A DNA stretch of 64,000 nt, taken from assembly GCA_965197585.1 (NCBI GenBank), contig OZ240215.1, positions 2,432,001 to 2,496,000 on the forward strand, read 5' to 3'. A model generated the notes under the pieces. It ran no database searches, had not been told where the DNA came from, and saw only the letters and a program-made list of their open reading frames with translations. Position 1 is the first letter of the stretch; each line of letters begins with the position of its first letter. The DNA comes from Dehalococcoidia bacterium. Its GTDB lineage: Bacteria > Chloroflexota > Dehalococcoidia > Plut-88900. Shown here in pieces: positions 1-64,000 of the stretch. The position numbers and the translations under genes are program-made.

Positions 1-210
1 TCTTTGCCCGGTTAGGACCAGGAATGCCCTGCCAGAAACTTGGCCATCCGATGAACCGGCCGTGAGATAGTACGTTTTTGGGGACTCTTCCTTAATACGT
101 AGGCCGCATTATGGGAGCGTACTCCCGGCCAGGTTGTTGATTCCTTTCCGGATTAGGTACGCACCTCTTTTTTGCAAATTAGAAGAAACATTATCCCCCC
201 CGATGCTGAA

Positions 211-239
211 TTGACAAGACCAGAGTGGGCTGATAGCTT
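211..239 (+). promoter_or_regulatory. putative sigma70 promoter of the peptide ABC operon
   Basis: TTGACA (211-216), 17-nt spacer, TAGCTT (234-239), upstream of the ATG at 380. Confidence 0.55.
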
Positions 240-379
240 TATGGGCCTAACCCCCTACGACTTGCCGATGACTGAGTGTCAGGAAGAGACCCTCTTGCAA
301 GTTGAGGTTATTAGTCCACACTCGGTCCCCCTATCCGCTGGGCCAGCTTTCCAGAGGCTACTGATAGGCTGTTGAGCAC

Positions 380-1324
380 ATGTTACGTTTCATAACGGTG
401 CGCCTGGGCTTGATCGTAATCACCCTTCTCGTGGTCTCTGTAGTCATATTCACTGTCACGGAGATGCTGCCGGGTGATGCGGCCGAGATAGTGATGGGGC
501 GGAATGCAACGGAACAGAATCTCAAGCATATGCGGGAACAGTTGGGCCTCGACCACCCCGCTCCCGTCCGGTACGGAGACTGGATCTGGGGTGTCGTCCA
601 AGGCGACTTCGGCGAATCTTTGATTCAAAAACGCCCAGTCACGGAAATCATAGGGCACCGTTTTCTGCCGTCCATATACCTTGCCGTGTTCGCCTTTGCA
701 ATAGCGGTGCCCCCGGCGGTGCTTGTCGGAACTATGGCCGGGGTGAGACCCAACAGCATTGGTGACCGCATTGTCAGCACTGTCGGCATGGTAGGGATAT
801 CGCTGCCGGAGTTTGTGACCGGGTTGCTGTTGATCATCATCTTTTCCTCCGAATTGGGCTGGTTACCGACCACCAGCGCCATACCCCGGGGCGAGAGTCC
901 TCTAACGAGGCCGGAGATCCTGGTGCTGCCGACCCTAACGCTGACCGGCGTGGTATTTGCCTACATTATGCGAATGACGCGTGCCAATGTGTTGGAGGTC
1001 ATGGAGAGCAACTACGTGCGGACGGCGGTCCTGAAGGGCCTCCCAATGAGGAGGGTCATATTGCGGCACGTCGTTCCGAATGCAATTCTGCCAACCATCA
1101 GCATAGTTGCTGCAATGAGCGGGTGGCTTTTGGCCGGCCTCATCATAGTTGAGAACGTATTCTCCTATCCGGGCCTGGGACAACTGCTATTGAGCTCGAT
1201 CGAAACTCGTGACATACCCTTGTTGCAGGCGCTTACGCTGATTATCGCCGTGACCTATACCATCAGCACCCTGCTGGCGGACCTTAGCTACGCAGTTCTG
1301 GACCCGCGGATAAGGTACGCCTAA
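380..1324 (+). CDS. dppB: peptide/nickel ABC transporter permease (DppB/OppB-like)
   Basis: N-terminal 'LPGDAA...LGLDHP...GDFGES', EAA-loop variant 'YVRTAVLKGL', C-terminal 'LDPRIRY'. Confidence 0.9.
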   Translation: MLRFITVRLGLIVITLLVVSVVIFTVTEMLPGDAAEIVMGRNATEQNLKHMREQLGLDHPAPVRYGDWIWGVVQGDFGESLIQKRPVTEIIGHRFLPSIYLAVFAFAIAVPPAVLVGTMAGVRPNSIGDRIVSTVGMVGISLPEFVTGLLLIIIFSSELGWLPTTSAIPRGESPLTRPEILVLPTLTLTGVVFAYIMRMTRANVLEVMESNYVRTAVLKGLPMRRVILRHVVPNAILPTISIVAAMSGWLLAGLIIVENVFSYPGLGQLLLSSIETRDIPLLQALTLIIAVTYTISTLLADLSYAVLDPRIRYA

Positions 1325-2298
1325 TGGCGCTCGCACCTACCACAGGCAAGACTCGCATTGGCGTGCCCGGCGCCGCCCGGCCCGTGCTTCTGGCCGCGGG
1401 CCGGGGGACCCGCGAGTTTTTGCGGCTTTCGCTATCCACTACGGCAGGCCGTATAGGGTTGCCCATCGTAATGATCCACGTGTTCTTGGCGATTTTCGGT
1501 TCGATGGTGGCCCCTTATCCCTTTGATGAGTTCCATGTGCCACCCCTCTTCCCCGCCGAGGACCAGCTTTCGGGGCCGAACTGGACCTACCTGCTGGGAA
1601 CGGATCAATTCGGGCGCGACGTTTTCAGCCGCGTATTGTCCGGGGCAGGCTCTTTGATAGCGATGTCGCTGGGCGGCGCTCTGCTGGGTATCTTCCTCGG
1701 CACCGTGATAGGGATGAGCAGCGGCTACAAGGGAGGCAGGGTGGACGAGGTGGTGATGCGCATCATGGACGGGGGTTTGGCCTTTCCGGGCTTGCTTCTT
1801 GCCCTCTTGGTACTGACTACTCTCGGCGCTCGGGAGGCCCCGTGGCACTGGCTCGACGAAAACTGGGAGGGCCTGCTAATCGCGCTGACTGTCGGCGTCG
1901 TCCATGCACCCACTATTTCTCGTGTGATGCGGAGCGTAACTCTAAAGGCGAAGAACCAGGAGTTTGTAATGAGCGCCCGACTGCGGGGAGAGTCCGCGGC
2001 CTACATCATTTTCAGGGAGATCCTGCCCAATGCATTGACGGTCCTGGCGGTGGAACTCTCGGTGCGGCTGAGCTATTCGATCCTCATCGTGTCCACCCTG
2101 GGATTTCTCGGCTTGGGTGTTTCGCCGCCATCGCCGGACTGGGGCCGCATGATCGGCGAGGGCCGACAGTACATAGGCACAGCACCGTGGATGACGCTGG
2201 CGCCGGCGGGTGCAGTCGCCTCGTTGGTGGTGGGTGTCAATCTGCTGACCGACGGCATCAAACAGGCCAGCGGTCTTCCCAGAGAGATCATCAGATGA
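1324..2298 (+). CDS. dppC: peptide ABC transporter permease (DppC/OppC-like)
   Basis: 'LLGTDQFGRDVFSR', 'FLGLGVSPPSPDWG'; overlaps the upstream stop. Confidence 0.9.
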   Translation: MALAPTTGKTRIGVPGAARPVLLAAGRGTREFLRLSLSTTAGRIGLPIVMIHVFLAIFGSMVAPYPFDEFHVPPLFPAEDQLSGPNWTYLLGTDQFGRDVFSRVLSGAGSLIAMSLGGALLGIFLGTVIGMSSGYKGGRVDEVVMRIMDGGLAFPGLLLALLVLTTLGAREAPWHWLDENWEGLLIALTVGVVHAPTISRVMRSVTLKAKNQEFVMSARLRGESAAYIIFREILPNALTVLAVELSVRLSYSILIVSTLGFLGLGVSPPSPDWGRMIGEGRQYIGTAPWMTLAPAGAVASLVVGVNLLTDGIKQASGLPREIIR

Positions 2299-4382
2299 GC
2301 AGCCAGTCAAACCTTGGAACACCGCTGCTCCAGGTGGAGAATCTGGCCGTAACATTCTTCACGCCCCGGGGCACGGTCTACGCGGTCAGGGACGCATCGC
2401 TGGAGGTGCATCGCGGGGAGGTGATGGGGGTCGTAGGTGAATCGGGATGCGGCAAGTCGACCACTGCCTTCGCCGTCATGGGCTACCTGCCGGGCACTAC
2501 ACGGGTAGACGGCAGGATACTGTTCGAAGGCCGGGACGTTGCGCAAATGGACTCGTCGGAACTGAGCCATTTGCGGGGCAACCGCATAGCCATGGTGTAC
2601 CAGGACCCCGCGACGTCGCTGAATCCGACCATGAGGGCGGGGGCACAGATCCATGAGGTGCTCAGCCGGCACCTGGACATGGATACCCAGCAAAGTCACC
2701 ACCGGACAGTGGAGCTTTTCGAGAGCGTACGATTGGCTGACCCGGAGTCTATTGGGCGTCGGTATCCCCATGAGCTCAGCGGGGGCCAACAGCAGCGGGT
2801 GGTCATCGCCATGGCATTGGCCTGTGAACCGGACCTGCTGATCATGGACGAACCGACTACAGGACTGGACGTCACCACGGAAGCAACGATCCTGGAGTTG
2901 GTGGTGGACTTGAAGCAGCGCATCAACGCAGGCATCCTGTATGTGACCCACAACCTGGGAGTGATCGCCGCCGTGGCCGACCGAGTGGCAGTGATGTACG
3001 GCGGCGAGACAGTAGAGGAATCCCCGGTCCGGGAGCTGTTCAAGTCCCCCAAACATCCCTATACGGTGGGACTGCTGAGTTGCGTCCCCACACCCCCCAC
3101 GGAGTCTGGAGCAACCGTACAGCTCAGTAGCATCCCGGGCTCGGTCTTTCCTGCAGCTGAGTCGGCGCCGAGCGCTTGCCTTTTCATGTCACGATGCCCT
3201 CTGGCCCAAGAGTCATGTGGTAACCAGGCGCCGCCGGTTGTCGACACGGGTTCCGGGCACCTCTCTCGCTGTTTGTATTCCAGTGATGTTAACCGGGACA
3301 CTTGGGGGGAACAGCAGACTAACGTGGAAATAGGTCGCGTCCAGGCAGACCCTGTATTGTCGGCAAGACGTCTCCGCCGTTTCTACGGGAGTTGGGGACG
3401 CAAGTACCTATTATTTGGCCCCCGAGTCCGGCCGCCTGTCCGCGCCGTTAATGAAGTTGATTTTGATGTCGGGCTGGGACGGACGTTGGGAATCGTGGGT
3501 GAAAGCGGCTCCGGCAAAACTACCGTTGCACAGGCCATAGTGGGACTGGTTCCCCGTGACCGAGGCGATCTCCAACTACGAGAGCAGAATCTGGCGCCCG
3601 CCGTCGGAAAGCGCACCCGACCTCAGCAGGCGGCCATGCGCATGGTGTTCCAGAACCCGACTGCCTCCCTTAATCCCAAGCTTGCTGTCCGACATGCCAT
3701 TGTCCGAGCACTGCACAAGTTCTCCGGCCTCAACAAACGGGAGAGTCGGCAGCGTGCCGGGGAGTTGCTGCAGGCCGTGGGGCTGGACCCTGGCTACTTG
3801 AACCGACGCCCCGGGGAACTGAGCGGGGGAGAGCAACAGCGCGTGGCCCTGGCCGGGGCCTTCGCCGCCTCCCCGGACATCATAGTAGCCGACGAAGCAG
3901 TCTCTGCATTGGACGTATCCGTACAGGCCCAGGTGCTCAACCTGCTTCGGTCCCATCAACAGGACACGAACACCTCCTATGTATTCATCACCCATGATCT
4001 GGGCGTCGTACGATACCTCTCCGACGATATCCTTGTGCTGTATGCGGGGCATGTGGCCGAGTCGGGTCCCGCAAAGAAGGTGCTGGCGACGCCATCTCAC
4101 CCCTACACCGAAGCTTTGATGTCATCGGCGCCCGTACCTGATCCCGACGCCCAGCCGACTACAATCCGGCTTCCGGGATTCGTGCCCACCATGCGGGCCC
4201 AATTCCAGGGTTGCTTCTTCGCTGGGCGTTGTCCTCGAAAGATAGGACCCGTATGCGACGAAACCCCACCACCCGCGCGTACTTCCGACGGTGGAGAGCA
4301 CGTGATCTATTGCCATATTCCTCTGGAAGAGCTGTCCCGGCTGCAAGTTGACGGCGTAGAGTCTTTGCGGCCTGTCAAGTAA
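2295..4382 (+). CDS. fused dual-ATPase peptide ABC transporter ATP-binding protein (DppD/F)
   Basis: two Walker A motifs (GESGCGKS, GESGSGKT), two LSGG signatures, two Cys-rich oligo_HPY tails; start set at the ATGA overlap at 2295 rather than the ORF-track start 1842. Confidence 0.9.
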   Translation: MSSQSNLGTPLLQVENLAVTFFTPRGTVYAVRDASLEVHRGEVMGVVGESGCGKSTTAFAVMGYLPGTTRVDGRILFEGRDVAQMDSSELSHLRGNRIAMVYQDPATSLNPTMRAGAQIHEVLSRHLDMDTQQSHHRTVELFESVRLADPESIGRRYPHELSGGQQQRVVIAMALACEPDLLIMDEPTTGLDVTTEATILELVVDLKQRINAGILYVTHNLGVIAAVADRVAVMYGGETVEESPVRELFKSPKHPYTVGLLSCVPTPPTESGATVQLSSIPGSVFPAAESAPSACLFMSRCPLAQESCGNQAPPVVDTGSGHLSRCLYSSDVNRDTWGEQQTNVEIGRVQADPVLSARRLRRFYGSWGRKYLLFGPRVRPPVRAVNEVDFDVGLGRTLGIVGESGSGKTTVAQAIVGLVPRDRGDLQLREQNLAPAVGKRTRPQQAAMRMVFQNPTASLNPKLAVRHAIVRALHKFSGLNKRESRQRAGELLQAVGLDPGYLNRRPGELSGGEQQRVALAGAFAASPDIIVADEAVSALDVSVQAQVLNLLRSHQQDTNTSYVFITHDLGVVRYLSDDILVLYAGHVAESGPAKKVLATPSHPYTEALMSSAPVPDPDAQPTTIRLPGFVPTMRAQFQGCFFAGRCPRKIGPVCDETPPPARTSDGGEHVIYCHIPLEELSRLQVDGVESLRPVK

Positions 4383-4650
4383 GAACCGTTTGCGGAGAGC
4401 CAAGCCCCAGGCACATAGTTTTCGGTTCTATTGCATAGCAGGGTTTGGAAGTTTAACGAGACGTAAGAGTACGAGCGGGGTTCCCGCGCACCTCATCGCG
4501 AAACTGCTAAAGGCGACAAACTCCGCGCTTCACTCCGTGAAGGGGCTTACCTTTCACTGACGCTCTCACTTCTTTTCTGTGTGCACGTATTGGGACTACG
4601 GACTTAGCACAAGACTTCGGATTGCCAAACCCTACTAGGCAATAGAACCC

Positions 4651-5586
4651 TTATCTTGACGGAGTTATACCCCTTACCAAAGGCAGTACCTCATGTGCGA
4701 ACTGCTCATATTGCTGCATGGTTTGGGAGGGCGGGACGGCCGCATACATCACAAAGTGCGTAACCCCTGCATCCACGTATTCCTGTATCGCAGCTACGCA
4801 GTCCTCTGCATACCCTGAGACATTCGCCTGACCCCGAATCGTCGGCCTCTCGCTCCTCCAGCGGTCCGACTCCGTTTCCAGAATCTTCCACGCCCGCTCC
4901 CGGTCGTCGTCGAGGCAGAACCAGAGGACCGTCCCAAACTCTATGGCGTCCGGGTCCCGACCCGCCTGCTCCGCGTAACCGCGCACTTTCTCCCTCTCGG
5001 CTGCGTATCGTGATGCCGGCACCGAGGAGGGTATGAACCCGTCCCCGAGCCTTCCCGTCCGCCTGACTGTCGCCTCTACGAGCCCATCTTTCCACAGCGG
5101 CCCCAGCCATATCGGAGAGTGAGGCCGCTGCACGGGCTCAGGCCCCACATTTACATTCTCCACTTCGTGAAACTTGCCGCAGTGAGTCACCCCTTCCTCC
5201 GCAAGCAGCCTGCGCAGCAAGACCAGCTTCTCATCCGCCATTTTGCCTCGCTGGTGGATATCCAGGCCCATGGCATCAAACTCTTTCTTGTTGCTCCCAA
5301 CCCCGAGCCCCAGTACCAATCTCCCCTTCGAGAGGACGTCTATGGTGGCGACGGTCTTGGCGAGGGCAACAGGGTGCCGGTATGGGAGCACCAACACCGC
5401 CGTAGCCAACAGAATGCGCTCCGTTCTCTGAGACGCTGCTGCCAGGACAGCCATCGGGTCGGGAGCGGCGCCGAGGGCGAAGTCGGTAGTCCAAAAAGAG
5501 TCGTATCCCAGCCCCTCGGCCCGTACGACCATGTCAACAGTCCTATTCGCGTCAAAGATGTCAGAATGCATTATCCCGAATTTCAT
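4651..5586 (-). CDS. LLM-class flavin/F420-dependent oxidoreductase
   Basis: 'MKFGI', 'AEGLGYDSFW', 'LPYRHPVALAK..ATIDVLSKGRL.LG.GVG', 'PEPVQRPH'. Confidence 0.9.
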   Translation of the reverse strand: MKFGIMHSDIFDANRTVDMVVRAEGLGYDSFWTTDFALGAAPDPMAVLAAASQRTERILLATAVLVLPYRHPVALAKTVATIDVLSKGRLVLGLGVGSNKKEFDAMGLDIHQRGKMADEKLVLLRRLLAEEGVTHCGKFHEVENVNVGPEPVQRPHSPIWLGPLWKDGLVEATVRRTGRLGDGFIPSSVPASRYAAEREKVRGYAEQAGRDPDAIEFGTVLWFCLDDDRERAWKILETESDRWRSERPTIRGQANVSGYAEDCVAAIQEYVDAGVTHFVMYAAVPPSQTMQQYEQFAHEVLPLVRGITPSR

Positions 5587-5876
5587 GTCAGTAATACCGT
5601 GTGATCACCTCTTCCGTAATTAGAGAGGCCTATAGTGCTGGTGATCGCAAAATCATCCTTCCTCTTAAAGGCCCCGAGCTCGTACATTCTCCTGGCTTGG
5701 ACTTTGTCTTCAAACGAGAGACCCGTACCCACCGACACTACAGCCTGGGTGTTGCAATACTATCAAAAGGGCAATACCTTACTGTCTTGGGGCCAAGTGA
5801 TTCTCGGAGAGGGTTACATCGTGGATTAGGCCCGATACCCCACCCACGGAACTAAGAAAAGACTAGGAGTAAATAA

Positions 5877-6218
5877 ATGGGGACCTTTCGACTATACAGC
5901 GGAGAAGATGGCCAGTCCCACATCGAGTCCATTAGCCTGGCGGAGACTCCTGCTTGGACACAAGGTGTGCACACTACAAAGATCAGCTTCCAGGCACAGC
6001 CTGTGGGGAACTACCTGGACTGGCATCCCGCTCCGAGACGCCAATTCGTGATCATACTTTCTGGACAACTGGAGATTGGGTTGGGCGACGGGAGCAAGCA
6101 CGTATTTGGGCCCGGCGACGCCCGATTGGTGGAAGACATCACGGGACAGGGGCATACGACGGGGGTGTACGGCGACGAGGCGTGCGTCACGGCTACTATT
6201 CCACTCAAGGACCAATAG
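5877..6218 (+). CDS. cupin-fold protein
   Basis: 'DWHPAPRRQFVI.LSG.LEI', 'EDITGQGH'; RBS AGGAG. Confidence 0.8.
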   Translation: MGTFRLYSGEDGQSHIESISLAETPAWTQGVHTTKISFQAQPVGNYLDWHPAPRRQFVIILSGQLEIGLGDGSKHVFGPGDARLVEDITGQGHTTGVYGDEACVTATIPLKDQ

Positions 6219-6272
6219 CGGCTGAGATGGGAAAGTAGACCTGCTCAAGAGCTTAGCAATAGTTGAACGGGA

Positions 6273-6312
6273 GAGGGGCGGTGACACGGGTTAGCCCGTG
6301 CCACCGCCCCCT
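6273..6312. terminator. GC-rich hairpin between convergent genes
   Basis: aggggcggtgacacggg-ttag-cccgtgccaccgcccc, near-perfect inverted repeat. Confidence 0.6.
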
Positions 6313-6379
6313 AATTTCCTAGCTGCTCATCCAGAAGCCAAAGGCTGTCAGAAAGCGGGTTGCCTAAACTCCCGGCGCC

Positions 6380-7786
6380 CTACTGGGTTGCCAGGATGTA
6401 CTGCTCCTCAGCCCAGGCCAGGTTCTCTCCCAGGTAGACCTCGTCCAGCATGATGCCGTAGGGGGCGTTTGCCCCGGAAGTGGGCAGATGGTCCCGTACC
6501 TCGTCAAATTCGGGGGCGTCCAACAACGGAATGGCCTTCCGGTTGACCGGCCCGTATGAGATGTACTTGGATAGTTCTGCATTAATTTCGGGGAAGGTTA
6601 TCCAGGCGATGAACAGGTTGGCCAGCTCGTACCTTTCGGGATGCAGCTCTTTCATGCCGTTGACCAGGGCGAATCCACTCAAGTTGATGATGTGGCCGCA
6701 TTCCCAGCAAACCCGGATCGGTGCGCCTTCCTTGGCCGCATCGAAGATTCGACCGTTATAGGCGCTGCACATTTCCACTTCCCCGCTTATGAGCAGCTCG
6801 GGGCATTGTGACCCGCTTTGCCAGTAGATAATGTCGCCGGCCGCTTCGTCTGCCCAATCGGCAAACCACTGGAAGTCTTCTTCCATCTGCTCTCGGCTTG
6901 GCCTGTTAGCAGCCTGTTTGCCCTCCGGCGAATTCAGCAGCTCGGGTTCACGGGCCAGCCTCATGAACTGGATGTGTCCTCCCCACGCCACGGCGTGGCG
7001 GAGGGCCCGGCGGCCGGGGAATTTCTCCAGATCGTAGAAGTCTGCCCATGACTTGGGACCGCTGTCGCCGGGATATACATCGGTGTTGTAGGCCATGACG
7101 ATGGACCAGGTAACGTCTCCGCCGCCCATGTAGGGAGAGAGTTCCTTGATGGGGTCCAGCAGGTCCCGGGTGTCGACCACGCTCAAGTCCAGCTCATCCA
7201 GGGAGTCGGTCTTGAGGACAGCCGTGGCGTCCGCAACGCCGAGGGTAGACACGTCCCACTCTATATTGCCCGTTTCCGCAGCGGCTACCCATTTAGCCTG
7301 ATTCGGGGTGGGGGTATCCTCGATCACTTCGATGCCGAATTGTTCCAACAAAGGAATGAAGTAGGCCTGTCTCGCTGCGGCCGTGTAGGCGCCTCCCGGC
7401 CCGAGGACAATGATGCTCTTGCCCCGGTACTTCTCCAATTCTGCTTCTATTTCGGCCAGAGTTGCGGGGTTTTCCACCGTCCATTCATCCCTTGGCCTCA
7501 ACGTCGATACCGGCTCCGGTTCGGTCGGCTCTTCCGTTGCACTCACCACCTGCCCGGGGACCGCTGTGGCCGTGGGCTGGGGGGCGGCGGTGGGTTGAGG
7601 GGCGGCGGTGGGTTGAGGGGCGGCGGTCGGTTGGGGTTCTTCGGTGGTGGTGTCGGGCTCCGGAGTTGCGGTGGCGGCCTCTCCACAAGCAACCACGACA
7701 AGCATGGCTACTAATAGAAGGGACAGGATGCTGAATACCATCCCTTTTGCTGTCGCAATCCGCTTCACTCTATGGGCGTTAAACAT
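6380..7786 (-). CDS. ABC extracellular solute-binding lipoprotein (PotD/PotF-like)
   Basis: lipobox 'VVACG', PTAAPQ linker, 'PKSWADFYDLEKFPGRRAL', 'AYNGR', 'ISYGP.N'; exact start uncertain. Confidence 0.85.
   Translation of the reverse strand: MFNAHRVKRIATAKGMVFSILSLLLVAMLVVVACGEAATATPEPDTTTEEPQPTAAPQPTAAPQPTAAPQPTATAVPGQVVSATEEPTEPEPVSTLRPRDEWTVENPATLAEIEAELEKYRGKSIIVLGPGGAYTAAARQAYFIPLLEQFGIEVIEDTPTPNQAKWVAAAETGNIEWDVSTLGVADATAVLKTDSLDELDLSVVDTRDLLDPIKELSPYMGGGDVTWSIVMAYNTDVYPGDSGPKSWADFYDLEKFPGRRALRHAVAWGGHIQFMRLAREPELLNSPEGKQAANRPSREQMEEDFQWFADWADEAAGDIIYWQSGSQCPELLISGEVEMCSAYNGRIFDAAKEGAPIRVCWECGHIINLSGFALVNGMKELHPERYELANLFIAWITFPEINAELSKYISYGPVNRKAIPLLDAPEFDEVRDHLPTSGANAPYGIMLDEVYLGENLAWAEEQYILATQ
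7570..7636 (-). repeat. 18-bp tandem repeat encoding (PQPTAA)n linker
   Basis: ggggcggcggtgggttga repeated about 3.5 times. Confidence 0.85.
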
Positions 7787-8169
7787 ATCAAAGTCTCCGT
7801 CCGGTCTAGCTATTCATGCCGTTATTCCATGGACCTACTCTAATGCCGGGTTTGCCGTGGGTTATAGGCTTATTACGGGCCTCCTTTGATCCAGCAATCT
7901 TACCTGTTCAAGCTGGTACTATATACAGATAGTAGTGTCTGCACCACCCTAAGAAACAGAAGGGACTAGATCAACCTGTCTATGGGGCGAAATGAAATTT
8001 GAACAATGGGCACAATGTCGGCAATAGCCTTCCATGGAGAGCTTCCAATGATTGTCACCCCCATGTATTTTAGGGATGCGGGCGACACATATGTGAAGCC
8101 GTCTTCTACGATTGCATAAATCGATAATCACGTTTAACAGGGCAGGAAACTACCGGAAAAGAGGAGGAA

Positions 8170-9204
8170 ATGGCAGATCAACAGCAAGATTGGGAATACG
8201 GGATTCAGACGGAAGGCCATTCAGACGAGAGCGATGGCTCCGGCCCCGTAATACTGGGAGAAAACGGCTTCACGTACAGCGTATCCGGCGACAACTGGGG
8301 CAACCTCCCCGACGGTTGGACCTACAAGGAAGGCACCTCAGTAGACGTGGATTCCAGGGACCAGGTTTACGTATTCAACCGGGGCACGTGTCCCATGATC
8401 GTATTCGATTCCGAAGGAAACGTTTTGAGAACGTGGGGCGAGGGCTTATTCAGCAACCCCCACGGCGTTACCATCGCCCCCGACGACACGGTGTTTTGCG
8501 TCGATAACGGGGACAGCACAGTCCGCCAACTCACTCCCGAAGGCAAGCTGCTTATGACCCTCGGCGCCCCAAACTGCCCTAGTCCCAAGATGAGCGGCAT
8601 ACCCTTCTCTAAACCCGCTCACGTGGCCTTCGACAAAAGGACCGGCGATTTCTACGTTGCTGATGGCTACTCCAACGCACGGGTGCACAAATACACCCCC
8701 GATGGACAGCTCCTGTTTTCCTGGGGCGAATCGGGTACCGCCGAGGGCCAGTTCAACATCGTTCACAACCTGGCCGTCGACAGCGATGGATGGGTATACG
8801 TCGCTGATCGCGAAAACCACCGGATTCAGGTATTCAGTCCCGAGGGGAAGTACGAGACTCAATGGGTCAACCTATCCCGGGCCGCTGCGATCTACATAGA
8901 TGACCGATCGGGAGAGGAACTGGTCTACATTGGCGAATATTTCTGCGGCATCGGGTCCAATGACATAGGCACCGATCTGGGCCCCCGCATTACGGTGATG
9001 AACACCAAGGGCGAGGTCTTGGCCAGAATAGGGCGGGAAAGCTACGGATCGCAGACCGGCCGATTCTACGCCCCCCACGGCATTGCAGTAGATTCAAAGG
9101 GAGACATCTACGTCGCTGAGGTCTCCTGGAGCGACTACGGCAGCGTTATGGACCCACCGCGTGAACTCCGCTCCATGCAGAAGCTGGTCAAAGTCCCGGG
9201 GTAG
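8170..9204 (+). CDS. NHL-repeat beta-propeller, peptidyl-alpha-hydroxyglycine alpha-amidating lyase-like
   Basis: 'YVADGYSNARVHK', 'VYVADRENHRIQVF', 'PHGIAVDSKGDIYVAEV'; RBS GAGGAGG. Confidence 0.85.
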   Translation: MADQQQDWEYGIQTEGHSDESDGSGPVILGENGFTYSVSGDNWGNLPDGWTYKEGTSVDVDSRDQVYVFNRGTCPMIVFDSEGNVLRTWGEGLFSNPHGVTIAPDDTVFCVDNGDSTVRQLTPEGKLLMTLGAPNCPSPKMSGIPFSKPAHVAFDKRTGDFYVADGYSNARVHKYTPDGQLLFSWGESGTAEGQFNIVHNLAVDSDGWVYVADRENHRIQVFSPEGKYETQWVNLSRAAAIYIDDRSGEELVYIGEYFCGIGSNDIGTDLGPRITVMNTKGEVLARIGRESYGSQTGRFYAPHGIAVDSKGDIYVAEVSWSDYGSVMDPPRELRSMQKLVKVPG

Positions 9205-9305
9205 AGATTCGGCCAAGGCGCCATTGAGTAGTCGACAGCGTAGGCTACAGACTGCTTGGCAGCGCACGTAGAGGCCGAACTTTGCGCCCGGAACCTGGTC
9301 GTTGG

Positions 9306-11024
9306 CTAACCGACCATGTCGTAGCTGCGGAGCAGTTTGCCAGGCAGCGCCCCTGTGCATTCGCTATCCTCGAAGGTGACCGTGCCGTTGACTATGGTAT
9401 AGCGAAGCCCCGTGGGCTTTTGGACTAAGCGGCGTTCCCCACCCGGGAAGTCGTTGGCGAAGATGGGCTTGTCGTATACGAAACCAAGCTCATTGAGATT
9501 GTAGACAATTACGTCCGCCCAGTTTCCCACCCGGAGCGTACCCCGGTCCTTGAAATCGGTTATCCAGGCCGGAAGCGCACTCATCTTGTAGTGGGCCTGC
9601 TCCAAAGTCATGATCTCTCTGTCCCGGATCCAGAGGCTAAGCCAATAGATAGGCCAAGTGCTGTGAGTGTTGAACTTGGTGTGGGCCCCACCATCGGAGA
9701 CCGAGATATGAGAGTGAGGATCGAGCAGCGCTGGCTTCCGAGCCTTCACCTCTGCCGGGGAATCCTCCGGAGGAAGAATATACTCGGTCTGGAGTTCCTC
9801 GTCTAAAGCCAGGTCCAGGAAGGCATCCAACGGGTGTTTTCCCTGAATTTCAGAAACCTCTTGAACTGTCATTCCTTCGTACTGCTCGTTCCGCTCCTCG
9901 AACACCTGCAACACCCTCATCCGAGCCCAGTCGGTCATGCGATAGGCCGGTGATGAAGCGGACTCCGAGCGTTTTGCATCTTCTATGTCTTGCCTCATCG
10001 CCGACCGTGTTTCAGGGTCTCTCAGCTTTACAGAGCGCTCCTCTACGCCGCCCACCAGGGGCTGAATCCAGTTGGGCATGAAGTCGTACAAGTTGAATTC
10101 AGCCAGCTTAAACTCCATCGCAGGAGCCGTACTGGTCTGCTGCATAATCAGAGGGAGCCCCTCCCGACGGCACGAGTCCACCCAATCTGCCCCATCGTCA
10201 TTAGCGTTCAGCAAGCTGAAGGGGCGGCCGCTCACCCTCATCATATTGGCAGTCAGGTCGAGTACCGCGCCCCGCTCCTCCTGGTTGAGCCCCAGGCCCA
10301 GTGTCAGCCCCATGTGACCCACCCCGAATTCCCCTAGAACTTCCGACAGTGCAAGGAATTCTTCCTCGGATGCCACGTGGCTGGGAAGGGAACCGCCGTC
10401 CTCCGGACGGTCTTCGTAGTTCTTGTTGAAGGAGAACCCGAAAGCTCCGGCCTCCATCGCCTCGTGGAACATCTGCTTCATCTGGTTTAGCTCTGCATCC
10501 GTTACCGAAGTCCTCTCCCTGGCAGGCAGCATGCCAAGCACGTAACCGCGCATGGGTGAGAATGGGAACACCGGGCCCACGTTAACGCCCAGTCCCTGGC
10601 GGTCCAGACTGTCCATATATTCCGGGAAGGTTTCCCAGTCCCAGCGAAGTCCAAGGCGCATCGACTCCAGTGGAATGGCCTCGATGCGGTTCATCATCCG
10701 CATATTCAGGTCCCTGTCCTCGGGCCTGGTCGGAGCGAAGCCAAATCCGCATTCGCCAATCGTAAGGGAAGTCACCCCGAACCAGCCCGACAGCGATGCA
10801 TAGGGGTCCCAGTTAAGCTGGGCATCGTAGTGGGTGTGCATGTCGATGGCTCCGGGCGCCACAATGCAGTCCCGGGCATCGATCTCTTTCACGCCTCCGG
10901 CGCTGATCCTGCCGCTGATTTTGGCCACTCTTCCGTCTTTGACAGCCAAATCAGCCCGGTAGCGGGGAACACCCGTCCCGTCCACAATCGTGCCGCCACG
11001 GATAACCAGGTCGTATTCAGATAT
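9306..11024 (-). CDS. N-acyl-D-amino-acid deacylase family amidohydrolase
   Basis: 'YDLVIRGGTIVDGTG', 'APGAIDMHTHYD', 'SDGGAH'; homology extends to an ATA at 11024 preceded by an RBS (see findings). Confidence 0.88.
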   Translation of the reverse strand: MSEYDLVIRGGTIVDGTGVPRYRADLAVKDGRVAKISGRISAGGVKEIDARDCIVAPGAIDMHTHYDAQLNWDPYASLSGWFGVTSLTIGECGFGFAPTRPEDRDLNMRMMNRIEAIPLESMRLGLRWDWETFPEYMDSLDRQGLGVNVGPVFPFSPMRGYVLGMLPARERTSVTDAELNQMKQMFHEAMEAGAFGFSFNKNYEDRPEDGGSLPSHVASEEEFLALSEVLGEFGVGHMGLTLGLGLNQEERGAVLDLTANMMRVSGRPFSLLNANDDGADWVDSCRREGLPLIMQQTSTAPAMEFKLAEFNLYDFMPNWIQPLVGGVEERSVKLRDPETRSAMRQDIEDAKRSESASSPAYRMTDWARMRVLQVFEERNEQYEGMTVQEVSEIQGKHPLDAFLDLALDEELQTEYILPPEDSPAEVKARKPALLDPHSHISVSDGGAHTKFNTHSTWPIYWLSLWIRDREIMTLEQAHYKMSALPAWITDFKDRGTLRVGNWADVIVYNLNELGFVYDKPIFANDFPGGERRLVQKPTGLRYTIVNGTVTFEDSECTGALPGKLLRSYDMVG

Positions 11025-11339
11025 GGTGTTGCTCCCCTTCTAATTCGGCTAGCAGGGACGTTAGAACGCGCTCAGGAATGAAGCGATATTATCACAGATA
11101 GGTGACCTCACAAAAATCCGTGCATCATGCTCTCTGTAATCCCTTCATCCTTCCCCCTAGCACGATGCATGCAGCCATGCTTTGACCAGTGCCGGTATAA
11201 GCAATGTACGTCATAGAACGATAGAGCGCAGTCATCGTTTCGGTTCTCTGGACATGCTCTGGGCCTTACCATAAGCTAAGGTCGGCCCCAATCCACGGGC
11301 CGACAACAGCAACCATAAAACGATTCTCAGGGGGTCAAA

Positions 11340-12356
11340 GTGGCGAAGTACAAGATCGTGGCGCAGGGGCGTCCTAACCTTACTGCCGACTTCACATTCG
11401 AGATGGAAGGGCTGCAGGGCGTTGAAGTCCAGCTAGTGGAAGCTAACGCCGTGTCGGATGAAGAGTTCCTGGAGACTGCCAAAGACGCCGACGCCCTCAT
11501 AGTCAGGGGTATGCCCGTTACGGAGAAGGTGATTAATCGACTGGGAAAGTGCAAAATCATCGCTCTGGGCAGCGTGGGCACCGACATAGTCGACGTTCGG
11601 GCAGCCACGGCCAAGGGCATTCCTGTAACCAACTGCCCCGACACCTTCATCCAGGAGGTGGCCGAGCATACGGCGGTGCTAATCCTGGCAGCTTACCGAC
11701 GGCTCCTGCTCATGGACAAGATGGTCCGAGAGGAGCGCTGGCCTGAGGGACGTCCGACCTTATACCAGTTGCCGCGTTTGTACGGGCAGACCCTGGGATT
11801 AATCTCCTTCGGAAACATCCCCAGGGCCGTTGTGCCATTGATGAAGCCGTTCGGCCTCCGTATCCTCGCCTACGATCCCTTCGTCAAGGAGACCACAATA
11901 CTCCAACATGGCGCGGAGCCGGTTAGCTTAACGGAGCTGCTGCAGCAATCGGATATCGTCTCAAACCATCTCCCCGGGACCGGTGGCACGACCCGGTTGG
12001 TCGGCGAGAAGCAGTTCAGGCTGATGAAGCCCAATGCAATCTTCGTGAACACCGGCAGGGGCACGACCGTGGACGAAGCAGCCATGATACGGGCCCTGGA
12101 CAAAGGTTGGATAGCTCACGCAGCGCTGGATGTTCTGGAAAAGGAACCGCCTGCCCCCGACAACCCCTTGCTCGGCATGGAGAACGTCACACTTACTGCC
12201 CACGTGGCGTCGGCTTCATCCAGATTTGAGGTAGGGTCCAGGCGTCGGGTAGGACGGGAGATCGCACTGGTGTTGGGCGGCCGCTGGCCCCTGTCCTGCG
12301 TGAATCCGTCGGTGCTGGACAACTCGGGACTTCGCAAGTGGCAGCCCTCGCCGTAG
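11340..12356 (+). CDS. D-isomer-specific 2-hydroxyacid dehydrogenase (CtBP-like)
   Basis: 'GLISFGNI', 'VNTGRG', 'AALDVLEKEP', 'LTAHVAS'. Confidence 0.88.
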   Translation: MAKYKIVAQGRPNLTADFTFEMEGLQGVEVQLVEANAVSDEEFLETAKDADALIVRGMPVTEKVINRLGKCKIIALGSVGTDIVDVRAATAKGIPVTNCPDTFIQEVAEHTAVLILAAYRRLLLMDKMVREERWPEGRPTLYQLPRLYGQTLGLISFGNIPRAVVPLMKPFGLRILAYDPFVKETTILQHGAEPVSLTELLQQSDIVSNHLPGTGGTTRLVGEKQFRLMKPNAIFVNTGRGTTVDEAAMIRALDKGWIAHAALDVLEKEPPAPDNPLLGMENVTLTAHVASASSRFEVGSRRRVGREIALVLGGRWPLSCVNPSVLDNSGLRKWQPSP

Positions 12357-12441
12357 TCGACCACTCACACCGCCGATCCGTGAGGCCCGTCAAGGTGTTG
12401 CCCTATAAGGAAGGGGCTTTGGACCCCGAAGAAGGAAAGTC

Positions 12442-12507
12442 ATGAACGTGACGGCCGCCTTCGCCGCAATGCTGAAAATGGAAGGTCGAAAGTCGCGCTT
12501 CCACTAG
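12442..12507 (+). pseudogene. 5' fragment of a gene, resembling the N-terminus of a thiamine-PP-requiring enzyme
   Basis: RBS GAAGGA then MNVTAAFAAMLKMEG-, stop after 21 codons. Confidence 0.35.
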
Positions 12508-12679
12508 CCAACTCCACACCTGTAATCTCAAGCTCCATACTGGCTAAAACACTAGGGTGTAACGGCCCGTAGAAGGCTTAACTACCTCTAGGGCTTCCAA
12601 TTATCCTGGTGTTCAATGGGGTAATCCAGAAGTTCAATCGAGTTGTCCTTGGTGTACCAGCAGAGGAGATGGACCCGGA

Positions 12680-13837
12680 TTGCATCTACCGACTCGTCGG
12701 AGAAATCGCCGTAAATTGTTATTGATACTGCTCCTCTCCGTCCTATCCCTCCTCGCAGTCTTCTATTTCTGTGCAGCTTGGTACTTCTCCGGGATATTGA
12801 AAGATCGTGCGCTTGAGGTGGGGGAATTCGAGCTTCAATACAACCTCACTGCCTCCGCTTTTGGTCAGGGCCTGGTCAGGCTGGAGAACGGCCCCGACAA
12901 AGGGGCGTGGAGGCGTCCCGGCAAGTGGGGACTCAGCTGGGATGGCGGAAGCGGAATGATCGGAGACATCGTCGAGGACGGTGGCCACTTCCTCGTCCGG
13001 CAATTCACGATTGGAGATGGAGATCCCCCGAACTCCACCCCAGCCTTCGTGTCGGGCAGCATCTACCCGAACGATCCTTTCCTCGCATTTGGCATCGAGT
13101 ACGAAAATGTTCAATACGAGACCCCGTTGGGATCTCAGGACGCATGGCGGTTTGAAGGAAAACACGACACATGGGCAATTTTTGTCCACGGGCATCGCGG
13201 AACTCTGGGAGACGGCCTGCCCTCATTGCCTGTGCTGCATGACCTCGGTTTCCCGGCCCTATACATCACCTACCGTAACGACAAAGGACAACCCCAGGAC
13301 CCAAGCGGCTTCTACCAGTTCGGCCTGACTGAATGGCAAGACCTCCAAGCTGCAGTGGAGTACGCCCTGTCTCAGCCGGGCGCCAGGAACGTTGTCTTGA
13401 TTGGCCACAGCATGGGCGGCAGCATAATCGTGAATTTCCTTTACAAGTCACCGTTGGCCGATTCGGTGACTGGTATTGTAATCGACTCTCCCATGATGGA
13501 CTTCAAAGCGCCTGTGGACAGTGGAGCTCGTAAACGCCATCTGCCTGGTTTCGTGACAGCTGCCGGGAAATGGATGACCACGCTCCGGTTCGGCTTGGAC
13601 TGGGACGCCATGGACTACCTGAATAATGCAGACCGGCTCAACGTGCCTATCCTGCTGATTCACGGAGAGAACGACACCTACGTGCCTATCGAGACAAGCA
13701 ACAAGCTGGCTGAACTACGTCCTGATCTAGTTACTTACAGTGTCTATCCGGACGCCACTCACACCAACTCATGGAACGTTGACTCCGCGCGCTACGAGCG
13801 AGAGCTCAGAGAGTTTCTCCTCAGGGTCATAAAGTAA
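12680..13837 (+). CDS. membrane-anchored/secreted alpha/beta hydrolase
   Basis: N-terminal TM helix, 'VHG', nucleophile elbow GHSMG, 'HGEND', 'ATH'. Confidence 0.85.
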   Translation: MHLPTRRRNRRKLLLILLLSVLSLLAVFYFCAAWYFSGILKDRALEVGEFELQYNLTASAFGQGLVRLENGPDKGAWRRPGKWGLSWDGGSGMIGDIVEDGGHFLVRQFTIGDGDPPNSTPAFVSGSIYPNDPFLAFGIEYENVQYETPLGSQDAWRFEGKHDTWAIFVHGHRGTLGDGLPSLPVLHDLGFPALYITYRNDKGQPQDPSGFYQFGLTEWQDLQAAVEYALSQPGARNVVLIGHSMGGSIIVNFLYKSPLADSVTGIVIDSPMMDFKAPVDSGARKRHLPGFVTAAGKWMTTLRFGLDWDAMDYLNNADRLNVPILLIHGENDTYVPIETSNKLAELRPDLVTYSVYPDATHTNSWNVDSARYERELREFLLRVIK

Positions 13838-14037
13838 GACTGGTGAGAATTCAGACTTTCGGCTCCAGCCATATGCCTCGCCACGACTAGTGCCACGGAT
13901 CCGGCATCTAATACCTCGTCGAGACCCCTAGAACCTTACTCCTTCCCCCCATTTGCCTATTCTGCCCCGTGCACTGGTAAACTGGTATGTAACGGCATCC
14001 CACCCCACCCCAAGTCCCCCGCCACAAATAACAAACC

Positions 14038-15033
14038 ATGCCACCGCTCCTACAGGTCAAAAACCTTAAGACCTACTTCTACACCGAGGACGGTGTGGTC
14101 AAGGCCGTCGACGGCATCTCCTACTCTCTCCGAGCCGGGGAAACAATGGGCCTTGTCGGCGAGAGCGGGTGCGGCAAGACCGTCAGCGCTCTCTCCCTGA
14201 TGCGCCTCATCCCTTCACCCCCGGGCGAGATCGTCGAAGGTGAGATCCTTCTCGACGGCCAAGACCTGCTCAAGCTCAGCAACGACCAGATGAGACGCCG
14301 GCGCGGCAAGGACATCGCCATTATCTTCCAGGAGCCCATGACCTCCCTCAACCCAGTCCTCACCATCGGCCGTCAAATGACCGAGGCCCTCGAAATGCAC
14401 CTCGGCCTCTCCGGAAGAGCCGCCAACACCCGCGCCGGTGAGCTCCTCGAAGAGGTCGGTTTAGCCGACCCCGGACGTAGGCTCGACGACTACCCCCACC
14501 GAATGAGCGGCGGTATGAGACAACGAGTCATGGTAGCCATGGCCCTCAGCTGCGAGCCCAAGGTCCTCCTCGCCGACGAACCCACCACCGCCGTAGATGT
14601 CACCATCCAGGCCCAGCTCCTCGAGCTCATCAGCCGACTCTCCAAGGAGCGCGGCACCGCCGTAGTTATCATCACGCACAACCTCGGCGTCGTGGCCCGT
14701 TACGCCGATTCTGTCAACGTCATGTACGCCGGCAGAATCGTCGAAAGTTCCTCTGCTCACAACGTCTACGGGACCCCCCGACACCCCTACACCCTCGGCC
14801 TCCTCGCCTCCGTCCCCCGCCTCGACGAGTCCATCAGGGAGCAACTCGTTCCCATCGAGGGCGCACCCCCCGACCTCGCCCACCGACCTGCGGGATGCTC
14901 ATTCCGCCCACGATGCGCCTTTGCAATCGACGCTTGCGCACACACTGATCCGCTCCTGGAGCTAAAGCGGCCCGGACACTCAGCAGCATGCCTAGTAGAC
15001 GTCACCCGTCGCACACCGGAGCCCGTCTTATGA
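14038..15033 (+). CDS. oppD: oligopeptide ABC transporter ATP-binding protein
   Basis: GESGCGKT, '[12 protein letters not shown]', 'DEPTTA', HPYT, Cys tail. Confidence 0.9.
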
Positions 15034-16016
15034 TGATTTCCGACCCCTACGTCCTCCTCGACGTCCGTGGCCTGCAGATGCACTTCCCCGTAAGCAAGGG
15101 CGTCATATTCCAGTCCAAGGTGGGCGAAATCAAGGCCGTCGACGGCGTGTCCTTCCAGATCATGCGCGGCGAAACTCTCGGCCTCGTCGGCGAAAGCGGC
15201 TGTGGCAAGACTACCATCGGCAGGTGCATCCTCCAGCTCCTCAGGCCCACCGGCGGTGAAGTCCGCTTCCGGGGCGAGGACCTTACACAGCTCTCCGGCA
15301 AGGAAATGCGTCCCCTCAGGAAAGAGCTTCAGGTCATCTTCCAGGACCCCTACGGCTCCTTGAATCCCCGCATGACCGTCGGTTCCATAGTAGAAGAGCC
15401 ACTCATCATCCACAAGATTGGCGACCGCAACGAGCGAAAGAACAGGGTGCAGGAGCTGTTCGAGGTCGTGGGCCTCAATCCCAACATGATGGACCGCTAC
15501 CCCTACGAGTTCAGCGGCGGCCAGCGCCAGAGGATCGGCATTGCACGAGCCCTTGCCGTGAACCCGACCTTCATAGTCTGTGACGAGCCCGTCTCCGCTC
15601 TCGACGTTTCCATTCAGGCTCAGGTAATCAACCTGCTCCGCTCCCTCCAGGAGCGCTTCGACCTCACCTACCTCTTCATCGCCCACGACCTGTCTGTCGT
15701 GAGGCACATCTCCGACAGGGTCGCGGTGATGTACCTGGGCAAGATCGTCGAGATAACAGGCAGGGACGAGCTCTACCGAGACCCAAAGCACCCCTACACC
15801 CGAGCTCTTCTCTCCGCCGTCCCCATCCCCGACCCCGTAGTCGAGGCCTCCCGCGAGCGAATTATCCTCACCGGCGACGTACCCAGCCCCATCGACCCCC
15901 CAAAAGGCTGCTCCTTCCACCCCCGTTGCCCATTCGCCATGGACGTCTGCCGGGAAATCACCCCCGTCCTAAAGAAGACCACTCAGGGCCACTCCGTAGC
16001 CTGCCACCTCTATTGA
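15030..16016 (+). CDS. oppF: oligopeptide ABC transporter ATP-binding protein
   Basis: GESGCGKT, '[13 protein letters not shown]', 'CDEPVSALD'; ATGA overlap with oppD stop. Confidence 0.9.
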
Positions 16017-16048
16017 TTTCCTACTCCGCTTCTTTCTTACTGGCAAAT

Positions 16049-16083
16049 GATAAGGGGCTGGCATTGAATGCCAACCCCTTATT
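16049..16083. terminator. hairpin between convergent oppF and amidohydrolase
   Basis: ataagggg-ctggcatt-g-aatgccaa-ccccttat. Confidence 0.55.
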
Positions 16084-16124
16084 CTTGACGTTGGAGATGA
16101 GCGGAAGAAAATCCCTTAAATCCC

Positions 16125-17264
16125 CTACACCTGCAACCCGTACAACCCTATCGCATTCTCCCCCGCCACCTTCCTCTGGTCCTCCTCCGGCAGCGCTGAC
16201 AGCGTCTTCTTCAGGTTGATCACCGGGTCCAGCGGTGAGTCCGAGTGCGGGTAGTCATACGCCCACATCACCTTGTTAGCTCCCAGCAGCCCGATTATCA
16301 CCGCCCCGATCTCATCATCCGGGTCCATGTCTATCCACCCCTGCCGGTAGAAATAGTAGCTGGGCTTCTCAGTCATCGCCGTCGTAAATCCCAGCACCTC
16401 GAACTTCTCGTCCATCCGTTGCAGCAGCCACGGCATCCACCCGCACCCCGACTCCAATACCAACACCTTCAACTCAGGAAATCGGTCGAACGCCGACTCC
16501 TGGAAGAAGCTCATATATCCCAGCGGCAGGTCCACACCGTTGGTCGCGAATGTCCACCAGCTGGGCATCCTGAACTCGGGATACAGAATGTTCCCCCCGC
16601 TCGTCCCCCCGGAGGATGGATGCAGACTCAAGGGCACTCCCTGCTCCTGGAACTCGGCCCACAGGGGGTCCCAGTAACTCCGTCCGTAGGCCACGTCCCC
16701 GGGCGGCAACGAAGGCACCATCACCGCCCGGGACCCCTGCCCCGACGTCCTCTTGAGCTCCTTCACACTCTCCCCCACGTTGGTCCAGGGCAGCAGAACG
16801 CACGGGTACAGCCTTCCGGATTGAGCGTTGCAGAAATCGATTATCCAATCGTTATAGACGCGGCAATAAGCCGCCGCCAGTCCCGGGTCTTCCGTCGTAC
16901 CCATCCAGGACAACCCCAGGGACGGAAACAGGAATGATGCGTCAATCCCTTCCTGGTCCATTAGCTTCACCCGCTCGCCCGGGTCGCACGCCCCGGGCGC
17001 CATGGCCCGACCATCGTCGTAGCTCACGTCGTGCTTCTCAAAAATATGCTCTTTACGCCACTCAGCACTTTTCCCGATAGTAGCCAGGTTCGCAGAGGTA
17101 GACTTGACCAGCTTACCGTGCACCTGCCCGTCTATGACCCAGTAGTCCAGCCCTTCCTCGTCCTTCTTGAACTGCATCGCCCGGTCCCGATACTCGGGCT
17201 CCAGGTTTTCCTTCCACAGGTTGGGGGGTTCCAGGATGTGGCCGTCTATATCCACGAACTTCAT
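16125..17264 (-). CDS. amidohydrolase-2 family protein
   Basis: 'VDIDGH..EP', 'FPS', 'YNDW', 'LESGCGW', 'WAYDYPHSD'; RBS AAGGAGG before ATG 17264. Confidence 0.9.
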   Translation of the reverse strand: MKFVDIDGHILEPPNLWKENLEPEYRDRAMQFKKDEEGLDYWVIDGQVHGKLVKSTSANLATIGKSAEWRKEHIFEKHDVSYDDGRAMAPGACDPGERVKLMDQEGIDASFLFPSLGLSWMGTTEDPGLAAAYCRVYNDWIIDFCNAQSGRLYPCVLLPWTNVGESVKELKRTSGQGSRAVMVPSLPPGDVAYGRSYWDPLWAEFQEQGVPLSLHPSSGGTSGGNILYPEFRMPSWWTFATNGVDLPLGYMSFFQESAFDRFPELKVLVLESGCGWMPWLLQRMDEKFEVLGFTTAMTEKPSYYFYRQGWIDMDPDDEIGAVIIGLLGANKVMWAYDYPHSDSPLDPVINLKKTLSALPEEDQRKVAGENAIGLYGLQV

Positions 17265-17406
17265 TACGGGCCCTCCTTGCAGGTGCCTTTGCCAGTCGAG
17301 ATTATTGGACATGATACCACCCGTACGCGAAAGGACGCGCCCGAAGACGCGCCCTTGATTGATGCGAAGGAGACTCTAACTAAAGAGCCGAGTATTCTCT
17401 ATGAAA

Positions 17407-17482
17407 TGGTGCCCCTGGGGTGACTCGAACACCCGACACACGGTTTAGGAAACCGTTGCTCTATCCTCTGAGCTACAGGGGC
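17407..17482 (-). tRNA. tRNA-Arg(CCT)
   Basis: GCCCCTG/CAGGGGC acceptor stem, D-arm TAGCTCAGAGGATAGAGC, anticodon loop TT-CCT-AA, T-loop GTTCGAGT, encoded CCA; 76 nt. Confidence 0.97.
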
Positions 17483-17544
17483 ACGGCAGGCATTATAAAG
17501 CCAAAACCCCCGGCTTGCCTCGTCTTCATAGTGTGCTTTATTCC

Positions 17545-17895
17545 CTAGTCGACCGGTTCTTCCTGAGTTGCATAAGAAGAAGCGTGCTCTGCGATAGAAT
17601 CCAGCCTGTCGCCCAAACGGTCCTCGGCCATATCCAGGTCATACTGGCTCTGCAGTCCCATCCAGAACTCCCTGGAGTTACCAAAGAAGCGTGAAAGCAG
17701 GAGAGCGGTCTCGGCGGTTATGGAACGCTCACCGTGAACGATCGCATGAATCCGCCTCGGGTCCACGCCGATACTCTTGGCCAGGCGGTACTGGCTTATG
17801 TTCATCGGCAGCAGGAATTCCTCGTTCAGGATTTCCCCTGGATGGATAGGCGCTAGCTTCCTCTCGGATGCCTCCTTGGCGTATGTGGTCAACAT
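17545..17895 (-). CDS. higA: HigA family antitoxin (HTH)
   Basis: 'PIHPGEIL.EEFL', 'SQYRLA', 'ITAETAL', 'FWMGLQSQYDL'; RBS AAGGAGG before ATG 17895. Confidence 0.9.
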   Translation of the reverse strand: MLTTYAKEASERKLAPIHPGEILNEEFLLPMNISQYRLAKSIGVDPRRIHAIVHGERSITAETALLLSRFFGNSREFWMGLQSQYDLDMAEDRLGDRLDSIAEHASSYATQEEPVD

Positions 17896-17918
17896 ACCCT
17901 CCTTAACGGTCGCTCCAT

Positions 17919-18200
17919 TCAATGATAATCGACTATGTCCACTTGATAGGCGTCATCTCCACTCCAAACAAAGCAGATGCGCCATTTGTCGTTTATCCGA
18001 ATGCTGTGCTGCCCCGACCTATCACCGACCAGCGCTTCCAAACGATTTCCCGGCGGCACTCTTAGGTCGTTAAGGTCCGCCGCATTGTTCAGCATCATCA
18101 GTTTCCGCTGAGCTCGGCGCTGGATATCTATCGGAAACTTCCTGACGCGCTGGCGCTCCGCTATGGCCTGAGTAGTTCTGTCGCGGAAGCTTCTGATCAC
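17919..18200 (-). CDS. higB: HigB (RelE/ParE-fold) toxin
   Basis: 'MIRSF', 'DLRVPPGNRLEAL.GDR.GQHSIRINDKWRICF.W', 'IVDYH'; toxin-first gene order. Confidence 0.92.
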   Translation of the reverse strand: MIRSFRDRTTQAIAERQRVRKFPIDIQRRAQRKLMMLNNAADLNDLRVPPGNRLEALVGDRSGQHSIRINDKWRICFVWSGDDAYQVDIVDYH

Positions 18201-18208
18201 CTACGGTA

Positions 18209-18236
18209 ATAATAGCACAATGCGCTAATAGTGCAA
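18209..18236 (-). promoter_or_regulatory. higBA promoter with imperfect palindromic operator
   Basis: minus strand TTGCAC-16 nt-TATTAT, 8 nt before GTG; overlapping TATTAGC..GCTATTA near-palindrome. Confidence 0.5.
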
Positions 18237-18301
18237 TGAGCTATGTACCGGAGGTCAGTTTCACCCAAACAAGCCCTACCCCACGCACACAGGCCCTAGA
18301 A

Positions 18302-19051
18302 TCAGTTCATGAGCGGCGCAACACTGAATATCACCGAGAAGGGTTTGCAATAGATAATGACGCTCATCTGCGCATTAACGTTTACGCTGGCGGGCACCGG
18401 GTAGTTCTGGTTACCTATGTTCCCTTTCAGCCTGCCCAAGTCGTGATAGCCGTTGTCCTTGATGTCGCTAACCCTCATCGGGTCCTCGTGGACTGCCAGC
18501 AGAACATGCAGCCTGGGCCCGTTGGTCACGTTCAAGTCCTCTAGCCTGAGCAGATGGCTGCCATCCGGGGCCTCGTAGATGATCGCCGTGCCGCTCCCCC
18601 GGTGAAGGCTGTCGGCGTCTCTGAAGTTTCCAGCCTTCAGCATGACCGCCTCCCCACCTTCTTCCTCCTCCTCAATCATCATCTCGGGCATCGCCTCCAT
18701 CATTGGCTCATCATCCATACCCGCTACGACGGCCATCGTCATTTCGATGTCTTCCATTTCCATGTCGGCAGGCACGACCGCCGTGTAAGCGAATGGGAAC
18801 TCCTCCTCCACCGTCTCGTTGATGAACAGCGGCGACCCCAAGCCCCAGGCCAGGAATCCGAACACTATCAGCAACGGAGTCCCGATGATCGCCGCCAGCC
18901 GACGCCTTCTCCACACCGCCAAGTGCAGCTGTCGTTTGTAAGCGTAGTACGTCGCCGCTGCGCCTATGACAAGGATCGCTGCCAAGATAGGCCAGCGCCA
19001 CGGGTACAGGTCTGCCGCGATACGTTCCAGGGTCCCAAAGAATTCCGCCAT
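18302..19051 (-). CDS. membrane-anchored DM13 domain protein
   Basis: two TM helices; 'H.GSGTA', 'VTNGPRLHVLL', 'LGRLKGNIGNQNY', 'IYCKPFSVIF'. Confidence 0.88.
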   Translation of the reverse strand: MAEFFGTLERIAADLYPWRWPILAAILVIGAAATYYAYKRQLHLAVWRRRRLAAIIGTPLLIVFGFLAWGLGSPLFINETVEEEFPFAYTAVVPADMEMEDIEMTMAVVAGMDDEPMMEAMPEMMIEEEEEGGEAVMLKAGNFRDADSLHRGSGTAIIYEAPDGSHLLRLEDLNVTNGPRLHVLLAVHEDPMRVSDIKDNGYHDLGRLKGNIGNQNYPVPASVNVNAQMSVIIYCKPFSVIFSVAPLMN

Positions 19052-19170
19052 GTCACCACTCCTCCATACTAGTTATGGGCCCCGGCACGAGACCTTTTAT
19101 GGCCTCGTACCTAATTCGTCAATTCGAACAGTGTGGGCATCAGGCGTGAACGCCCGATCCCAAGGCAGTT

Positions 19171-19833
19171 CTACTTGGTAGCCCCCCACTCGTTCCAGTA
19201 GATCATATTACGGGCTGGCAGCCGCTTGGCGGGCCTGAAGTCATCACCCGTGTAGTACGCCACCGGGAGAAGCGCTGCCTGAGTCACGTTCTCCGGGATA
19301 CCCAGCAGTTCCGCAACTTCTTTCTCATTTGGAAGGTGCAGGGTTGTCCATGCGGCCCCCAACCCCCGAGCCCTTAGCGCCAGCATCAGGGACCACGCCG
19401 CAGGCAAAATCGAGCCGTACAGGCTGGCCTGTGCCGTCACACCATCGTTCTCCACTCGGCCGTCGCAGCACGCCAGCACCAACGCCGGGGCCCGATGCAT
19501 ATTTTCTGCCAGATGCGTCGCCGAGTCCCTGATCAGGCCTCCCCGTTGCGCCCTGGGATCATCAGCCTCGTACTTGGGCGGGTCCTCGTCCCTCATCGCT
19601 CTGTAGGGGTAATACCCTCTTTTGTAACAGTCCCCCACTATCTTCTTTTTCTCAGGGTCCGTGACCACCATGAAATGCCAATGCTGCTGGTTGGATCCCG
19701 TGGGCGCCTGCATCGCAATCTCGATGCACTTCTCCAGTACCTCCGGTTCCACCTCCCTGTCGAAATCCAGCCTCTTCCGCACAGTCCTCGTAGTAGTCAA
19801 CAGCTTATCTACAACTGCAATGTCTATGTCCAA
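19171..19833 (-). CDS. nitroreductase family protein
   Basis: 'LLTTTRTVRKRLD', 'QAPTGSN.Q.W.F', 'LALRARGLG.AWTTLH'. Confidence 0.9.
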   Translation of the reverse strand: MDIDIAVVDKLLTTTRTVRKRLDFDREVEPEVLEKCIEIAMQAPTGSNQQHWHFMVVTDPEKKKIVGDCYKRGYYPYRAMRDEDPPKYEADDPRAQRGGLIRDSATHLAENMHRAPALVLACCDGRVENDGVTAQASLYGSILPAAWSLMLALRARGLGAAWTTLHLPNEKEVAELLGIPENVTQAALLPVAYYTGDDFRPAKRLPARNMIYWNEWGATK

Positions 19834-20015
19834 CTTCCTGCCTCCGATATTTCAGGTTAGCAGGGGCTAAAGCCCCTTAAATAAAATCTAGCACATCTCT
19901 CCCTTCCCGTCTCCCATTCCTGCATCTTTCCCCGGTTGAGCAGGGGGGCATCCCTCCCCTCTCTGCTATAATCGCACCATCCCCGACTGTGGCGCGATCG
20001 TAAAGGAGGCCCGAC

Positions 20016-21263
20016 TTGACTCCACCCGCTCAGACTCACGAAAAAGACCTTGTTGGCACCCAGGTAGTCGACTTCGAATCGAGGGTCGACATCAAGAGCC
20101 TCCGCCAGGACCGGCTCCAAAGACTCCAGTCCGAGATGGCCGCCGCCGACCTCGAAGCCCTCCTTCTATTCGACCCAGTCAATATCCGCTACGCCATCGG
20201 CTCCCGGCTCAACGAGACTTTCGGCCTCCGCTTCAAGGGCGCCCACGCCTTGATCCCCCAGGAAGGGCGTCCCATTTTCTTCGACTCCAACGAGCTCCAC
20301 GCGCAGCTCTTCTCCCAGGACGCGGAAGTCATGCCCGCCGTCGGTGTCGAATTCTGGATGACGGGCGACTACACCCGTGACAACACCCTCAGATGGGCTC
20401 AGGTACTCAGAGATGCCCTCAACTCTCTCGGCATCTCTTCCAGCCGACTCGGCATCGATAGACTTGACGCCTTCACCATCAACGCGCTTCTGGACCGCGA
20501 GTTCACCTTGGCCGACGGTCTGGAACCCCTATCCCGCGCCCGCTCCATAAAGACCCCCGACGAAATCTCCTTAATCCGCCAGTCCTGCGCCATCGCCGAC
20601 GTCGGCCTCGCCAAGGTTCAGGAGGCCATCAAGCCCGGCGTCACCGAGAACGACCTCTTCGCCCTTCTCTTGCACTACAACGTCTCCAGGGGCGGCGAGC
20701 GCATCGACGGCAAGCTACTTACCGCAGGTGGCAACACTAACCCCTGGATCAAGCGCGACGCCTCCGACCGCCTCGTCATGCCCGGTAATTTCGTCGCCAT
20801 AGACACCGACATGGCCGGGCCCCTCGGCTATTTCGCCGATATCTCCCGAACCTACCTCTGCGGCGACGTACAGCCAAACGAGGAGCAGATGGACGCCTAC
20901 AAGCGTGCCTACGACTACATCTACTCCACCATCCCCTATTTCGTGCCCGGTGCATCCTTCGCAGAGGTCGCCGAGAAGGCGCCCACCATCCCCCCCGAGT
21001 ACAACCGCAACCGCTACCCCCTCATGGCCCACGGCGCAGGCATGTCCGACGAATGGCCCGCCATCTACTTCAAGGACCCCCGCCCCGACGAACCCTCCAA
21101 CTACTCCGGCGAGATCAAGGAAAACATGGTGATCTGCATGGAGGCCAGCTTCGGCAGGGAGGACGGACTGCAGCAGGTCAAGCTGGAAGAGCAGCTTCTC
21201 ATCAAGGCGGACGGGCCCGAGATTATCTCCCAGGCCCCCTTCGACTGGCGCTTTATGGACTAA
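20016..21263 (+). CDS. M24 (Xaa-Pro peptidase fold) protein, DddP-like
   Basis: 'DTD...GY.ADISRT', 'HGAGMSDEWP', 'CME', 'KLEEQ'; RBS AAGGAGG, TTG start, TGcTATAAT at 19964-19972. Confidence 0.88.
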   Translation: MTPPAQTHEKDLVGTQVVDFESRVDIKSLRQDRLQRLQSEMAAADLEALLLFDPVNIRYAIGSRLNETFGLRFKGAHALIPQEGRPIFFDSNELHAQLFSQDAEVMPAVGVEFWMTGDYTRDNTLRWAQVLRDALNSLGISSSRLGIDRLDAFTINALLDREFTLADGLEPLSRARSIKTPDEISLIRQSCAIADVGLAKVQEAIKPGVTENDLFALLLHYNVSRGGERIDGKLLTAGGNTNPWIKRDASDRLVMPGNFVAIDTDMAGPLGYFADISRTYLCGDVQPNEEQMDAYKRAYDYIYSTIPYFVPGASFAEVAEKAPTIPPEYNRNRYPLMAHGAGMSDEWPAIYFKDPRPDEPSNYSGEIKENMVICMEASFGREDGLQQVKLEEQLLIKADGPEIISQAPFDWRFMD

Positions 21264-21302
21264 GCTCATGACTCCCGAAAGCCCGACCCCCGGAGGCTAA
21301 TC

Positions 21303-22586
21303 ATGTCGCCTAAGCAATTTCACGAAAAAGACGTTCTCGGTCGCCAGGTCGTCGACTTTGAGGAGCGCATTGACGTCCAGCGTATGCGCCGCGACCGCAT
21401 CGCCCGCCTCCAGGCCGAGATCGCAAAGGCCGACCTCGGCGCCATCCTTCTCTGGGATCCGGTCAACATGCGCTACGCCTCCGGCACCCGGCTTATGGAG
21501 AGCTTCATGCTCCGCCACAAGAACAAGTCGGTCCTCGTGCCCCGGGAGGGCAAGCCCATCATCTTCCAGCCCGGCCGTCTTGAAGCCTCCGTAGTTGGAG
21601 ATGACGCCGACACCCGCTGGATCAACACCTTCGAGTTCTGGCAGTTGGGCACTTACACGCCGACTGCCACGAAGAGGTGGGCCGCAGAATTCAAGACCGT
21701 CCTTGAAGAACTCGGCATTGCCGGTGAAAAGCTCGGTATAGATCGCATGGACCCCGACAGTATCCTCGCCCTAACCGGTCTCGGTATCCGTGTAGAGGGC
21801 GCTCTGGCGCCCGTCGGCTGGGCCCGGGCCATAAAGACCCCCGACGAAATCGCAGCCATCCGTCAGGCCTGCGCCATCGCCGATGTCGCCGTCTCCCGCG
21901 TCCGGGATGCCATAGTCCCCGGCGTCACCGAGAACAAGCTCTACTCCATCATGTCCGGCACCAACCTAGAGTACGGCGGTGAGCGCATCGACGGCAAACT
22001 CCTCGCCTCCGGGGGCAATACCAACCCCTGGCTCCATCGGGAGGCCACCGAGCGGGTAGTCCTACCAGGGAATCTGGTCGCAATGGATACAGACATGGCC
22101 GGGCCACTCGGCTACTTCGCCGATATCTCCCGCACCTACCTGTGCGGTGACGTCAAACCCAACGAAGAGCAGCTCGACGCCTACAAGCGCGCCTATGAGT
22201 TCGTCCAGACCGGCATCCCCAAATTTGTCCCCGGCGCTTCCTTCATCGACATCGCCAACTCCATGCCCGAAGTCCCCGACGAATACAAGCGCAATCGCTA
22301 CGTTGTCCTGGCCCACGGCGCAGGCATGTCCGACGAGTGGCCCGCTCTCTACTTCCCCGATATGAACGACACCGGTTTCGGCAATGACGTGGGTGAGGTA
22401 CAGGAGAACATGGTGATCTGCATGGAGGCCAGCTTCGGCCGTGAGAACGGCACGGAGCAGGTCAAGCTGGAAGAGCAGCTTCTCATCACCAAGAACGGCC
22501 CCGAGGTCATGGCCAAGCCCCCTACGACTGGCGTCTCGTCCCCACCGAAGTCTAACCCCCACCCACAAAGGCAATCACTCTTATGA
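21303..22586 (+). CDS. M24 DddP-like protein, paralog 2 (probable frameshift near the C-terminus)
   Basis: same motifs as the upstream paralog; alternate frame at about 22517 reads PYDWRLVPTEV*. Confidence 0.88.
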   Translation: MSPKQFHEKDVLGRQVVDFEERIDVQRMRRDRIARLQAEIAKADLGAILLWDPVNMRYASGTRLMESFMLRHKNKSVLVPREGKPIIFQPGRLEASVVGDDADTRWINTFEFWQLGTYTPTATKRWAAEFKTVLEELGIAGEKLGIDRMDPDSILALTGLGIRVEGALAPVGWARAIKTPDEIAAIRQACAIADVAVSRVRDAIVPGVTENKLYSIMSGTNLEYGGERIDGKLLASGGNTNPWLHREATERVVLPGNLVAMDTDMAGPLGYFADISRTYLCGDVKPNEEQLDAYKRAYEFVQTGIPKFVPGASFIDIANSMPEVPDEYKRNRYVVLAHGAGMSDEWPALYFPDMNDTGFGNDVGEVQENMVICMEASFGRENGTEQVKLEEQLLITKNGPEVMAKPPTTGVSSPPKSNPHPQRQSLL

Positions 22587-23545
22587 CTCGCCCCACCCTC
22601 CAGGACATCTATAAGGCACGCGCCCTTCTCGCCAACTATATGTCCCCCACCCCCCTCCACCACTACCCCGGTCTCGATGCCCTCATCGGCTCCGAGACTT
22701 ACGTAAAGCACGAAAACCACACGAAGCTCGGAGCGTTCAAGATTCGCGGCGCCCTGAATACCATGTCCCAGCTCAGCCCCGAGCACAAGGAGCGGGGAGT
22801 AGTCCTTGCATCCTCAGGCAATTTCGGCCAGGGCATGGCCTATGCCGGTCAGATATTCGGCGCTAAGGTCATCGTTGTTCTGCCGGAGAATCCCAACCCA
22901 TCGAAGATGAAGGCCATAGAGGCTTTCGGCGCAGAGGTCGTCCTGAGTGACACCGTCTACGATGCTGATCCCGCCGCCATCCGTTCTATCGTCGACGAGC
23001 GCGGTTCCCAATACGTCAGTGACTCAACCGACTCCCGTTTCATGGCCGGCAGTGGCGCCATCATGCTCGAAATCCTGGACCAGCTCCCCGATGTCGACGT
23101 GGTAATCCTCCCCGTAGGAGGCGGCGGCCTCGCCTCCGGCGTCTCCGTTGCCGCCAAGGCCCTGAAGCCCGATACCCAGGTCATCGCCGTGTGCAGCGCC
23201 CAGGCCGCATCCCCCTACTTATCATGGAAGCAGGGCATGCTGGTCGACGCCCCAATGACCACCTTCGCCGAGGGCATCGGCGTCAAAGTCACCGACGAAA
23301 TACCCTTCCGCATCATGCGCGACCTCCTGGACGATTTCGTAGCCGTCGATGACAGCGAGATCCGTAAGGCCATCTCCCTCCTACTCGAAAAAACCCACAA
23401 CCTCGCCGAGGGCGCGGGCGCAACTCCCCTCGCCGCCGCCCTCAAGCTCAAAGACCGGCTCAAGGGCAAGAAAGTCGTCCTTATCCAGTCCGGCGGCAAC
23501 GCTTCCATAGAAGAACTCAAAGCATCACTTGTTGCGACCCAATGA
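22583..23545 (+). CDS. PLP-dependent threonine/serine dehydratase family protein
   Basis: 'KHEN...GAFKIRG', 'SSGNFGQ', 'PVGGGG', 'AEGAGA', 'SGGN'. Confidence 0.9.
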   Translation: MTRPTLQDIYKARALLANYMSPTPLHHYPGLDALIGSETYVKHENHTKLGAFKIRGALNTMSQLSPEHKERGVVLASSGNFGQGMAYAGQIFGAKVIVVLPENPNPSKMKAIEAFGAEVVLSDTVYDADPAAIRSIVDERGSQYVSDSTDSRFMAGSGAIMLEILDQLPDVDVVILPVGGGGLASGVSVAAKALKPDTQVIAVCSAQAASPYLSWKQGMLVDAPMTTFAEGIGVKVTDEIPFRIMRDLLDDFVAVDDSEIRKAISLLLEKTHNLAEGAGATPLAAALKLKDRLKGKKVVLIQSGGNASIEELKASLVATQ

Positions 23546-24501
23546 AATACACCACCGACATTCAGTCCATCATCAAGGCCCACGCTCTGCTAAAACGGTA
23601 CATGTCCCCCACCCCTCTCCACCACTACCCCGGCCTCGACGCCCTTCTCGGCTCCGAGACCTACGTCAAGCACGAAAACCACACCGCTATCGGCTCCTTC
23701 AAGATCAGGGGCGGCCTCAACGCCATCGCCAACCTCACCCCTGAGCAGTTAAAGAAGGGCGTCGCCGTTGCGTCCACAGGCAACTTCGGCCAGTCCATCG
23801 CTTACGCCAGCCAGCTCTTCGGCTGCCACGCCGTCATCGCTCTGCCATCCAACCCCAATCCCGGCAAGGCCGAGGCAATCCGCAATTTCGGCGCTGAGCT
23901 CTTGACCTACGGCGCAGACTACGACGAGGCACGAGGCCACCTCCAGACCATCGCCGATGAGAAGGGCTACCGTCTCTTCAACGACGCCGAAGACCACGAT
24001 TTCGTTTCCGGCCTCGGCACCTGCATGGTCGAAATCCTCCAGGACCTCCCCGACGCCGAGGTCGTCATCGTGCCCATCGGCGGCGCTGGCTTCGCATCCA
24101 GCCTCTGCATTGCAGGCAAGGCCATCAAGCCCGACCTCGAAATCATAGGTGTTTCCTCCGAAGCAGCGCTATCGCCGTATCTATCCTGGAAAGAGGGGCG
24201 TCTTGTCGACTCCCCCACCACCACCTTCGCCGAGGGCATCTCCGTCCGCGTCTCCTTCGACGGCTCCCAGGCCGTCATCCGTGACCTCCTCGACGACTAC
24301 GTCCTCGTCTCCGAAGACGGCATCCGCCGCTCCGTCATCCATCTGCTGGAAAAGACCCACAACCTCGCCGAGGGCGCAGGCGCCGCCCCCCTCGCCGCCG
24401 CCCAAGCCCTAAAAGACCGCATCAAAGGCCGCAAGACCGTCCTAATCCTCAGCGGCGGCAACCTCTCCCTCACCCACCTCAAAGAGTGCCTAGCCCTCTA
24501 A
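23542..24501 (+). CDS. PLP-dependent threonine/serine dehydratase family protein, paralog 2
   Basis: 'GSFKIRG', 'STGNFGQ', 'LSGGN'; ATGA overlap. Confidence 0.9.
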   Translation: MKYTTDIQSIIKAHALLKRYMSPTPLHHYPGLDALLGSETYVKHENHTAIGSFKIRGGLNAIANLTPEQLKKGVAVASTGNFGQSIAYASQLFGCHAVIALPSNPNPGKAEAIRNFGAELLTYGADYDEARGHLQTIADEKGYRLFNDAEDHDFVSGLGTCMVEILQDLPDAEVVIVPIGGAGFASSLCIAGKAIKPDLEIIGVSSEAALSPYLSWKEGRLVDSPTTTFAEGISVRVSFDGSQAVIRDLLDDYVLVSEDGIRRSVIHLLEKTHNLAEGAGAAPLAAAQALKDRIKGRKTVLILSGGNLSLTHLKECLAL

Positions 24502-24562
24502 CTACCGTTATTCAATCCCTCATTTAAGTCATGCCCGTCCCTAACCTTCTCTCCCTTCCAAA

Positions 24563-24680
24563 CCAGTACTGAACTAGAGGGAGGCATAGGCGCAAAGCGC
24601 CTATGCCTCCCTCTGTTCTCATCTCCCCCTCTCCCTTAAAGGCCCTAAGGGAGAGGGGGACCAAGGGGGTGAGGGTTCCC
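24563..24680 (+). repeat. ~118-bp double-hairpin dispersed repeat, copy 1
   Basis: reverse-complement match to 50960-51078 and 51206-51323. Confidence 0.9.
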
Positions 24681-24722
24681 TCCCGCGGGGTTAGAGGGGC
24701 ATACCCCTGTTATAATTCACGC

Positions 24723-25259
24723 ATGCCCAAGACCCCTCCCATGTACACTGGCTTCGGCGACGGCGGCCAGACCGGCCTCCTCTACGGCGGCCGAGTCTCA
24801 AAGGCCGACCCCCGCTGCGAAGCCTACGGCGCACTAGACGAAGCCGTATCCGCCATGGGCCTCGGGCGCGCCCTCTCCCCTAAACAGGACGTCCAGGAAA
24901 TCCTTCTCGCACTCCAGAGAGAGTCCTTCACCGTGGGTGGTGAGATAGCCATAGACACTGACTTCTACCCCAAATTCCTCAAGCACTTCCAGAAAGTCAC
25001 CGCCGACATGGTCGACAAGCTGGAAGAAACCACAGACGCCCTGTCCGATAAAATAGAGATTCCCAGAGAGTTCATCATGCCCGGCGGCTCACCCGCCGGC
25101 GCGGCCATCGACCTCGCCCGCTCTACCGTCCGCCGTGCCGAGCGCCGGACCGTCGAACTCATGGACACGGGCCTCCTCACCAACACCGAAATCCCCCGCT
25201 ACCTCAACCGCCTCAGTTCCCTCCTGTTCGTCCTCGCCCGCTACGAAGAAACCCCCTAA
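24723..25259 (+). CDS. pduO: cob(I)alamin adenosyltransferase, PduO type
   Basis: 'YTGFGDGGQTGL..G.RVSK', 'EAYGALDE', 'ARSTVRRAER', 'YLNRLS'. Confidence 0.9.
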   Translation: MPKTPPMYTGFGDGGQTGLLYGGRVSKADPRCEAYGALDEAVSAMGLGRALSPKQDVQEILLALQRESFTVGGEIAIDTDFYPKFLKHFQKVTADMVDKLEETTDALSDKIEIPREFIMPGGSPAGAAIDLARSTVRRAERRTVELMDTGLLTNTEIPRYLNRLSSLLFVLARYEETP

Positions 25260-25279
25260 CCTCCGCCACAAAGCGTTGC

Positions 25280-26128
25280 CTACGCATCCACCGGCTCCTG
25301 GGGTGGCAGTCCTCCTTTACCTGGCCTCACCCTAATCCAGTGCGCCGCGATTATTGCAATCCCGTAGGCGACAACCATAGGCATAATGTAGAACATCCAC
25401 AGATAAAATGAGCTCAAGATCGGGGATCCGTACAATAAGCAATTCTCTATATCCAAGGCCACAAATCGCGAAACGTACGCTACCATAGCCGCTCCAAACA
25501 ACACCCCTATCCCCACCCTGCCCACGGGCTTTCCCATATCCGCACTATGTAGTGCCCGGATGGCAATAAAGCTCAACAGCACTTTGATCGCTAACAAGCC
25601 AATTTCGTAACCAATACGCGAATCGTATATTGGCGCCAACAGGTTCACTCCCGGAAACGCTATTACTCCAATTAGGATCAGCGCTTTGTCGAACCCGTTC
25701 CGCGAAGCCCGCCTGGCAAAACACACCAATACCGCGAGCGTCATCGCAAACCATGCCCACCACAGCAGGGTAATCCAAACGGGCTCCACCTCCCCCTCCC
25801 CAACCCCGATCCGCTCATATCGGCTTCCATACACCCAGGCTGTCGTCAGCGTGTGGGCTATGCCCAAGGGCACGACTGCTACCGAGTACTGCCAAACCAG
25901 CTTGAGCATCGGGCGCTGCAACCGTCTAACCCACCTGTACGAAATCGCCAACACTGCAAAGCTAGCTATGAAGAACGGTAAGTTAGACCATCCGTAGCTT
26001 CCGTAGATGAAAAAACCAACAGGTATTTGCACGAGGGCGCCCACTATCGATGCAACCACCCCCACCCCAAAGAACAGCCAAAGCTCCCACCTGTACTCCC
26101 GCACCTTCCCCAGCACAGCCGCCCTCAT
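25280..26128 (-). CDS. hypothetical multi-pass membrane protein
   Basis: about 8 hydrophobic segments; RBS GAGGT, directly after the nucleoside hydrolase. Confidence 0.7.
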   Translation of the reverse strand: MRAAVLGKVREYRWELWLFFGVGVVASIVGALVQIPVGFFIYGSYGWSNLPFFIASFAVLAISYRWVRRLQRPMLKLVWQYSVAVVPLGIAHTLTTAWVYGSRYERIGVGEGEVEPVWITLLWWAWFAMTLAVLVCFARRASRNGFDKALILIGVIAFPGVNLLAPIYDSRIGYEIGLLAIKVLLSFIAIRALHSADMGKPVGRVGIGVLFGAAMVAYVSRFVALDIENCLLYGSPILSSFYLWMFYIMPMVVAYGIAIIAAHWIRVRPGKGGLPPQEPVDA

Positions 26129-26133
26129 CTACC

Positions 26134-27096
26134 TCACCCCAACCCACCGACCCTCGACAGAAGCATCTCAATAAACCGCTCCCCCTCCACCCGAGAAGCC
26201 ACCCGGCAGTTAGGCTCCGGCTGCGCGCCCCCCGGGAGTCGATAGGGCACCGTCATCCCTCTAGTAAGACCTTCCCGCGTCTCAACATACACCCGACGCG
26301 GCGCCGCCGTCATCAGCGATGGGTCGATTACCACAGCGGTCGCCATCGGGTCGTGCATGTACGTCCCGTCGAATCCGCTCTGTGCCTGCGTGAAGTCCAT
26401 GTAGAATTGGCAACAGTCGTAGGCAAAACGGCCCGCCCTGCCTCCCTTATCCACAAACCACTCCTTCGCTGCACTGCGCATCAGCCCTATACCGTGGGTC
26501 GCGTCCGTGGGCACCAAGGTAAACGCTATACCCGACTCCAGGACTACATCCAACGACTCCGGGTCCACGTAAGTATTGAACTCCGCCGCGTACATTGGCT
26601 CGATGTTCCCCGCCGCATCCACCGCACCCCCCATGTTCACTATTTCAACAGCCTGCGCCATCTTCTCAGGAAATTCCTGAATGGCCCTTGCCACGTTGGT
26701 TAAGGGCCCCGTAGCCACTATCGTCACCTCCCCAGGCCTCCCTGCCACCATCTCCGCCATAGCCTCTACTGCGCCCATTTCAGACACCAGTCCCCAGTCA
26801 AGGTCGCCATAGTAGTCGTCTCCCAGGTCGCCCAGGCCGTCCTCCCCGTGGACCGCCGCCGCCGTATAGAGCTCCTTTACCAGCGGCGCCGACTCCCCCT
26901 TGTACACCTTGGCCCTCTTCACTTCTTCCACGAACGACAGTATCCGAAGCACGTTTGGCGTGCATTTGTCCACGTGTACGTTACCGCTCACTGTCGTAAT
27001 CCCGATCACCTCCACCTCCGGCGAGGCCAGGGCCAGCAATATCGCCAGCGCATCGTCGACACCGGCGTCTACGTCTAAAATGATGGGTCTAGCCAT
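26134..27096 (-). CDS. nucleoside hydrolase (IU-NH family)
   Basis: 'DVDAGVDDA', 'VHGEDGLG', 'TGPLTN', 'AEFN', 'HDP'; RBS GGAGG before ATG 27096. Confidence 0.92.
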   Translation of the reverse strand: MARPIILDVDAGVDDALAILLALASPEVEVIGITTVSGNVHVDKCTPNVLRILSFVEEVKRAKVYKGESAPLVKELYTAAAVHGEDGLGDLGDDYYGDLDWGLVSEMGAVEAMAEMVAGRPGEVTIVATGPLTNVARAIQEFPEKMAQAVEIVNMGGAVDAAGNIEPMYAAEFNTYVDPESLDVVLESGIAFTLVPTDATHGIGLMRSAAKEWFVDKGGRAGRFAYDCCQFYMDFTQAQSGFDGTYMHDPMATAVVIDPSLMTAAPRRVYVETREGLTRGMTVPYRLPGGAQPEPNCRVASRVEGERFIEMLLSRVGGLG

Positions 27097-27180
27097 TGAA
27101 GTCTCCTCCATGAATGTACCAACAGAAGCATTCGTTGGGGTATATTGCCCACATAGCAGTCCCCGAGAAAGGAGAATCTT

Positions 27181-28092
27181 ATCATCAAGCCCATAGTCGT
27201 AGCTGGCGGCATCAACATGGACCTGATCGCCTCCACCGAGAGAATGCCTCGGCCCGGCGAGACCGTGTTCGCCACAGGCCTCACCCGAGTCGCAGGAGGC
27301 AAGGGCCTTAACCAGGCCATCGCCGCCCGACGTCTCGGCCTCGCGCCCGTCTACATGCTCGGAAGCGTCGGCAACGACCCCTTCGGCACCGAGCTCCTGG
27401 AGTTCATGCACGAAGAAGATATCGAGACCGTAGGCGTAACCTCATCCCCTGACCCCACGGGCGTCGCCCTTATCACGGTCGACTCCCACGCCGAAAACAC
27501 CATAGTCGTTGCCACAGGCGCCAACTCCCGCTTTTTCCCCGAGCATCTCGACTCTCTAGCGCCTTATATCGCTGGTGCAGGCGTAGTCCTTGTCCAGCTT
27601 GAAATACCCGTCGAGACCGTCCACCGCTTCCTCACCATCGCCTCCGAGTCCAGTGTCACCACTATCCTCAACACTGCCCCCGCCCTGCCCCTCCCCGACT
27701 CCATCCTCTCCCTTGTCGATATCCTGTGCCTCAACGAAACAGAACTCTCCGAAATGACTCAAACTCCCATAGATTCCACAGACCGCGAATCGCTGGTATC
27801 GGCTGCACACATGCTCCTGGCCCGTGGCCCTCGGACCGTGATAGTCACCCTCGGCGCTGCCGGAGCCCTCACAGTCACCCCCGACTATGCCTACCTGACA
27901 TCCGCCCTCATCGTCCACGCCCTTGACCCTACCGGCGCCGGCGACTGCTTCCTCGGGGCCCTGGCCTCCCGCCTCAACGAAGGCGCATCACTCCCCGACG
28001 CAATTGCCTTCGCCAACAGTGCCGCTACCCTTTCCGTCCAACGCCTCGGCGCAAGCTCCTCCATCCCCCACCGCCCAGAACTCGAACCCTGA
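27181..28092 (+). CDS. rbsK: ribokinase
   Basis: 'IVVAGGINMD', 'GGKG.NQA', 'QLE', 'NETE', 'DPTGAGDCF'; apparent ATC start at 27181 (first ATG is 27217). Confidence 0.9.
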   Translation: MIKPIVVAGGINMDLIASTERMPRPGETVFATGLTRVAGGKGLNQAIAARRLGLAPVYMLGSVGNDPFGTELLEFMHEEDIETVGVTSSPDPTGVALITVDSHAENTIVVATGANSRFFPEHLDSLAPYIAGAGVVLVQLEIPVETVHRFLTIASESSVTTILNTAPALPLPDSILSLVDILCLNETELSEMTQTPIDSTDRESLVSAAHMLLARGPRTVIVTLGAAGALTVTPDYAYLTSALIVHALDPTGAGDCFLGALASRLNEGASLPDAIAFANSAATLSVQRLGASSSIPHRPELEP

Positions 28093-28263
28093 CTATTCGC
28101 TCAATATCAAGTAATGTCCTGCGTCATTTGATAATCATATTAGTCTCTTGAGGTCGAAAAGCCCCGGTATAGTTAAGCAAATCGCGGAAAAAGCCAAACA
28201 AGATTATCGGATATAGGATCATTTACAATGTCACTAGGTATTGCGCCAGGGGACGAGGAGTAA

Positions 28264-28554
28264 CTAAACGTAGGAGATTTCTTCGGTTTCACCCTTGCTA
28301 TTTTTACGTTTAGCCAATATCCAATTTCCTGAAACCTTGCTAGGGGGGTGTTCAAGAGTCAGTTGACCGAACAGCGAGACACGCCCTTCCTTGGTAATGA
28401 TACCAAAATCTACTATGTTACAAAGAGGACAACTGACAGCGTATCCGTGCTGTCCTTTCTTAACCCCTTGGAGGGGATGCAGGTTTGTATCGGGATGCTT
28501 TTGGCATTGAAAACATATTTGATCCATACAAATTTTTCCTTCCAGTATTGTCAA
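28264..28554 (-). CDS. small AT-rich hypothetical protein with two CxxC motifs
   Basis: CFQC and CPLC; low-GC patch; start uncertain. Confidence 0.45.
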   Translation of the reverse strand: MTILEGKICMDQICFQCQKHPDTNLHPLQGVKKGQHGYAVSCPLCNIVDFGIITKEGRVSLFGQLTLEHPPSKVSGNWILAKRKNSKGETEEISYV

Positions 28555-28607
28555 ATGGCCTCTTAGTCACACTACATTGCCCACTTGGTGAAAAAATCTA
28601 GTGCCCC

Positions 28608-29372
28608 CTACCGAGCCCTATACTCAGGCTTCCTCTTCTCCGAAAACGCCCGTGGCCCTTCCTTACTGTCCTTGCTCTCGTACAACGCGCTCATCAGCGT
28701 ATGCACCAGGTGCAGACCCTCGCTATGAGGCATATTCGAACCCCGGTAGGCCAGCTCCTTAGTCACCCTTACCGAAAGCGGCGCGTTCTCGCATATCCGC
28801 CGCGCTATCGACTCCGCCGTCGGCATCAATTCTTCCTGAGGCACAACCCGGCTAACGAGCCCGATCCGCAGTGCCTTCTCCGCATCTATGAAATCTCCCG
28901 TCAGCAGAATCTCCATAGCCTCGGCCATGCCCACCATCTTCGGCAAACGCATCGCCCCATACCCGTGCAGTAGTCCCCATCTCACCTCCGGCGACCCGAA
29001 CGATGCACTCTCCGACGCAATCCTGATATCGCAGGCAAGCGCCAATTCCAGCCCTCCGGCCAGACAATACCCATTCACCGCCGCAATGAACGGCTTCACC
29101 GACATCGGTTGGTCGTAGTGCTTGAACATCGTGTACGGCTGCCCCGGCCCTTCCAACTCCCGATTCACGTATTCCTTCAGGTCGCCCCCACTGCTGAACG
29201 CCTTGTCCCCGGCCCCCGTGACAATCGCCACCCAGACATCCGGGTCCCGGTCCACTTCCTCTATCGCATCGGCCAGCTTCTGTTTCAACTCCTCGTTCAT
29301 CGCGTTCATCGCCTGCGGCCTGTTCAGGGTGATATATGCTACCCTGTCCCGCACTTCGTAATCTAAAACCAT
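28608..29372 (-). CDS. enoyl-CoA hydratase/isomerase
   Basis: 'ITLNRP..MNA', 'FSSGGDL', 'GGLELAL.CD', 'PEV', 'EGPRAF.EKRKP'. Confidence 0.92.
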   Translation of the reverse strand: MVLDYEVRDRVAYITLNRPQAMNAMNEELKQKLADAIEEVDRDPDVWVAIVTGAGDKAFSSGGDLKEYVNRELEGPGQPYTMFKHYDQPMSVKPFIAAVNGYCLAGGLELALACDIRIASESASFGSPEVRWGLLHGYGAMRLPKMVGMAEAMEILLTGDFIDAEKALRIGLVSRVVPQEELMPTAESIARRICENAPLSVRVTKELAYRGSNMPHSEGLHLVHTLMSALYESKDSKEGPRAFSEKRKPEYRAR

Positions 29373-30124
29373 GACACGCCTCTCTGATATCCCCCGGTCA
29401 GCTGTACCGCCGTCCCCGACACCCATTTCGCCGCCGGGCTCGCCAAGTGCCGAATCATCTCCCCTATGTCCCGCGGCGTCCCGATACCCAGGGGATACTC
29501 AAGCAGCACCTCGGCTTTCCTCTCCTCGCTCCACCCCGGCTCCCGGGAGTCGATCGCCCCCGGCATCAGCGCCACCACCCTGATCCCCTTGTCAGCCACC
29601 TGTATCGCAAACTCCATCGTCATGCCCAATAGCGCCGCCTTGCTTGCGTTGTACGCGGGAGACATCCCCGGCTCCCCGACCCGCGCCGCCTGGGAGCTCA
29701 TACTAACGATGAACCCCTTGCCCGCCTTCATCATCGGACCTAGCGCCGCCCTGGAGCAGTAGAACACCCCGTTTACGTTCACGTCTATCACCCGACGCCA
29801 TTCCTCGTCCGGCAGGTCCCACGCGTTGCCCCTTGGCGCATCTATCCCCGCATTGTTCACCAGGATGTCCAGCCGACCGTACTCCTCGACCGCCCGTGCC
29901 ACCAGCGCTTCTGCCTCCCGAGGCTGGCTTGTGTCCATTACCATGCTCACCGCCTCCCCACCCACCCCCCTAATCTCCGACACCGTCCTGTCCGCGGGCT
30001 GGATGTCTCCAATCACTATCTTCACACCCGCCTCGGCCAGGACGTGCGCTATGCCTCTCCCAATTCCCCGTGCCGCTCCCGTAACTATCGCTACTTCGCC
30101 GGTGATGTCACTGCTGTCGCCCAT
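29363..30124 (-). CDS. SDR family oxidoreductase
   Basis: TGAARGIG, NNAG, YNASK. Confidence 0.92.
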   Translation of the reverse strand: MGDSSDITGEVAIVTGAARGIGRGIAHVLAEAGVKIVIGDIQPADRTVSEIRGVGGEAVSMVMDTSQPREAEALVARAVEEYGRLDILVNNAGIDAPRGNAWDLPDEEWRRVIDVNVNGVFYCSRAALGPMMKAGKGFIVSMSSQAARVGEPGMSPAYNASKAALLGMTMEFAIQVADKGIRVVALMPGAIDSREPGWSEERKAEVLLEYPLGIGTPRDIGEMIRHLASPAAKWVSGTAVQLTGGYQRGVSWF

Positions 30125-30144
30125 CTGCTACTCCCTTGGCCCTG

Positions 30145-31401
30145 CTAGTCTCCGATTAACGGCGCTTCCGCAGATACCCGCGCCCCCAGCAACCCCGCAT
30201 ACTCTTCCTCCCCCAATCCCAGCATGTCGCAGAACACCCGACGGTTGTGCTGAGCATACTGCGGCGCTGGTGCGTGGCTCCCGCCAGGCGTCTTGGACAT
30301 CTTGAACGGCATACCAAAGTGAGAGTATTCCCCCACCGACGCATGGTCCGTCGTCTCGAAAAACCCTCTCTCTTTGAAGTGTGGGTCTTCGAATAGGTCG
30401 TTTGCCTTGCTCACGATTCCGCACTGCACACCCATCCCCTGCAACCGAGCCATCACATCCCTCGCCCCCAGCCCCGAGGTCCACGCGTTTATCGCCTCGT
30501 CAATCTCTTCTTGCAACCGGAACCTGCTCAGGATATGTCTAAAGCGCTTCTCTTGCAGAAGGTCTTCCCGACCCATTGCCCGGCACAACGACTCCCATTC
30601 CACGTCGCTGCCCGCCGAGATCGCAACCCACTCATCCTCACCCTTGCACCGGTACGCGCCCTGTGGAGCCCGAGAAGAGTGCCGGTTCCCCATACGCTTT
30701 CGTACCCGCCCGTTCATCGTGAAGTCCAGGACTGCGTCACCCAGCAAGCCGATGTAGCCCTCATGCTGGGACAGGTCCATCCTGGCCCCTTGTCCCGTCC
30801 GTCGCCTCCTCTCCAACCCCGCCAGTATCGAATACACCCCCCACATCCCCGACGCCGGGTCCGTGAATGCCCCCGAAGAACGTACCGGCGGTCCGTCTGG
30901 GAGCCCCGTCAGATGGGAAAGGCCCGTCATACCTTCCAGGGCTTCCCCAAAGCACACGTAGTCCCTGTATGGCCCCGACCGCCCGAAGGACGGCATGCTT
31001 ATCATTATCAGGTCTGGCCTCACCTTTTTCAGGTCATCGTAGTCCAGCCGTAGATTACCCATCACCCGTGCGCTGTAGTTCTCGATTACAACATCCGCAA
31101 TAGAAACTAGCTCCAGCATCAGGTCCCGGCCCCGTTCAGTCTGCAGGTCCAGAGCGATACTTTCTTTGTTCCGGTTCCCCATATGAAAATAGGAGCCCCG
31201 GTTATGTGGGTCCTCCGTATCCTCTATCCCGTCCGGTGGAAGCATGTACCTAACCGCGTCCACGTATACGGTGGCCTCGACCCGGATCACCTCTGCCCCC
31301 AGCGATCCCATCAGTTGCGTCGCGTACGGCCCAGCCCAGTACCGAGTCAGATCAACAATCCTAATGTCGCTTAACGGCAACTGTTTCAAGTCAGTCTCCA
31401 T
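30145..31401 (-). CDS. class III (CaiB/BaiF) CoA transferase, catalytic-type subunit
   Basis: 'AGPY', 'NRNK', 'FGRSGPY', catalytic-position Asp in 'FTDPASG'. Confidence 0.9.
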   Translation of the reverse strand: METDLKQLPLSDIRIVDLTRYWAGPYATQLMGSLGAEVIRVEATVYVDAVRYMLPPDGIEDTEDPHNRGSYFHMGNRNKESIALDLQTERGRDLMLELVSIADVVIENYSARVMGNLRLDYDDLKKVRPDLIMISMPSFGRSGPYRDYVCFGEALEGMTGLSHLTGLPDGPPVRSSGAFTDPASGMWGVYSILAGLERRRRTGQGARMDLSQHEGYIGLLGDAVLDFTMNGRVRKRMGNRHSSRAPQGAYRCKGEDEWVAISAGSDVEWESLCRAMGREDLLQEKRFRHILSRFRLQEEIDEAINAWTSGLGARDVMARLQGMGVQCGIVSKANDLFEDPHFKERGFFETTDHASVGEYSHFGMPFKMSKTPGGSHAPAPQYAQHNRRVFCDMLGLGEEEYAGLLGARVSAEAPLIGD

Positions 31402-31404
31402 GCT

Positions 31405-32613
31405 CTATATCACTTGCCCCGACCCCAGCATCGCCATCTCCTTAACCGAGATTCCGAGCCGCTGCTGATAGACCTCCCGGTTCGCCTCTCCCAAAGTCGG
31501 CGCCATCTCCGGGACAGGCGCCTCTTCACTCTCTATAGTCAACCCCGTGCCAGGGAATTTGATGTCTCCAAACTCCGGGTGCTCCAGCGTCTTGAAGAAC
31601 CCGCGCTCTCTCAGGTGCTGGTCTCTGAGCATGTCCCTCGGCGTGTCGACCTTGGCGCAAGGTATCCTCAGCAATTGTGATAGCTCAAATGCCTCGTCAC
31701 TCTCCTGATCGCTCAACCAGGCCCCGATGGAGTCCCAAAGTGTCTGCTTCGCCTCTTCCGGTATAGCTCTCGAAAGTGCTGATTCGAACGAGTCCACCAG
31801 CTCCGGGTGCCCGATCATCTCAAACAGCGACTGCCTCTGCTGCTGCGTCAGGGACGTCACGATCATGTAGCCGTCCTTGGTCTGGTACATGTCGCACAGC
31901 GGCGTCGGCGGCGAAAGCGAACTGCCCGTCCTGCCCCTCACCACCCCCTGGTATGTGTACAGGATGAGCGTAGTCTCCAGGAAGTTCGCCGTCACCTCCA
32001 GCATCGACACGTCCACCCGCTGCCCCTCCCCCGACACCTCCCGCCAATGCAAGGCTGAAAGCGCCGCTATCGCCCCCGTCATCCCCGACTTGAGCTGCGG
32101 CAGATAACCTCCTGATGCGACCGGCTCCTCATCGGGATACCCTGTCGGGTACATCAGCCCACTTATCGCGTGCTCGATAAGCTCGTTGGCCTTGTACCCC
32201 GCGTACGGCCCCCACTGCCCGAAATCCGACACCGATATTTGCACCAGCCCCGGATTCCTGGAGCTCAATTCATCATATCCGAGCCCCATCTCTTCCATAA
32301 ACCCCGGATCGAAGCTCTCCACCAGCACGTCGGCCTCTTCGGCCAGCCGCTGAAATATCCGCCGCCCCGTGGTCCTGGTCAAATCCAGGGTTATGCTCCG
32401 TTTACCGCCGTTCAGGTAGATAAAAAACCCACTGCTCTCCCGACCCGGGAAATCGTTGAAGAACGGCGCATAGTCCCGCACCGGGTCCCCCGACACCGGA
32501 GGCTCGACCTTCACCACCTCCGCCCCTCCCCGCCCCAGCAGCCTCGCACAAAACGCCCCCCCGATGCCGTTGCTAACGTCGAGTACCTTTAGATGGGAAA
32601 GCCAGTTGTTCAT
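31405..32613 (-). CDS. class III CoA transferase, probably non-catalytic partner subunit
   Basis: 'GAEVVKVEP', 'N.GKRSITLD', 'FGQWGPY'; Gln at the position aligned with the catalytic Asp. Confidence 0.88.
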   Translation of the reverse strand: MNNWLSHLKVLDVSNGIGGAFCARLLGRGGAEVVKVEPPVSGDPVRDYAPFFNDFPGRESSGFFIYLNGGKRSITLDLTRTTGRRIFQRLAEEADVLVESFDPGFMEEMGLGYDELSSRNPGLVQISVSDFGQWGPYAGYKANELIEHAISGLMYPTGYPDEEPVASGGYLPQLKSGMTGAIAALSALHWREVSGEGQRVDVSMLEVTANFLETTLILYTYQGVVRGRTGSSLSPPTPLCDMYQTKDGYMIVTSLTQQQRQSLFEMIGHPELVDSFESALSRAIPEEAKQTLWDSIGAWLSDQESDEAFELSQLLRIPCAKVDTPRDMLRDQHLRERGFFKTLEHPEFGDIKFPGTGLTIESEEAPVPEMAPTLGEANREVYQQRLGISVKEMAMLGSGQVI

Positions 32614-32750
32614 TCTTATACTGCTGGAGAGACCATCCTCTCCAGCAGATCCATCTCCTGCCTAAAATGCGGGCGTCACATGCACAAAAAGCATGTGACG
32701 CCCGGTTCTTGCGTCTTCTCTTGAGGGGGCGAGGATCTCCCCTCTTGCCC

Positions 32751-34085
32751 CTAGTACCCTATCGCATCCAGCGACGCGTCCACCGCGTCCACGTAAGCAT
32801 CCATCTCCTCGTGACCCATCACCGTCGAGATGCAGCTCAGCCCCCGACCCGCATATACAATGCCGTGCCCCAGCATCTCGTGGCTGAACTTGTTGAACGT
32901 CTCCTGTCCAGGCCCGGACGCCGAGAAGTCCCGGAAGTCGTTCATATCCTGGTCCGTCAGGTGGAACCAGAACAGAGACCCGGAGCCCGTGATCTGCGCC
33001 GGCACTTCTTTCCGCACAATTAGGTCGCTCAGCTTACCTCTCACGTAGTCGCCCAGCCCACCTATCCGGTCGAACGCCTCAGGCGTCATCATTTTCATCG
33101 CCGTCAGCCCCGCCGTCATCGTCACCGGGTTCGCGTTGAAAGTCCCTCCGTGATGGACCTGGTGCCCCGACCTATGGTCGAAGACTTCCATCACGTCGTC
33201 CGAGCCTGCCACCGCCCCCACAGGGAAACCTCCCCCGATTATCTTCGCCAGTGCAGTTATGTCCGGCTTGATCCCATGTTGCTCAAGCGCTCCCTTATAG
33301 GAGAGCCGGAAACTGATGACTTCGTCCGAGATCAGAAGTATCCCGTAGTCCTGCGTTATTCGTCTTATCGACTCCAGGAAGCCCGGCTTGGGCGGTATCC
33401 ACCCGAGTGCCGCAGGTAGCGGATCGATGACCACCGCCGCCAGCTCGTCCTTGTGCTTCTCTATGATCGAGGCGCAAGCGTCGAAGTTGTTCCACGGCAT
33501 CGCGATCACTTCTTCCGTGACCACTGGCGATACGCTCGGCTCAGACACGCTGGTCGGGAATACGGAGTCGCCCCACTCACCTGGGTTGGCGGCCTCGCTC
33601 ACCTGGGCGTAGTCGTAGCTCCCGTGGTAGGCGCCCTCAATCTTGGCGATCTTGTACTTGCCCGTCCGAGCCCGAGCAGCCTTAATCGACAGCATCACCG
33701 CCTCACTCCCTGAGTTGCAGAACCGGATCTTGTCGATGGAGTCGATTCGGTCGACCAGCAGGTTCGCCAGTTCCAGCTCGGGCTCCGTCGGCATCGCGAA
33801 GGCCGTCCCCTTCTCCAGTTGCTTGCTGACCGCTTCCACTATCGCCGGATGCGCGTGCCCGTGGATCAGCGAAGTCATGTTGTTGATGAAGTCGAGCCGC
33901 TCCTCGCCCTCAACGTCTCTCAGCTTGAACCCGCTCGCACTGCTCACGTAGATCGGGTACGGATTCATCGTCACCGAGTGTCGGCTGTTTCCCCCCGGCA
34001 GCACCCTCAGACCCTGCTCGTAAAGCTGTTTCGACCGCGACGCTTCGGACCTGTACGCGATAGTCTCGGGGCCTTTGCCGGTCAT
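32751..34085 (-). CDS. class III aminotransferase (GSA aminomutase-like)
   Basis: 'LPGGNSR', 'NSGSEA', 'GAYHG', 'DEV', 'AKIIGGGFP', 'GTFNANP'; RBS AGGAGG before ATG 34085. Confidence 0.9.
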   Translation of the reverse strand: MTGKGPETIAYRSEASRSKQLYEQGLRVLPGGNSRHSVTMNPYPIYVSSASGFKLRDVEGEERLDFINNMTSLIHGHAHPAIVEAVSKQLEKGTAFAMPTEPELELANLLVDRIDSIDKIRFCNSGSEAVMLSIKAARARTGKYKIAKIEGAYHGSYDYAQVSEAANPGEWGDSVFPTSVSEPSVSPVVTEEVIAMPWNNFDACASIIEKHKDELAAVVIDPLPAALGWIPPKPGFLESIRRITQDYGILLISDEVISFRLSYKGALEQHGIKPDITALAKIIGGGFPVGAVAGSDDVMEVFDHRSGHQVHHGGTFNANPVTMTAGLTAMKMMTPEAFDRIGGLGDYVRGKLSDLIVRKEVPAQITGSGSLFWFHLTDQDMNDFRDFSASGPGQETFNKFSHEMLGHGIVYAGRGLSCISTVMGHEEMDAYVDAVDASLDAIGY

Positions 34086-34257
34086 GGGATACCTCCTAGT
34101 AATAAAGCCCCCGTCCAGGGGCTGAAAAAGAATATCAGACCCCCCACCCCCACGCAACGCCCCACATAGTCCCCTCTTCCTCAATGTGTCAAAGATGCGC
34201 CGAGGCGTGACGCTTGCATAACCGGCATTCCCGCGTAAGCATGTTCCCGAAATACAG

Positions 34258-34351
34258 CCTTTCCATTCCTGGGGGCAGGGTATTCCGCTCGCCCTGTCGA
34301 AGATGCGCCGTGGCGTGAGCGAAGTCGAAGGGTCTCAAGAACGGAAAGGGG
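34258..34351 (+). repeat. composite REP (ccctgagc..gtcgaaggg family) carrying a 21-nt insertion
   Basis: matches 55770-55843 apart from the insertion at 34297-34317. Confidence 0.8.
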
Positions 34352-34364
34352 GCAGGGTCCTCCC

Positions 34365-35056
34365 TCCCCCAAATGTGACACGAACCCCTTGACCAAAGCA
34401 AAACACTTGTGCTATATTCTCCCCTGAATGGCCAATCACTCACCCTAACCACCAAGGAGGAACCAAAAACTAGGGAAGCCCACCCGACCCCACCCGAGGA
34501 CTCAACGTCTCAGCCCATCCCAACGGCCCTCGCGCAGGCCCACGGCTCAAGCGAAAGTCGCCATCTCCTCAACCATCGGGTCCCGTGTACCCTTCCCCCT
34601 TCCCTGACCCCCAGGCGATGGAAGACGCCCTGGACCGTACTTAAAAGTCTCCTCATGGAGCAACCTTGTCCCATGGAGCGGAACGGGGCGGCCCGTAGCC
34701 GAGGCCCCCTCGGCTCTCCGTCCGCTTCCTCAAATAAAACTGGACTGTCCGCCACTCCCGGCTCCTGGATACAGGCGGCTAACTGGATACCCCGTACTCC
34801 TGCGAGGGGAACTGACCCTGGACTTTCCCCTTCCTGCACCCGCCTACGGCGGACAGCGCAGCCAACCCTCATTGGAGCCTATGACGGATGACGGACCCGT
34901 ACGTCCGACCATACTTCCAGGTCTAGGCGGCGGCGGAGACCCGTCCCACGCTCCCGGGACGCCTCCTAGCCCGCATTATCTAAATGTAGGCAGCCGAATC
35001 CAGCAAGCGTCTTTCATCGCCTTCCCACCAACAAACGACATACCAAACAAGACCCC
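34365..35056 (+). ncRNA. putative large structured non-coding element with own promoter, copy A
   Basis: homologous to 50181-50939(-); promoter 34389-34418; helices AGGGAAG/CTTCCCT and 34614-34628/35007-35021. Confidence 0.6.
34389..34418 (+). promoter_or_regulatory. sigma70 promoter with overlapping LexA-like box
   Basis: TTGACC-18 nt-TATATT with extended TG; AAAC-ACTT-GTGC in the spacer. Confidence 0.6.
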
Positions 35057-35115
35057 ACAATCGAAGATGGAACATCCGCCTTGGGCGGGTCCGCCTCAAG
35101 AGGACCGAATACCCC

Positions 35116-36036
35116 CTACTTAAACCCCACCATCACCTCTTTCGCAAACCGCTCTACCTGCGATATCCCCTCCTCCGGCGGACACACGACGTTCATCACA
35201 AACTCCGTCACCCCAACGTCCACGAACGCCTGTAACATCTCTCGCATCCGGTCTGCCGTCCCCAGCAGGTGAGGCGCATTCGCGGGCACGGTTGTCGAGC
35301 TGCCATATCTCCGCGTAAACACCCCCGAGGCTATCTCCGCCGACTCCTCCGCACTCCCCGAGAAGCACAGGAACAGGTGCATCACCCTCGTCATCGCCGA
35401 GTCCCCCCGCCCCGACTCCCGCGCATGCTTCTCGGCCTGCTCGAACATCGCCTTAGCCTCCTCCGGTGTCTTGCTCACAGGGATTAGTGAGTCGGCGAAC
35501 CGTCCAGCCCTTCTCACCACCGACGCCGCTCCTCCCCCGACATGTATCCGAGGGTGAGGCTTCTGCACCGGTTTGGGGACCAGTTGATATTCATCCAGGT
35601 CAAAATGCTTTCCGTGGAACGTCACCGAGTCCTCTGTCCACAACCTCTTGATCACCTCCAACGCCTCATCCGACCAGCTCGCCCTGTGCCGTACGTTGCC
35701 CCCGTATGCCTTGAAGTCGGGCCCTTCGTTACCCACTCCGACTCCCAGCACCGCCCTGCCCCCGGACAGGATGTCCAGGCTTGCCACCGTCTGCGCCACC
35801 ATCACAGGGTTCCTGAGCGGCAGCAGCATCACCGACGGGCCTACCATCAGCTTGCTGGTGTGGGCCGCCATGAACGACAACGCCGTGAAACACTCCAACG
35901 ACGACGCCCCCGACCCTATGTTCTCCGTTACCCAAAGCGAGTCTAACCCCAGTTCTTCAACCTTTTGAGCGTACGCCGGAAGGTCCGTGAAGTCGTCCCG
36001 CTCCGAATAAGTCACGCCGAACTTGATGTCTGACAT
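35116..36036 (-). CDS. LLM-class flavin-dependent oxidoreductase
   Basis: 'KFGV', 'DSLWVTE', 'LPLRNP', 'LDILSGGR', 'PKPVQKPHP'. Confidence 0.9.
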   Translation of the reverse strand: MSDIKFGVTYSERDDFTDLPAYAQKVEELGLDSLWVTENIGSGASSLECFTALSFMAAHTSKLMVGPSVMLLPLRNPVMVAQTVASLDILSGGRAVLGVGVGNEGPDFKAYGGNVRHRASWSDEALEVIKRLWTEDSVTFHGKHFDLDEYQLVPKPVQKPHPRIHVGGGAASVVRRAGRFADSLIPVSKTPEEAKAMFEQAEKHARESGRGDSAMTRVMHLFLCFSGSAEESAEIASGVFTRRYGSSTTVPANAPHLLGTADRMREMLQAFVDVGVTEFVMNVVCPPEEGISQVERFAKEVMVGFK

Positions 36037-36051
36037 GTCAGTTCACCTCTG

Positions 36052-36969
36052 CTATTTGAAATTCGGCATTATCTCCCGTGCCACCTTCTCCACCGTTGCC
36101 GGGACCTCTCCCGCCGGACACACCGGGTCGAGAATAACGTGCGTCGCCCCCGCTGCCTCGTATTCCTTCAACACCCTAACACACTCCTCTACCGTTCCCA
36201 GAACGGCGTTCACCCCTGCGTGGATATGGTAAACCGGGTATGTGTATCGAGCCAGCAGCGTCGCCCTCGCTACCTCCAGTGCGCCCTCCGCAGAGCCCCC
36301 AAAGTTCACGTACAGGTAAATCCCATTCGCAAACTCTCTCGACTCCCTCCCACACTCTCGCCGGTATCCCTCTATCTTCCTGTACATCTCTGCCGTATCT
36401 CCCGGCGCCGTGTGTGCCGGTATGAACCCGTCCCCCCACCTCCCTGCCCGCCGAAGTACGGGGGGTGCATCTCCCCCGACCCAGATCGGTGGATAAGGTC
36501 GCTGATACGGCCTCGCCCCAAGAGCGTAGTCCGAAAACTGCGAGAACTTGCCTTCAAAGGTGACTGGCTCCCCAGTCCAAAGCTTGGTCATTATCTCCAG
36601 CGTTTCGTCGCACCGCTTGCCCCGCTCGCTCAAGGGCACACTGTAGGCCTTATATCCCTCAACCGCGTTCCCCCCCGACCCTACCCCAAGTATGAACCGC
36701 CCTTCCGAGAGGTGGTCTACCGTCGCCACAGCGTGTGCGAATCCAACTGGGTTCCGGAGAGGCAGAAGCACCACGGCCGGCCCTATCGTGATCCGCTCCG
36801 TATACGCGGCGAACTGGCTCAGGACCACCATCGGTTCCAAGGCCTCGGGGCCGCTGTGCACGTTCTCCGTCACCCACAGGGAGTCGTAGCCCGATGATTC
36901 CACCAGCCGTGCCCACTCCCGAGCCTGCTTCGCGTCCTGGTAGTAAGCGTAAGATATTCCGAATTTCAT
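36052..36969 (-). CDS. LLM-class flavin-dependent oxidoreductase
   Basis: 'MKFGI', 'GYDSLWVTE', 'LPLRNP', 'DHLSEGRFILGVG'. Confidence 0.9.
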   Translation of the reverse strand: MKFGISYAYYQDAKQAREWARLVESSGYDSLWVTENVHSGPEALEPMVVLSQFAAYTERITIGPAVVLLPLRNPVGFAHAVATVDHLSEGRFILGVGSGGNAVEGYKAYSVPLSERGKRCDETLEIMTKLWTGEPVTFEGKFSQFSDYALGARPYQRPYPPIWVGGDAPPVLRRAGRWGDGFIPAHTAPGDTAEMYRKIEGYRRECGRESREFANGIYLYVNFGGSAEGALEVARATLLARYTYPVYHIHAGVNAVLGTVEECVRVLKEYEAAGATHVILDPVCPAGEVPATVEKVAREIMPNFK

Positions 36970-37005
36970 TTAGCTATCCCTACTCGTTTCTCTATGACGC
37001 GCACA

Positions 37006-38028
37006 CTAGCTCATCAAAAAGCCGTGCTTTAGCGGGTCGTCAGGGTCTATTACAAACTGGTGCATCGCCGTCACGTACGCCGACCCCGTGAGCTCAGGCA
37101 CTATAGCCGGGTAGTCCCCGACCTTAGTCTCTCCGATCGCCCGGGCCCGGAACAGTGTCCCGATGTAGCTTTCGTAAACGAATTCTTCACCCTTGCCTAT
37201 CTTCCTGCCGGCGTACATCACCGCCAGCCGAGAGCAAGTCCCCGTCCCGCACGGCGACCGGTCAATGCTCCCCGGCGGTATCACCACGACATTCTTGGAA
37301 TCGGCCTCCGGGTGGGTGGGAGGCCCGTAGAATTGCACCTGCATCGTGCCCCCGAAGTAGGACTGCTCTCTGCCATTCGGCTCAGGGTGCACTATTTCCA
37401 GCTGGTCCAGAGCATCATCCCTAATGCTTATTCCCGACGATATGATCTTCTCCAGCTCCCCCTCCCCAAGTGTCAGCCCCACCGACTCCGCAGGCACGAG
37501 CAGGTAGTACATCCCCCCATAAGCCACGTCCAGCACGACTTCCCCAAACTCCCTCGTATTTACGCTCACATCCTTCTCGTACAGGAACGCCGGCACGTTC
37601 TGGATTGTCACCGATTTCGCCCTTCCCCCCTCCACCAGCACCCGCGCCTCAATCAACCCCGCCAACGTCTCCAGGTTTATCCTGGTTACCGGCTCTTGCA
37701 CTTCCACCATGTCCGTCTCCACCAGCACAGTGCATGTCGCTATAGTGCAGTGGCCGCACATAGGCACGTATCCCTGCGGCTCCAGGATGATCATCCCCAC
37801 GTCGGCCCCCGGCATCGAAGGTTCCGTTATCACCGTCGCACACATTCCGCTGTGTCCCCGTGGCTCGAACAGTACCGCCGTCCGAAGGTGGTCCATTTCG
37901 TCACGCAGATACTGAGTCTTCTCCACCACCGACTTGCCGGGAATCATAGGAAAACCGCCGGTTATCACCCTCAGGGGACACCCGGCGGCATGTGCCTCAA
38001 CACTACTTATCACATTAGAGATGTTCAT
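37006..38028 (-). CDS. proline racemase / hydroxyproline epimerase family protein
   Basis: 'EPRGH', 'MCGH', 'DRSPCGTGT' (Cys/Cys dyad). Confidence 0.92.
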   Translation of the reverse strand: MNISNVISSVEAHAAGCPLRVITGGFPMIPGKSVVEKTQYLRDEMDHLRTAVLFEPRGHSGMCATVITEPSMPGADVGMIILEPQGYVPMCGHCTIATCTVLVETDMVEVQEPVTRINLETLAGLIEARVLVEGGRAKSVTIQNVPAFLYEKDVSVNTREFGEVVLDVAYGGMYYLLVPAESVGLTLGEGELEKIISSGISIRDDALDQLEIVHPEPNGREQSYFGGTMQVQFYGPPTHPEADSKNVVVIPPGSIDRSPCGTGTCSRLAVMYAGRKIGKGEEFVYESYIGTLFRARAIGETKVGDYPAIVPELTGSAYVTAMHQFVIDPDDPLKHGFLMS

Positions 38029-38123
38029 TCATGTGTAAACGGGCCTACATCAATCCTGTTTGCATTAGCTAAAATCTAGAATTAGTTGAATTGCTGGGCC
38101 TGTATAGGGGTTGTAGGTCGACT

Positions 38124-38474
38124 TTAGGACTTTTGCTGGATTGCACGGTTCAACAGCGTCTTTCTTACCCGCCCATTTACACCAATAAGGCCAAGCGTGG
38201 CAAGCTTATAATATTCAGTCTTATTGTATCTTCCTAATTTTCTTTCCATTACGTATAAGCAGTGGTAGGCTTTTATCTGCTCCACCTCTTCTACGTTAAG
38301 GCGGGATTGCATCATGGCATCGTACAAGTGAGGCCGTGATATATCTTTGGTTATCATATCTACATAAGTCTGGTCAGCTAAGCCCTCCAATATTTTCCAG
38401 ACGGGCATAGTTTCCTTCTTCTTTTCGCTGCCTAGGAGCCGTTTTAGTAATCCAATCATGAACAACTTATACAC
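38124..38474 (-). CDS. small AT-rich hypothetical protein
   Basis: 116-aa ORF in a low-GC patch, RBS GGAG; no recognised motif. Confidence 0.55.
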   Translation of the reverse strand: MYKLFMIGLLKRLLGSEKKKETMPVWKILEGLADQTYVDMITKDISRPHLYDAMMQSRLNVEEVEQIKAYHCLYVMERKLGRYNKTEYYKLATLGLIGVNGRVRKTLLNRAIQQKS

Positions 38475-38534
38475 TCCGTAAATACAAATAGATCAACATG
38501 TCCGACTTTAGAGACGCATAAAGAGGAGGACGTC

Positions 38535-39512
38535 CTACAACTGATACGCCAAATCCACCCCCGACACCTCCTCCCAATCCCCATCCCTCGACACATAGAA
38601 TTCTAGTCGTAGCCCGTCCGGGTCAAGCAGGAAGAAGCTCCTCTTGGTCGACGAGTCGATACTAGCCTCCGGCTCAATTCCCCTGGCCTTGACTGCCGCC
38701 TCTGCCGCTTCCACTTCCTCTTCGCTCTTCAACTCAAACCCGACATGGTGCATCCCCGGCTCCCGACCCTCTGTCAAAGGCAGTATCACCAGGTCATGCC
38801 TGTCCAGGGGACCCGTGAACACGGTATAAGACCCATCCGCCCCTGCTTGTGCGACCTCCAGCCCAGCCACGTCCTTGTAGAAATCCACCAGTCCTTCGTA
38901 GTCTTGGGCCACCAGTGCTCCGTGCCCCACCTGTCTGCTCGGTATTATCGCTCCAGGGTTAGGCACGAGGTCGGGGTTATCGGCGTATCTCGGGGCCGTG
39001 CTTCGCTCTGCCGTCTGTGGTGTCCACTTGACCGTCAGCACCTCCGTATTCCCGTCCCGCCACACTTCTCGCCAGTCCTTGGCAGCATCAGCGTAGAACT
39101 CGTGATAGTTGCCCTCGGGATCAAAAAGATAAACGCTATGCGAAACTTGGTGGTCCGCCGTCCGGTGGATCGGCAGCCCCGACTCCAGCGCCCGCTCATA
39201 AGCCTCCAGCAACACGAGCTCGTTCTCCATCTCCCACCCAAAGTGGTTCAGCCCGGGCCTCATGCCTCGCTTATCCGATATCAGGCTCGACCCGTCTCCG
39301 GCCTTCCGCGCCCTCGCCGATATCTCGATCAGGGCGACGTCATGATGCGAGCTCCCGTTGCTCAGGAATATAGCCTTGATCGGCGGCTCCCGGAACACCT
39401 CGCTGAGCCCGCACACTTTCGTGTAGAACTCCATCGAGCGCTCCAACTCCCCAACGAACAAATTCGCATGCCCCAACCTCCGAGGCCTGAACATCACACT
39501 CATTTCACCCAT
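38535..39512 (-). CDS. two-domain VOC family protein (extradiol dioxygenase-like)
   Basis: 'RLGHANL', 'HHDVAL', 'GLNHFGWE', 'DH..SHSVY..DPEGN..E'. Confidence 0.88.
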   Translation of the reverse strand: MGEMSVMFRPRRLGHANLFVGELERSMEFYTKVCGLSEVFREPPIKAIFLSNGSSHHDVALIEISARARKAGDGSSLISDKRGMRPGLNHFGWEMENELVLLEAYERALESGLPIHRTADHQVSHSVYLFDPEGNYHEFYADAAKDWREVWRDGNTEVLTVKWTPQTAERSTAPRYADNPDLVPNPGAIIPSRQVGHGALVAQDYEGLVDFYKDVAGLEVAQAGADGSYTVFTGPLDRHDLVILPLTEGREPGMHHVGFELKSEEEVEAAEAAVKARGIEPEASIDSSTKRSFFLLDPDGLRLEFYVSRDGDWEEVSGVDLAYQL

Positions 39513-39537
39513 CTCATCTTCTCCTATCCTTCGGAAT

Positions 39538-39576
39538 CCCCTCTCCCTTGACTGGAGAGGGCTAGGGTGAGGGTGA
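39538..39576. repeat. REP-like palindrome (ccctctccc..ggagaggg-ctagggtgagggtga)
   Basis: related copies at about 57678-57715, 48821-48860 (inverted), 40698 and 44871-44945 (interrupted). Confidence 0.8.
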
Positions 39577-39587
39577 CCCCCTCCCCC

Positions 39588-40679
39588 CTACAACCCGTGC
39601 ACCTTCGCCACATTCCCACCGACCAGCTTCTCCTGGTCCTCGCTCGAAAGACCATCCAGTATCCGCTCCAGCGACTCGTGCGCGTCCAGCCCTATCGACC
39701 GGATATGCGGGAAGTCCGATCCCCACATCACCCCATCCGCCCCGATGTGATTTACCGCGTCACGCCCGAACGGGTCGTCGATCATCCCGTGCCACATCCG
39801 TTTCTTTATGTAGTCGCTGGCCAGCATGTCCAGCTTCTCCATCGGCATCCGGTGCGCCGCTGCCCCTTGCACCTGGTCCATCCGGAACATGAACATCGGC
39901 ACCCAGGCTATCTCCCACTCCGCGCAGATCAGCTTCAGTTTGGGGAATCGGTCTAATATTCGACCGAATATGAAGTCGTCGGCCAGCGTGGTGGTCAGCT
40001 CCAGGAACAGATCGACCCACGTGCTGGGCGCCCTCTCCATGTCTTCCCTGGTGTGGAAGTGCAAGGGGTCCGGCACCCGACCCGTTATCGAGTGCAAAGT
40101 GATGGAAATCCCTGCGTCCTCCGCTGCCGCCCAAAACGGGTCGTAGTATTTGTCCCTGTACGGCTTCGACCCCTCAGGCGGAACGACGTTGATCATCGCA
40201 CCCTTGAGGCCCTTCTTCGATATCCGTTCCAACTCCGCCAGTCCCCAATCCACGTCCTCCATAGGCACCGCCCCGATCCCGATAAGTGTGCTTGGACTGT
40301 ACGACACGAACTCCGCCAGCCAGTCGTTATACGTTTGCGCCGCCGCCCGTACCACCTCCCGGTCCCGACCCTGCATCGCCAGCATCATCAGCGTCGGGTT
40401 CAGCACCTCCGCCTCGACCTTGGCCTCCTGCTGGAACTTGACCCGCTTCGCCGGGTCCTTGCCCGCGTCGACCAGGTCGCCCATGTCGGCCATTTCGGCC
40501 TCGGTCTCGTCGATCTTCAGGTACTGAGCGCCCGTATAGAAGAACCGGCCCTTTTTCCCCAGGTGCTCATTGACGATGCGCGGCGTCCGCTCACCGTATT
40601 TGGCGCCTATCGCGTCCCACCACAGCTCCGTCGGCTCGACAACATGGGAATCCGCCGAAATTACTCTGTCAAACTTCAA
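39588..40679 (-). CDS. amidohydrolase-2 family protein
   Basis: 'ISADSHVVEP', 'YNDW', 'MWGSDFPH'; RBS GGAGG, TTG start. Confidence 0.9.
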   Translation of the reverse strand: MKFDRVISADSHVVEPTELWWDAIGAKYGERTPRIVNEHLGKKGRFFYTGAQYLKIDETEAEMADMGDLVDAGKDPAKRVKFQQEAKVEAEVLNPTLMMLAMQGRDREVVRAAAQTYNDWLAEFVSYSPSTLIGIGAVPMEDVDWGLAELERISKKGLKGAMINVVPPEGSKPYRDKYYDPFWAAAEDAGISITLHSITGRVPDPLHFHTREDMERAPSTWVDLFLELTTTLADDFIFGRILDRFPKLKLICAEWEIAWVPMFMFRMDQVQGAAAHRMPMEKLDMLASDYIKKRMWHGMIDDPFGRDAVNHIGADGVMWGSDFPHIRSIGLDAHESLERILDGLSSEDQEKLVGGNVAKVHGL

Positions 40680-40837
40680 TTATTTCCTCCGTCCATCCCC
40701 TCTCCCTTAACGGGAGTCGTAGATGCTGCAAGTGCGCTTTTGGCGTACGCCGAGGCGTGAGGGATAGGGCTATAGTGGCTCCCCCAACCGCCCGATTCTA
40801 CCCAAAAACCCCCCACCCTTCAATCAAACTACCCCCC

Positions 40838-40860
40838 GTAGGGGCGACCGGCTGGTCGCC
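40838..40860 (+). repeat. GTAG-family REP
   Basis: GTAG-GGGCGACC-ggct-GGTCGCC. Confidence 0.7.
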
Positions 40861-40900
40861 TTCCCTGCCGAACACCCCTCACAGGGAGAACCCCACGATC

Positions 40901-40971
40901 TGTTACCCATGTCTCCGAACATGTGTTACCTATCTCCCCGAACAACTGTTACCTATGTCCCCGGTCTGTAC
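40901..40971 (+). mobile_element. orphan IS481-like terminal end
   Basis: three 23-bp-period repeats tgttaccYatStcYccg ending ..GTCTGTAC; no transposase adjacent. Confidence 0.6.
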
Positions 40972-40993
40972 CGTGGTGATTCCTCTCCCCCCA

Positions 40994-42100
40994 TCACCCC
41001 CCAAAAATATCCAACGGCAGAAACGCCGACACGCACACGTTCGGCAGGTCCACTACCTCGCTCACCTTGAAGTCCACCGCCACGCTGCAGATTACGTACG
41101 CCTGCTCCCGACTGTACCCCCGCTCCATCAGCAGGCTGATCATGTTCAGAAGCGCCTGTCTCATGGCGAGAGTCACGTTGCCGGACTCGTTCTTGCCATC
41201 CTCTATCGGCATCCCCGTAGTCGCTATGAACCGCTTCGGCGCCGCCATCTCCGGCAAAGTCCAATACTGGTCCGACTCGAATATCGGGAACCGTATGTTA
41301 CGCCTTTCCGCTGCTCCCTCTCTTATCCGGAACTTGGCATGAATCGCCGCCGACATCTCGACGGCCGTCCCGCAGCATTCGCTATCCCCCTGAGCAAAAT
41401 GCCCATCCCCCGCCGAGAACATCCCACCTTCTACAAAGACCGGGCACAGCAGGCGAACACCCCTAGTCAACTGCTTTATGTCCATGTTGCCGCCATTCTC
41501 CCTGGGCGGCATAGTCCTCAGTCCCTCCGACGCCACGGGGTCCCAGGAAGGCACCGCTCCCACCTTTTCCGGCGGCAGCGCCGTCCCTCCTGCCTCCACT
41601 GCCCGTGCCTCCCTCTCCCGACACTCCTCCATCAAGGCCCGAGACGGTGCCACGCCTATGGTTCCCATGAACGAGGCTTCAGGTATCCGCACCCCAGGCA
41701 CCTGCTCCGATACCGCAAACTTGCCGTCCATCGACCATTTTGCCAGGAAAGGTTCACCATACAGGTCGGCAATAAACCCGAAGCCCGGTTTAATGCTTGT
41801 GAAACCAAAAGTACCGGGCACGATGTCGATGATGTCGATTTCCAGGAGGTCGCCGGGCTTCGCGCCCTTCACGTACACAGGCCCCGTAAGCGGGTGCACT
41901 ACATTGCGGCTAAACCCAAGCAGTGACTCTGACGTAGAGTCGGGGGTGCACTGGCCGTCCGAGGCGTCCCGAGTCTCCATGTACACCTCTTCCTCAGGCT
42001 CGACCTCAAGCGCCGGCGGGATGTCTGGGTGCCAGCGATTGTGCCCCTTCTCCGGCTCCTCCGCACACCTCTTCGAATAATCCAGTTCTATGCTCTTCAT
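40994..42100 (-). CDS. acetamidase/formamidase family protein
   Basis: 'HNRWHPDIPP', 'HPLTGP', 'PRENGGNMD', 'GDGHFAQGDSE', 'VDLPN'. Confidence 0.92.
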   Translation of the reverse strand: MKSIELDYSKRCAEEPEKGHNRWHPDIPPALEVEPEEEVYMETRDASDGQCTPDSTSESLLGFSRNVVHPLTGPVYVKGAKPGDLLEIDIIDIVPGTFGFTSIKPGFGFIADLYGEPFLAKWSMDGKFAVSEQVPGVRIPEASFMGTIGVAPSRALMEECREREARAVEAGGTALPPEKVGAVPSWDPVASEGLRTMPPRENGGNMDIKQLTRGVRLLCPVFVEGGMFSAGDGHFAQGDSECCGTAVEMSAAIHAKFRIREGAAERRNIRFPIFESDQYWTLPEMAAPKRFIATTGMPIEDGKNESGNVTLAMRQALLNMISLLMERGYSREQAYVICSVAVDFKVSEVVDLPNVCVSAFLPLDIFGG

Positions 42101-42131
42101 TCTTCCTTCTCCATTCCAAAACTCTTTTTAC

Positions 42132-42171
42132 CTGTCATTCCGAGGCCCCGCGAGGAATCTAGGACTTGCCC
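42132..42171 (+). repeat. GTCATTCC..GGAATC REP family
   Basis: tgtcattccgaggcYccgcgaggaatctaggacttgccc also at 43520-43559; relatives near 46172, 51147 (inverted), 52512 (inverted) and 63985. Confidence 0.85.
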
Positions 42172-42289
42172 ACTCACCTTCCTCCTTAAAGCACCTGGGG
42201 CAGGGAGAATCCGCTCACCCTGTCGCAGATCCGCCGAGGCGGGAGCCAAGTCGAAGGGTCGAGCGGATTCCGGGTGGGGGCCTCTCCCC

Positions 42290-43396
42290 CTACCCCTCAA
42301 ATATGTCCAACGGCAGAAACGCCGACACGCACACGTTCGGCAAGTCCACTACCTCGCTCACCTTGAAATCGACCGCCACGCTCGTTATGCAATACGCCTG
42401 CTCCCTGGAGTACCCCCGCTCCATGATTATCCCGATCATGTTCAGTAAAGCCTGTCTCGTCGCCAACGTTATATTCCCCGATTCGTTCCGACCATCCTCT
42501 ATAGGCATCCCTGTCGTTGCAATGAACCGCTTGGGCGCTGCCATCTCCGGCGACGTCCAGTACTGGTCCGACTCGAATATTGGGAACCGGATGTTCCGTC
42601 TTTCGGCCGCTCCCTCCCTTATCCGAAATCGAGCGTGGATCGCCGTAGCCATCTCCACCGCCGTCCCGCACGTCTCTCCGTCCCCCTGTGCAAAGTGCCC
42701 GTCCCCCACCGAGAACATCCCCCCGTCCACGAACATCGGACACAGTAGCCGCACGCCCTTGGTCAGCTGTTTGATGTCCATGTTGCCGCCGTTTTCCCTC
42801 GGCGGAATCGTCCTCAGCCCCTCCGAAGCTACCGGCTCCCACGTGGGAACAGCACCAGCCTTGTCCGGTGGCTCTGCCACGCCCCCCGCCTCCGCCGCCC
42901 GGGCTTCCCTCTCCCGCCACTCCTCCATCGCTGTCCTCGACGGCGCAACCCCGATAGTTCCCATGAACGACGCCTCCGGTATCCGCACTCCCGGCAGCTG
43001 CTCCGACACCGCGTGCTTCCCGTCCATCGACCATTTCACCAGGAACGGGTCCGTAAACAGGTCCGACAGAAACCCGAAATGCGGCAATATCCCCGTGAAC
43101 CCGAAAGTCCCAGGCACTATGTCGATGATTTCGATTTCCAGCAAGTCTCCCGGCTTTGCCCCCTTCACGTACACGGGCCCCGTCATCGGGTGCACGACAC
43201 CGCCGTCAATGCCCGGCACATCTGCCAATGTGGACTCCGGAGTTATCTGTCCGTCCAGTGCGTCCCTGGTCTGAAGGTAGACCTCTTCCTCCGGCTCCAC
43301 CTCTAACGCTGGCGGAATATCCGGGTGCCAGCGGTTGTGGACCTTCTCCTGCTCCTCCCAACACCTCTTCGAGTAGTCCATCTCAATACTTTTCAT
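42290..43396 (-). CDS. acetamidase/formamidase family protein, tandem paralog
   Basis: same motifs with 'GDGHFAQGDGE'; RBS GGAGG before ATG 43396. Confidence 0.92.
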   Translation of the reverse strand: MKSIEMDYSKRCWEEQEKVHNRWHPDIPPALEVEPEEEVYLQTRDALDGQITPESTLADVPGIDGGVVHPMTGPVYVKGAKPGDLLEIEIIDIVPGTFGFTGILPHFGFLSDLFTDPFLVKWSMDGKHAVSEQLPGVRIPEASFMGTIGVAPSRTAMEEWREREARAAEAGGVAEPPDKAGAVPTWEPVASEGLRTIPPRENGGNMDIKQLTKGVRLLCPMFVDGGMFSVGDGHFAQGDGETCGTAVEMATAIHARFRIREGAAERRNIRFPIFESDQYWTSPEMAAPKRFIATTGMPIEDGRNESGNITLATRQALLNMIGIIMERGYSREQAYCITSVAVDFKVSEVVDLPNVCVSAFLPLDIFEG

Positions 43397-43674
43397 TCTT
43401 ACCCCTCCAAGACTATCAATCCCGAACACTTACCCGTTCAATTTCTGTCGGCAGTCAGCGCACGATATCCCCGCTCACCCTGAGCCCCTCTTTAGCTGTC
43501 AAACCGAGGCCCTTTTCACTGTCATTCCGAGGCTCCGCGAGGAATCTAGGACTTGCCCCATCACAATCTTCCTAACCTCCCGTTCCCTCATCACCTACTT
43601 CCTAACCCCCCACTCCCCCGCCCCCGAAAGCTATACTACTATCTAGTCCACCCAATGGAAACGGGCACAAACTC

Positions 43675-44670
43675 ATGGTGAAGTTTGGCATCCAGGTCCC
43701 CGCCGGCCGAGAAGGCATATACATACCCTCTGCCTTCTCGACCCCGGAGCAGCTCATGGGCCTGTTCACCCAGGCCGAGTCCTTCGGCTTCCATTCCGCC
43801 TGGGGCAACGACCACCTCAACACCCCCAGGGACGCCCGCTTCAGGTACGACCAACCTCCCAACGTCTACGAAATCCTCATCACCCTTGCCAGTGCTGCCG
43901 CAATCACGACACGTATCAGGCTCGGCGTTGCAGCCCTGACCCTACCTCTCCGAGAGCCCGTGGCCCTCGCCAAGCAGGTCGCGACTCTGGATGTATTCAG
44001 CAAGGGCCGAGTGTCCCTGGCCGTTGGCATCGGCCACTACCGCGACGAGTTCGTCAATGTGAAGCCCCGACAGAAGTATGACCACCGCGGCGAGATGTTC
44101 GAAGAGGCCCTTGAAGCCCTACACGTGATCTTCACCCAAGATCCCGCGAGCTTCTCCAGCAAGCACTATGAGTTCGAAGATATCTCCCTACACCCCAAGC
44201 CCCTCCAGGACCCCTTCCCCATCTACATCACGGGCACGGGGCCCAAGACTTCTGAGCGGGTAGTCCGATGGGGCACGGGCTGGATGCTGACAAATGTGGA
44301 AGACCAAACACTCGGTGAGCGCATAGAAGCCGTAAAGCGCCTCGCCGAAAACGCAGGCCGAGACCCCTCCACCCTGGAAATGGCCCACACCATAGCCCTC
44401 CGGGTAGACCCTACCCACGAGAAAGCCGTCGACAGATTCCAAAACAGCCTGCTCATGAACGGACCCCGTGGCCTTGGCAGCAAGTCCTACCTATTCACCA
44501 GGTGCGTCGGAACCCCATCTGAAGTCGCCGAGCAGATACGGAACATCTGCCGGGAAGGAATCGACCACATTATTATCCAGGACTTCGCCGTCGACACCTT
44601 CTCCGAAATGCAAGAGCAGATTCAGTTCTTCGGAGAAGAGGTCATACCCCTCTTCGAGACCTTTGCATGA
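43675..44670 (+). CDS. LLM-class (probably F420-dependent) oxidoreductase
   Basis: 'GFHSAWGNDH', 'LPLREPVALAKQVATLD.FS.GR', 'PKPLQDPFP'. Confidence 0.9.
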   Translation: MVKFGIQVPAGREGIYIPSAFSTPEQLMGLFTQAESFGFHSAWGNDHLNTPRDARFRYDQPPNVYEILITLASAAAITTRIRLGVAALTLPLREPVALAKQVATLDVFSKGRVSLAVGIGHYRDEFVNVKPRQKYDHRGEMFEEALEALHVIFTQDPASFSSKHYEFEDISLHPKPLQDPFPIYITGTGPKTSERVVRWGTGWMLTNVEDQTLGERIEAVKRLAENAGRDPSTLEMAHTIALRVDPTHEKAVDRFQNSLLMNGPRGLGSKSYLFTRCVGTPSEVAEQIRNICREGIDHIIIQDFAVDTFSEMQEQIQFFGEEVIPLFETFA

Positions 44671-44951
44671 CCCTCATTCCGGGCGGCGGAGGGAATTCCG
44701 ATCCCCTCTCCCTCAATGTGACCCTTGCATAACCTCTCTCGGTGGGGCCGAGGCCGCTCGTGCTGTCGTAGATCCGCCGAGGCGGGAGGCTCTCGAAGTA
44801 TGAGCGGGGGGTGGAGATCACGTTATCTGGGTAGTACAACAGAGGGAATCTGTAGTTGTGTACAGGTATCTCGACGGGCCGTAGGTGCGCCTTTGGCGTG
44901 AGGGGCTAGAGCCTGCCCTGAATCTGTCGAAGGGGTGAGCGTGAACCTCCC

Positions 44952-46115
44952 CTATAACCCATATAACCCAGCCGCGTTCTCCCCCAACACCTTACGCTGG
45001 TCTACCGCCGGCAATACCTCCAGCGTCTTCCTGAGTTCATTGACCGGGTCCGGCACGCCGTCAGCATGTGGATAGTCCGACGCCCAGATGAACCTGTCCG
45101 CCCCGACATGCGATATGACCGCCGGGGCAAAATGTTCGTCGGGGTCCAGCGAGATCCAGCATTGCTCCTTGAAATACTCGCTCGGAGGCCGCTTGCACCC
45201 GGTCGTGAACCCCGCTATCTCGAACTTCTCGTCCATCCGATCGAGCCACCAGGGCAGCCACCCACACCCCGACTCCAATATCACTATCTTCAACCCCGGA
45301 AACTTCTCGAACACTCCGCCCTGGAACAAAGAGGCGACTGCCAACGGCATATCCAGGACCGCAGTCGTCAGATGCCACCAATAGGTGTCCGAGTAGGTGA
45401 TCTTGTAATAGCCTTGGATGACCCCCGGAGCTTTAACGCTATCGTGCGGATGGATGGTAACCGGCAGCCCCGACTCCTGGGCCTCCGCCCAAAACGGATC
45501 ATACAGAGAGTCCCCGTATGGCCGGCCCTCCGGGGCTTCCATCCCGATATTGACCGCCCTGGCCCCGAGCCTCGCCACTCTCTGGAGTTCGGCAACTGCA
45601 AGATCTACGTCGAGCATCGAAAGGTGAGGAATCGGAATCAACCTGTCCGGGTAGGGCTCGCAGAAATCGACGATCCATCGGTTGTACGCACGGACATACG
45701 CCGCCGACAAATCCGCGTCCTTCCACTCCGACTGCGTCTGGACGATGATCGTGTGGTAGAGCACCGCAATGTCGATCCCATCCCCGTCTAGCACCTTGAT
45801 CCGTTCATGGGAGTCGCAGGAGCCGGGAGCCATCTTCAGACCGTCGGCGTAAGTGAAGGCGCCTGGTTTCAGGCTATTCTCCAGCCTCCACTCCATCGAC
45901 TTACCTGCGGATGCCACATTTCCCAGTGTCCCCACCGCCCCCGCCTCCGATGGCCTCCCATCAATCTCGATATACTCCAGCCCCGCCTCATTCGTGGCGA
46001 TTCGAATGGCGCGGTCCTTATACTCGGATTCCAGGTACTCCTCCCACAACCCGGGAGGCTCCAGCACATGCCCATCCGCATCCACAATTTTGGGCTCGCC
46101 ATTGGTACGCGTCAT
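44952..46115 (-). CDS. amidohydrolase-2 family protein
   Basis: 'VDADGHVLEP', 'LESGCGW', 'WASDYPHAD'. Confidence 0.9.
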   Translation of the reverse strand: MTRTNGEPKIVDADGHVLEPPGLWEEYLESEYKDRAIRIATNEAGLEYIEIDGRPSEAGAVGTLGNVASAGKSMEWRLENSLKPGAFTYADGLKMAPGSCDSHERIKVLDGDGIDIAVLYHTIIVQTQSEWKDADLSAAYVRAYNRWIVDFCEPYPDRLIPIPHLSMLDVDLAVAELQRVARLGARAVNIGMEAPEGRPYGDSLYDPFWAEAQESGLPVTIHPHDSVKAPGVIQGYYKITYSDTYWWHLTTAVLDMPLAVASLFQGGVFEKFPGLKIVILESGCGWLPWWLDRMDEKFEIAGFTTGCKRPPSEYFKEQCWISLDPDEHFAPAVISHVGADRFIWASDYPHADGVPDPVNELRKTLEVLPAVDQRKVLGENAAGLYGL

Positions 46116-46318
46116 CGTCCAAATCTCCTAATGCGTCCCATCCTCTCCATCGACGAGCCCTTTGCGTACTCGTCATTCCCGATTACTCGGGAATCCAGGG
46201 TTGGGAATTCAGGGTCGAATAGTATGACTGAGATGCTCAACCCGGCACCGTTCTAGGAGCTGTGCAAAGGTTTCTCGACGGCGGAGGGCTAGCGCCGAGG
46301 AGAGTGAGGTTGACCCCC

Positions 46319-47464
46319 CTACAACCCGTACAACCCTATCGCATTCTCCCCCATGATCTTCCGCTGGTCCGACTCCGGGAGCACACCCAGGTTCTCCTTC
46401 AACTCACCCACAGGGTCAGCGCTGCTGTCACTATGCGGAAAGTCGCCTGCCCAAAGGAACCTGTCCGCCCCGAGCAATTCTATTGGCCGATGTGCTTCCT
46501 TCTCTTCAGGCTCCATGTCGATCCAGCACTGCCTTTTGAAATACTCCGTCGGCTTCATCTTCATACCCGTCGTGAAACCAAAAAGCTCGTAGTACTCGTC
46601 CATCCGCTCCAGCCAGTGTGGCAGCCACCCGCTCCCCGACTCCGTAACCACCAGCTTGAATCCTGGGAACCGCTCGAACACGCCTCCCTGGAAGAACGAC
46701 GTAAACCCCAGCTTCACGTCCTCCGCAGCCCACATGTAAACCCACCACGTAACCGTGTGGTCCGACTGTGGGTACAGCTCGTTCCCGAAATGGCGCGGGT
46801 TCCCCGTAGCATGCAGCGACACCGGCAGGTCTAGTTCCTGGCACGCGTCCCACAACGGATCGAAGTACGCGTCCCCATACGAGCCCCCATTCGTTGGCCG
46901 ACCGTAGACCATCAACCCCTTCGCCCCCTGTCCCTTCACCCGCCTCACCTCCTCGACAGCCCCCGCCATGTCCCGCAGTGGAACGTGGGCCACATGCGCC
47001 AGCCGAGAGGGGCTCGTGCTGCAGAACTCGGCGATCCAGTCGTTGTAGACCCGGGCGTAAGCCAAAGCGAGACCCGCATCAGGACACACCGTCTCCCACG
47101 TCAGTCCCAGCGTCGGGTATAGGATAACCATGTCGATTCCTCGCTGGTCCAGCACCTTCACGTGCTCATCGGGGTCGTAGGCCGCCGGAGGTCGTCCCTC
47201 CGCGTACCCGACCTTCCCGGGTATCAGATAGTCTTCAATCGGGTGTGGTCGGTCGGGTTGGCCCGCGCCCGCCCTCCCGAAAATCCCCCCATCCAGGAAG
47301 TAGCCGTGGTGGTGCGCATTGTCCACGCACATGTACTCCCAGCCCTTCTCATCCTTCTCAAAACGAAGCGCTCGGTCCTTGTACTTCGCCTCGATATTCT
47401 CGACCCAAAGGTCCGGCGGCTCCAGCACATGGCTGTCTATATCGATAAGTCTGGGCGCGGACAT
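46319..47464 (-). CDS. amidohydrolase-2 family protein
   Basis: 'IDIDSHVLEP', 'YPT', 'WAGDFPHSD'. Confidence 0.9.
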   Translation of the reverse strand: MSAPRLIDIDSHVLEPPDLWVENIEAKYKDRALRFEKDEKGWEYMCVDNAHHHGYFLDGGIFGRAGAGQPDRPHPIEDYLIPGKVGYAEGRPPAAYDPDEHVKVLDQRGIDMVILYPTLGLTWETVCPDAGLALAYARVYNDWIAEFCSTSPSRLAHVAHVPLRDMAGAVEEVRRVKGQGAKGLMVYGRPTNGGSYGDAYFDPLWDACQELDLPVSLHATGNPRHFGNELYPQSDHTVTWWVYMWAAEDVKLGFTSFFQGGVFERFPGFKLVVTESGSGWLPHWLERMDEYYELFGFTTGMKMKPTEYFKRQCWIDMEPEEKEAHRPIELLGADRFLWAGDFPHSDSSADPVGELKENLGVLPESDQRKIMGENAIGLYGL

Positions 47465-47525
47465 CTTTACTCACCTCCCAGTTCGAGCGAGACCTGTTGT
47501 AAGGGGCCCGAGTTACAGCTGGTTG

Positions 47526-48656
47526 CTAAGAAGCCAGCTTGTAAAGCTCCATCGCGTTCCCCCCGAATACCTTCCGCTGGTCTTCTTCCGGCAAGTCCCC
47601 GAGGTTCTTCTCCAGCTCGTTCACCGGGTCGAGTATGGAGTCGGAGTGGGGGAAGTCGTAGGCCCACATGAACCTGTCGGCGCCCAGGATTTCTATGCTG
47701 AGCGGCGCAAGTCTCTCGTCGGGGTCCATGGAGATAAAGCCCTGCCGCTTGAAGTAGGTGCTGGGTATCTCCTTCATGGGAGTGGTGAAGCCGTTGATCT
47801 CGAATTTCTCGTCCATCCGGTCCAACCACCATACAATCCAACCGATGCCCGATTCCAGTATCACCACTTTCAGGTCGGGGAACCTGTCGAAGGTGCCGTG
47901 GTTGAAGTAGCTGCTGAAGTTGAGTTTGACGGTCTCGCCGCCGTAGAGGAAGAGCCACCAGGGGGTCTGGTTCTCGGGCTCGGGGTACGCCACTGCCGAG
48001 ACGGAGTTGGGCCCTGTGGAGGGGTGAATGGTCATGGGCATGTCAAGGGCCACGGCCTCTTCCCAGAGGGGGTCGAAGTAGGGGTGGCCGTATGGCCTTC
48101 CGGGTTCGCAGTCGGAGCCCATCATCATAGCCTTGGCCCCGCGCGCGGCGGTCCTTTTCATTTCCTTGATGGCCTCGTCGACGTTACCCATGGGTATGTG
48201 GGCCACGGGGACGAGTCGGGTGGGGGCTTCGCTGCAAAGGTCGAACACCCAGTCGTTGTAGGCCCGGCAGTTTGCCGCAGCGACCTTGATGTCGGGGCAG
48301 TCGTATTCCCAGAGGAGCCCGAGGGACGGGTAGACTAGGGTCATGTCTATGCGCTCGTCGTCCATCACCTTGGTTCGCTCGGAGGCTATATAGCCGCCGG
48401 GGACCATGGCTTCTTCCCAAGATATGCGTCCCGGTTCAAGATAAGGCCTCGCATCCTTGCCTATCGCTCCAAGGGCCCCGAGGGCACCACCCCGGCCGAA
48501 GAAGGACTTTTTGCCGTCAACGTTCAGGTACTCCAGCCCGTCCTCGTCTTTCGAGATTTTGAGGGCGTGGTCCCGGTACTCGGGGTCTATGTAGTCCTGC
48601 CACAGGTTGGAGGGCTCCATTATGTGACCGTCAATGTCGACGAAGGTGGCGTTCAT
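47526..48656 (-). CDS. amidohydrolase-2 family protein
   Basis: 'VDIDGHIMEP', 'YPS', 'WAYDFPHSD'. Confidence 0.92.
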   Translation of the reverse strand: MNATFVDIDGHIMEPSNLWQDYIDPEYRDHALKISKDEDGLEYLNVDGKKSFFGRGGALGALGAIGKDARPYLEPGRISWEEAMVPGGYIASERTKVMDDERIDMTLVYPSLGLLWEYDCPDIKVAAANCRAYNDWVFDLCSEAPTRLVPVAHIPMGNVDEAIKEMKRTAARGAKAMMMGSDCEPGRPYGHPYFDPLWEEAVALDMPMTIHPSTGPNSVSAVAYPEPENQTPWWLFLYGGETVKLNFSSYFNHGTFDRFPDLKVVILESGIGWIVWWLDRMDEKFEINGFTTPMKEIPSTYFKRQGFISMDPDERLAPLSIEILGADRFMWAYDFPHSDSILDPVNELEKNLGDLPEEDQRKVFGGNAMELYKLAS

Positions 48657-48699
48657 TTCCTGTCTCCTTAGCTAAAGGGGCGCCTGACGATTGAGGGGA

Positions 48700-48728
48700 A
48701 TGTTACTGCACATCCACGGCGGGCACAA
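48700..48728 (-). promoter_or_regulatory. promoter conserved between amidohydrolase paralogs
   Basis: TTGTGC-17 nt-TAACAT here and TTGTAC-17 nt-TAACAT at 50112-50140, with a shared leader 'atcgtcaggcgc'. Confidence 0.6.
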
Positions 48729-48937
48729 CGCGGATTTCAGACTTCAAGTCGGTTTGAAAAGACATCCTGTTCCTCTTTCCTTGACGAGAGCCTTGCGTAA
48801 CTGGTATTTCGGCAACCGAATCACCCTCACCCGAACCCTCTCCCCTCAAGGGAGAGGGGACCAGACGCCCCTTCCCGGCCCCCTTGGAGAGGGTTAAGCA
48901 AAGTTTCCTCTACGGGAGAGGGTTCGGGTGGTTCTCT

Positions 48938-50068
48938 CTACATTGCCAGGTTGTACAGCTGTAGCGCGTTCCCCCCAAACACCATCTGCTGGTCTTCTTC
49001 CGGCAGGTCGGCGAGGTTCTTTTCCAGCTCATTAACCGGGTCGAGAATAGAGTCGGAGTGGGGGAAGTCGTAGGCCCACATGAACCTGTCGGCGCCCAGG
49101 ACCTCGATGCTGAACTTGGCGAGGCGCTCATCCGGGTCCATGGATATGAAGCACTGGCGCTTGAAGTAGGTGCTTGGTATCTCCTTCATGGGGGTGGTGA
49201 AGCCGTTGACCTCGAACTTTTCGTCCATCCGGTCAAGCCACCAGACGAGCCATCCTATCCCCGACTCCAGAATCACCAGATTCAGGTCCGGGAACCTGTC
49301 GAAAGTGCCGTGGTTGAAGAAGCTGCTGAAGTTCAGCTTTACGGTCTCGCCGCCATAGAGGAAGACCCACCAAGTAGTGAGGTCCTCGACGTTGGGGTAG
49401 GCCACCGCCGAGACCGAATTGCGCCCGGTGGCAGGGTGAATGGTCATGGGCATGTCCAGCGCCTCGGCTTCCGCCCACAGGGGGTCGAAGTACGGGTGCC
49501 CGTAGGGCCTTCCGGGTTCGCAATCGGAGCCCATCATCATTGCCTTGGCCCCAAGGGCCGCCGTTCTCTTCATTTCCTTGATCGCCTCGTCGACGTCGGC
49601 CATCGGGATGTGGGCCACGGGGACGAGGCGCGTCGGGGCTCCGCTGCAGAAGTCGAACACCCAGTCGTTGTATGCCCGACAGTTGGCCGCCGCAACTTTC
49701 ACGTCGTCGCAGTCGTATTCCCAGACCAGGCCGAGGGAGGGGTATACGAGGGTCATGTCTATGCGCTCGTCGTCCATCACCTTGGCCCTCTCGGAGCCGA
49801 TGTAGCCTCCGGGGACCATCGCGTCGTCCCAGGAGATGCGGCCGGGCTCCAGGTAGGGCCTCACGTCTTTGCCGATCGCGCCCAGGGCCCCGAAAGCCCC
49901 GTCCCTCGCCAAGAAAGCCTTGTTGCCGTCGACGTTCACGTACTCAAGCCCGTTTTCGTCTTTGGATATTTTGATGGCGTGGTCACGGTACTCGGGGTCG
50001 ATATAGTCCTGCCACAAGTTTGCGGGTTCCGTGATGTGGCCGTCTATGTCCACGAATGTAGCGCTCAT
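48938..50068 (-). CDS. amidohydrolase-2 family protein, close paralog of 47526-48656
   Basis: MSATFVDIDGH start with RBS AAGGAG; near-identical motifs. Confidence 0.92.
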   Translation of the reverse strand: MSATFVDIDGHITEPANLWQDYIDPEYRDHAIKISKDENGLEYVNVDGNKAFLARDGAFGALGAIGKDVRPYLEPGRISWDDAMVPGGYIGSERAKVMDDERIDMTLVYPSLGLVWEYDCDDVKVAAANCRAYNDWVFDFCSGAPTRLVPVAHIPMADVDEAIKEMKRTAALGAKAMMMGSDCEPGRPYGHPYFDPLWAEAEALDMPMTIHPATGRNSVSAVAYPNVEDLTTWWVFLYGGETVKLNFSSFFNHGTFDRFPDLNLVILESGIGWLVWWLDRMDEKFEVNGFTTPMKEIPSTYFKRQCFISMDPDERLAKFSIEVLGADRFMWAYDFPHSDSILDPVNELEKNLADLPEEDQQMVFGGNALQLYNLAM

Positions 50069-50180
50069 GTCCTGTCTCCTTTGACTAGAATGCGCCTGAC
50101 GATCGGGGGGAATGTTACCCCACGTCCACGGTGGGTACAATGAGGGAGATGGGGCGGTTATTCAGTTGGAGTGGGGTTTC

Positions 50181-50939
50181 GGGTCTTGTTCTGTCTGTTG
50201 GGAAGGGGTTGGCGATGGAAGACGCCCTCTTGCCCTCAAATTGGCTTGCACTCTTCATTACGGGTGTTCCGGCTGTTGGGGGACCTTTAGAGCAGGCCCC
50301 GCCTGAGAGGGAGGGACTTGCAGCCGGCCGTGCCTTTTTGCTCGATTATATACACGGACCATTCCGGGTCAGGACGTCCGTCAGAGGCTCCTACTATTGT
50401 TTTCGGGGCTGTATGCCGCTATGGGCACGACGGGGCCAGTGATCCAGCTGTGGCCCCACAGCCTAACTAATGATTTTCAGTTTGCCGGAGCCCTGAGGAG
50501 CCCAGTCTCCGGCGCCCCCGCGCACAATGCGCATTAGTAGCAGGAGCAGACCTATTTGGAGATGGTTCTCCGTCGGGGGCACATGGTCCGCTGCATACCT
50601 CCTTAATTATCACCCCCGCTGCTAAACTCCCGGTGTAGGGAGAGGGGTGGGAGTAAAAGCCAGGGCGTCTTTCCATCGCCTGCGGATCAGGGAAGGGGCA
50701 CGGGACCCGGTGGTGAGGAGATGGCGGTCCTCCATAGGCGGATGTTCCACTTTCGCTTGAGCCGCGGGCCTGCGCGAGGGCCGTTGGGATGGGCTTGGAC
50801 GTTGAGTCCTCTGGTGGGTCGGGTGGGCTTCCCTGGGTTTTTGGTTCCTCCTTGAGATAGTTAGGTTGGTGTTCGAACGGGGAGGAGAATAGCACGAGTG
50901 TTCGGGTTGGGTCAAGGGGTTCGTGTCACACTTGGGGAG
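50181..50939 (-). ncRNA. putative large structured non-coding element with own promoter, copy B
   Basis: homologous to 34365-35056; promoter 50886-50915; closing helix 50662-50680/50211-50228. Confidence 0.6.
50886..50915 (-). promoter_or_regulatory. sigma70 promoter with overlapping LexA-like box
   Basis: TTGACC-18 nt-TATTCT with extended TG; GAAC-ACTC-GTGC in the spacer. Confidence 0.6.
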
Positions 50940-50959
50940 ACACCGCCCCAGCCCCACCG

Positions 50960-51078
50960 GGGAACCCTCACCCCCTTTATCCCCCTCTCCCTTAGGGCCT
51001 TCAAGGGAGAGGGGGAGATAAGAACAGAGGGAGACGTTGGCGCGTCTGCGCCAACGTCTCCCTCTAGTTCAGTACTGG
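50960..51078 (-). repeat. ~118-bp double-hairpin dispersed repeat, copy 2
   Basis: inverted match to 24563-24680. Confidence 0.9.
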
Positions 51079-51205
51079 GGGGGAAGGGGGATGGATTCCC
51101 GATCGGGGTCGGGAATGACGGGAGGGGGGCAGGACGTCCCACCCCAGATTCCTCGCGGGGCATCGGAATGACACGGGAGAAAGGGGATCCGCCCCAGCCC
51201 CACCG

Positions 51206-51323
51206 GGGAACCCTCACCCCCTTGGTCCCCCTCTCCCTTAGGGCCTTTAAGGGAGAGGGGGAAATAAGAATAGAGGCCCACGTGCGTGCTCTGCACGCAC
51301 GTGGGCCTCTAATTCAGTACTGG
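51206..51323 (-). repeat. ~118-bp double-hairpin dispersed repeat, copy 3
   Basis: direct repeat of copy 2 at a 246-bp period. Confidence 0.9.
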
Positions 51324-51387
51324 TGAGAGGGGAATGGGGATGGATTCACGCCAGAGGCGCACTTACAGCCTGATCGGGGTTGGGAAT

Positions 51388-52442
51388 TGTAAGTGTTAGG
51401 TAATTCGTTGACAGATTGGTATAAGAGGCCAACACCAATCTGGAGGCGAAAATGCGAGACAACAGCAAGGACCTCACCCTTGAAAGGAACTACATTCAGA
51501 AGTGGCGATTCCTCATACAGGAATACCGATTGGTCAAGGCCAGGAAGCATCCCCGCTTCCGCTTTGCCCAAGACTTCTATGCCTTCCACGGCACTACACG
51601 TCAGACCTTTGCCAAGTACTACAACCGGTTCCTCCTCTCCCCCTCCGACGACTCCTTCTTCCCCCGTAAGCGGGGCCCAATTGGAAGAGCCGCCGTACCC
51701 TGCCCTACATAGAGCAGAAGGTTCTCAGCGAATGCTTCAACGGTACCAATCGCTACGAGATATATGCCATACTCAAGCCCATCCTCAAACAGCACACCCC
51801 TAAGCCCTCTACCATCTACGCCATCACCAGACGCCACGGTGTTAATAGGCTCACAAAGCCGATGCAGCAATCGAAGCGCAAGATCATCAAGACCCGGGCA
51901 GGGGAGTTGGGGCACCTGGACAGCCACCACCTCAGCCGGGACCTCCTGGTAGACTCCAAGCGCCGTTACTACCTGGTAGCCCTCATCGACGCCTGCACCC
52001 GCTTGGCCTGGGCCGAAGTGGTCGGAGACATCAAGAGCCTTTCTGTGATGTTCGCAACCCTGAAATCCATCAACTTCCTTAATGCGGAGTACGGCATCAA
52101 ATTCGAGGCCATCCTCACCGACAATGGCCCTGAGATGGCCTCGCCCAGGAACATTGAGGGCCACCCCATGGAACGGATGCTCAATGAGCTGGGCATCAAG
52201 CACCGCTACACACGCCCTTATAGGCCCCAGACCAACGGGAAGATAGAGCGGTTCTGGAGAACCCTGAACGAGGACCTGCTGGAGGGGACCACCTTCGAGT
52301 CGGTGGCAGAGCTGCGGGACGAACTGCAGCAATATCTGCTCTACTACAATACCCAGAGACCCCACCAGGCAATGGACGGAAAGACCCCTTTGGAGACCCT
52401 TCAATCCCTCTAATTCTGTCAACGAATTATCTGACATTTACA
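51388..52442 (+). mobile_element. IS481-family insertion sequence
   Basis: terminal IRs TGTAAGTGTTAGGTAATTCGTTGACAGA / TCTGTCAACGAATTATCTGACATTTACA; flanking 5-bp direct repeat GGAAT. Confidence 0.9.
51452..52413 (+). pseudogene. IS481 DDE transposase with frameshift near 51677
   Basis: 'ELGHLD', 'ILTDNGPE', 'RPYRPQTNGKIERFWRTL', 'YN..RPH'; split into two frames at GGCCCAAT. Confidence 0.85.
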
Positions 52443-52621
52443 GGAATGACGGATGGAGGGAGAAGAAGGATGTAATGGCAACGAATGAGGTGGTATATGG
52501 GGGAGATGCTGTAGATTCCTCGCGGGGCCTCGGGATGGGAGGGGGGTGGGGTGAGGGTGATCCGAGTTCCGAAATAGTAGTTGTCCAAAGGTCCCTCGAT
52601 AGGTGAGGGTGAAAGAGTCCT

Positions 52622-53752
52622 CTACACCCCCAGCTTATACAACTCCACCGCATTCCCCCCAAACACCTTCAACTGGTCCTCCTCCGACAAGCCCGCCAGA
52701 TTCTCCTCCAACTCCCTCACCGGGTCGAGAATCGAGTCCGAGTGGGGAAAATCGTAGGCCCACATGAACTTGTCCGCGCCTAAGACCTCGATGCTGAATT
52801 TGGCCAGCCTCTCATCCGGGTCCATCGATATGAACCCCTGCCGCTTGAAGTAGGTGCTCGGGACTTCCTGCATCGGCGTAGTAAACCCGTTGACCTCGAA
52901 CTTCTCGTCGAGCCTGTCCAGCCACCACACCAGCCACCCGATACCCGCCTCCAGGATCACGACGTTCAGGTCTGGAAACTTGTCGAACGTACCATGATTG
53001 AAGAGACTGGTGAAGTTCATCTTCACGTTCTCGCCCCCGTGGATGTTCACCCACCAGACCGTCAGCTCTTCCCTGTTGGGATACGCCACCGCGGTCAGAG
53101 ACCCCTTCCCCGTCGACGGGTGAATGGTTATCGGCATGTCCATTGACTGGGCCTCTACCCAGAACGGGTCGTAATACGAGTGCCCGTAGGTCTTGCCCTC
53201 GTGAAAGTCCGACCCCACCATCATTGCCTTAGCCCCGAGCCCCGCAGTCCGCTGCATCTCCTTGATAGCCTCATCGACGTCGCCCATCGGGATGTGCGCG
53301 ACCGGTACCAGCCGCTCCGGCGCACCGCCACAGAAGTCGAAGATCCAGTTGTTGTATGCCCGGCAATTGGCCGCCGCCACCTTCAAGTCGTCGCAGTCGT
53401 ACTCCCACATCAGCCCCAGCGACGGATACACCATCGTGACGTCGATTCGCTCGGCGTCCATCACCTTCACCCGTTCGCCGGAGATGTACCCTCCCGGGAC
53501 CATCGCCTCCTCCCAAGAGATCCGGCCCGGCTCCAGATACGGCCTCACGTCCTGCCCGATAGCCCCCAGCGCACCCAACGACCCCCCTCGCCCGAAGTAC
53601 GACTTCTTCCCGTCTACATTGAGATACTCCAGCCCGTCCTCATCCTCCGATATCCTCAACGCATGCTCCCGGTACTCCGGCTCGATATAGTCAAGCCACA
53701 GGTTCGCCGGCTCCATGATGTGTCCGTCTATATCCACAAACTTCGCTGTCAC
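52622..53752 (-). CDS. amidohydrolase-2 family protein, third close paralog
   Basis: 'FVDIDGHIMEP', 'WAYDFPHSD'; GTG start with RBS AGGAG. Confidence 0.92.
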   Translation of the reverse strand: MTAKFVDIDGHIMEPANLWLDYIEPEYREHALRISEDEDGLEYLNVDGKKSYFGRGGSLGALGAIGQDVRPYLEPGRISWEEAMVPGGYISGERVKVMDAERIDVTMVYPSLGLMWEYDCDDLKVAAANCRAYNNWIFDFCGGAPERLVPVAHIPMGDVDEAIKEMQRTAGLGAKAMMVGSDFHEGKTYGHSYYDPFWVEAQSMDMPITIHPSTGKGSLTAVAYPNREELTVWWVNIHGGENVKMNFTSLFNHGTFDKFPDLNVVILEAGIGWLVWWLDRLDEKFEVNGFTTPMQEVPSTYFKRQGFISMDPDERLAKFSIEVLGADKFMWAYDFPHSDSILDPVRELEENLAGLSEEDQLKVFGGNAVELYKLGV

Positions 53753-53806
53753 TTCTCAACTCCTATTGGGAATCGCACGACAAGCCGATACGGGGGCAAT
53801 TGGTGA

Positions 53807-54739
53807 CTAAAACACCGCCAACGGATTCGCCGGACTCCCCGTCGCCCCCCGAAACCTGAGCGGCGCAACCACCATCATGAACTCCCACCGACCCCGCTCC
53901 GCACACGCCTGCGCCACCTCTTCAAGGTTCATGTTGTCGATCAGCCACAACCCCAGCGCCGGTATCCCGACCATGTGGATGGGCTCCCCGATGTTTGGAT
54001 ACCCGCTGGGGGAGACTTCGTTGTTCTGGTCGCCGCCCAGCATCGCTATGCCCCTTTCACGGAACCACGGCAAACACGACACATGTGGCCCAGGCCTCGG
54101 GTCCGACGTATCCGTTACGATGCCGTCGTAGTACCGAGCCAGGTGCCCCGTCCGAATGAGTAGTACGTCCCCCGACTCCACTCTCACACCCTCCGACGCC
54201 TCCGCCTCTTCCAGAATGTCAGGCGTAATCGCCACCGGGGATTCGATCCGGTCCTCGCCCCGCAGCCGGGCTATGTCCAGCAGCACCCCCCTCGTCACCA
54301 CCCCCTGAGAAAGCAGAGTGATCGACTCCGCTTCCGCCCCATTCTCGCTGTTCACCAGGGTGGATGGGAGACCGTTGTACATCTTCCCGCCGGTGAACAC
54401 GTGACACAGCGCGTCCACGTGGGTGATGCAATTGCCGTGATAAGCCATCCCCAGGAAGTCCCCCGACCAAGTGGCATCGGCGCCCGCCTCCCCCGTTGCC
54501 ACCATGTAGTGCAGCACCCGGGACGTGTGCTCCCCCGGCATATCCGTCTTGATAGTCCAGGCGCAGGACACCGACACCCCATCCTTCACCAGTCCCCCCG
54601 CCTGCCGCCTCTTCTCCTCCGTCACCAGGTTCAGCGTCCCCAGCTGGTCCTCCGGCCCCCAGCGCCCCCAATTCGAGCATGTATCGGCATACCCCAGCAC
54701 CTCTTCTTCGGTCGGTAAACGAGCTTCTGCCATCTTCAT
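53807..54739 (-). CDS. cyclase family (kynurenine formamidase-like) metal hydrolase
   Basis: 'NWGRWG..DQLGTLN', 'HG..ITHVDALCH', 'RGVLLD', 'GATGSPANP'. Confidence 0.9.
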   Translation of the reverse strand: MKMAEARLPTEEEVLGYADTCSNWGRWGPEDQLGTLNLVTEEKRRQAGGLVKDGVSVSCAWTIKTDMPGEHTSRVLHYMVATGEAGADATWSGDFLGMAYHGNCITHVDALCHVFTGGKMYNGLPSTLVNSENGAEAESITLLSQGVVTRGVLLDIARLRGEDRIESPVAITPDILEEAEASEGVRVESGDVLLIRTGHLARYYDGIVTDTSDPRPGPHVSCLPWFRERGIAMLGGDQNNEVSPSGYPNIGEPIHMVGIPALGLWLIDNMNLEEVAQACAERGRWEFMMVVAPLRFRGATGSPANPLAVF

Positions 54740-54849
54740 TCTCCAGACTCGACCAATAACGGGCCGAAAAGCGGTTGTCTCATATTAGGTACACAGTTGC
54801 CCATGTCAAGGCAGGTGTCCGTCATTGTCCCGTATAGTACACTGGATAA

Positions 54850-55407
54850 ATGCAAGCCCCCGTCACCCGAAAATCGGGCCGCAAGATGGACCTCCATCTC
54901 CTCCAGATGGCCGAGTTTATCGGCTTCACTGAGGATGACACCCAGCTAATCCGGTCCACCGGCCCGACTGTCTTGGCCCGCGCCGACGAGGTCACAAAGG
55001 TCGTTTACGACCATCTCCTCGAACAGCCCGGCACCCACGATTTCTTCCGAAAACCCGACGGCTCCATCGACGAGGAGCGCGTCGAGAACCGGCGCAAGGG
55101 CCTCGCCCGATGGCTCACCCGAACCGCCGACGCCAAGCTCGACTACTCATTCGCCTGGCACATGGTCGCGATGGGCATCGCCCACAGCCACCGTATGCAA
55201 AAGCCGATGGGCCGGGTCCCGGGGCCTTTCATGGTCGGCACAATGAGCTTCGTCCAGACCACCGTCAGCACCATTCTGCTCGAAGACCTGGAAAACAAGG
55301 ACCTCGCCATCCGGGCCGGCATCGCCTGGAACAAGCTGCTGATGCTGGAGCTGGACCTGCTCCTCACAGGCTACTACTCCGCCACCCCACCCCCCGACAG
55401 CCAGTGA
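54850..55407 (+). CDS. stand-alone protoglobin / globin-sensor domain protein
   Basis: 'FIGFTEDD', 'VYDHL', 'L.RWL', proximal-His region 'MGIAH', 'AWNKLL...LD'. Confidence 0.8.
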   Translation: MQAPVTRKSGRKMDLHLLQMAEFIGFTEDDTQLIRSTGPTVLARADEVTKVVYDHLLEQPGTHDFFRKPDGSIDEERVENRRKGLARWLTRTADAKLDYSFAWHMVAMGIAHSHRMQKPMGRVPGPFMVGTMSFVQTTVSTILLEDLENKDLAIRAGIAWNKLLMLELDLLLTGYYSATPPPDSQ

Positions 55408-55709
55408 CCTACCTGGAAAACTTCAAGACACAACGCTTCCAGAATCCGGGAGATGAGGGTGGGCCTCCACTCTTCAGCCCCGGGGCCCGGGTCCGCATAA
55501 CCCTCTACCCCGTCGACTCCACCCTCGTCGGACAAACGGGCTCCGTCCGCTCCCTCCGCGGCCGATACGGCAGCCGAGCCTCTGAAGCCAGCACTGGCGC
55601 CATGCTCGCCTCCCCCGGCGAATACCTCTACGAAATCACCCTCGACATCCCACCCCTCAACAAACCCAAAACAATCTCCGTCCGAGAATCCGGCCTGAAT
55701 CCCCTCTGA
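55404..55709 (+). CDS. small hypothetical protein coupled to the protoglobin gene
   Basis: GTGA overlap with the globin stop; 'F.PG.RV.I...G..G.V...Y.I.LD...V.E..L' pattern suggests an SH3/KOW-like barrel. Confidence 0.6.
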   Translation: MTYLENFKTQRFQNPGDEGGPPLFSPGARVRITLYPVDSTLVGQTGSVRSLRGRYGSRASEASTGAMLASPGEYLYEITLDIPPLNKPKTISVRESGLNPL

Positions 55710-55769
55710 CCCGCCATCCCCTCCGTTTTTCCCGTCATACCAGCCCTTGAACCGGGTCGTGAAGTACGA

Positions 55770-55843
55770 CCTTTCCATTCCCAGGAGTGGGGTATTCCGC
55801 TCGCCCTGAGCCGAGTCGAAGGGTCTCAAGAGCGGAATGGGGG
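55770..55843 (+). repeat. composite REP (uninterrupted form of 34258-34351)
   Basis: cctttccattcc..gggtattccgctcgccctgagccgagtcgaagggtctcaaga. Confidence 0.8.
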
Positions 55844-55937
55844 GTGAGTCCCGCCTCTACACCTTGAGTCACGCAAAGATCCTTCGAAGGAAGAAGGCTA
55901 GGGCCCTGGCCTCGCTGAAAAGAGTGAGCGTAATCCC

Positions 55938-56675
55938 CTATCCCGGCTTGACCGCCACAATGTCCATGTCCCGGACAGCCTCCGGATAACAGGCAGACTG
56001 CTTGTCCGACATTATCCGCACTTCCTCAAATCCCGCCGACTTTAACCGAGCCAGGTACGTTTCCTTCAAGTCTGCCCCGCTGACGCAGGACACCCACTGG
56101 GCCATGTCGGATTGCACTTCCGGTGGCAGCGCCTCCCAAAGGACCATGTCTGAGATGTACATCCTTCCGCCGGGTTTCAGAATCCGGTACGCCTCCCGGA
56201 ACACCGCATCCTTGTCTGGGGCCAGGGTGATAACGCAGTTGGATATGATCACGTCCACCGTGTTCTCTTCAAGGGGTGTGCGCTCCATCTCGGCAAGGTG
56301 AAACTCCACATTCGCCAAGCCGAGCTTGTCCCGGTTCTTGTTTGCGAGGGCGATCATGTCGGGCGTCATGTCGATCCCGATAACCCGTCCCCCACCCCCA
56401 ACCTGCTGTGCCGCGAGGAAGCAGTCGATGCCGCCTCCGCTCCCGAAATCCACCACCGTCTCCCCTGCCTTCAGCGATGCCAGAGCCGTCGGGTTTCCGC
56501 ACCCCGCCGATGCCTGCACGGCCTCGCTCGGCAGTGCCGCTACCTCCTCCTCGCTATATAGTGCCATCTCGGGAGACGTGCCCGCCTGGCCTATCTGGGA
56601 CCTCGCCCCCCGGGCCAGGCCCCCGTAGTGCTCCTTCACCACCTCTTTGATCTTCTTTTCGTCGATGTTCACCAT
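55938..56675 (-). CDS. arsM: arsenite S-adenosylmethyltransferase
   Basis: 'GCGNP', 'DFGSGGGID', 'GIDMT', 'ISNCV', 'W..CV.GA'. Confidence 0.88.
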   Translation of the reverse strand: MVNIDEKKIKEVVKEHYGGLARGARSQIGQAGTSPEMALYSEEEVAALPSEAVQASAGCGNPTALASLKAGETVVDFGSGGGIDCFLAAQQVGGGGRVIGIDMTPDMIALANKNRDKLGLANVEFHLAEMERTPLEENTVDVIISNCVITLAPDKDAVFREAYRILKPGGRMYISDMVLWEALPPEVQSDMAQWVSCVSGADLKETYLARLKSAGFEEVRIMSDKQSACYPEAVRDMDIVAVKPG

Positions 56676-56722
56676 GTATTTATCCTCCTCTTGAGTCGGT
56701 CCTCATTACAAGCGGGTTGCAG

Positions 56723-57115
56723 TTAATCAACTCCCGCTTTCTTAAAATCGACGCCCGCGTTCCTGACAGATTGCTCCAGATAGGGAAGTAGCCGAGCCCA
56801 GACTCCGGCTGCTGTCCTGTGGGCCTCTCTGCCGGAGTCCGTAAGCTCGCATACCTTCCTGAGCCGTCCCCCGATTACTTCTTCCCTGCTCGCAATGTGG
56901 CCGCTCTCGGTCATTTCCTTGATGGTAGGGTAAATCATGCCTGAAGTCGGCTTGCTCCACCCCTCACAGCAGCTTTCTATGCTGGCAGCGAGCTCATAGC
57001 CGTGCATCGGCCGCTCGGCCAGCATCCCCAGTAGAAAGTAACGGGAAACACTCTTCTTGATTAGGTTTTCCCAGTATTCTTCCGTCTCGATGTGAGAACG
57101 TGTCTTCGAAAGCAT
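56723..57115 (-). CDS. PadR family transcriptional regulator
   Basis: 'PMHGYEL', 'G.IYP', 'RK...LT..G'; vicinal CC. Confidence 0.88.
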   Translation of the reverse strand: MLSKTRSHIETEEYWENLIKKSVSRYFLLGMLAERPMHGYELAASIESCCEGWSKPTSGMIYPTIKEMTESGHIASREEVIGGRLRKVCELTDSGREAHRTAAGVWARLLPYLEQSVRNAGVDFKKAGVD

Positions 57116-57280
57116 ATATCTCCTTACTATATATATCTATCATCTATATTAACGGAGTCCCACGACTTGTCAACCTGCTGGTCTCCCGAGAGGTCCTGGC
57201 CCCTTGAATTGGAATTCAATGAAACACTCTCCCTGTGGTAAGATTCACCCGTCCCGACCCATCACTCAGGAGGTGCACCG

Positions 57281-57610
57281 ATGATCTACGAGATGCGAAG
57301 ATACGAGGCCACGCCCGGCAAAATGGCCGCACTCAACGAGGTTATGGAAAGCCTTGCCGTACCGGTCTTCGAAAAGGTCGGCATGAGGTTGGTCGGGGCC
57401 TGGACTCCCGTGGCCGGAGACTACACCAATGCCCTTTCCTACATGCTCGCCTGGGAGTCCCTCAACGAGCGCGAAGAGAAGTGGCAGGACTTCTTCAACC
57501 ACCCCGATTGGCTCGCCGGACGCGAAGATGTCGGCAAGAAGCACGGCGCGATCGTCTCCCGGGAGTTCCACACATTCCTCGGCCCGACCTCCTACTCCCC
57601 CCTCAAGTAA
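57281..57610 (+). CDS. NIPSNAP family protein
   Basis: 'MIYEMRRYE..PGK', 'VGAW', 'W..F..HPDW', 'PTSYSPL'; RBS AGGAGG. Confidence 0.88.
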   Translation: MIYEMRRYEATPGKMAALNEVMESLAVPVFEKVGMRLVGAWTPVAGDYTNALSYMLAWESLNEREEKWQDFFNHPDWLAGREDVGKKHGAIVSREFHTFLGPTSYSPLK

Positions 57611-57677
57611 CCCCCATCCCCTCTCCCTCCATCTCATCGCCTGGCCTTTTCGCAAGAGGTGGGGATGAAGTCCTGTC

Positions 57678-57715
57678 CCCTCTCCCTTGACGGGAGAGGG
57701 CTAGGGTGAGGGTGA
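57678..57715. repeat. REP-like palindrome
   Basis: ccctctccc-ttgac-gggagaggg-ctagggtgagggtga. Confidence 0.8.
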
Positions 57716-57753
57716 ATGAAAAGTAGACGCGCCTGAAATTAGGCGAACACGCA

Positions 57754-58827
57754 ATGAACACCACCCCCCTCCACCCAGCCCACCTATCCCTGGACGCCCA
57801 GATGATCGAGTTCGGCGGCTGGGACATGCCCGCCCGCTACGGCTCCCCCATCCAGGAACACCACGCCGTTCGCTCCCTCGCCGGCATGTTCGACGTCTCC
57901 CATATGGGCAGGCTCTTCCTCGATGGATCCGACGCTGAGGCCCTCGCCGACTCCGTTGTTACCGCCGACGTCACCTCCATCTCGACCGGCCACGCCCGCT
58001 ACTGCATGGCCTGCAACCCTGATGGCGGCATCCTCGACGATCTCATTGTCTACCGGCTCCCGGATGAGCGCATCTTCATCGTTTGCAACGCCTCCAACCG
58101 GGACGTTATCGTCCAAACCTTGACCAATAGGCTCTCCGACTTCCCCAATGCCAACATGGTCGACAGTACTCGGGAGACGACCATGATCGCCGTCCAGGGC
58201 CCGAGCGCCGCATCTATCGTACAGTCCCTTCTACCCTTCAACCCCGACAACGCACCAATCTTCTCCATCGCCGTCCCAACTCCTGATACCTTCATCGCTC
58301 GCACCGGCTACACCGGAGAGGATGGAGTTGAAATCATCGTTAACGCCGACGCCGCCATCCCCCTGTGGGACCGGCTCCGGGACGCGGGTGTCGAACCATG
58401 CGGCCTCGTCGCCCGAGATAGCCTCCGTCTCGAAGCTTCCCTCCGGCTCTACGGTAACGACATGAACACCTCCGTAAACCCTTTCGAAGCCGGACTTGGC
58501 CGTTTCGTCGACCTCACAGCCGGTTCCTTCACCGGCAAAGACGCCCTGCTCAAGGTCAAGGAAGCAGGCCCCAAACGCAGGATAGTCGGTTTCACCATGG
58601 ACGCCCGAGGCATACCCCGGCACGGCCAGGCCATCCTCAACGATGGCCAAGCGGTCGGAGAGGTCACCAGCGGGGGTCGTGCCCCGAGCCTGAACAAGGA
58701 CATAGGCATGGGCTTCGTCCCCATAGACCTCGCCCGCAAGGGCACTAACATAGATATCGATATCCGCGGCCGCCACGTCCCCGCCACAGTGACGCCCATG
58801 CCCTTCTACCGTCGCCCGCTCCCTTGA
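57754..58827 (+). CDS. gcvT: glycine cleavage system aminomethyltransferase T
   Basis: 'FGGWDMP', 'FDVSHMG', 'RTGYTGEDG.E', 'ARDSLRLEA', 'GEVTSG', 'PFY'. Confidence 0.95.
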   Translation: MNTTPLHPAHLSLDAQMIEFGGWDMPARYGSPIQEHHAVRSLAGMFDVSHMGRLFLDGSDAEALADSVVTADVTSISTGHARYCMACNPDGGILDDLIVYRLPDERIFIVCNASNRDVIVQTLTNRLSDFPNANMVDSTRETTMIAVQGPSAASIVQSLLPFNPDNAPIFSIAVPTPDTFIARTGYTGEDGVEIIVNADAAIPLWDRLRDAGVEPCGLVARDSLRLEASLRLYGNDMNTSVNPFEAGLGRFVDLTAGSFTGKDALLKVKEAGPKRRIVGFTMDARGIPRHGQAILNDGQAVGEVTSGGRAPSLNKDIGMGFVPIDLARKGTNIDIDIRGRHVPATVTPMPFYRRPLP

Positions 58828-58900
58828 CCAAGCCTTCCTATTCGTTTGTGAGTCCAGGATTCCGTTACAATAGTCCAAAAGTACATAGATAGAGGACACG

Positions 58901-59101
58901 ATGATGAAGGTTACGGAATTGCAACGGGCCATTCTGGACCTGTCCGAGGCTGAATACACAGAGCTGGTTCGCTGGCTGCGAGATCAGGACTGGGAGCGAT
59001 GGGAGCGGGAGTTCGACCAGGACGTGCGAGCTGGCAGGCTGGACTTACTGGCAGGTAACGCTTTGGAGGCTAAAGCCAATGGCTGGCTCGAGGCTCTTTA
59101 G
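58901..59101 (+). CDS. putative type II antitoxin
   Basis: small acidic 'V.EL..AI..LS..E...L..W......W...F..D...G.LD.L'; directly upstream of the toxin. Confidence 0.7.
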   Translation: MMKVTELQRAILDLSEAEYTELVRWLRDQDWERWEREFDQDVRAGRLDLLAGNALEAKANGWLEAL

Positions 59102-59356
59102 GTGCACCGGACGGACCCACGCTTCCGCCAGCTCTTCCAGGAACTGCCTGAATCGGTGCAACGAACGGCTCGCCGGAACTTCGATCTCCTGAAAGCGAAT
59201 CCCAGACACCCTTCGTTGCGGTTCAGAAATGTTGGACGCTACTGGTCGGCCCGCGTGGGAGCCTCCTTCCGCGCAGTGGCAGTCAGAGAAGGCGCAGACT
59301 TCGTTTGGTTCTGGATTGGTGACCATGACGAGTACGCACGCGTGATTAGCCGGTAG
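59102..59356 (+). CDS. ParE/RelE-like toxin
   Basis: 'F...F..LP..VQ..A...F.LL..NP.HPSL.F', 'WSARVG..FRA', 'WFWIG.H.EY'. Confidence 0.8.
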   Translation: MHRTDPRFRQLFQELPESVQRTARRNFDLLKANPRHPSLRFRNVGRYWSARVGASFRAVAVREGADFVWFWIGDHDEYARVISR

Positions 59357-59490
59357 AGATTGGGGATATCGTTGTCCCCATGCCCTTCTACCGCCACCCC
59401 AGGCCCGACGCCTAGCCGGATCTTGATGTTTCCCGCCATTTAGCGCAGAATCTGTTTGAGGGAGGGCCATCAGGCCTTGGCGGAGGAGAT

Positions 59491-59877
59491 ATGAACCCAA
59501 CCGACCGGAAGTACTCTAAAGAGCACGAATGGGTCAAGATCGAGTCCGGTGACGTAGCCCTCGTCGGTATTACCCATTTCGCCCAGGACCAGCTAGGCGA
59601 CATCGTGTTCGTCTACTTCCCCGATGACCTGGAAAACCTCGAGCAGTTTAAGTCCTTCGGAGAGATCGAATCCCCCAAGGCCGTCTCTGAGCTATTCGCT
59701 CCCGTCAGCGGCCAGATCATCGAGGTAAATGCCGAGCTCCAGGAGCGCCCCGAGCTCGTCAACGAGGAGCCTTACGAAGCCGGTTGGATGCTCAAAGTCC
59801 AACTCTCAGACACCTCCGAAATGGACAACCTCATGTCCGCCGACCAGTACGAAGCCCTCACCGCCGAGTCCGAGTAA
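59491..59877 (+). CDS. gcvH: glycine cleavage system H protein
   Basis: 'YSKEHEW', 'GIT.FAQDQLGD', lipoyl-Lys 'IESPKAVS', 'NEEPY..GW'. Confidence 0.95.
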   Translation: MNPTDRKYSKEHEWVKIESGDVALVGITHFAQDQLGDIVFVYFPDDLENLEQFKSFGEIESPKAVSELFAPVSGQIIEVNAELQERPELVNEEPYEAGWMLKVQLSDTSEMDNLMSADQYEALTAESE

Positions 59878-59919
59878 AGCCAGCGCCAAACTCCCCTCAA
59901 CCGACAACGCTGATAAGCC

Positions 59920-61227
59920 ATGACTTCTCCCTACATCTCCAACACTGACGCCGACCGCACGGCCATGTTGGAGTCGGTCGGTGTAGCCTCCGTAGCAGAA
60001 CTGTTCCTCGAAATCCCCGAGTCCCACCGGGACCCCCCTCTCGACCTCCCCGCCCCCCTCTCCGAGCTTGAGCTCATCCGCGAACTCCGCTCCCTGTCCC
60101 TCAAGAACGCTAATCTTGATGACTACGCCTGCTTCCTCGGTGCGGGCTCCTATAACCACTACATCCCCAGCGTGGTCCGCCATGTCACGGGCCGCAGCGA
60201 GTTTTATACCTCCTACACTCCCTACCAGGCCGAGATCAGCCAGGGCACGCTACAGACTGGCTACGACTTCCAGTCCATGGTCTGCCATCTCACCGGCATG
60301 GACGTCGCCAACGCAGGTATGTACGACGGTTCCACCGCCCTCGCCGAGGCCGCTCTCATGGCCTGCCGACTCACCCGCCGCCGAAACGTCGTAGTCCTGG
60401 ATACCGTATCACCCCTCTATCGGGATATCATCGCCCACTACATGGGGCCCCAGGGCATCGGCATGAGCGTCGTCTCACCGGACAACTTGGCTGTCACTGA
60501 CGCGGACGCCTGTGTCCTCACCCAATACCCCGACTTCTACGGCCGTATCCAAGCCCTTACCCCTTACGCAGAAGCCGCCCATGAGGCCAAGGCCCTCCTG
60601 GTCGTCTCTGCCGACCCCGTCGCCCTCGCCATGTTCAAGTCACCCGGCGACTACGGCGCCGACATCGTCGTCGGCGAAGGCCAGACCGTCGGTTCATCTA
60701 CGACCTTCGGCGGACCCTATGTCGGGCTCTTTGCCGCCAAGACCAGGCACCTGCGCCAGATGCCCGGCCGCATCGTCGGCAAGACTACCGACGACCGTGG
60801 CCGTGAGGGTTATGTCCTAACACTCCAGACCCGTGAACAGCACATCCGGCGACAGACCGCCACTTCCAATATCTGCACCAGCGAGGCCCTCGTCGCGCTC
60901 GCATCTACCGCCTATCTCACCGCTGTCGGGCCCAAGGGCCTTGCCCACGTCGCCGAGCTTTGTTACCACAAGGCCCACTACGCCGCCTCCCAAATCGCCG
61001 AGCTTCCCGGCTATTCCCTGCCCTTTGATGGCCCTTTCTTCAGGGAATTCGTAGTCCGGTGCCCCAGGCCCCCATCTGAGATCAACGCCGCCCTCCTCGA
61101 CTCCCAGATCATCGGCGGCCTGGATGTCAGCGACACCGTCCCCAACGGAATGCTCCTCTGCGCCACCGAGATGAACACCCGAGACCAGATAGACCACCTG
61201 GTCCAAACCCTGAAGGCCCAGTCCTAA
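59920..61227 (+). CDS. gcvPA: glycine dehydrogenase subunit 1
   Basis: 'FLGAG.Y.H', 'YTPYQAEISQG', 'REQHIRR..ATSNICT'. Confidence 0.95.
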   Translation: MTSPYISNTDADRTAMLESVGVASVAELFLEIPESHRDPPLDLPAPLSELELIRELRSLSLKNANLDDYACFLGAGSYNHYIPSVVRHVTGRSEFYTSYTPYQAEISQGTLQTGYDFQSMVCHLTGMDVANAGMYDGSTALAEAALMACRLTRRRNVVVLDTVSPLYRDIIAHYMGPQGIGMSVVSPDNLAVTDADACVLTQYPDFYGRIQALTPYAEAAHEAKALLVVSADPVALAMFKSPGDYGADIVVGEGQTVGSSTTFGGPYVGLFAAKTRHLRQMPGRIVGKTTDDRGREGYVLTLQTREQHIRRQTATSNICTSEALVALASTAYLTAVGPKGLAHVAELCYHKAHYAASQIAELPGYSLPFDGPFFREFVVRCPRPPSEINAALLDSQIIGGLDVSDTVPNGMLLCATEMNTRDQIDHLVQTLKAQS

Positions 61228-61229
61228 CC

Positions 61230-62699
61230 ATGACCGAAACCACCGACACCCAATCCAGGCGGCCCACCCTTAAAGACCTCCACGCCCCCGGCGCACGGGG
61301 CACGACCCTCCCCGCCCTCGACGTACCCCCCGCCCCCCTCCCCGAGGAAAACCTCCTTCGCACTGAACTCGATATCCCGGAGCTCAGTGAGCTAGACCTG
61401 GTCCGCTACTTCACCGGCTTGAGCAAGCTGAATTTCGGCATAGACAGCGGTTTCTACCCCCTCGGCAGCTGCACCATGAAGTACAACCCCAAGTGGCACG
61501 AGGAGGTCGCTCGGCTCCCGGGCTTTGCCCAGATTCACCCCCTCCAGCCTGCCGAGTCCGTCCAGGGCGCCCTTGGCATCATGTACGGCCTCCAAAACCT
61601 CCTCGCCGAGATTACCGGAGCCAAGGCCGTCAGCCTCGCTCCTCTTGCTGGCGCACACGGCGAGATGGCAGGACTCCTGATGATCCGCGCATACCACGAG
61701 TCCCGCGGCGAAGGTGAAACCCGTAGGCAGGTCCTAATCCCCGACACCGCTCACGGCACCAACGCCGCATCCGTCAAGATGTGCGGCTACGACCTCGTTA
61801 CCGCTCCCTCCGACGCCCAAGGCAACCTCGACGTCGAGGCCCTTAAAGAGCTCGCCACCTCAGAGACCGCCGCCCTTATGCTCACCCTCCCCAGCACCCT
61901 GGGACTCTTCAATCCACGTATCCTCGAAATCTGCGACGCCCTCCACAATGCCGGTGCCATGGTCTACGGCGACGGCGCTAACCTCAACGCCATTCTCGGA
62001 CGGGTCCGCTTCGGTGACCTGGGTTTCGACGTCGTCCACTCCAACCTGCACAAGACTTTCAGCACCCCTCACGGCGGCGGAGGCCCGGGCGCCGGGCCCG
62101 TATGCGCCGCCGAGTCCCTCGCCGACTTCCTGCCCGCACCCGTCGTGCACAAGTCCCCGCCCGGCTCCCCCGGCCCCGAGTACCAGCTTGGACGGCCTGC
62201 CAAGTCCATCGGCAAGATAAGCGCCTTCCACTGTAACTTCGGTGTCGTCCTCAGGGCCTACGCCTACATACGGCTGCTCGGCGCTCCGGGAATGCGGGAG
62301 ATAAGCGAAAACGCCGTCCTGAACGCCAATTATCTCCTCTCAAGGCTGGAAGAAGACTACCTGCTCCCCAACAAGCGCACCTGCATGCACGAGGTCGTGT
62401 TCTCGGCTTCCAAGCAAAAGGCCCTGGGCGTCCGGGCCTTGGACATTTCCAAGCGCCTCATGGACTACGGCTTCCACCCGCCGACCATGTACTTCCCCCA
62501 GGTAGTCCCCGAGGCCCTCATGATCGAACCCACCGAGTGCGAGAGTAAACGCACCCTCGACACCTTCATCGACGCCATGAAGGCCATTGCCCGTGAAGCC
62601 GAGACCGACCCGAATATCGTCACAACCGCCCCCCACACCACCCCCTCCTCCCGCCTCGACGAGGCCCAGGCCGCCCGCCACCCAGACTTGCACTGGTAG
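61230..62699 (+). CDS. gcvPB: glycine dehydrogenase subunit 2
   Basis: 'PLGSCTMKYNP', 'AHGTN', 'NLHKTF..PHGGGGPG', 'GFHPPT'. Confidence 0.95.
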   Translation: MTETTDTQSRRPTLKDLHAPGARGTTLPALDVPPAPLPEENLLRTELDIPELSELDLVRYFTGLSKLNFGIDSGFYPLGSCTMKYNPKWHEEVARLPGFAQIHPLQPAESVQGALGIMYGLQNLLAEITGAKAVSLAPLAGAHGEMAGLLMIRAYHESRGEGETRRQVLIPDTAHGTNAASVKMCGYDLVTAPSDAQGNLDVEALKELATSETAALMLTLPSTLGLFNPRILEICDALHNAGAMVYGDGANLNAILGRVRFGDLGFDVVHSNLHKTFSTPHGGGGPGAGPVCAAESLADFLPAPVVHKSPPGSPGPEYQLGRPAKSIGKISAFHCNFGVVLRAYAYIRLLGAPGMREISENAVLNANYLLSRLEEDYLLPNKRTCMHEVVFSASKQKALGVRALDISKRLMDYGFHPPTMYFPQVVPEALMIEPTECESKRTLDTFIDAMKAIAREAETDPNIVTTAPHTTPSSRLDEAQAARHPDLHW

Positions 62700-62711
62700 A
62701 CCCGCCTTCCC

Positions 62712-63878
62712 CTACACCTCCACCCCCGCGAACCTCCCCATCCCCAGCGCTCTGATATCCACCATCTTCGCCTCACCCTCCGTTATCAGCTCGGCCATAA
62801 CGATCCCGACGGCTGGTGACAACTTGAACCCGTACCCGCTGAAACCGCCCGCGAAATACAGCCCATCCAGGCCTTCTGCCTTGCCCAGGATCGGGAGATT
62901 GTCCGGAGTGTTCGTGTATAAACCCGAGAAACTGGTGAACAGTTCAGCGTCCTCCAGCGACGGCATAAGCTCGCCCAAACGCCCCCATATCGTACGGGTC
63001 TGCTCCATGGTCGTGCCCTGGTCGTAAGTGTCGGGGTCGTTTACGTGCTCGTCCTTCTGTATGTCCCCTGCCAGCATCAGGTCGGGGCTCTCCTCCCGCA
63101 TGTATGTCATTTCTATCAGGTCGAAGACCACGGGGTGCGTGGTCGGGGTCCCGGGGCCCTTCTTCAGGAAGAACACCTCGTGCCTGGTGGGTTGCAGGGG
63201 CAGGTTGTAGCCAAGTTTCTTCATCAATTGCCCGTTCCAGGGGCCTCCTGCTACCACTACCGTATCCGTAGCTATTCGACCCTGCTCGCTGACCACCCCC
63301 GTCACCCGACCCCCCTCTACCTCGATATCCAAAGCAGCGTTGCCCAGCGATATCTCAGCCCCCAGCCTCCCCGCCGCCGAAGCGAAGCCCTGCGCGACGC
63401 CCGGCGGGTCTGCAAATCCTGATCGTGGCTCGATGCCCAGGAAGTCAAAGTCCCCCGGTTCAAGGTATGGCGCTATCTCCTTCAGGTCTTCTCGGCTTAA
63501 TTCTTTGTTCTCGAAACCCAATTCCCTCACCTTGGCGAAGCCTGCCCTTAACGCCGGTGAGAAGTCCTCCCCCGACAGGAATATCACTCCAACTTCCCTG
63601 AACCCCGACTCGGCTCCCACAAGCTCCTTGAAATTCTTCAGCCACTTCTGACCTTCCTTGGCCATAAGCGAAATTGGCATTCCGAATTCGCTGCCGTGCG
63701 TGAACAGCAAAAGACTGAACCCCGTGGTGATACCCGACGACTTCCCCGTCGACCCAGCCCCCAGCCCCTCCTTCTCCAGCAGCACGGTCTCCTTGACACC
63801 CCGCGACGCCAGGTTAAAGCAAATACTCGTCCCCGCCAGCCCACCCCCGATGATCACGGCTTCTGCGCTACTCTTCAT
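62712..63878 (-). CDS. FAD-dependent oxidoreductase (sarcosine oxidase beta / DAO family)
   Basis: 'IIGGGLAG', 'GSTGKSSG', 'TPD..PILG', 'GFSGYGFK.SP'. Confidence 0.9.
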   Translation of the reverse strand: MKSSAEAVIIGGGLAGTSICFNLASRGVKETVLLEKEGLGAGSTGKSSGITTGFSLLLFTHGSEFGMPISLMAKEGQKWLKNFKELVGAESGFREVGVIFLSGEDFSPALRAGFAKVRELGFENKELSREDLKEIAPYLEPGDFDFLGIEPRSGFADPPGVAQGFASAAGRLGAEISLGNAALDIEVEGGRVTGVVSEQGRIATDTVVVAGGPWNGQLMKKLGYNLPLQPTRHEVFFLKKGPGTPTTHPVVFDLIEMTYMREESPDLMLAGDIQKDEHVNDPDTYDQGTTMEQTRTIWGRLGELMPSLEDAELFTSFSGLYTNTPDNLPILGKAEGLDGLYFAGGFSGYGFKLSPAVGIVMAELITEGEAKMVDIRALGMGRFAGVEV

Positions 63879-64000
63879 AGGTCACCCCCTGGTACTGTTA
63901 CATCTACATTCTTTATCGCGTCACACGACGCCTCTTTTTGCGCCATCGCAACACTCCTTATGCGCCATCCCACGTCTCTTTTTATGTCATCCCGAGGCTC

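Follow-up and report, generated by a model that had tools for sequence, protein, structure and literature searches.

What is the intergenic segment at positions 34365 to 35056 of the window, the 64,000-nt stretch of Dehalococcoidia genome analysed here, which has a homologue on the opposite strand some 15 kb away? The original prediction took the two segments to be copies of a large, independently transcribed RNA, whereas a repeated stretch of DNA could also be a selfish repeat, the leader of a gene, part of a mobile element or a coding sequence. That overall inference, of a new, structured, non-coding and dispersed RNA, is supported by the analysis, and the best reading of the element is a new dispersed, recombination-shuffled structured-RNA gene cassette.

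Copy A (34374 to about 35113, forward strand) and copy B (50930 to about 50158, reverse strand) are both members of one larger family; where two copies had been recognised at the outset, nhmmer found 57 full and 23 partial matches dispersed across the 3.43-Mb genome. The two copies show a mean column identity of 75% across 831 alignment columns, and their resemblance is far above chance expectation, given the genome-wide nhmmer matches. The proposed search of the genome and its relatives was extended with a covariance model (R1), which gave 58 matches in this genome (G000) and 23-70 copies per genome in all eight congeners, so that all nine genomes of the genus are positive, and no match in three of three other genera of the family (sister genera). 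BLAST found no match among 29 genomes from other families of the class, one genome per family, and a pattern scan of 185,579 species genomes returned 22 stretches in six records, all of them Dehalococcoidia bacterium MAGs. Viral contigs gave no match to the element and JGI metagenome contigs gave five short matching contigs from one project. Each unit is about 0.65-0.85 kb long; the genus holds a total of about 420 paralogous and orthologous copies, and in this genome the 57 or so genes, at about 650 nt apiece, account for roughly 1-1.5% of the chromosome. As had been predicted by eye for several RNA classes, the element matches no known RNA family: when the window and 14 other loci covering the domain-II classes S0-S6 (see below) were compared with Rfam 15 (4227 models), only tRNAs reached the gathering threshold. 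At permissive thresholds, copies A and B yielded only chance Rfam matches well short of the cut-off and without a meaningful E-value, and four family-2 loci had no Rfam match at E up to 0.1. No earlier description of such an element was found in the literature, searched without supplements.

High copy number within one genus is also what would be expected of selfish or neutral mosaic repeat DNA of the MITE or BIME kind, in which the inverted repeats would matter as DNA, spread would occur by recombination or through some transposase, and transcription from the element's own promoter would yield an RNA without function. This is considered an unlikely explanation, though one to be weighed against each part of the element. 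The layout of every copy is a promoter, an AAGGAGG box, a 5' rod, a long-range helix enclosing a variable domain (domain II) and an A/C-rich tail; the five features forecast as shared are all present in both copies.

In copy A, a promoter-upstream motif TGTGACACGAACCCC (34374-34388, forward strand), at least 90% conserved over the 57 copies, is followed by the promoter P1, TTGACC - 18 nt - TG - TATATT (34389-34418, forward strand), with a −35 box that starts at 34389, one base away from the position first assigned. A consensus scan matched this site at 10 of 12 positions with the TG present, and found one such site against 0.3 expected in shuffled sequence. The upstream motif and P1 of copy B lie at 50886-50930 (reverse strand; TTGACC 50915-50910, TATTCT ending at 50886), and scanning bears out the promoter predicted for each of the two copies. 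The upstream motif is related to that of the 16S rRNA gene promoter of this genome (GGGTACATTAGC-TTGACT-17-TAGATT) and to one preceding a tRNA gene (TGTGACACGACCCGATTGAC). Transcription of copy A probably starts near 34425. The next feature is an SD-like box, AAGGAGGAACCAAAAAC at 34454-34470 (forward strand) in copy A, with its AAGGAGG core at 50853-50847 (reverse strand) in copy B. The core is a perfect 7-nt complement of the 16S rRNA 3' end (...CACCTCCTTT) and is unchanged in all 57 of the 5' domains aligned. As anticipated, no ATG, GTG or TTG stands at normal spacing behind it in copies A and B. That the complete promoter, AAGGAGG and the unpaired loops of the fold are invariant in the 57 copies argues against a repeat that matters only as DNA.

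The 5' rod of copy A (34472-34605, forward strand) was defined by minimum-free-energy folding, model R1 and covariation. It consists of nested helices with conserved internal loops, namely AGGGAAG/CTTCCCT, CAC/GTG, GACCC/GGGTC, GAGGA/TCCTC, AGCC/GGCT and GGCC/GGCC, the closing helix being formed by AGGGAAG (34472-34478) and CTTCCCT (34599-34605). The predicted pairings thus recur in the minimum-free-energy folds, but the domain is a single nested rod with internal loops and not the multibranch structure proposed. Model R1 matched copy A at 34454-34634 with 184 bits, and copy B, where the SD-like box, the rod and the 5' helix arm occupy 50659-50853 (reverse strand), with 168.5 bits; in alignment with copy A, copy B has an inserted 22-nt unit GGAACATCCGCCTATGGAGGAC at 50748-50727. 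Among 79 distinct sequences, with 94.6% of cells paired, two-sided changes were counted in 13 of the 28 rod pairs, compared with 4.1 ± 1.3 in shuffles (0 of 500 reached the observed value), a level of support that is inflated because the structure under test had guided the alignment used (A3) and the copies share ancestry. When the partners were slid against each other, 3-6 pairs were obtained. Helix 4 (GAGGA/UCCUC) had no covariation. Base pairs kept by compensatory change were found for both the rod and the closing helix, and the excess of such changes in the rod over both controls argues against a functionless transcript.

Comparison of the arms placed the long-range helix of copy A exactly where it had been predicted, between GGCGATGGAAGACGC (34614-34628, forward strand) and GCGTCTTTCATCGCC (35007-35021, forward strand), with one G.U pair on the forward strand. 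In copy B the 3' arm GGGCGTCTTCCATCGCC (50227-50211) and the tail ending in CTGAATAA together occupy 50158-50227 on the reverse strand. A helix of 11-24 bp was found in 56 of 56 copies evaluated, the script having failed to locate one of the 57. The arms fall into classes that keep the pairing, ..GACGC/GCGTC.. in 37 copies, ..GGTCC/GGACC.. in 19 and GACAC/GTGTC in one. With 25 G.U pairs against 18 A.C mismatches, G.U barely exceeds A.C, so the long-range helix alone is no indicator of strand, and these nearly equal counts are what the mosaic-repeat explanation would lead one to expect. Against it stands the strand-specific stability of the whole fold: z-scores on the promoter strand were −3.78 for copy A and −3.50 for copy B, while the opposite strand gave −0.16. 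Together with the rod covariation and the compensatory helix classes, this bears out the claim that the RNA is structured.

Between the helix arms, each copy contains one of about seven discrete classes of domain II, 300-530 nt in length. The middle part had been described as diverged, yet it is shared within classes. Copy A has class S1 (34629-35006, forward strand), present in 10 copies in the genome at 95% mean column identity, and about 10 copies match the middle of copy A at 87-92% identity; copy B has class S0 (50228-50663, reverse strand), present in 12 copies, with its core motif at 50461-50409. This core, identified in copy A at 34800-34856 (forward strand), was searched for by regular expression as CUG, hairpin 1 with the loop ..CUGGAC.., hairpin 2 and CAG, and was found in 30 of the 57 copies, covering classes S0, S1, S4 and S5 and one singleton. 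It folded as two adjacent hairpins in five of seven representatives, with stem sequences that differ between classes; the folds are of single sequences, and the MAFFT alignment of the core (A4) misaligned the stems. Compensatory change across classes in this core adds to the case against a mosaic repeat. Within the classes, little covariation was seen, which that explanation would predict and which can be attributed to too little sequence variation: observed and column-shuffled counts were 1 and 0.7 for S1 and 5 and 4.7 for S5, with slight excesses for S0 (6 vs 2.4) and S4 (10 vs 6.7). The alignment-fold energy of class S1 was −135, compared with −87 in column shuffles. A link between the 10-mer GCUGGAUCAC in an S0 hairpin loop and the identical 16S 3' end was rejected, as about 0.8 chance matches were estimated and the other classes lose it.

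The tail of copy A (35022-35113, forward strand), delimited by comparing the tails of the 57 copies, is A/C-rich and continues into ..CACAATCGAAGA and hairpin units TGGAACATCCGCCTTGGGCGGGTCCGCCTCAAGAGGAC, ending on the stop codon of a convergent gene. A conserved tail had been predicted correctly, while its end lies farther downstream than was thought, at about 35113. The 3' ends of copies A and B showed no intrinsic terminator. A promoter-upstream module is present at the 3' side of 28 of the 57 copies, and in 21 of the 57 it occurs with GTACAC set against the −35 box of the neighbouring gene. The tail units (ATGGAACATCCGCC...TGA) could be read as a mini-ORF, a reading that was rejected since the unit is missing from 25 of the 57 copies. 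Contigs from four RNA libraries (three studies) cover 34410-35013 with summed word depth peaks of 26-158; such contigs are blind to strand, ends and level, pool all copies of at least 90% identity and may include DNA carry-over. Contig cover is low upstream of 34410, and convergent genes at 35100-36100 have none except in one bin (X6, depth 2.35); both are gaps in the contigs and carry no evidential weight.

Comparison with related species showed how copies come and go. Five of 29 loci from other species are filled there and empty in this genome, where the corresponding sites lie on C1 near 1409100, 1466200, 1494800, 2019100 and 3208300. In four of the five filled/empty pairs the right boundary falls at the neighbour's −35 box or about 11 nt before it; that of L043 lies 3' of the −35 box, and the boundary of L038 has no assigned position. 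At some loci the domain-II class has switched while both flanks are conserved, namely L033 (S1) vs S2, L035 (S1) vs S3 and L061 (S4) vs S0, and rearrangement breakpoints coincide with copies. The copies sit among other repeat modules, comprising a REP-like hairpin, a terminator hairpin and 15-22-nt hairpin units; one terminator-like 19-bp hairpin at 51025-51066 (reverse strand), about 110 nt upstream of the copy B promoter, is such a repeated module found also upstream of other copies, and similar hairpins occur in the inserted DNA of L036 and L038. Turnover, class switching, breakpoints and modular surroundings are all features that a mosaic repeat would show. Against a MITE, neither terminal inverted repeats nor target-site duplications were seen in the five filled/empty pairs, although other repeats blur the left boundary, where a short duplication may have escaped notice. 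The element was said to be possibly mobile, and the filled and empty sites agree with this, but the hallmarks of transposition were not found, so that recombination is at least as likely as transposition to have spread it. The two IS families of the genome offer no parent either: the ends of the IS110-type elements (TGTGTGACGAAGC.../...CACAGTTGC) do not match those of the element, and the inverted repeats of the rve-type IS (TGTAAGTGTTAGGTAATTCGTTGACAGA) are unlike them. The insertion target of both types is a separate REP-like repeat. Descent from an rRNA leader or the 16S gene was likewise rejected, the 5'-domain profile having no match in the 16S region at E up to 10.

The neighbourhood of the copies raises a second alternative, that the element is a long cis-acting 5' leader or regulatory module, the RNA opening the transcript of the downstream gene and controlling that gene, for example as sensor, processing site or stability element, with each domain-II class a different sensor. 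In 46 of the 57 copies the gene downstream has the orientation of the element (binomial p = 3e-6), in 36 of 56 the upstream gene is transcribed divergently, and the element ends next to the neighbour's promoter; copy B is co-oriented with an Amidohydro_2 gene directly downstream, whose start codon lies about 90 nt past the end of the copy, and intrinsic terminators are lacking at the 3' ends of copies A and B. On the other hand, the downstream gene is convergent in 11 of the 57 copies, including copy A, and the neighbour retains −35 and −10 boxes of its own whether the site is filled or empty. The downstream genes are also diverse and mutually unrelated; from their N-terminal sequences, we take them to resemble UvrA, Leu- and Gln-tRNA synthetases, deformylase, RibF, transporters and amidohydrolases. 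Finally, the class of domain II at one and the same gene varies between species. The leader explanation is rather improbable; the earlier statement that the element is no 5' leader holds for copy A, with its convergent gene, and needs qualifying for a family in which most copies have a co-oriented gene downstream.

A large structured RNA in many copies could, in addition, be the guide or partner of a nuclease or recombinase of a mobile element, such as an IS200/605 or HEARO/IscB omega RNA, an IS110 bridge RNA, or a group II intron or retroelement, and nine IS110-type genes were found in the genome, two of which adjoin a copy and lie about 135 nt upstream of it. At these two the element is outside the IS110 ends, the other 55 of the 57 copies have no such neighbour, and no ORF linked to the copies was found. 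Searches of the genome for PF07282 (TnpB-type), PF01797 (Y1_Tnp) and RVT_1 gave no matches, control genomes being positive, nor was there an Rfam match to intron or HEARO models, which makes a guide RNA very improbable. A protein or small-protein gene family read from the AAGGAGG box is hardly credible, for although the SD sequence is strong and long stop-free frames occur, such as one of 160 aa at 34409-34891 on copy A, such frames are expected anyway in T-poor sequence, they vary in strand, frame and extent among copies about 95% identical, none is shared within any domain-II class, no start codon follows the SD, and the most conserved part, the 5' domain, contains indels of 1, 2, 8 and 22 nt, in agreement with the frame-shifting indels noted in the original prediction.

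We consider it somewhat more probable than not that the family of copies A and B, confined to this genus, consists of self-contained non-coding RNA genes that work as follows. A near-consensus sigma-70-type promoter with an upstream motif like those of 16S and tRNA genes would fire near 34425. About 30 nt into the transcript, AAGGAGG would pair with the 16S 3' end and hold a 30S subunit at the 5' end, where, by analogy with STAB-SD, it could protect the transcript against 5'-to-3' degradation by RNase J, an enzyme encoded in this genome (565 bits, cut-off 400). The RNA would fold into the conserved C-rich rod and then the long-range helix, of 15-24 bp, around domain II, as supported by covariation for the rod, by the compensatory classes for the helix and by strand-specific stability for the overall fold. 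The long perfect helix is a plausible site for RNase III, which is also encoded (229 bits, cut-off 166), and its cleavage would release domain II, in one of some seven classes, four of which have in common a two-hairpin core with differing stems. Spread and reshuffling would proceed mainly by recombination between copies and not by a dedicated transposase, to judge from the class switches at orthologous loci, the filled and empty sites without repeats or duplications and the breakpoints at copies. Copies would be retained just upstream of gene promoters and oriented toward them, and the GTACAC-type motif that about half of them set against the neighbour's −35 box suggests that the cassette probably also raises or insulates downstream expression.

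A bolder form of this proposal is put forward tentatively. The family may be a standardised RNA expression cassette, that is, a previously unknown bacterial RNA system with interchangeable cargo RNAs of about 400 nt in several classes. Its parts would be a stable-RNA promoter, a ribosome-binding, cap-like 5' box, a conserved rod and a processing stem; the genome would hold dozens of such cassettes, exchanged between loci through recombination. Either the rod or the domain-II RNAs, once released, might then act in trans in this sponge-associated Dehalococcoidia lineage, for example as an abundant ribonucleoprotein scaffold or as an RNA that titrates 30S subunits or a protein.

Several known systems share some of these properties. 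Correia elements are about 100-150 bp long and have terminal inverted repeats and target duplications without a large conserved structured interior. One report describes how these dispersed repeats of Neisseria (CREE/NEMIS) can supply promoters to neighbouring genes and how their inverted repeats form a transcript hairpin bound by RNase III (PMC2649163). The present element resembles them in being dispersed and intergenic, in affecting or adjoining neighbouring genes and in varying between related genomes, but it is 650-850 bp long, its promoter is complete and points inward, neither terminal repeats nor duplications were seen, and its inverted repeats are internal, about 250 nt from the 5' end. 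HEARO (an Rfam family) or IscB omega RNA and the IS200/605 guide RNAs lie beside an IscB or TnpB gene in insertion sequences with a Y1 transposase. They too are large structured RNAs with tens of copies per genome and a tie to mobility, while the present genome lacks Y1_Tnp and TnpB-type matches, a linked ORF and an Rfam match. The bridge or seek RNA of IS110 comes from within the IS110/IS1111 element, at its non-coding end, unlike the present copies: two are placed about 135 nt beyond an IS end, and the other 55 have no IS110 nearby. Group II introns and retroelements differ by the RVT_1 and Rfam intron matches that are missing here.

OLE, GOLLD and ROOL are Rfam families that usually have one or few copies per genome. 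In common with them, the element is at least 500 nt long and non-coding, with an elaborate conserved structure and a narrow phylogenetic range; it differs in its 23-70 copies, exchangeable middle domains and own conserved promoter, and matches none of them. The rRNA operon shares the type of promoter-upstream motif, a long-range perfect helix around a structured RNA and, in this genome, an encoded RNase III, although the 5'-domain profile does not match the 16S gene or its flanks. STAB-SD, the subject of a 1996 paper by Agaisse and Lereclus that PMC7509114 cites, is reportedly a 5' stabiliser of the Bacillus cryIIIA mRNA. Ribosomes at a strong SD block RNase J1, according to a further report (PMC5737220). 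The likeness, which suggests the shielding step by analogy, is an SD near the 5' end without a start codon in both cases, with RNase J encoded here. Riboswitches and leaders differ in that the present copies are not always co-oriented with a gene, the genes are diverse and the class is not tied to the gene.

If the RNA is functional, few structured RNA families so far seen in a bacterial genome would rival this one in size and copy number, and its uncultured host lineage is missing from RNA family catalogues. Its roughly 420 copies are a natural set for solving the fold of a large RNA by covariation and provide a case of modular domain exchange inside an RNA gene family. Gene callers will keep calling spurious ORFs on such elements, as with the 160-aa frame of copy A. 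For the genus, the family may represent a new bacterial route by which promoter, insulator and RNA are moved together before genes; even if it is selfish, it shapes promoter regions and rearrangement breakpoints genus-wide.

Copies A and B of the window belong to a large dispersed family with 57 full copies in the source genome, and the two-copy picture of the original prediction is thereby superseded. Copy A extends from 34374 to ~35113 (+). It opens with the motif TGTGACACGAACCCC (34374-34388, +), read from the sequence; a promoter scan placed TTGACC from 34389 and, past 18 nt of spacer and a TG, TATATT with its last base at 34418 (+). This promoter has 10 of 12 consensus matches, and one such site was found vs 0.3 in shuffles. 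The SD-like box AAGGAGGAACCAAAAAC (34454-34470, +) has no start codon behind it and is followed by a nested rod closed by AGGGAAG and CTTCCCT (34472-34478 and 34599-34605, +), by a long-range closing helix that pairs 34614-34628 with 35007-35021 (+) around the domain termed II, and by an A/C-rich tail reaching the stop codon of the convergent gene at ~35113 (+). Copy B has the same parts from 50930 to ~50158 (-), with a 22-nt insertion in the rod. The two align with 75% mean column identity over 831 columns, and all five features listed for them in the original prediction were recovered by sequence reading and alignment. Copy A does lie between a divergent neighbour (a class-III aminotransferase gene) and convergent ones (two luciferase-like monooxygenase genes), as had been stated, and copy B is followed by an Amidohydro_2 gene in the same orientation. 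The sole tRNA and sole Rfam match within the window is a tRNA-Arg (CCT) at 17407-17482 (-).

When copy A was compared by BLAST with its own 3.43-Mb single-contig genome, 64 HSPs were obtained, up to 58 of them spanning the 5' 270 nt and 10-11 the whole length. A two-round nhmmer profile gave 80 matches, namely 57 full 5' domains and 23 partial ones, mostly the promoter part alone. The 3'-arm motif CTTCCATCGCC is present in 57/57 full copies, the arm ending 566-767 nt (median 649) past the profile start. R1, a covariance model built on the 5' domain (175 positions, 28 pairs), found 58 matches in the source genome and between 23 and 70 in eight other genomes of the genus (42, 54, 23, 70, 52, 43, 40 and 39), confirming the suspected dispersal; it had none in three genomes from three other genera of the same family. 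No BLAST match was obtained in 29 genomes, each from a different family of the class outside that of the source. When 185,579 species, with one genome apiece, were scanned for an exact pattern, 22 stretches turned up in six records, all titled 'MAG: Dehalococcoidia bacterium'. Among JGI metagenome contigs, the family was found on five short contigs of a single project, and viral contigs gave no match.

The upstream motif and the -35 and -10 boxes are at least 90% conserved across the 57 copies which, together with the consensus scan of copies A and B, supports the claim that the element has its own promoter. Of the 100 genome sites picked up by a loose search with the motif plus TTGAC, 52 are family copies and 12 belong to a separate repeat family (family 2); among the remaining 36 are a third repeat family, a tRNA gene, some small protein genes and intragenic matches due to chance. 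Upstream of the only 16S rRNA gene stands GGGTACATTAGC-TTGACT-17-TAGATT, its motif matching the form seen in the genus's other species (GTACATTTGC-TTGACA). Because the same type of motif precedes the 16S rRNA gene, the promoter of the element is, as judged from sequence, of the organism's stable-RNA type. The same promoter type is found before three small paralogous proteins of 132-140 aa without a Pfam match (source contig 1119432-1119830 (-), 2873874-2874278 (-) and 1869352-1869774 (+)) and before the third repeat family, which is rich in CAATCAA motifs (e.g. 3345552, 3421139 and 2704883). Family 2 comprises 12-15 copies that share this promoter and differ in their 5' domain, CAGGCCCGAC..CGTCGGCCC..AAAGGAGTCCCATGAGTCGCAC..CCGAGCGGTATGGGACCGCCCGG..GCGCCTCCTCC, and has no Rfam match; some copies then carry the same CAAGCGATGGAAGGTCC arm. 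Its loci outside the window include L096 (3022077-3022900), L095 (3386777-3386000), L097 (1590852-1591900) and L098 (62855-63900); L096 contains an internal tandem duplication of ~190 nt and has a fold z of only -1.57.

That the element encodes a structured RNA was supported. The promoter strand is more stably folded than its dinucleotide shuffles in both copies (z = -3.78 in A, -3.50 in B). Copy A read from the other strand is no better than shuffles (z = -0.16). Rod and closing helix both appear in the minimum-free-energy folds. Rod covariation was evaluated on 87 model-aligned 5' domains (79 distinct), an alignment fitted to the tested structure and made up of mutually related copies; 94.6% of cells are standard pairs and 13/28 pairs show changes on both sides vs 4.1 +/- 1.3 in shuffles, none of 500 reaching the observed value. 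Sliding the partners left 3-6 such pairs. Helices 1, 2, 3 and 6 covary and GAGGA/UCCUC is invariant. The closing helix measures 11-24 bp in 56/56 evaluated copies (the script missed one of the 57), with 858 Watson-Crick pairs, 25 G.U and 33 mismatches, 18 of these A.C; it occurs in compensatory versions, ...GACGC/GCGTC... in 37 copies, ...GGTCC/GGACC... in 19 and GACAC/GTGTC in one. Rfam 15, to which comparison had been proposed, holds no family matching any part of the element or any domain-II class. A protein-coding reading is out: long open frames are expected regardless in such C-rich, T-poor sequence, the 5' domain has indels of 1, 2, 8 and 22 nt, and within every domain-II class, copies ~95% identical have stop-free frames on different strands, in different frames and of different extent.

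Domain II falls into discrete sequence classes, which in this genome number 12 (S0), 10 (S1), 9 (S2), 7 (S3), 6 (S4), 6 (S5) and 2 (S6) copies, with five singletons; copy B belongs to S0 and copy A to S1, within which column identity is 95%. Alignment-fold energies within classes lie far under those of column-shuffled controls (S1 -135 vs -87; S0 -94 vs -25). Compensatory pairs within classes are not clearly above control (S1 1 vs 0.7, S0 6 vs 2.4, S4 10 vs 6.7, S5 5 vs 4.7). A core common to S0, S1, S4, S5 and one singleton (30/57 copies by regex) consists of CUG, a hairpin whose 12-18-nt loop contains CUGGAY or CCGAU, then another hairpin and CAG, and folds as two adjacent hairpins in 5/7 representatives. 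Its stems differ (GGGGCC/GGCCCC, GGGGAA/UUCCCC, GGGGGC/GCCCCC, GAGGCUC/GAGCCUC), which amounts to a qualitative cross-class covariation, resting on folds of single representatives rather than a pair count, as MAFFT misaligned these stems. The S0 core hairpin loop contains GCUGGAUCAC (50452-50443, -), which equals the 10 nt just 5' of the anti-SD at the 16S 3' end; a link was rejected, ~0.8 chance matches being expected by our own estimate and other classes not conserving it.

Of the words sampled from 32700-36100, 5-10% are present in each of eight RNA runs from three studies. These libraries include the organism or a close relative, since pieces with few differences fall on the neighbouring aminotransferase gene (e.g. 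143 nt with 0 differences; 430 nt of a 439-nt contig with 8). Contig cover was examined in four of the eight runs, covering all three studies (Logan contigs, >=90% identity), and contigs lie on 34410-35013 in 4/4. Summed word depth peaks at 26, 34, 158 and 150 within 34524-34865, a depth that sums over copies. This shows the presence of the element in RNA libraries, short of a mapped transcript, as Logan contigs give no strand, ends or level and RNA libraries may hold DNA.

With genes approximated by GC3-weighted long ORFs, the downstream gene is co-oriented in 46/57 copies (binomial p = 3e-6) and the upstream gene divergent in 36/56. A riboswitch leader would face these genes in the same way; that reading failed, the downstream genes being mutually unrelated and the domain-II class switching at orthologous loci with both flanks conserved (L033 S1 vs S2, L035 S1 vs S3, L061 S4 vs S0). 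These came from a comparison of the flanks of 29 loci of other species with the source genome, in which 12 distinct loci have an orthologous copy. Five others (L036, L037, L038, L043, L062) are filled in the other species and empty in the source genome. L038 aligned only within the gene, and in the other four pairs the neighbour has its own -10 box whether the site is filled or empty. In L036, L037 and L062 the insertion stops at the neighbour's -35 box or ~11 nt short of it; in L043, the shared sequence starts 3' of the -35 position. The L062 insertion replaces 160 nt of unrelated sequence. The left side of insertions carries other repeat modules (a REP-like hairpin, a terminator hairpin). 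A 3' end module, GGTGTGTCACTAA..., is present in 28/57 copies, and in 21 of these a TTGAC-like box follows GAGTACAC at a distance of a few bases; 12 passed a strict -35/-10 test. The left and right flanks of L042, and likewise those of L050, lie in the source genome next to two separate copies (2983164/1047276 and 660550/2467250, one being copy A's downstream flank), the outcome expected of recombination between copies, and this suggests that copies may act as rearrangement breakpoints.

Two smaller modules were observed. One, at 51066-51025 (-) and also in L036 and L038, is a perfect 19-bp hairpin with a T-rich run (TAGAGGGAGACGTTGGCGC..GCGCCAACGTCTCCCTCTG TTCTTAT); lying upstream of the element promoter, it looks like a portable terminator or insulator. 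The other is a 15-22-nt unit, (TGGAACA)TCCGCCTNTGGAGGA(C). Tails carry 0-2 of these units (32/57 have it; 35068-35110 (+) in the window), copy B's rod has one (50748-50727, -), and the unit recurs in the L003 and L028 rods and within leaders of family 2; it behaves like a tiny insertion module.

The suggested mobility stands as far as the five filled and empty loci go; their boundaries show neither terminal inverted repeats nor target duplications and no IS ends match, and on these grounds membership of the MITEs failed. The genome encodes nine IS110-type genes, seven within IS copies of ~1.15 kb (e.g. 1396256, 2811211, 3412979, 2899408) and two diverged, and ~21 copies of an IS of ~1.06-1.09 kb with an rve integrase core. 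Two IS110 and four rve copies adjoin elements, because the REP-like repeat GTCATTCCGAGGCYCCGCGAGGAATC, inside which both IS types sit, is common upstream of elements; the ends of both are unlike those of the element, and on this ground they were rejected as its parents. Membership of the IS110 bridge RNAs failed as well, two of the 57 copies lying ~135 nt outside an IS end and 55 having no IS110 neighbour. IS110-type copies insert between GTCATTCCGAGGCYCCGCGAGGAATC and ..TAGGACTTGCCC, and the rve type targets the same repeat, duplicating ATTCC; the repeat is a hotspot for both. A diverged rve copy (~89% identity) at 51388-52437 (+), ~450 nt upstream of copy B, has its frame split into ORFs 51393-51803 and 51862-52413, intact copies encoding a 320-aa rve integrase-core transposase. 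An omega RNA and a group II intron are dismissed, as searches of the genome for Y1 transposase, TnpB-type and RVT_1 proteins gave no match (control genomes matched), nor did Rfam for the intron.

The AAGGAGG box is invariant, lacks a start codon and matches the 16S 3' end by perfect complementarity over 7 nt. By analogy, it would act as a stabiliser of the STAB-SD kind (Agaisse and Lereclus 1996, as cited in PMC7509114); according to PMC5737220, ribosomes at a strong SD block RNase J1, and RNase J is encoded in the source genome. The closing helix, with 15-24 bp, would be a target of RNase III, like the stems of rRNA precursors and the Correia hairpin, bound by that enzyme in transcripts (PMC2649163); RNase III is encoded as well. 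Copies would spread and homogenise through recombination, and the cassette may also feed or strengthen transcription of the downstream gene. In the way it works, the element most resembles a Correia-type promoter-bearing repeat of very large size joined to a large ornate ncRNA. No earlier description of the family was found in the literature, paper supplements and subscription journals aside. The conserved promoter, AAGGAGG box, covarying rod, closing helix, exchangeable domain II and orientation towards genes have been shown; the element is rated a new family and a new form of dispersed transcribed repeats and large structured ncRNAs, and there is a real chance that it represents a new kind of modular RNA cassette system.
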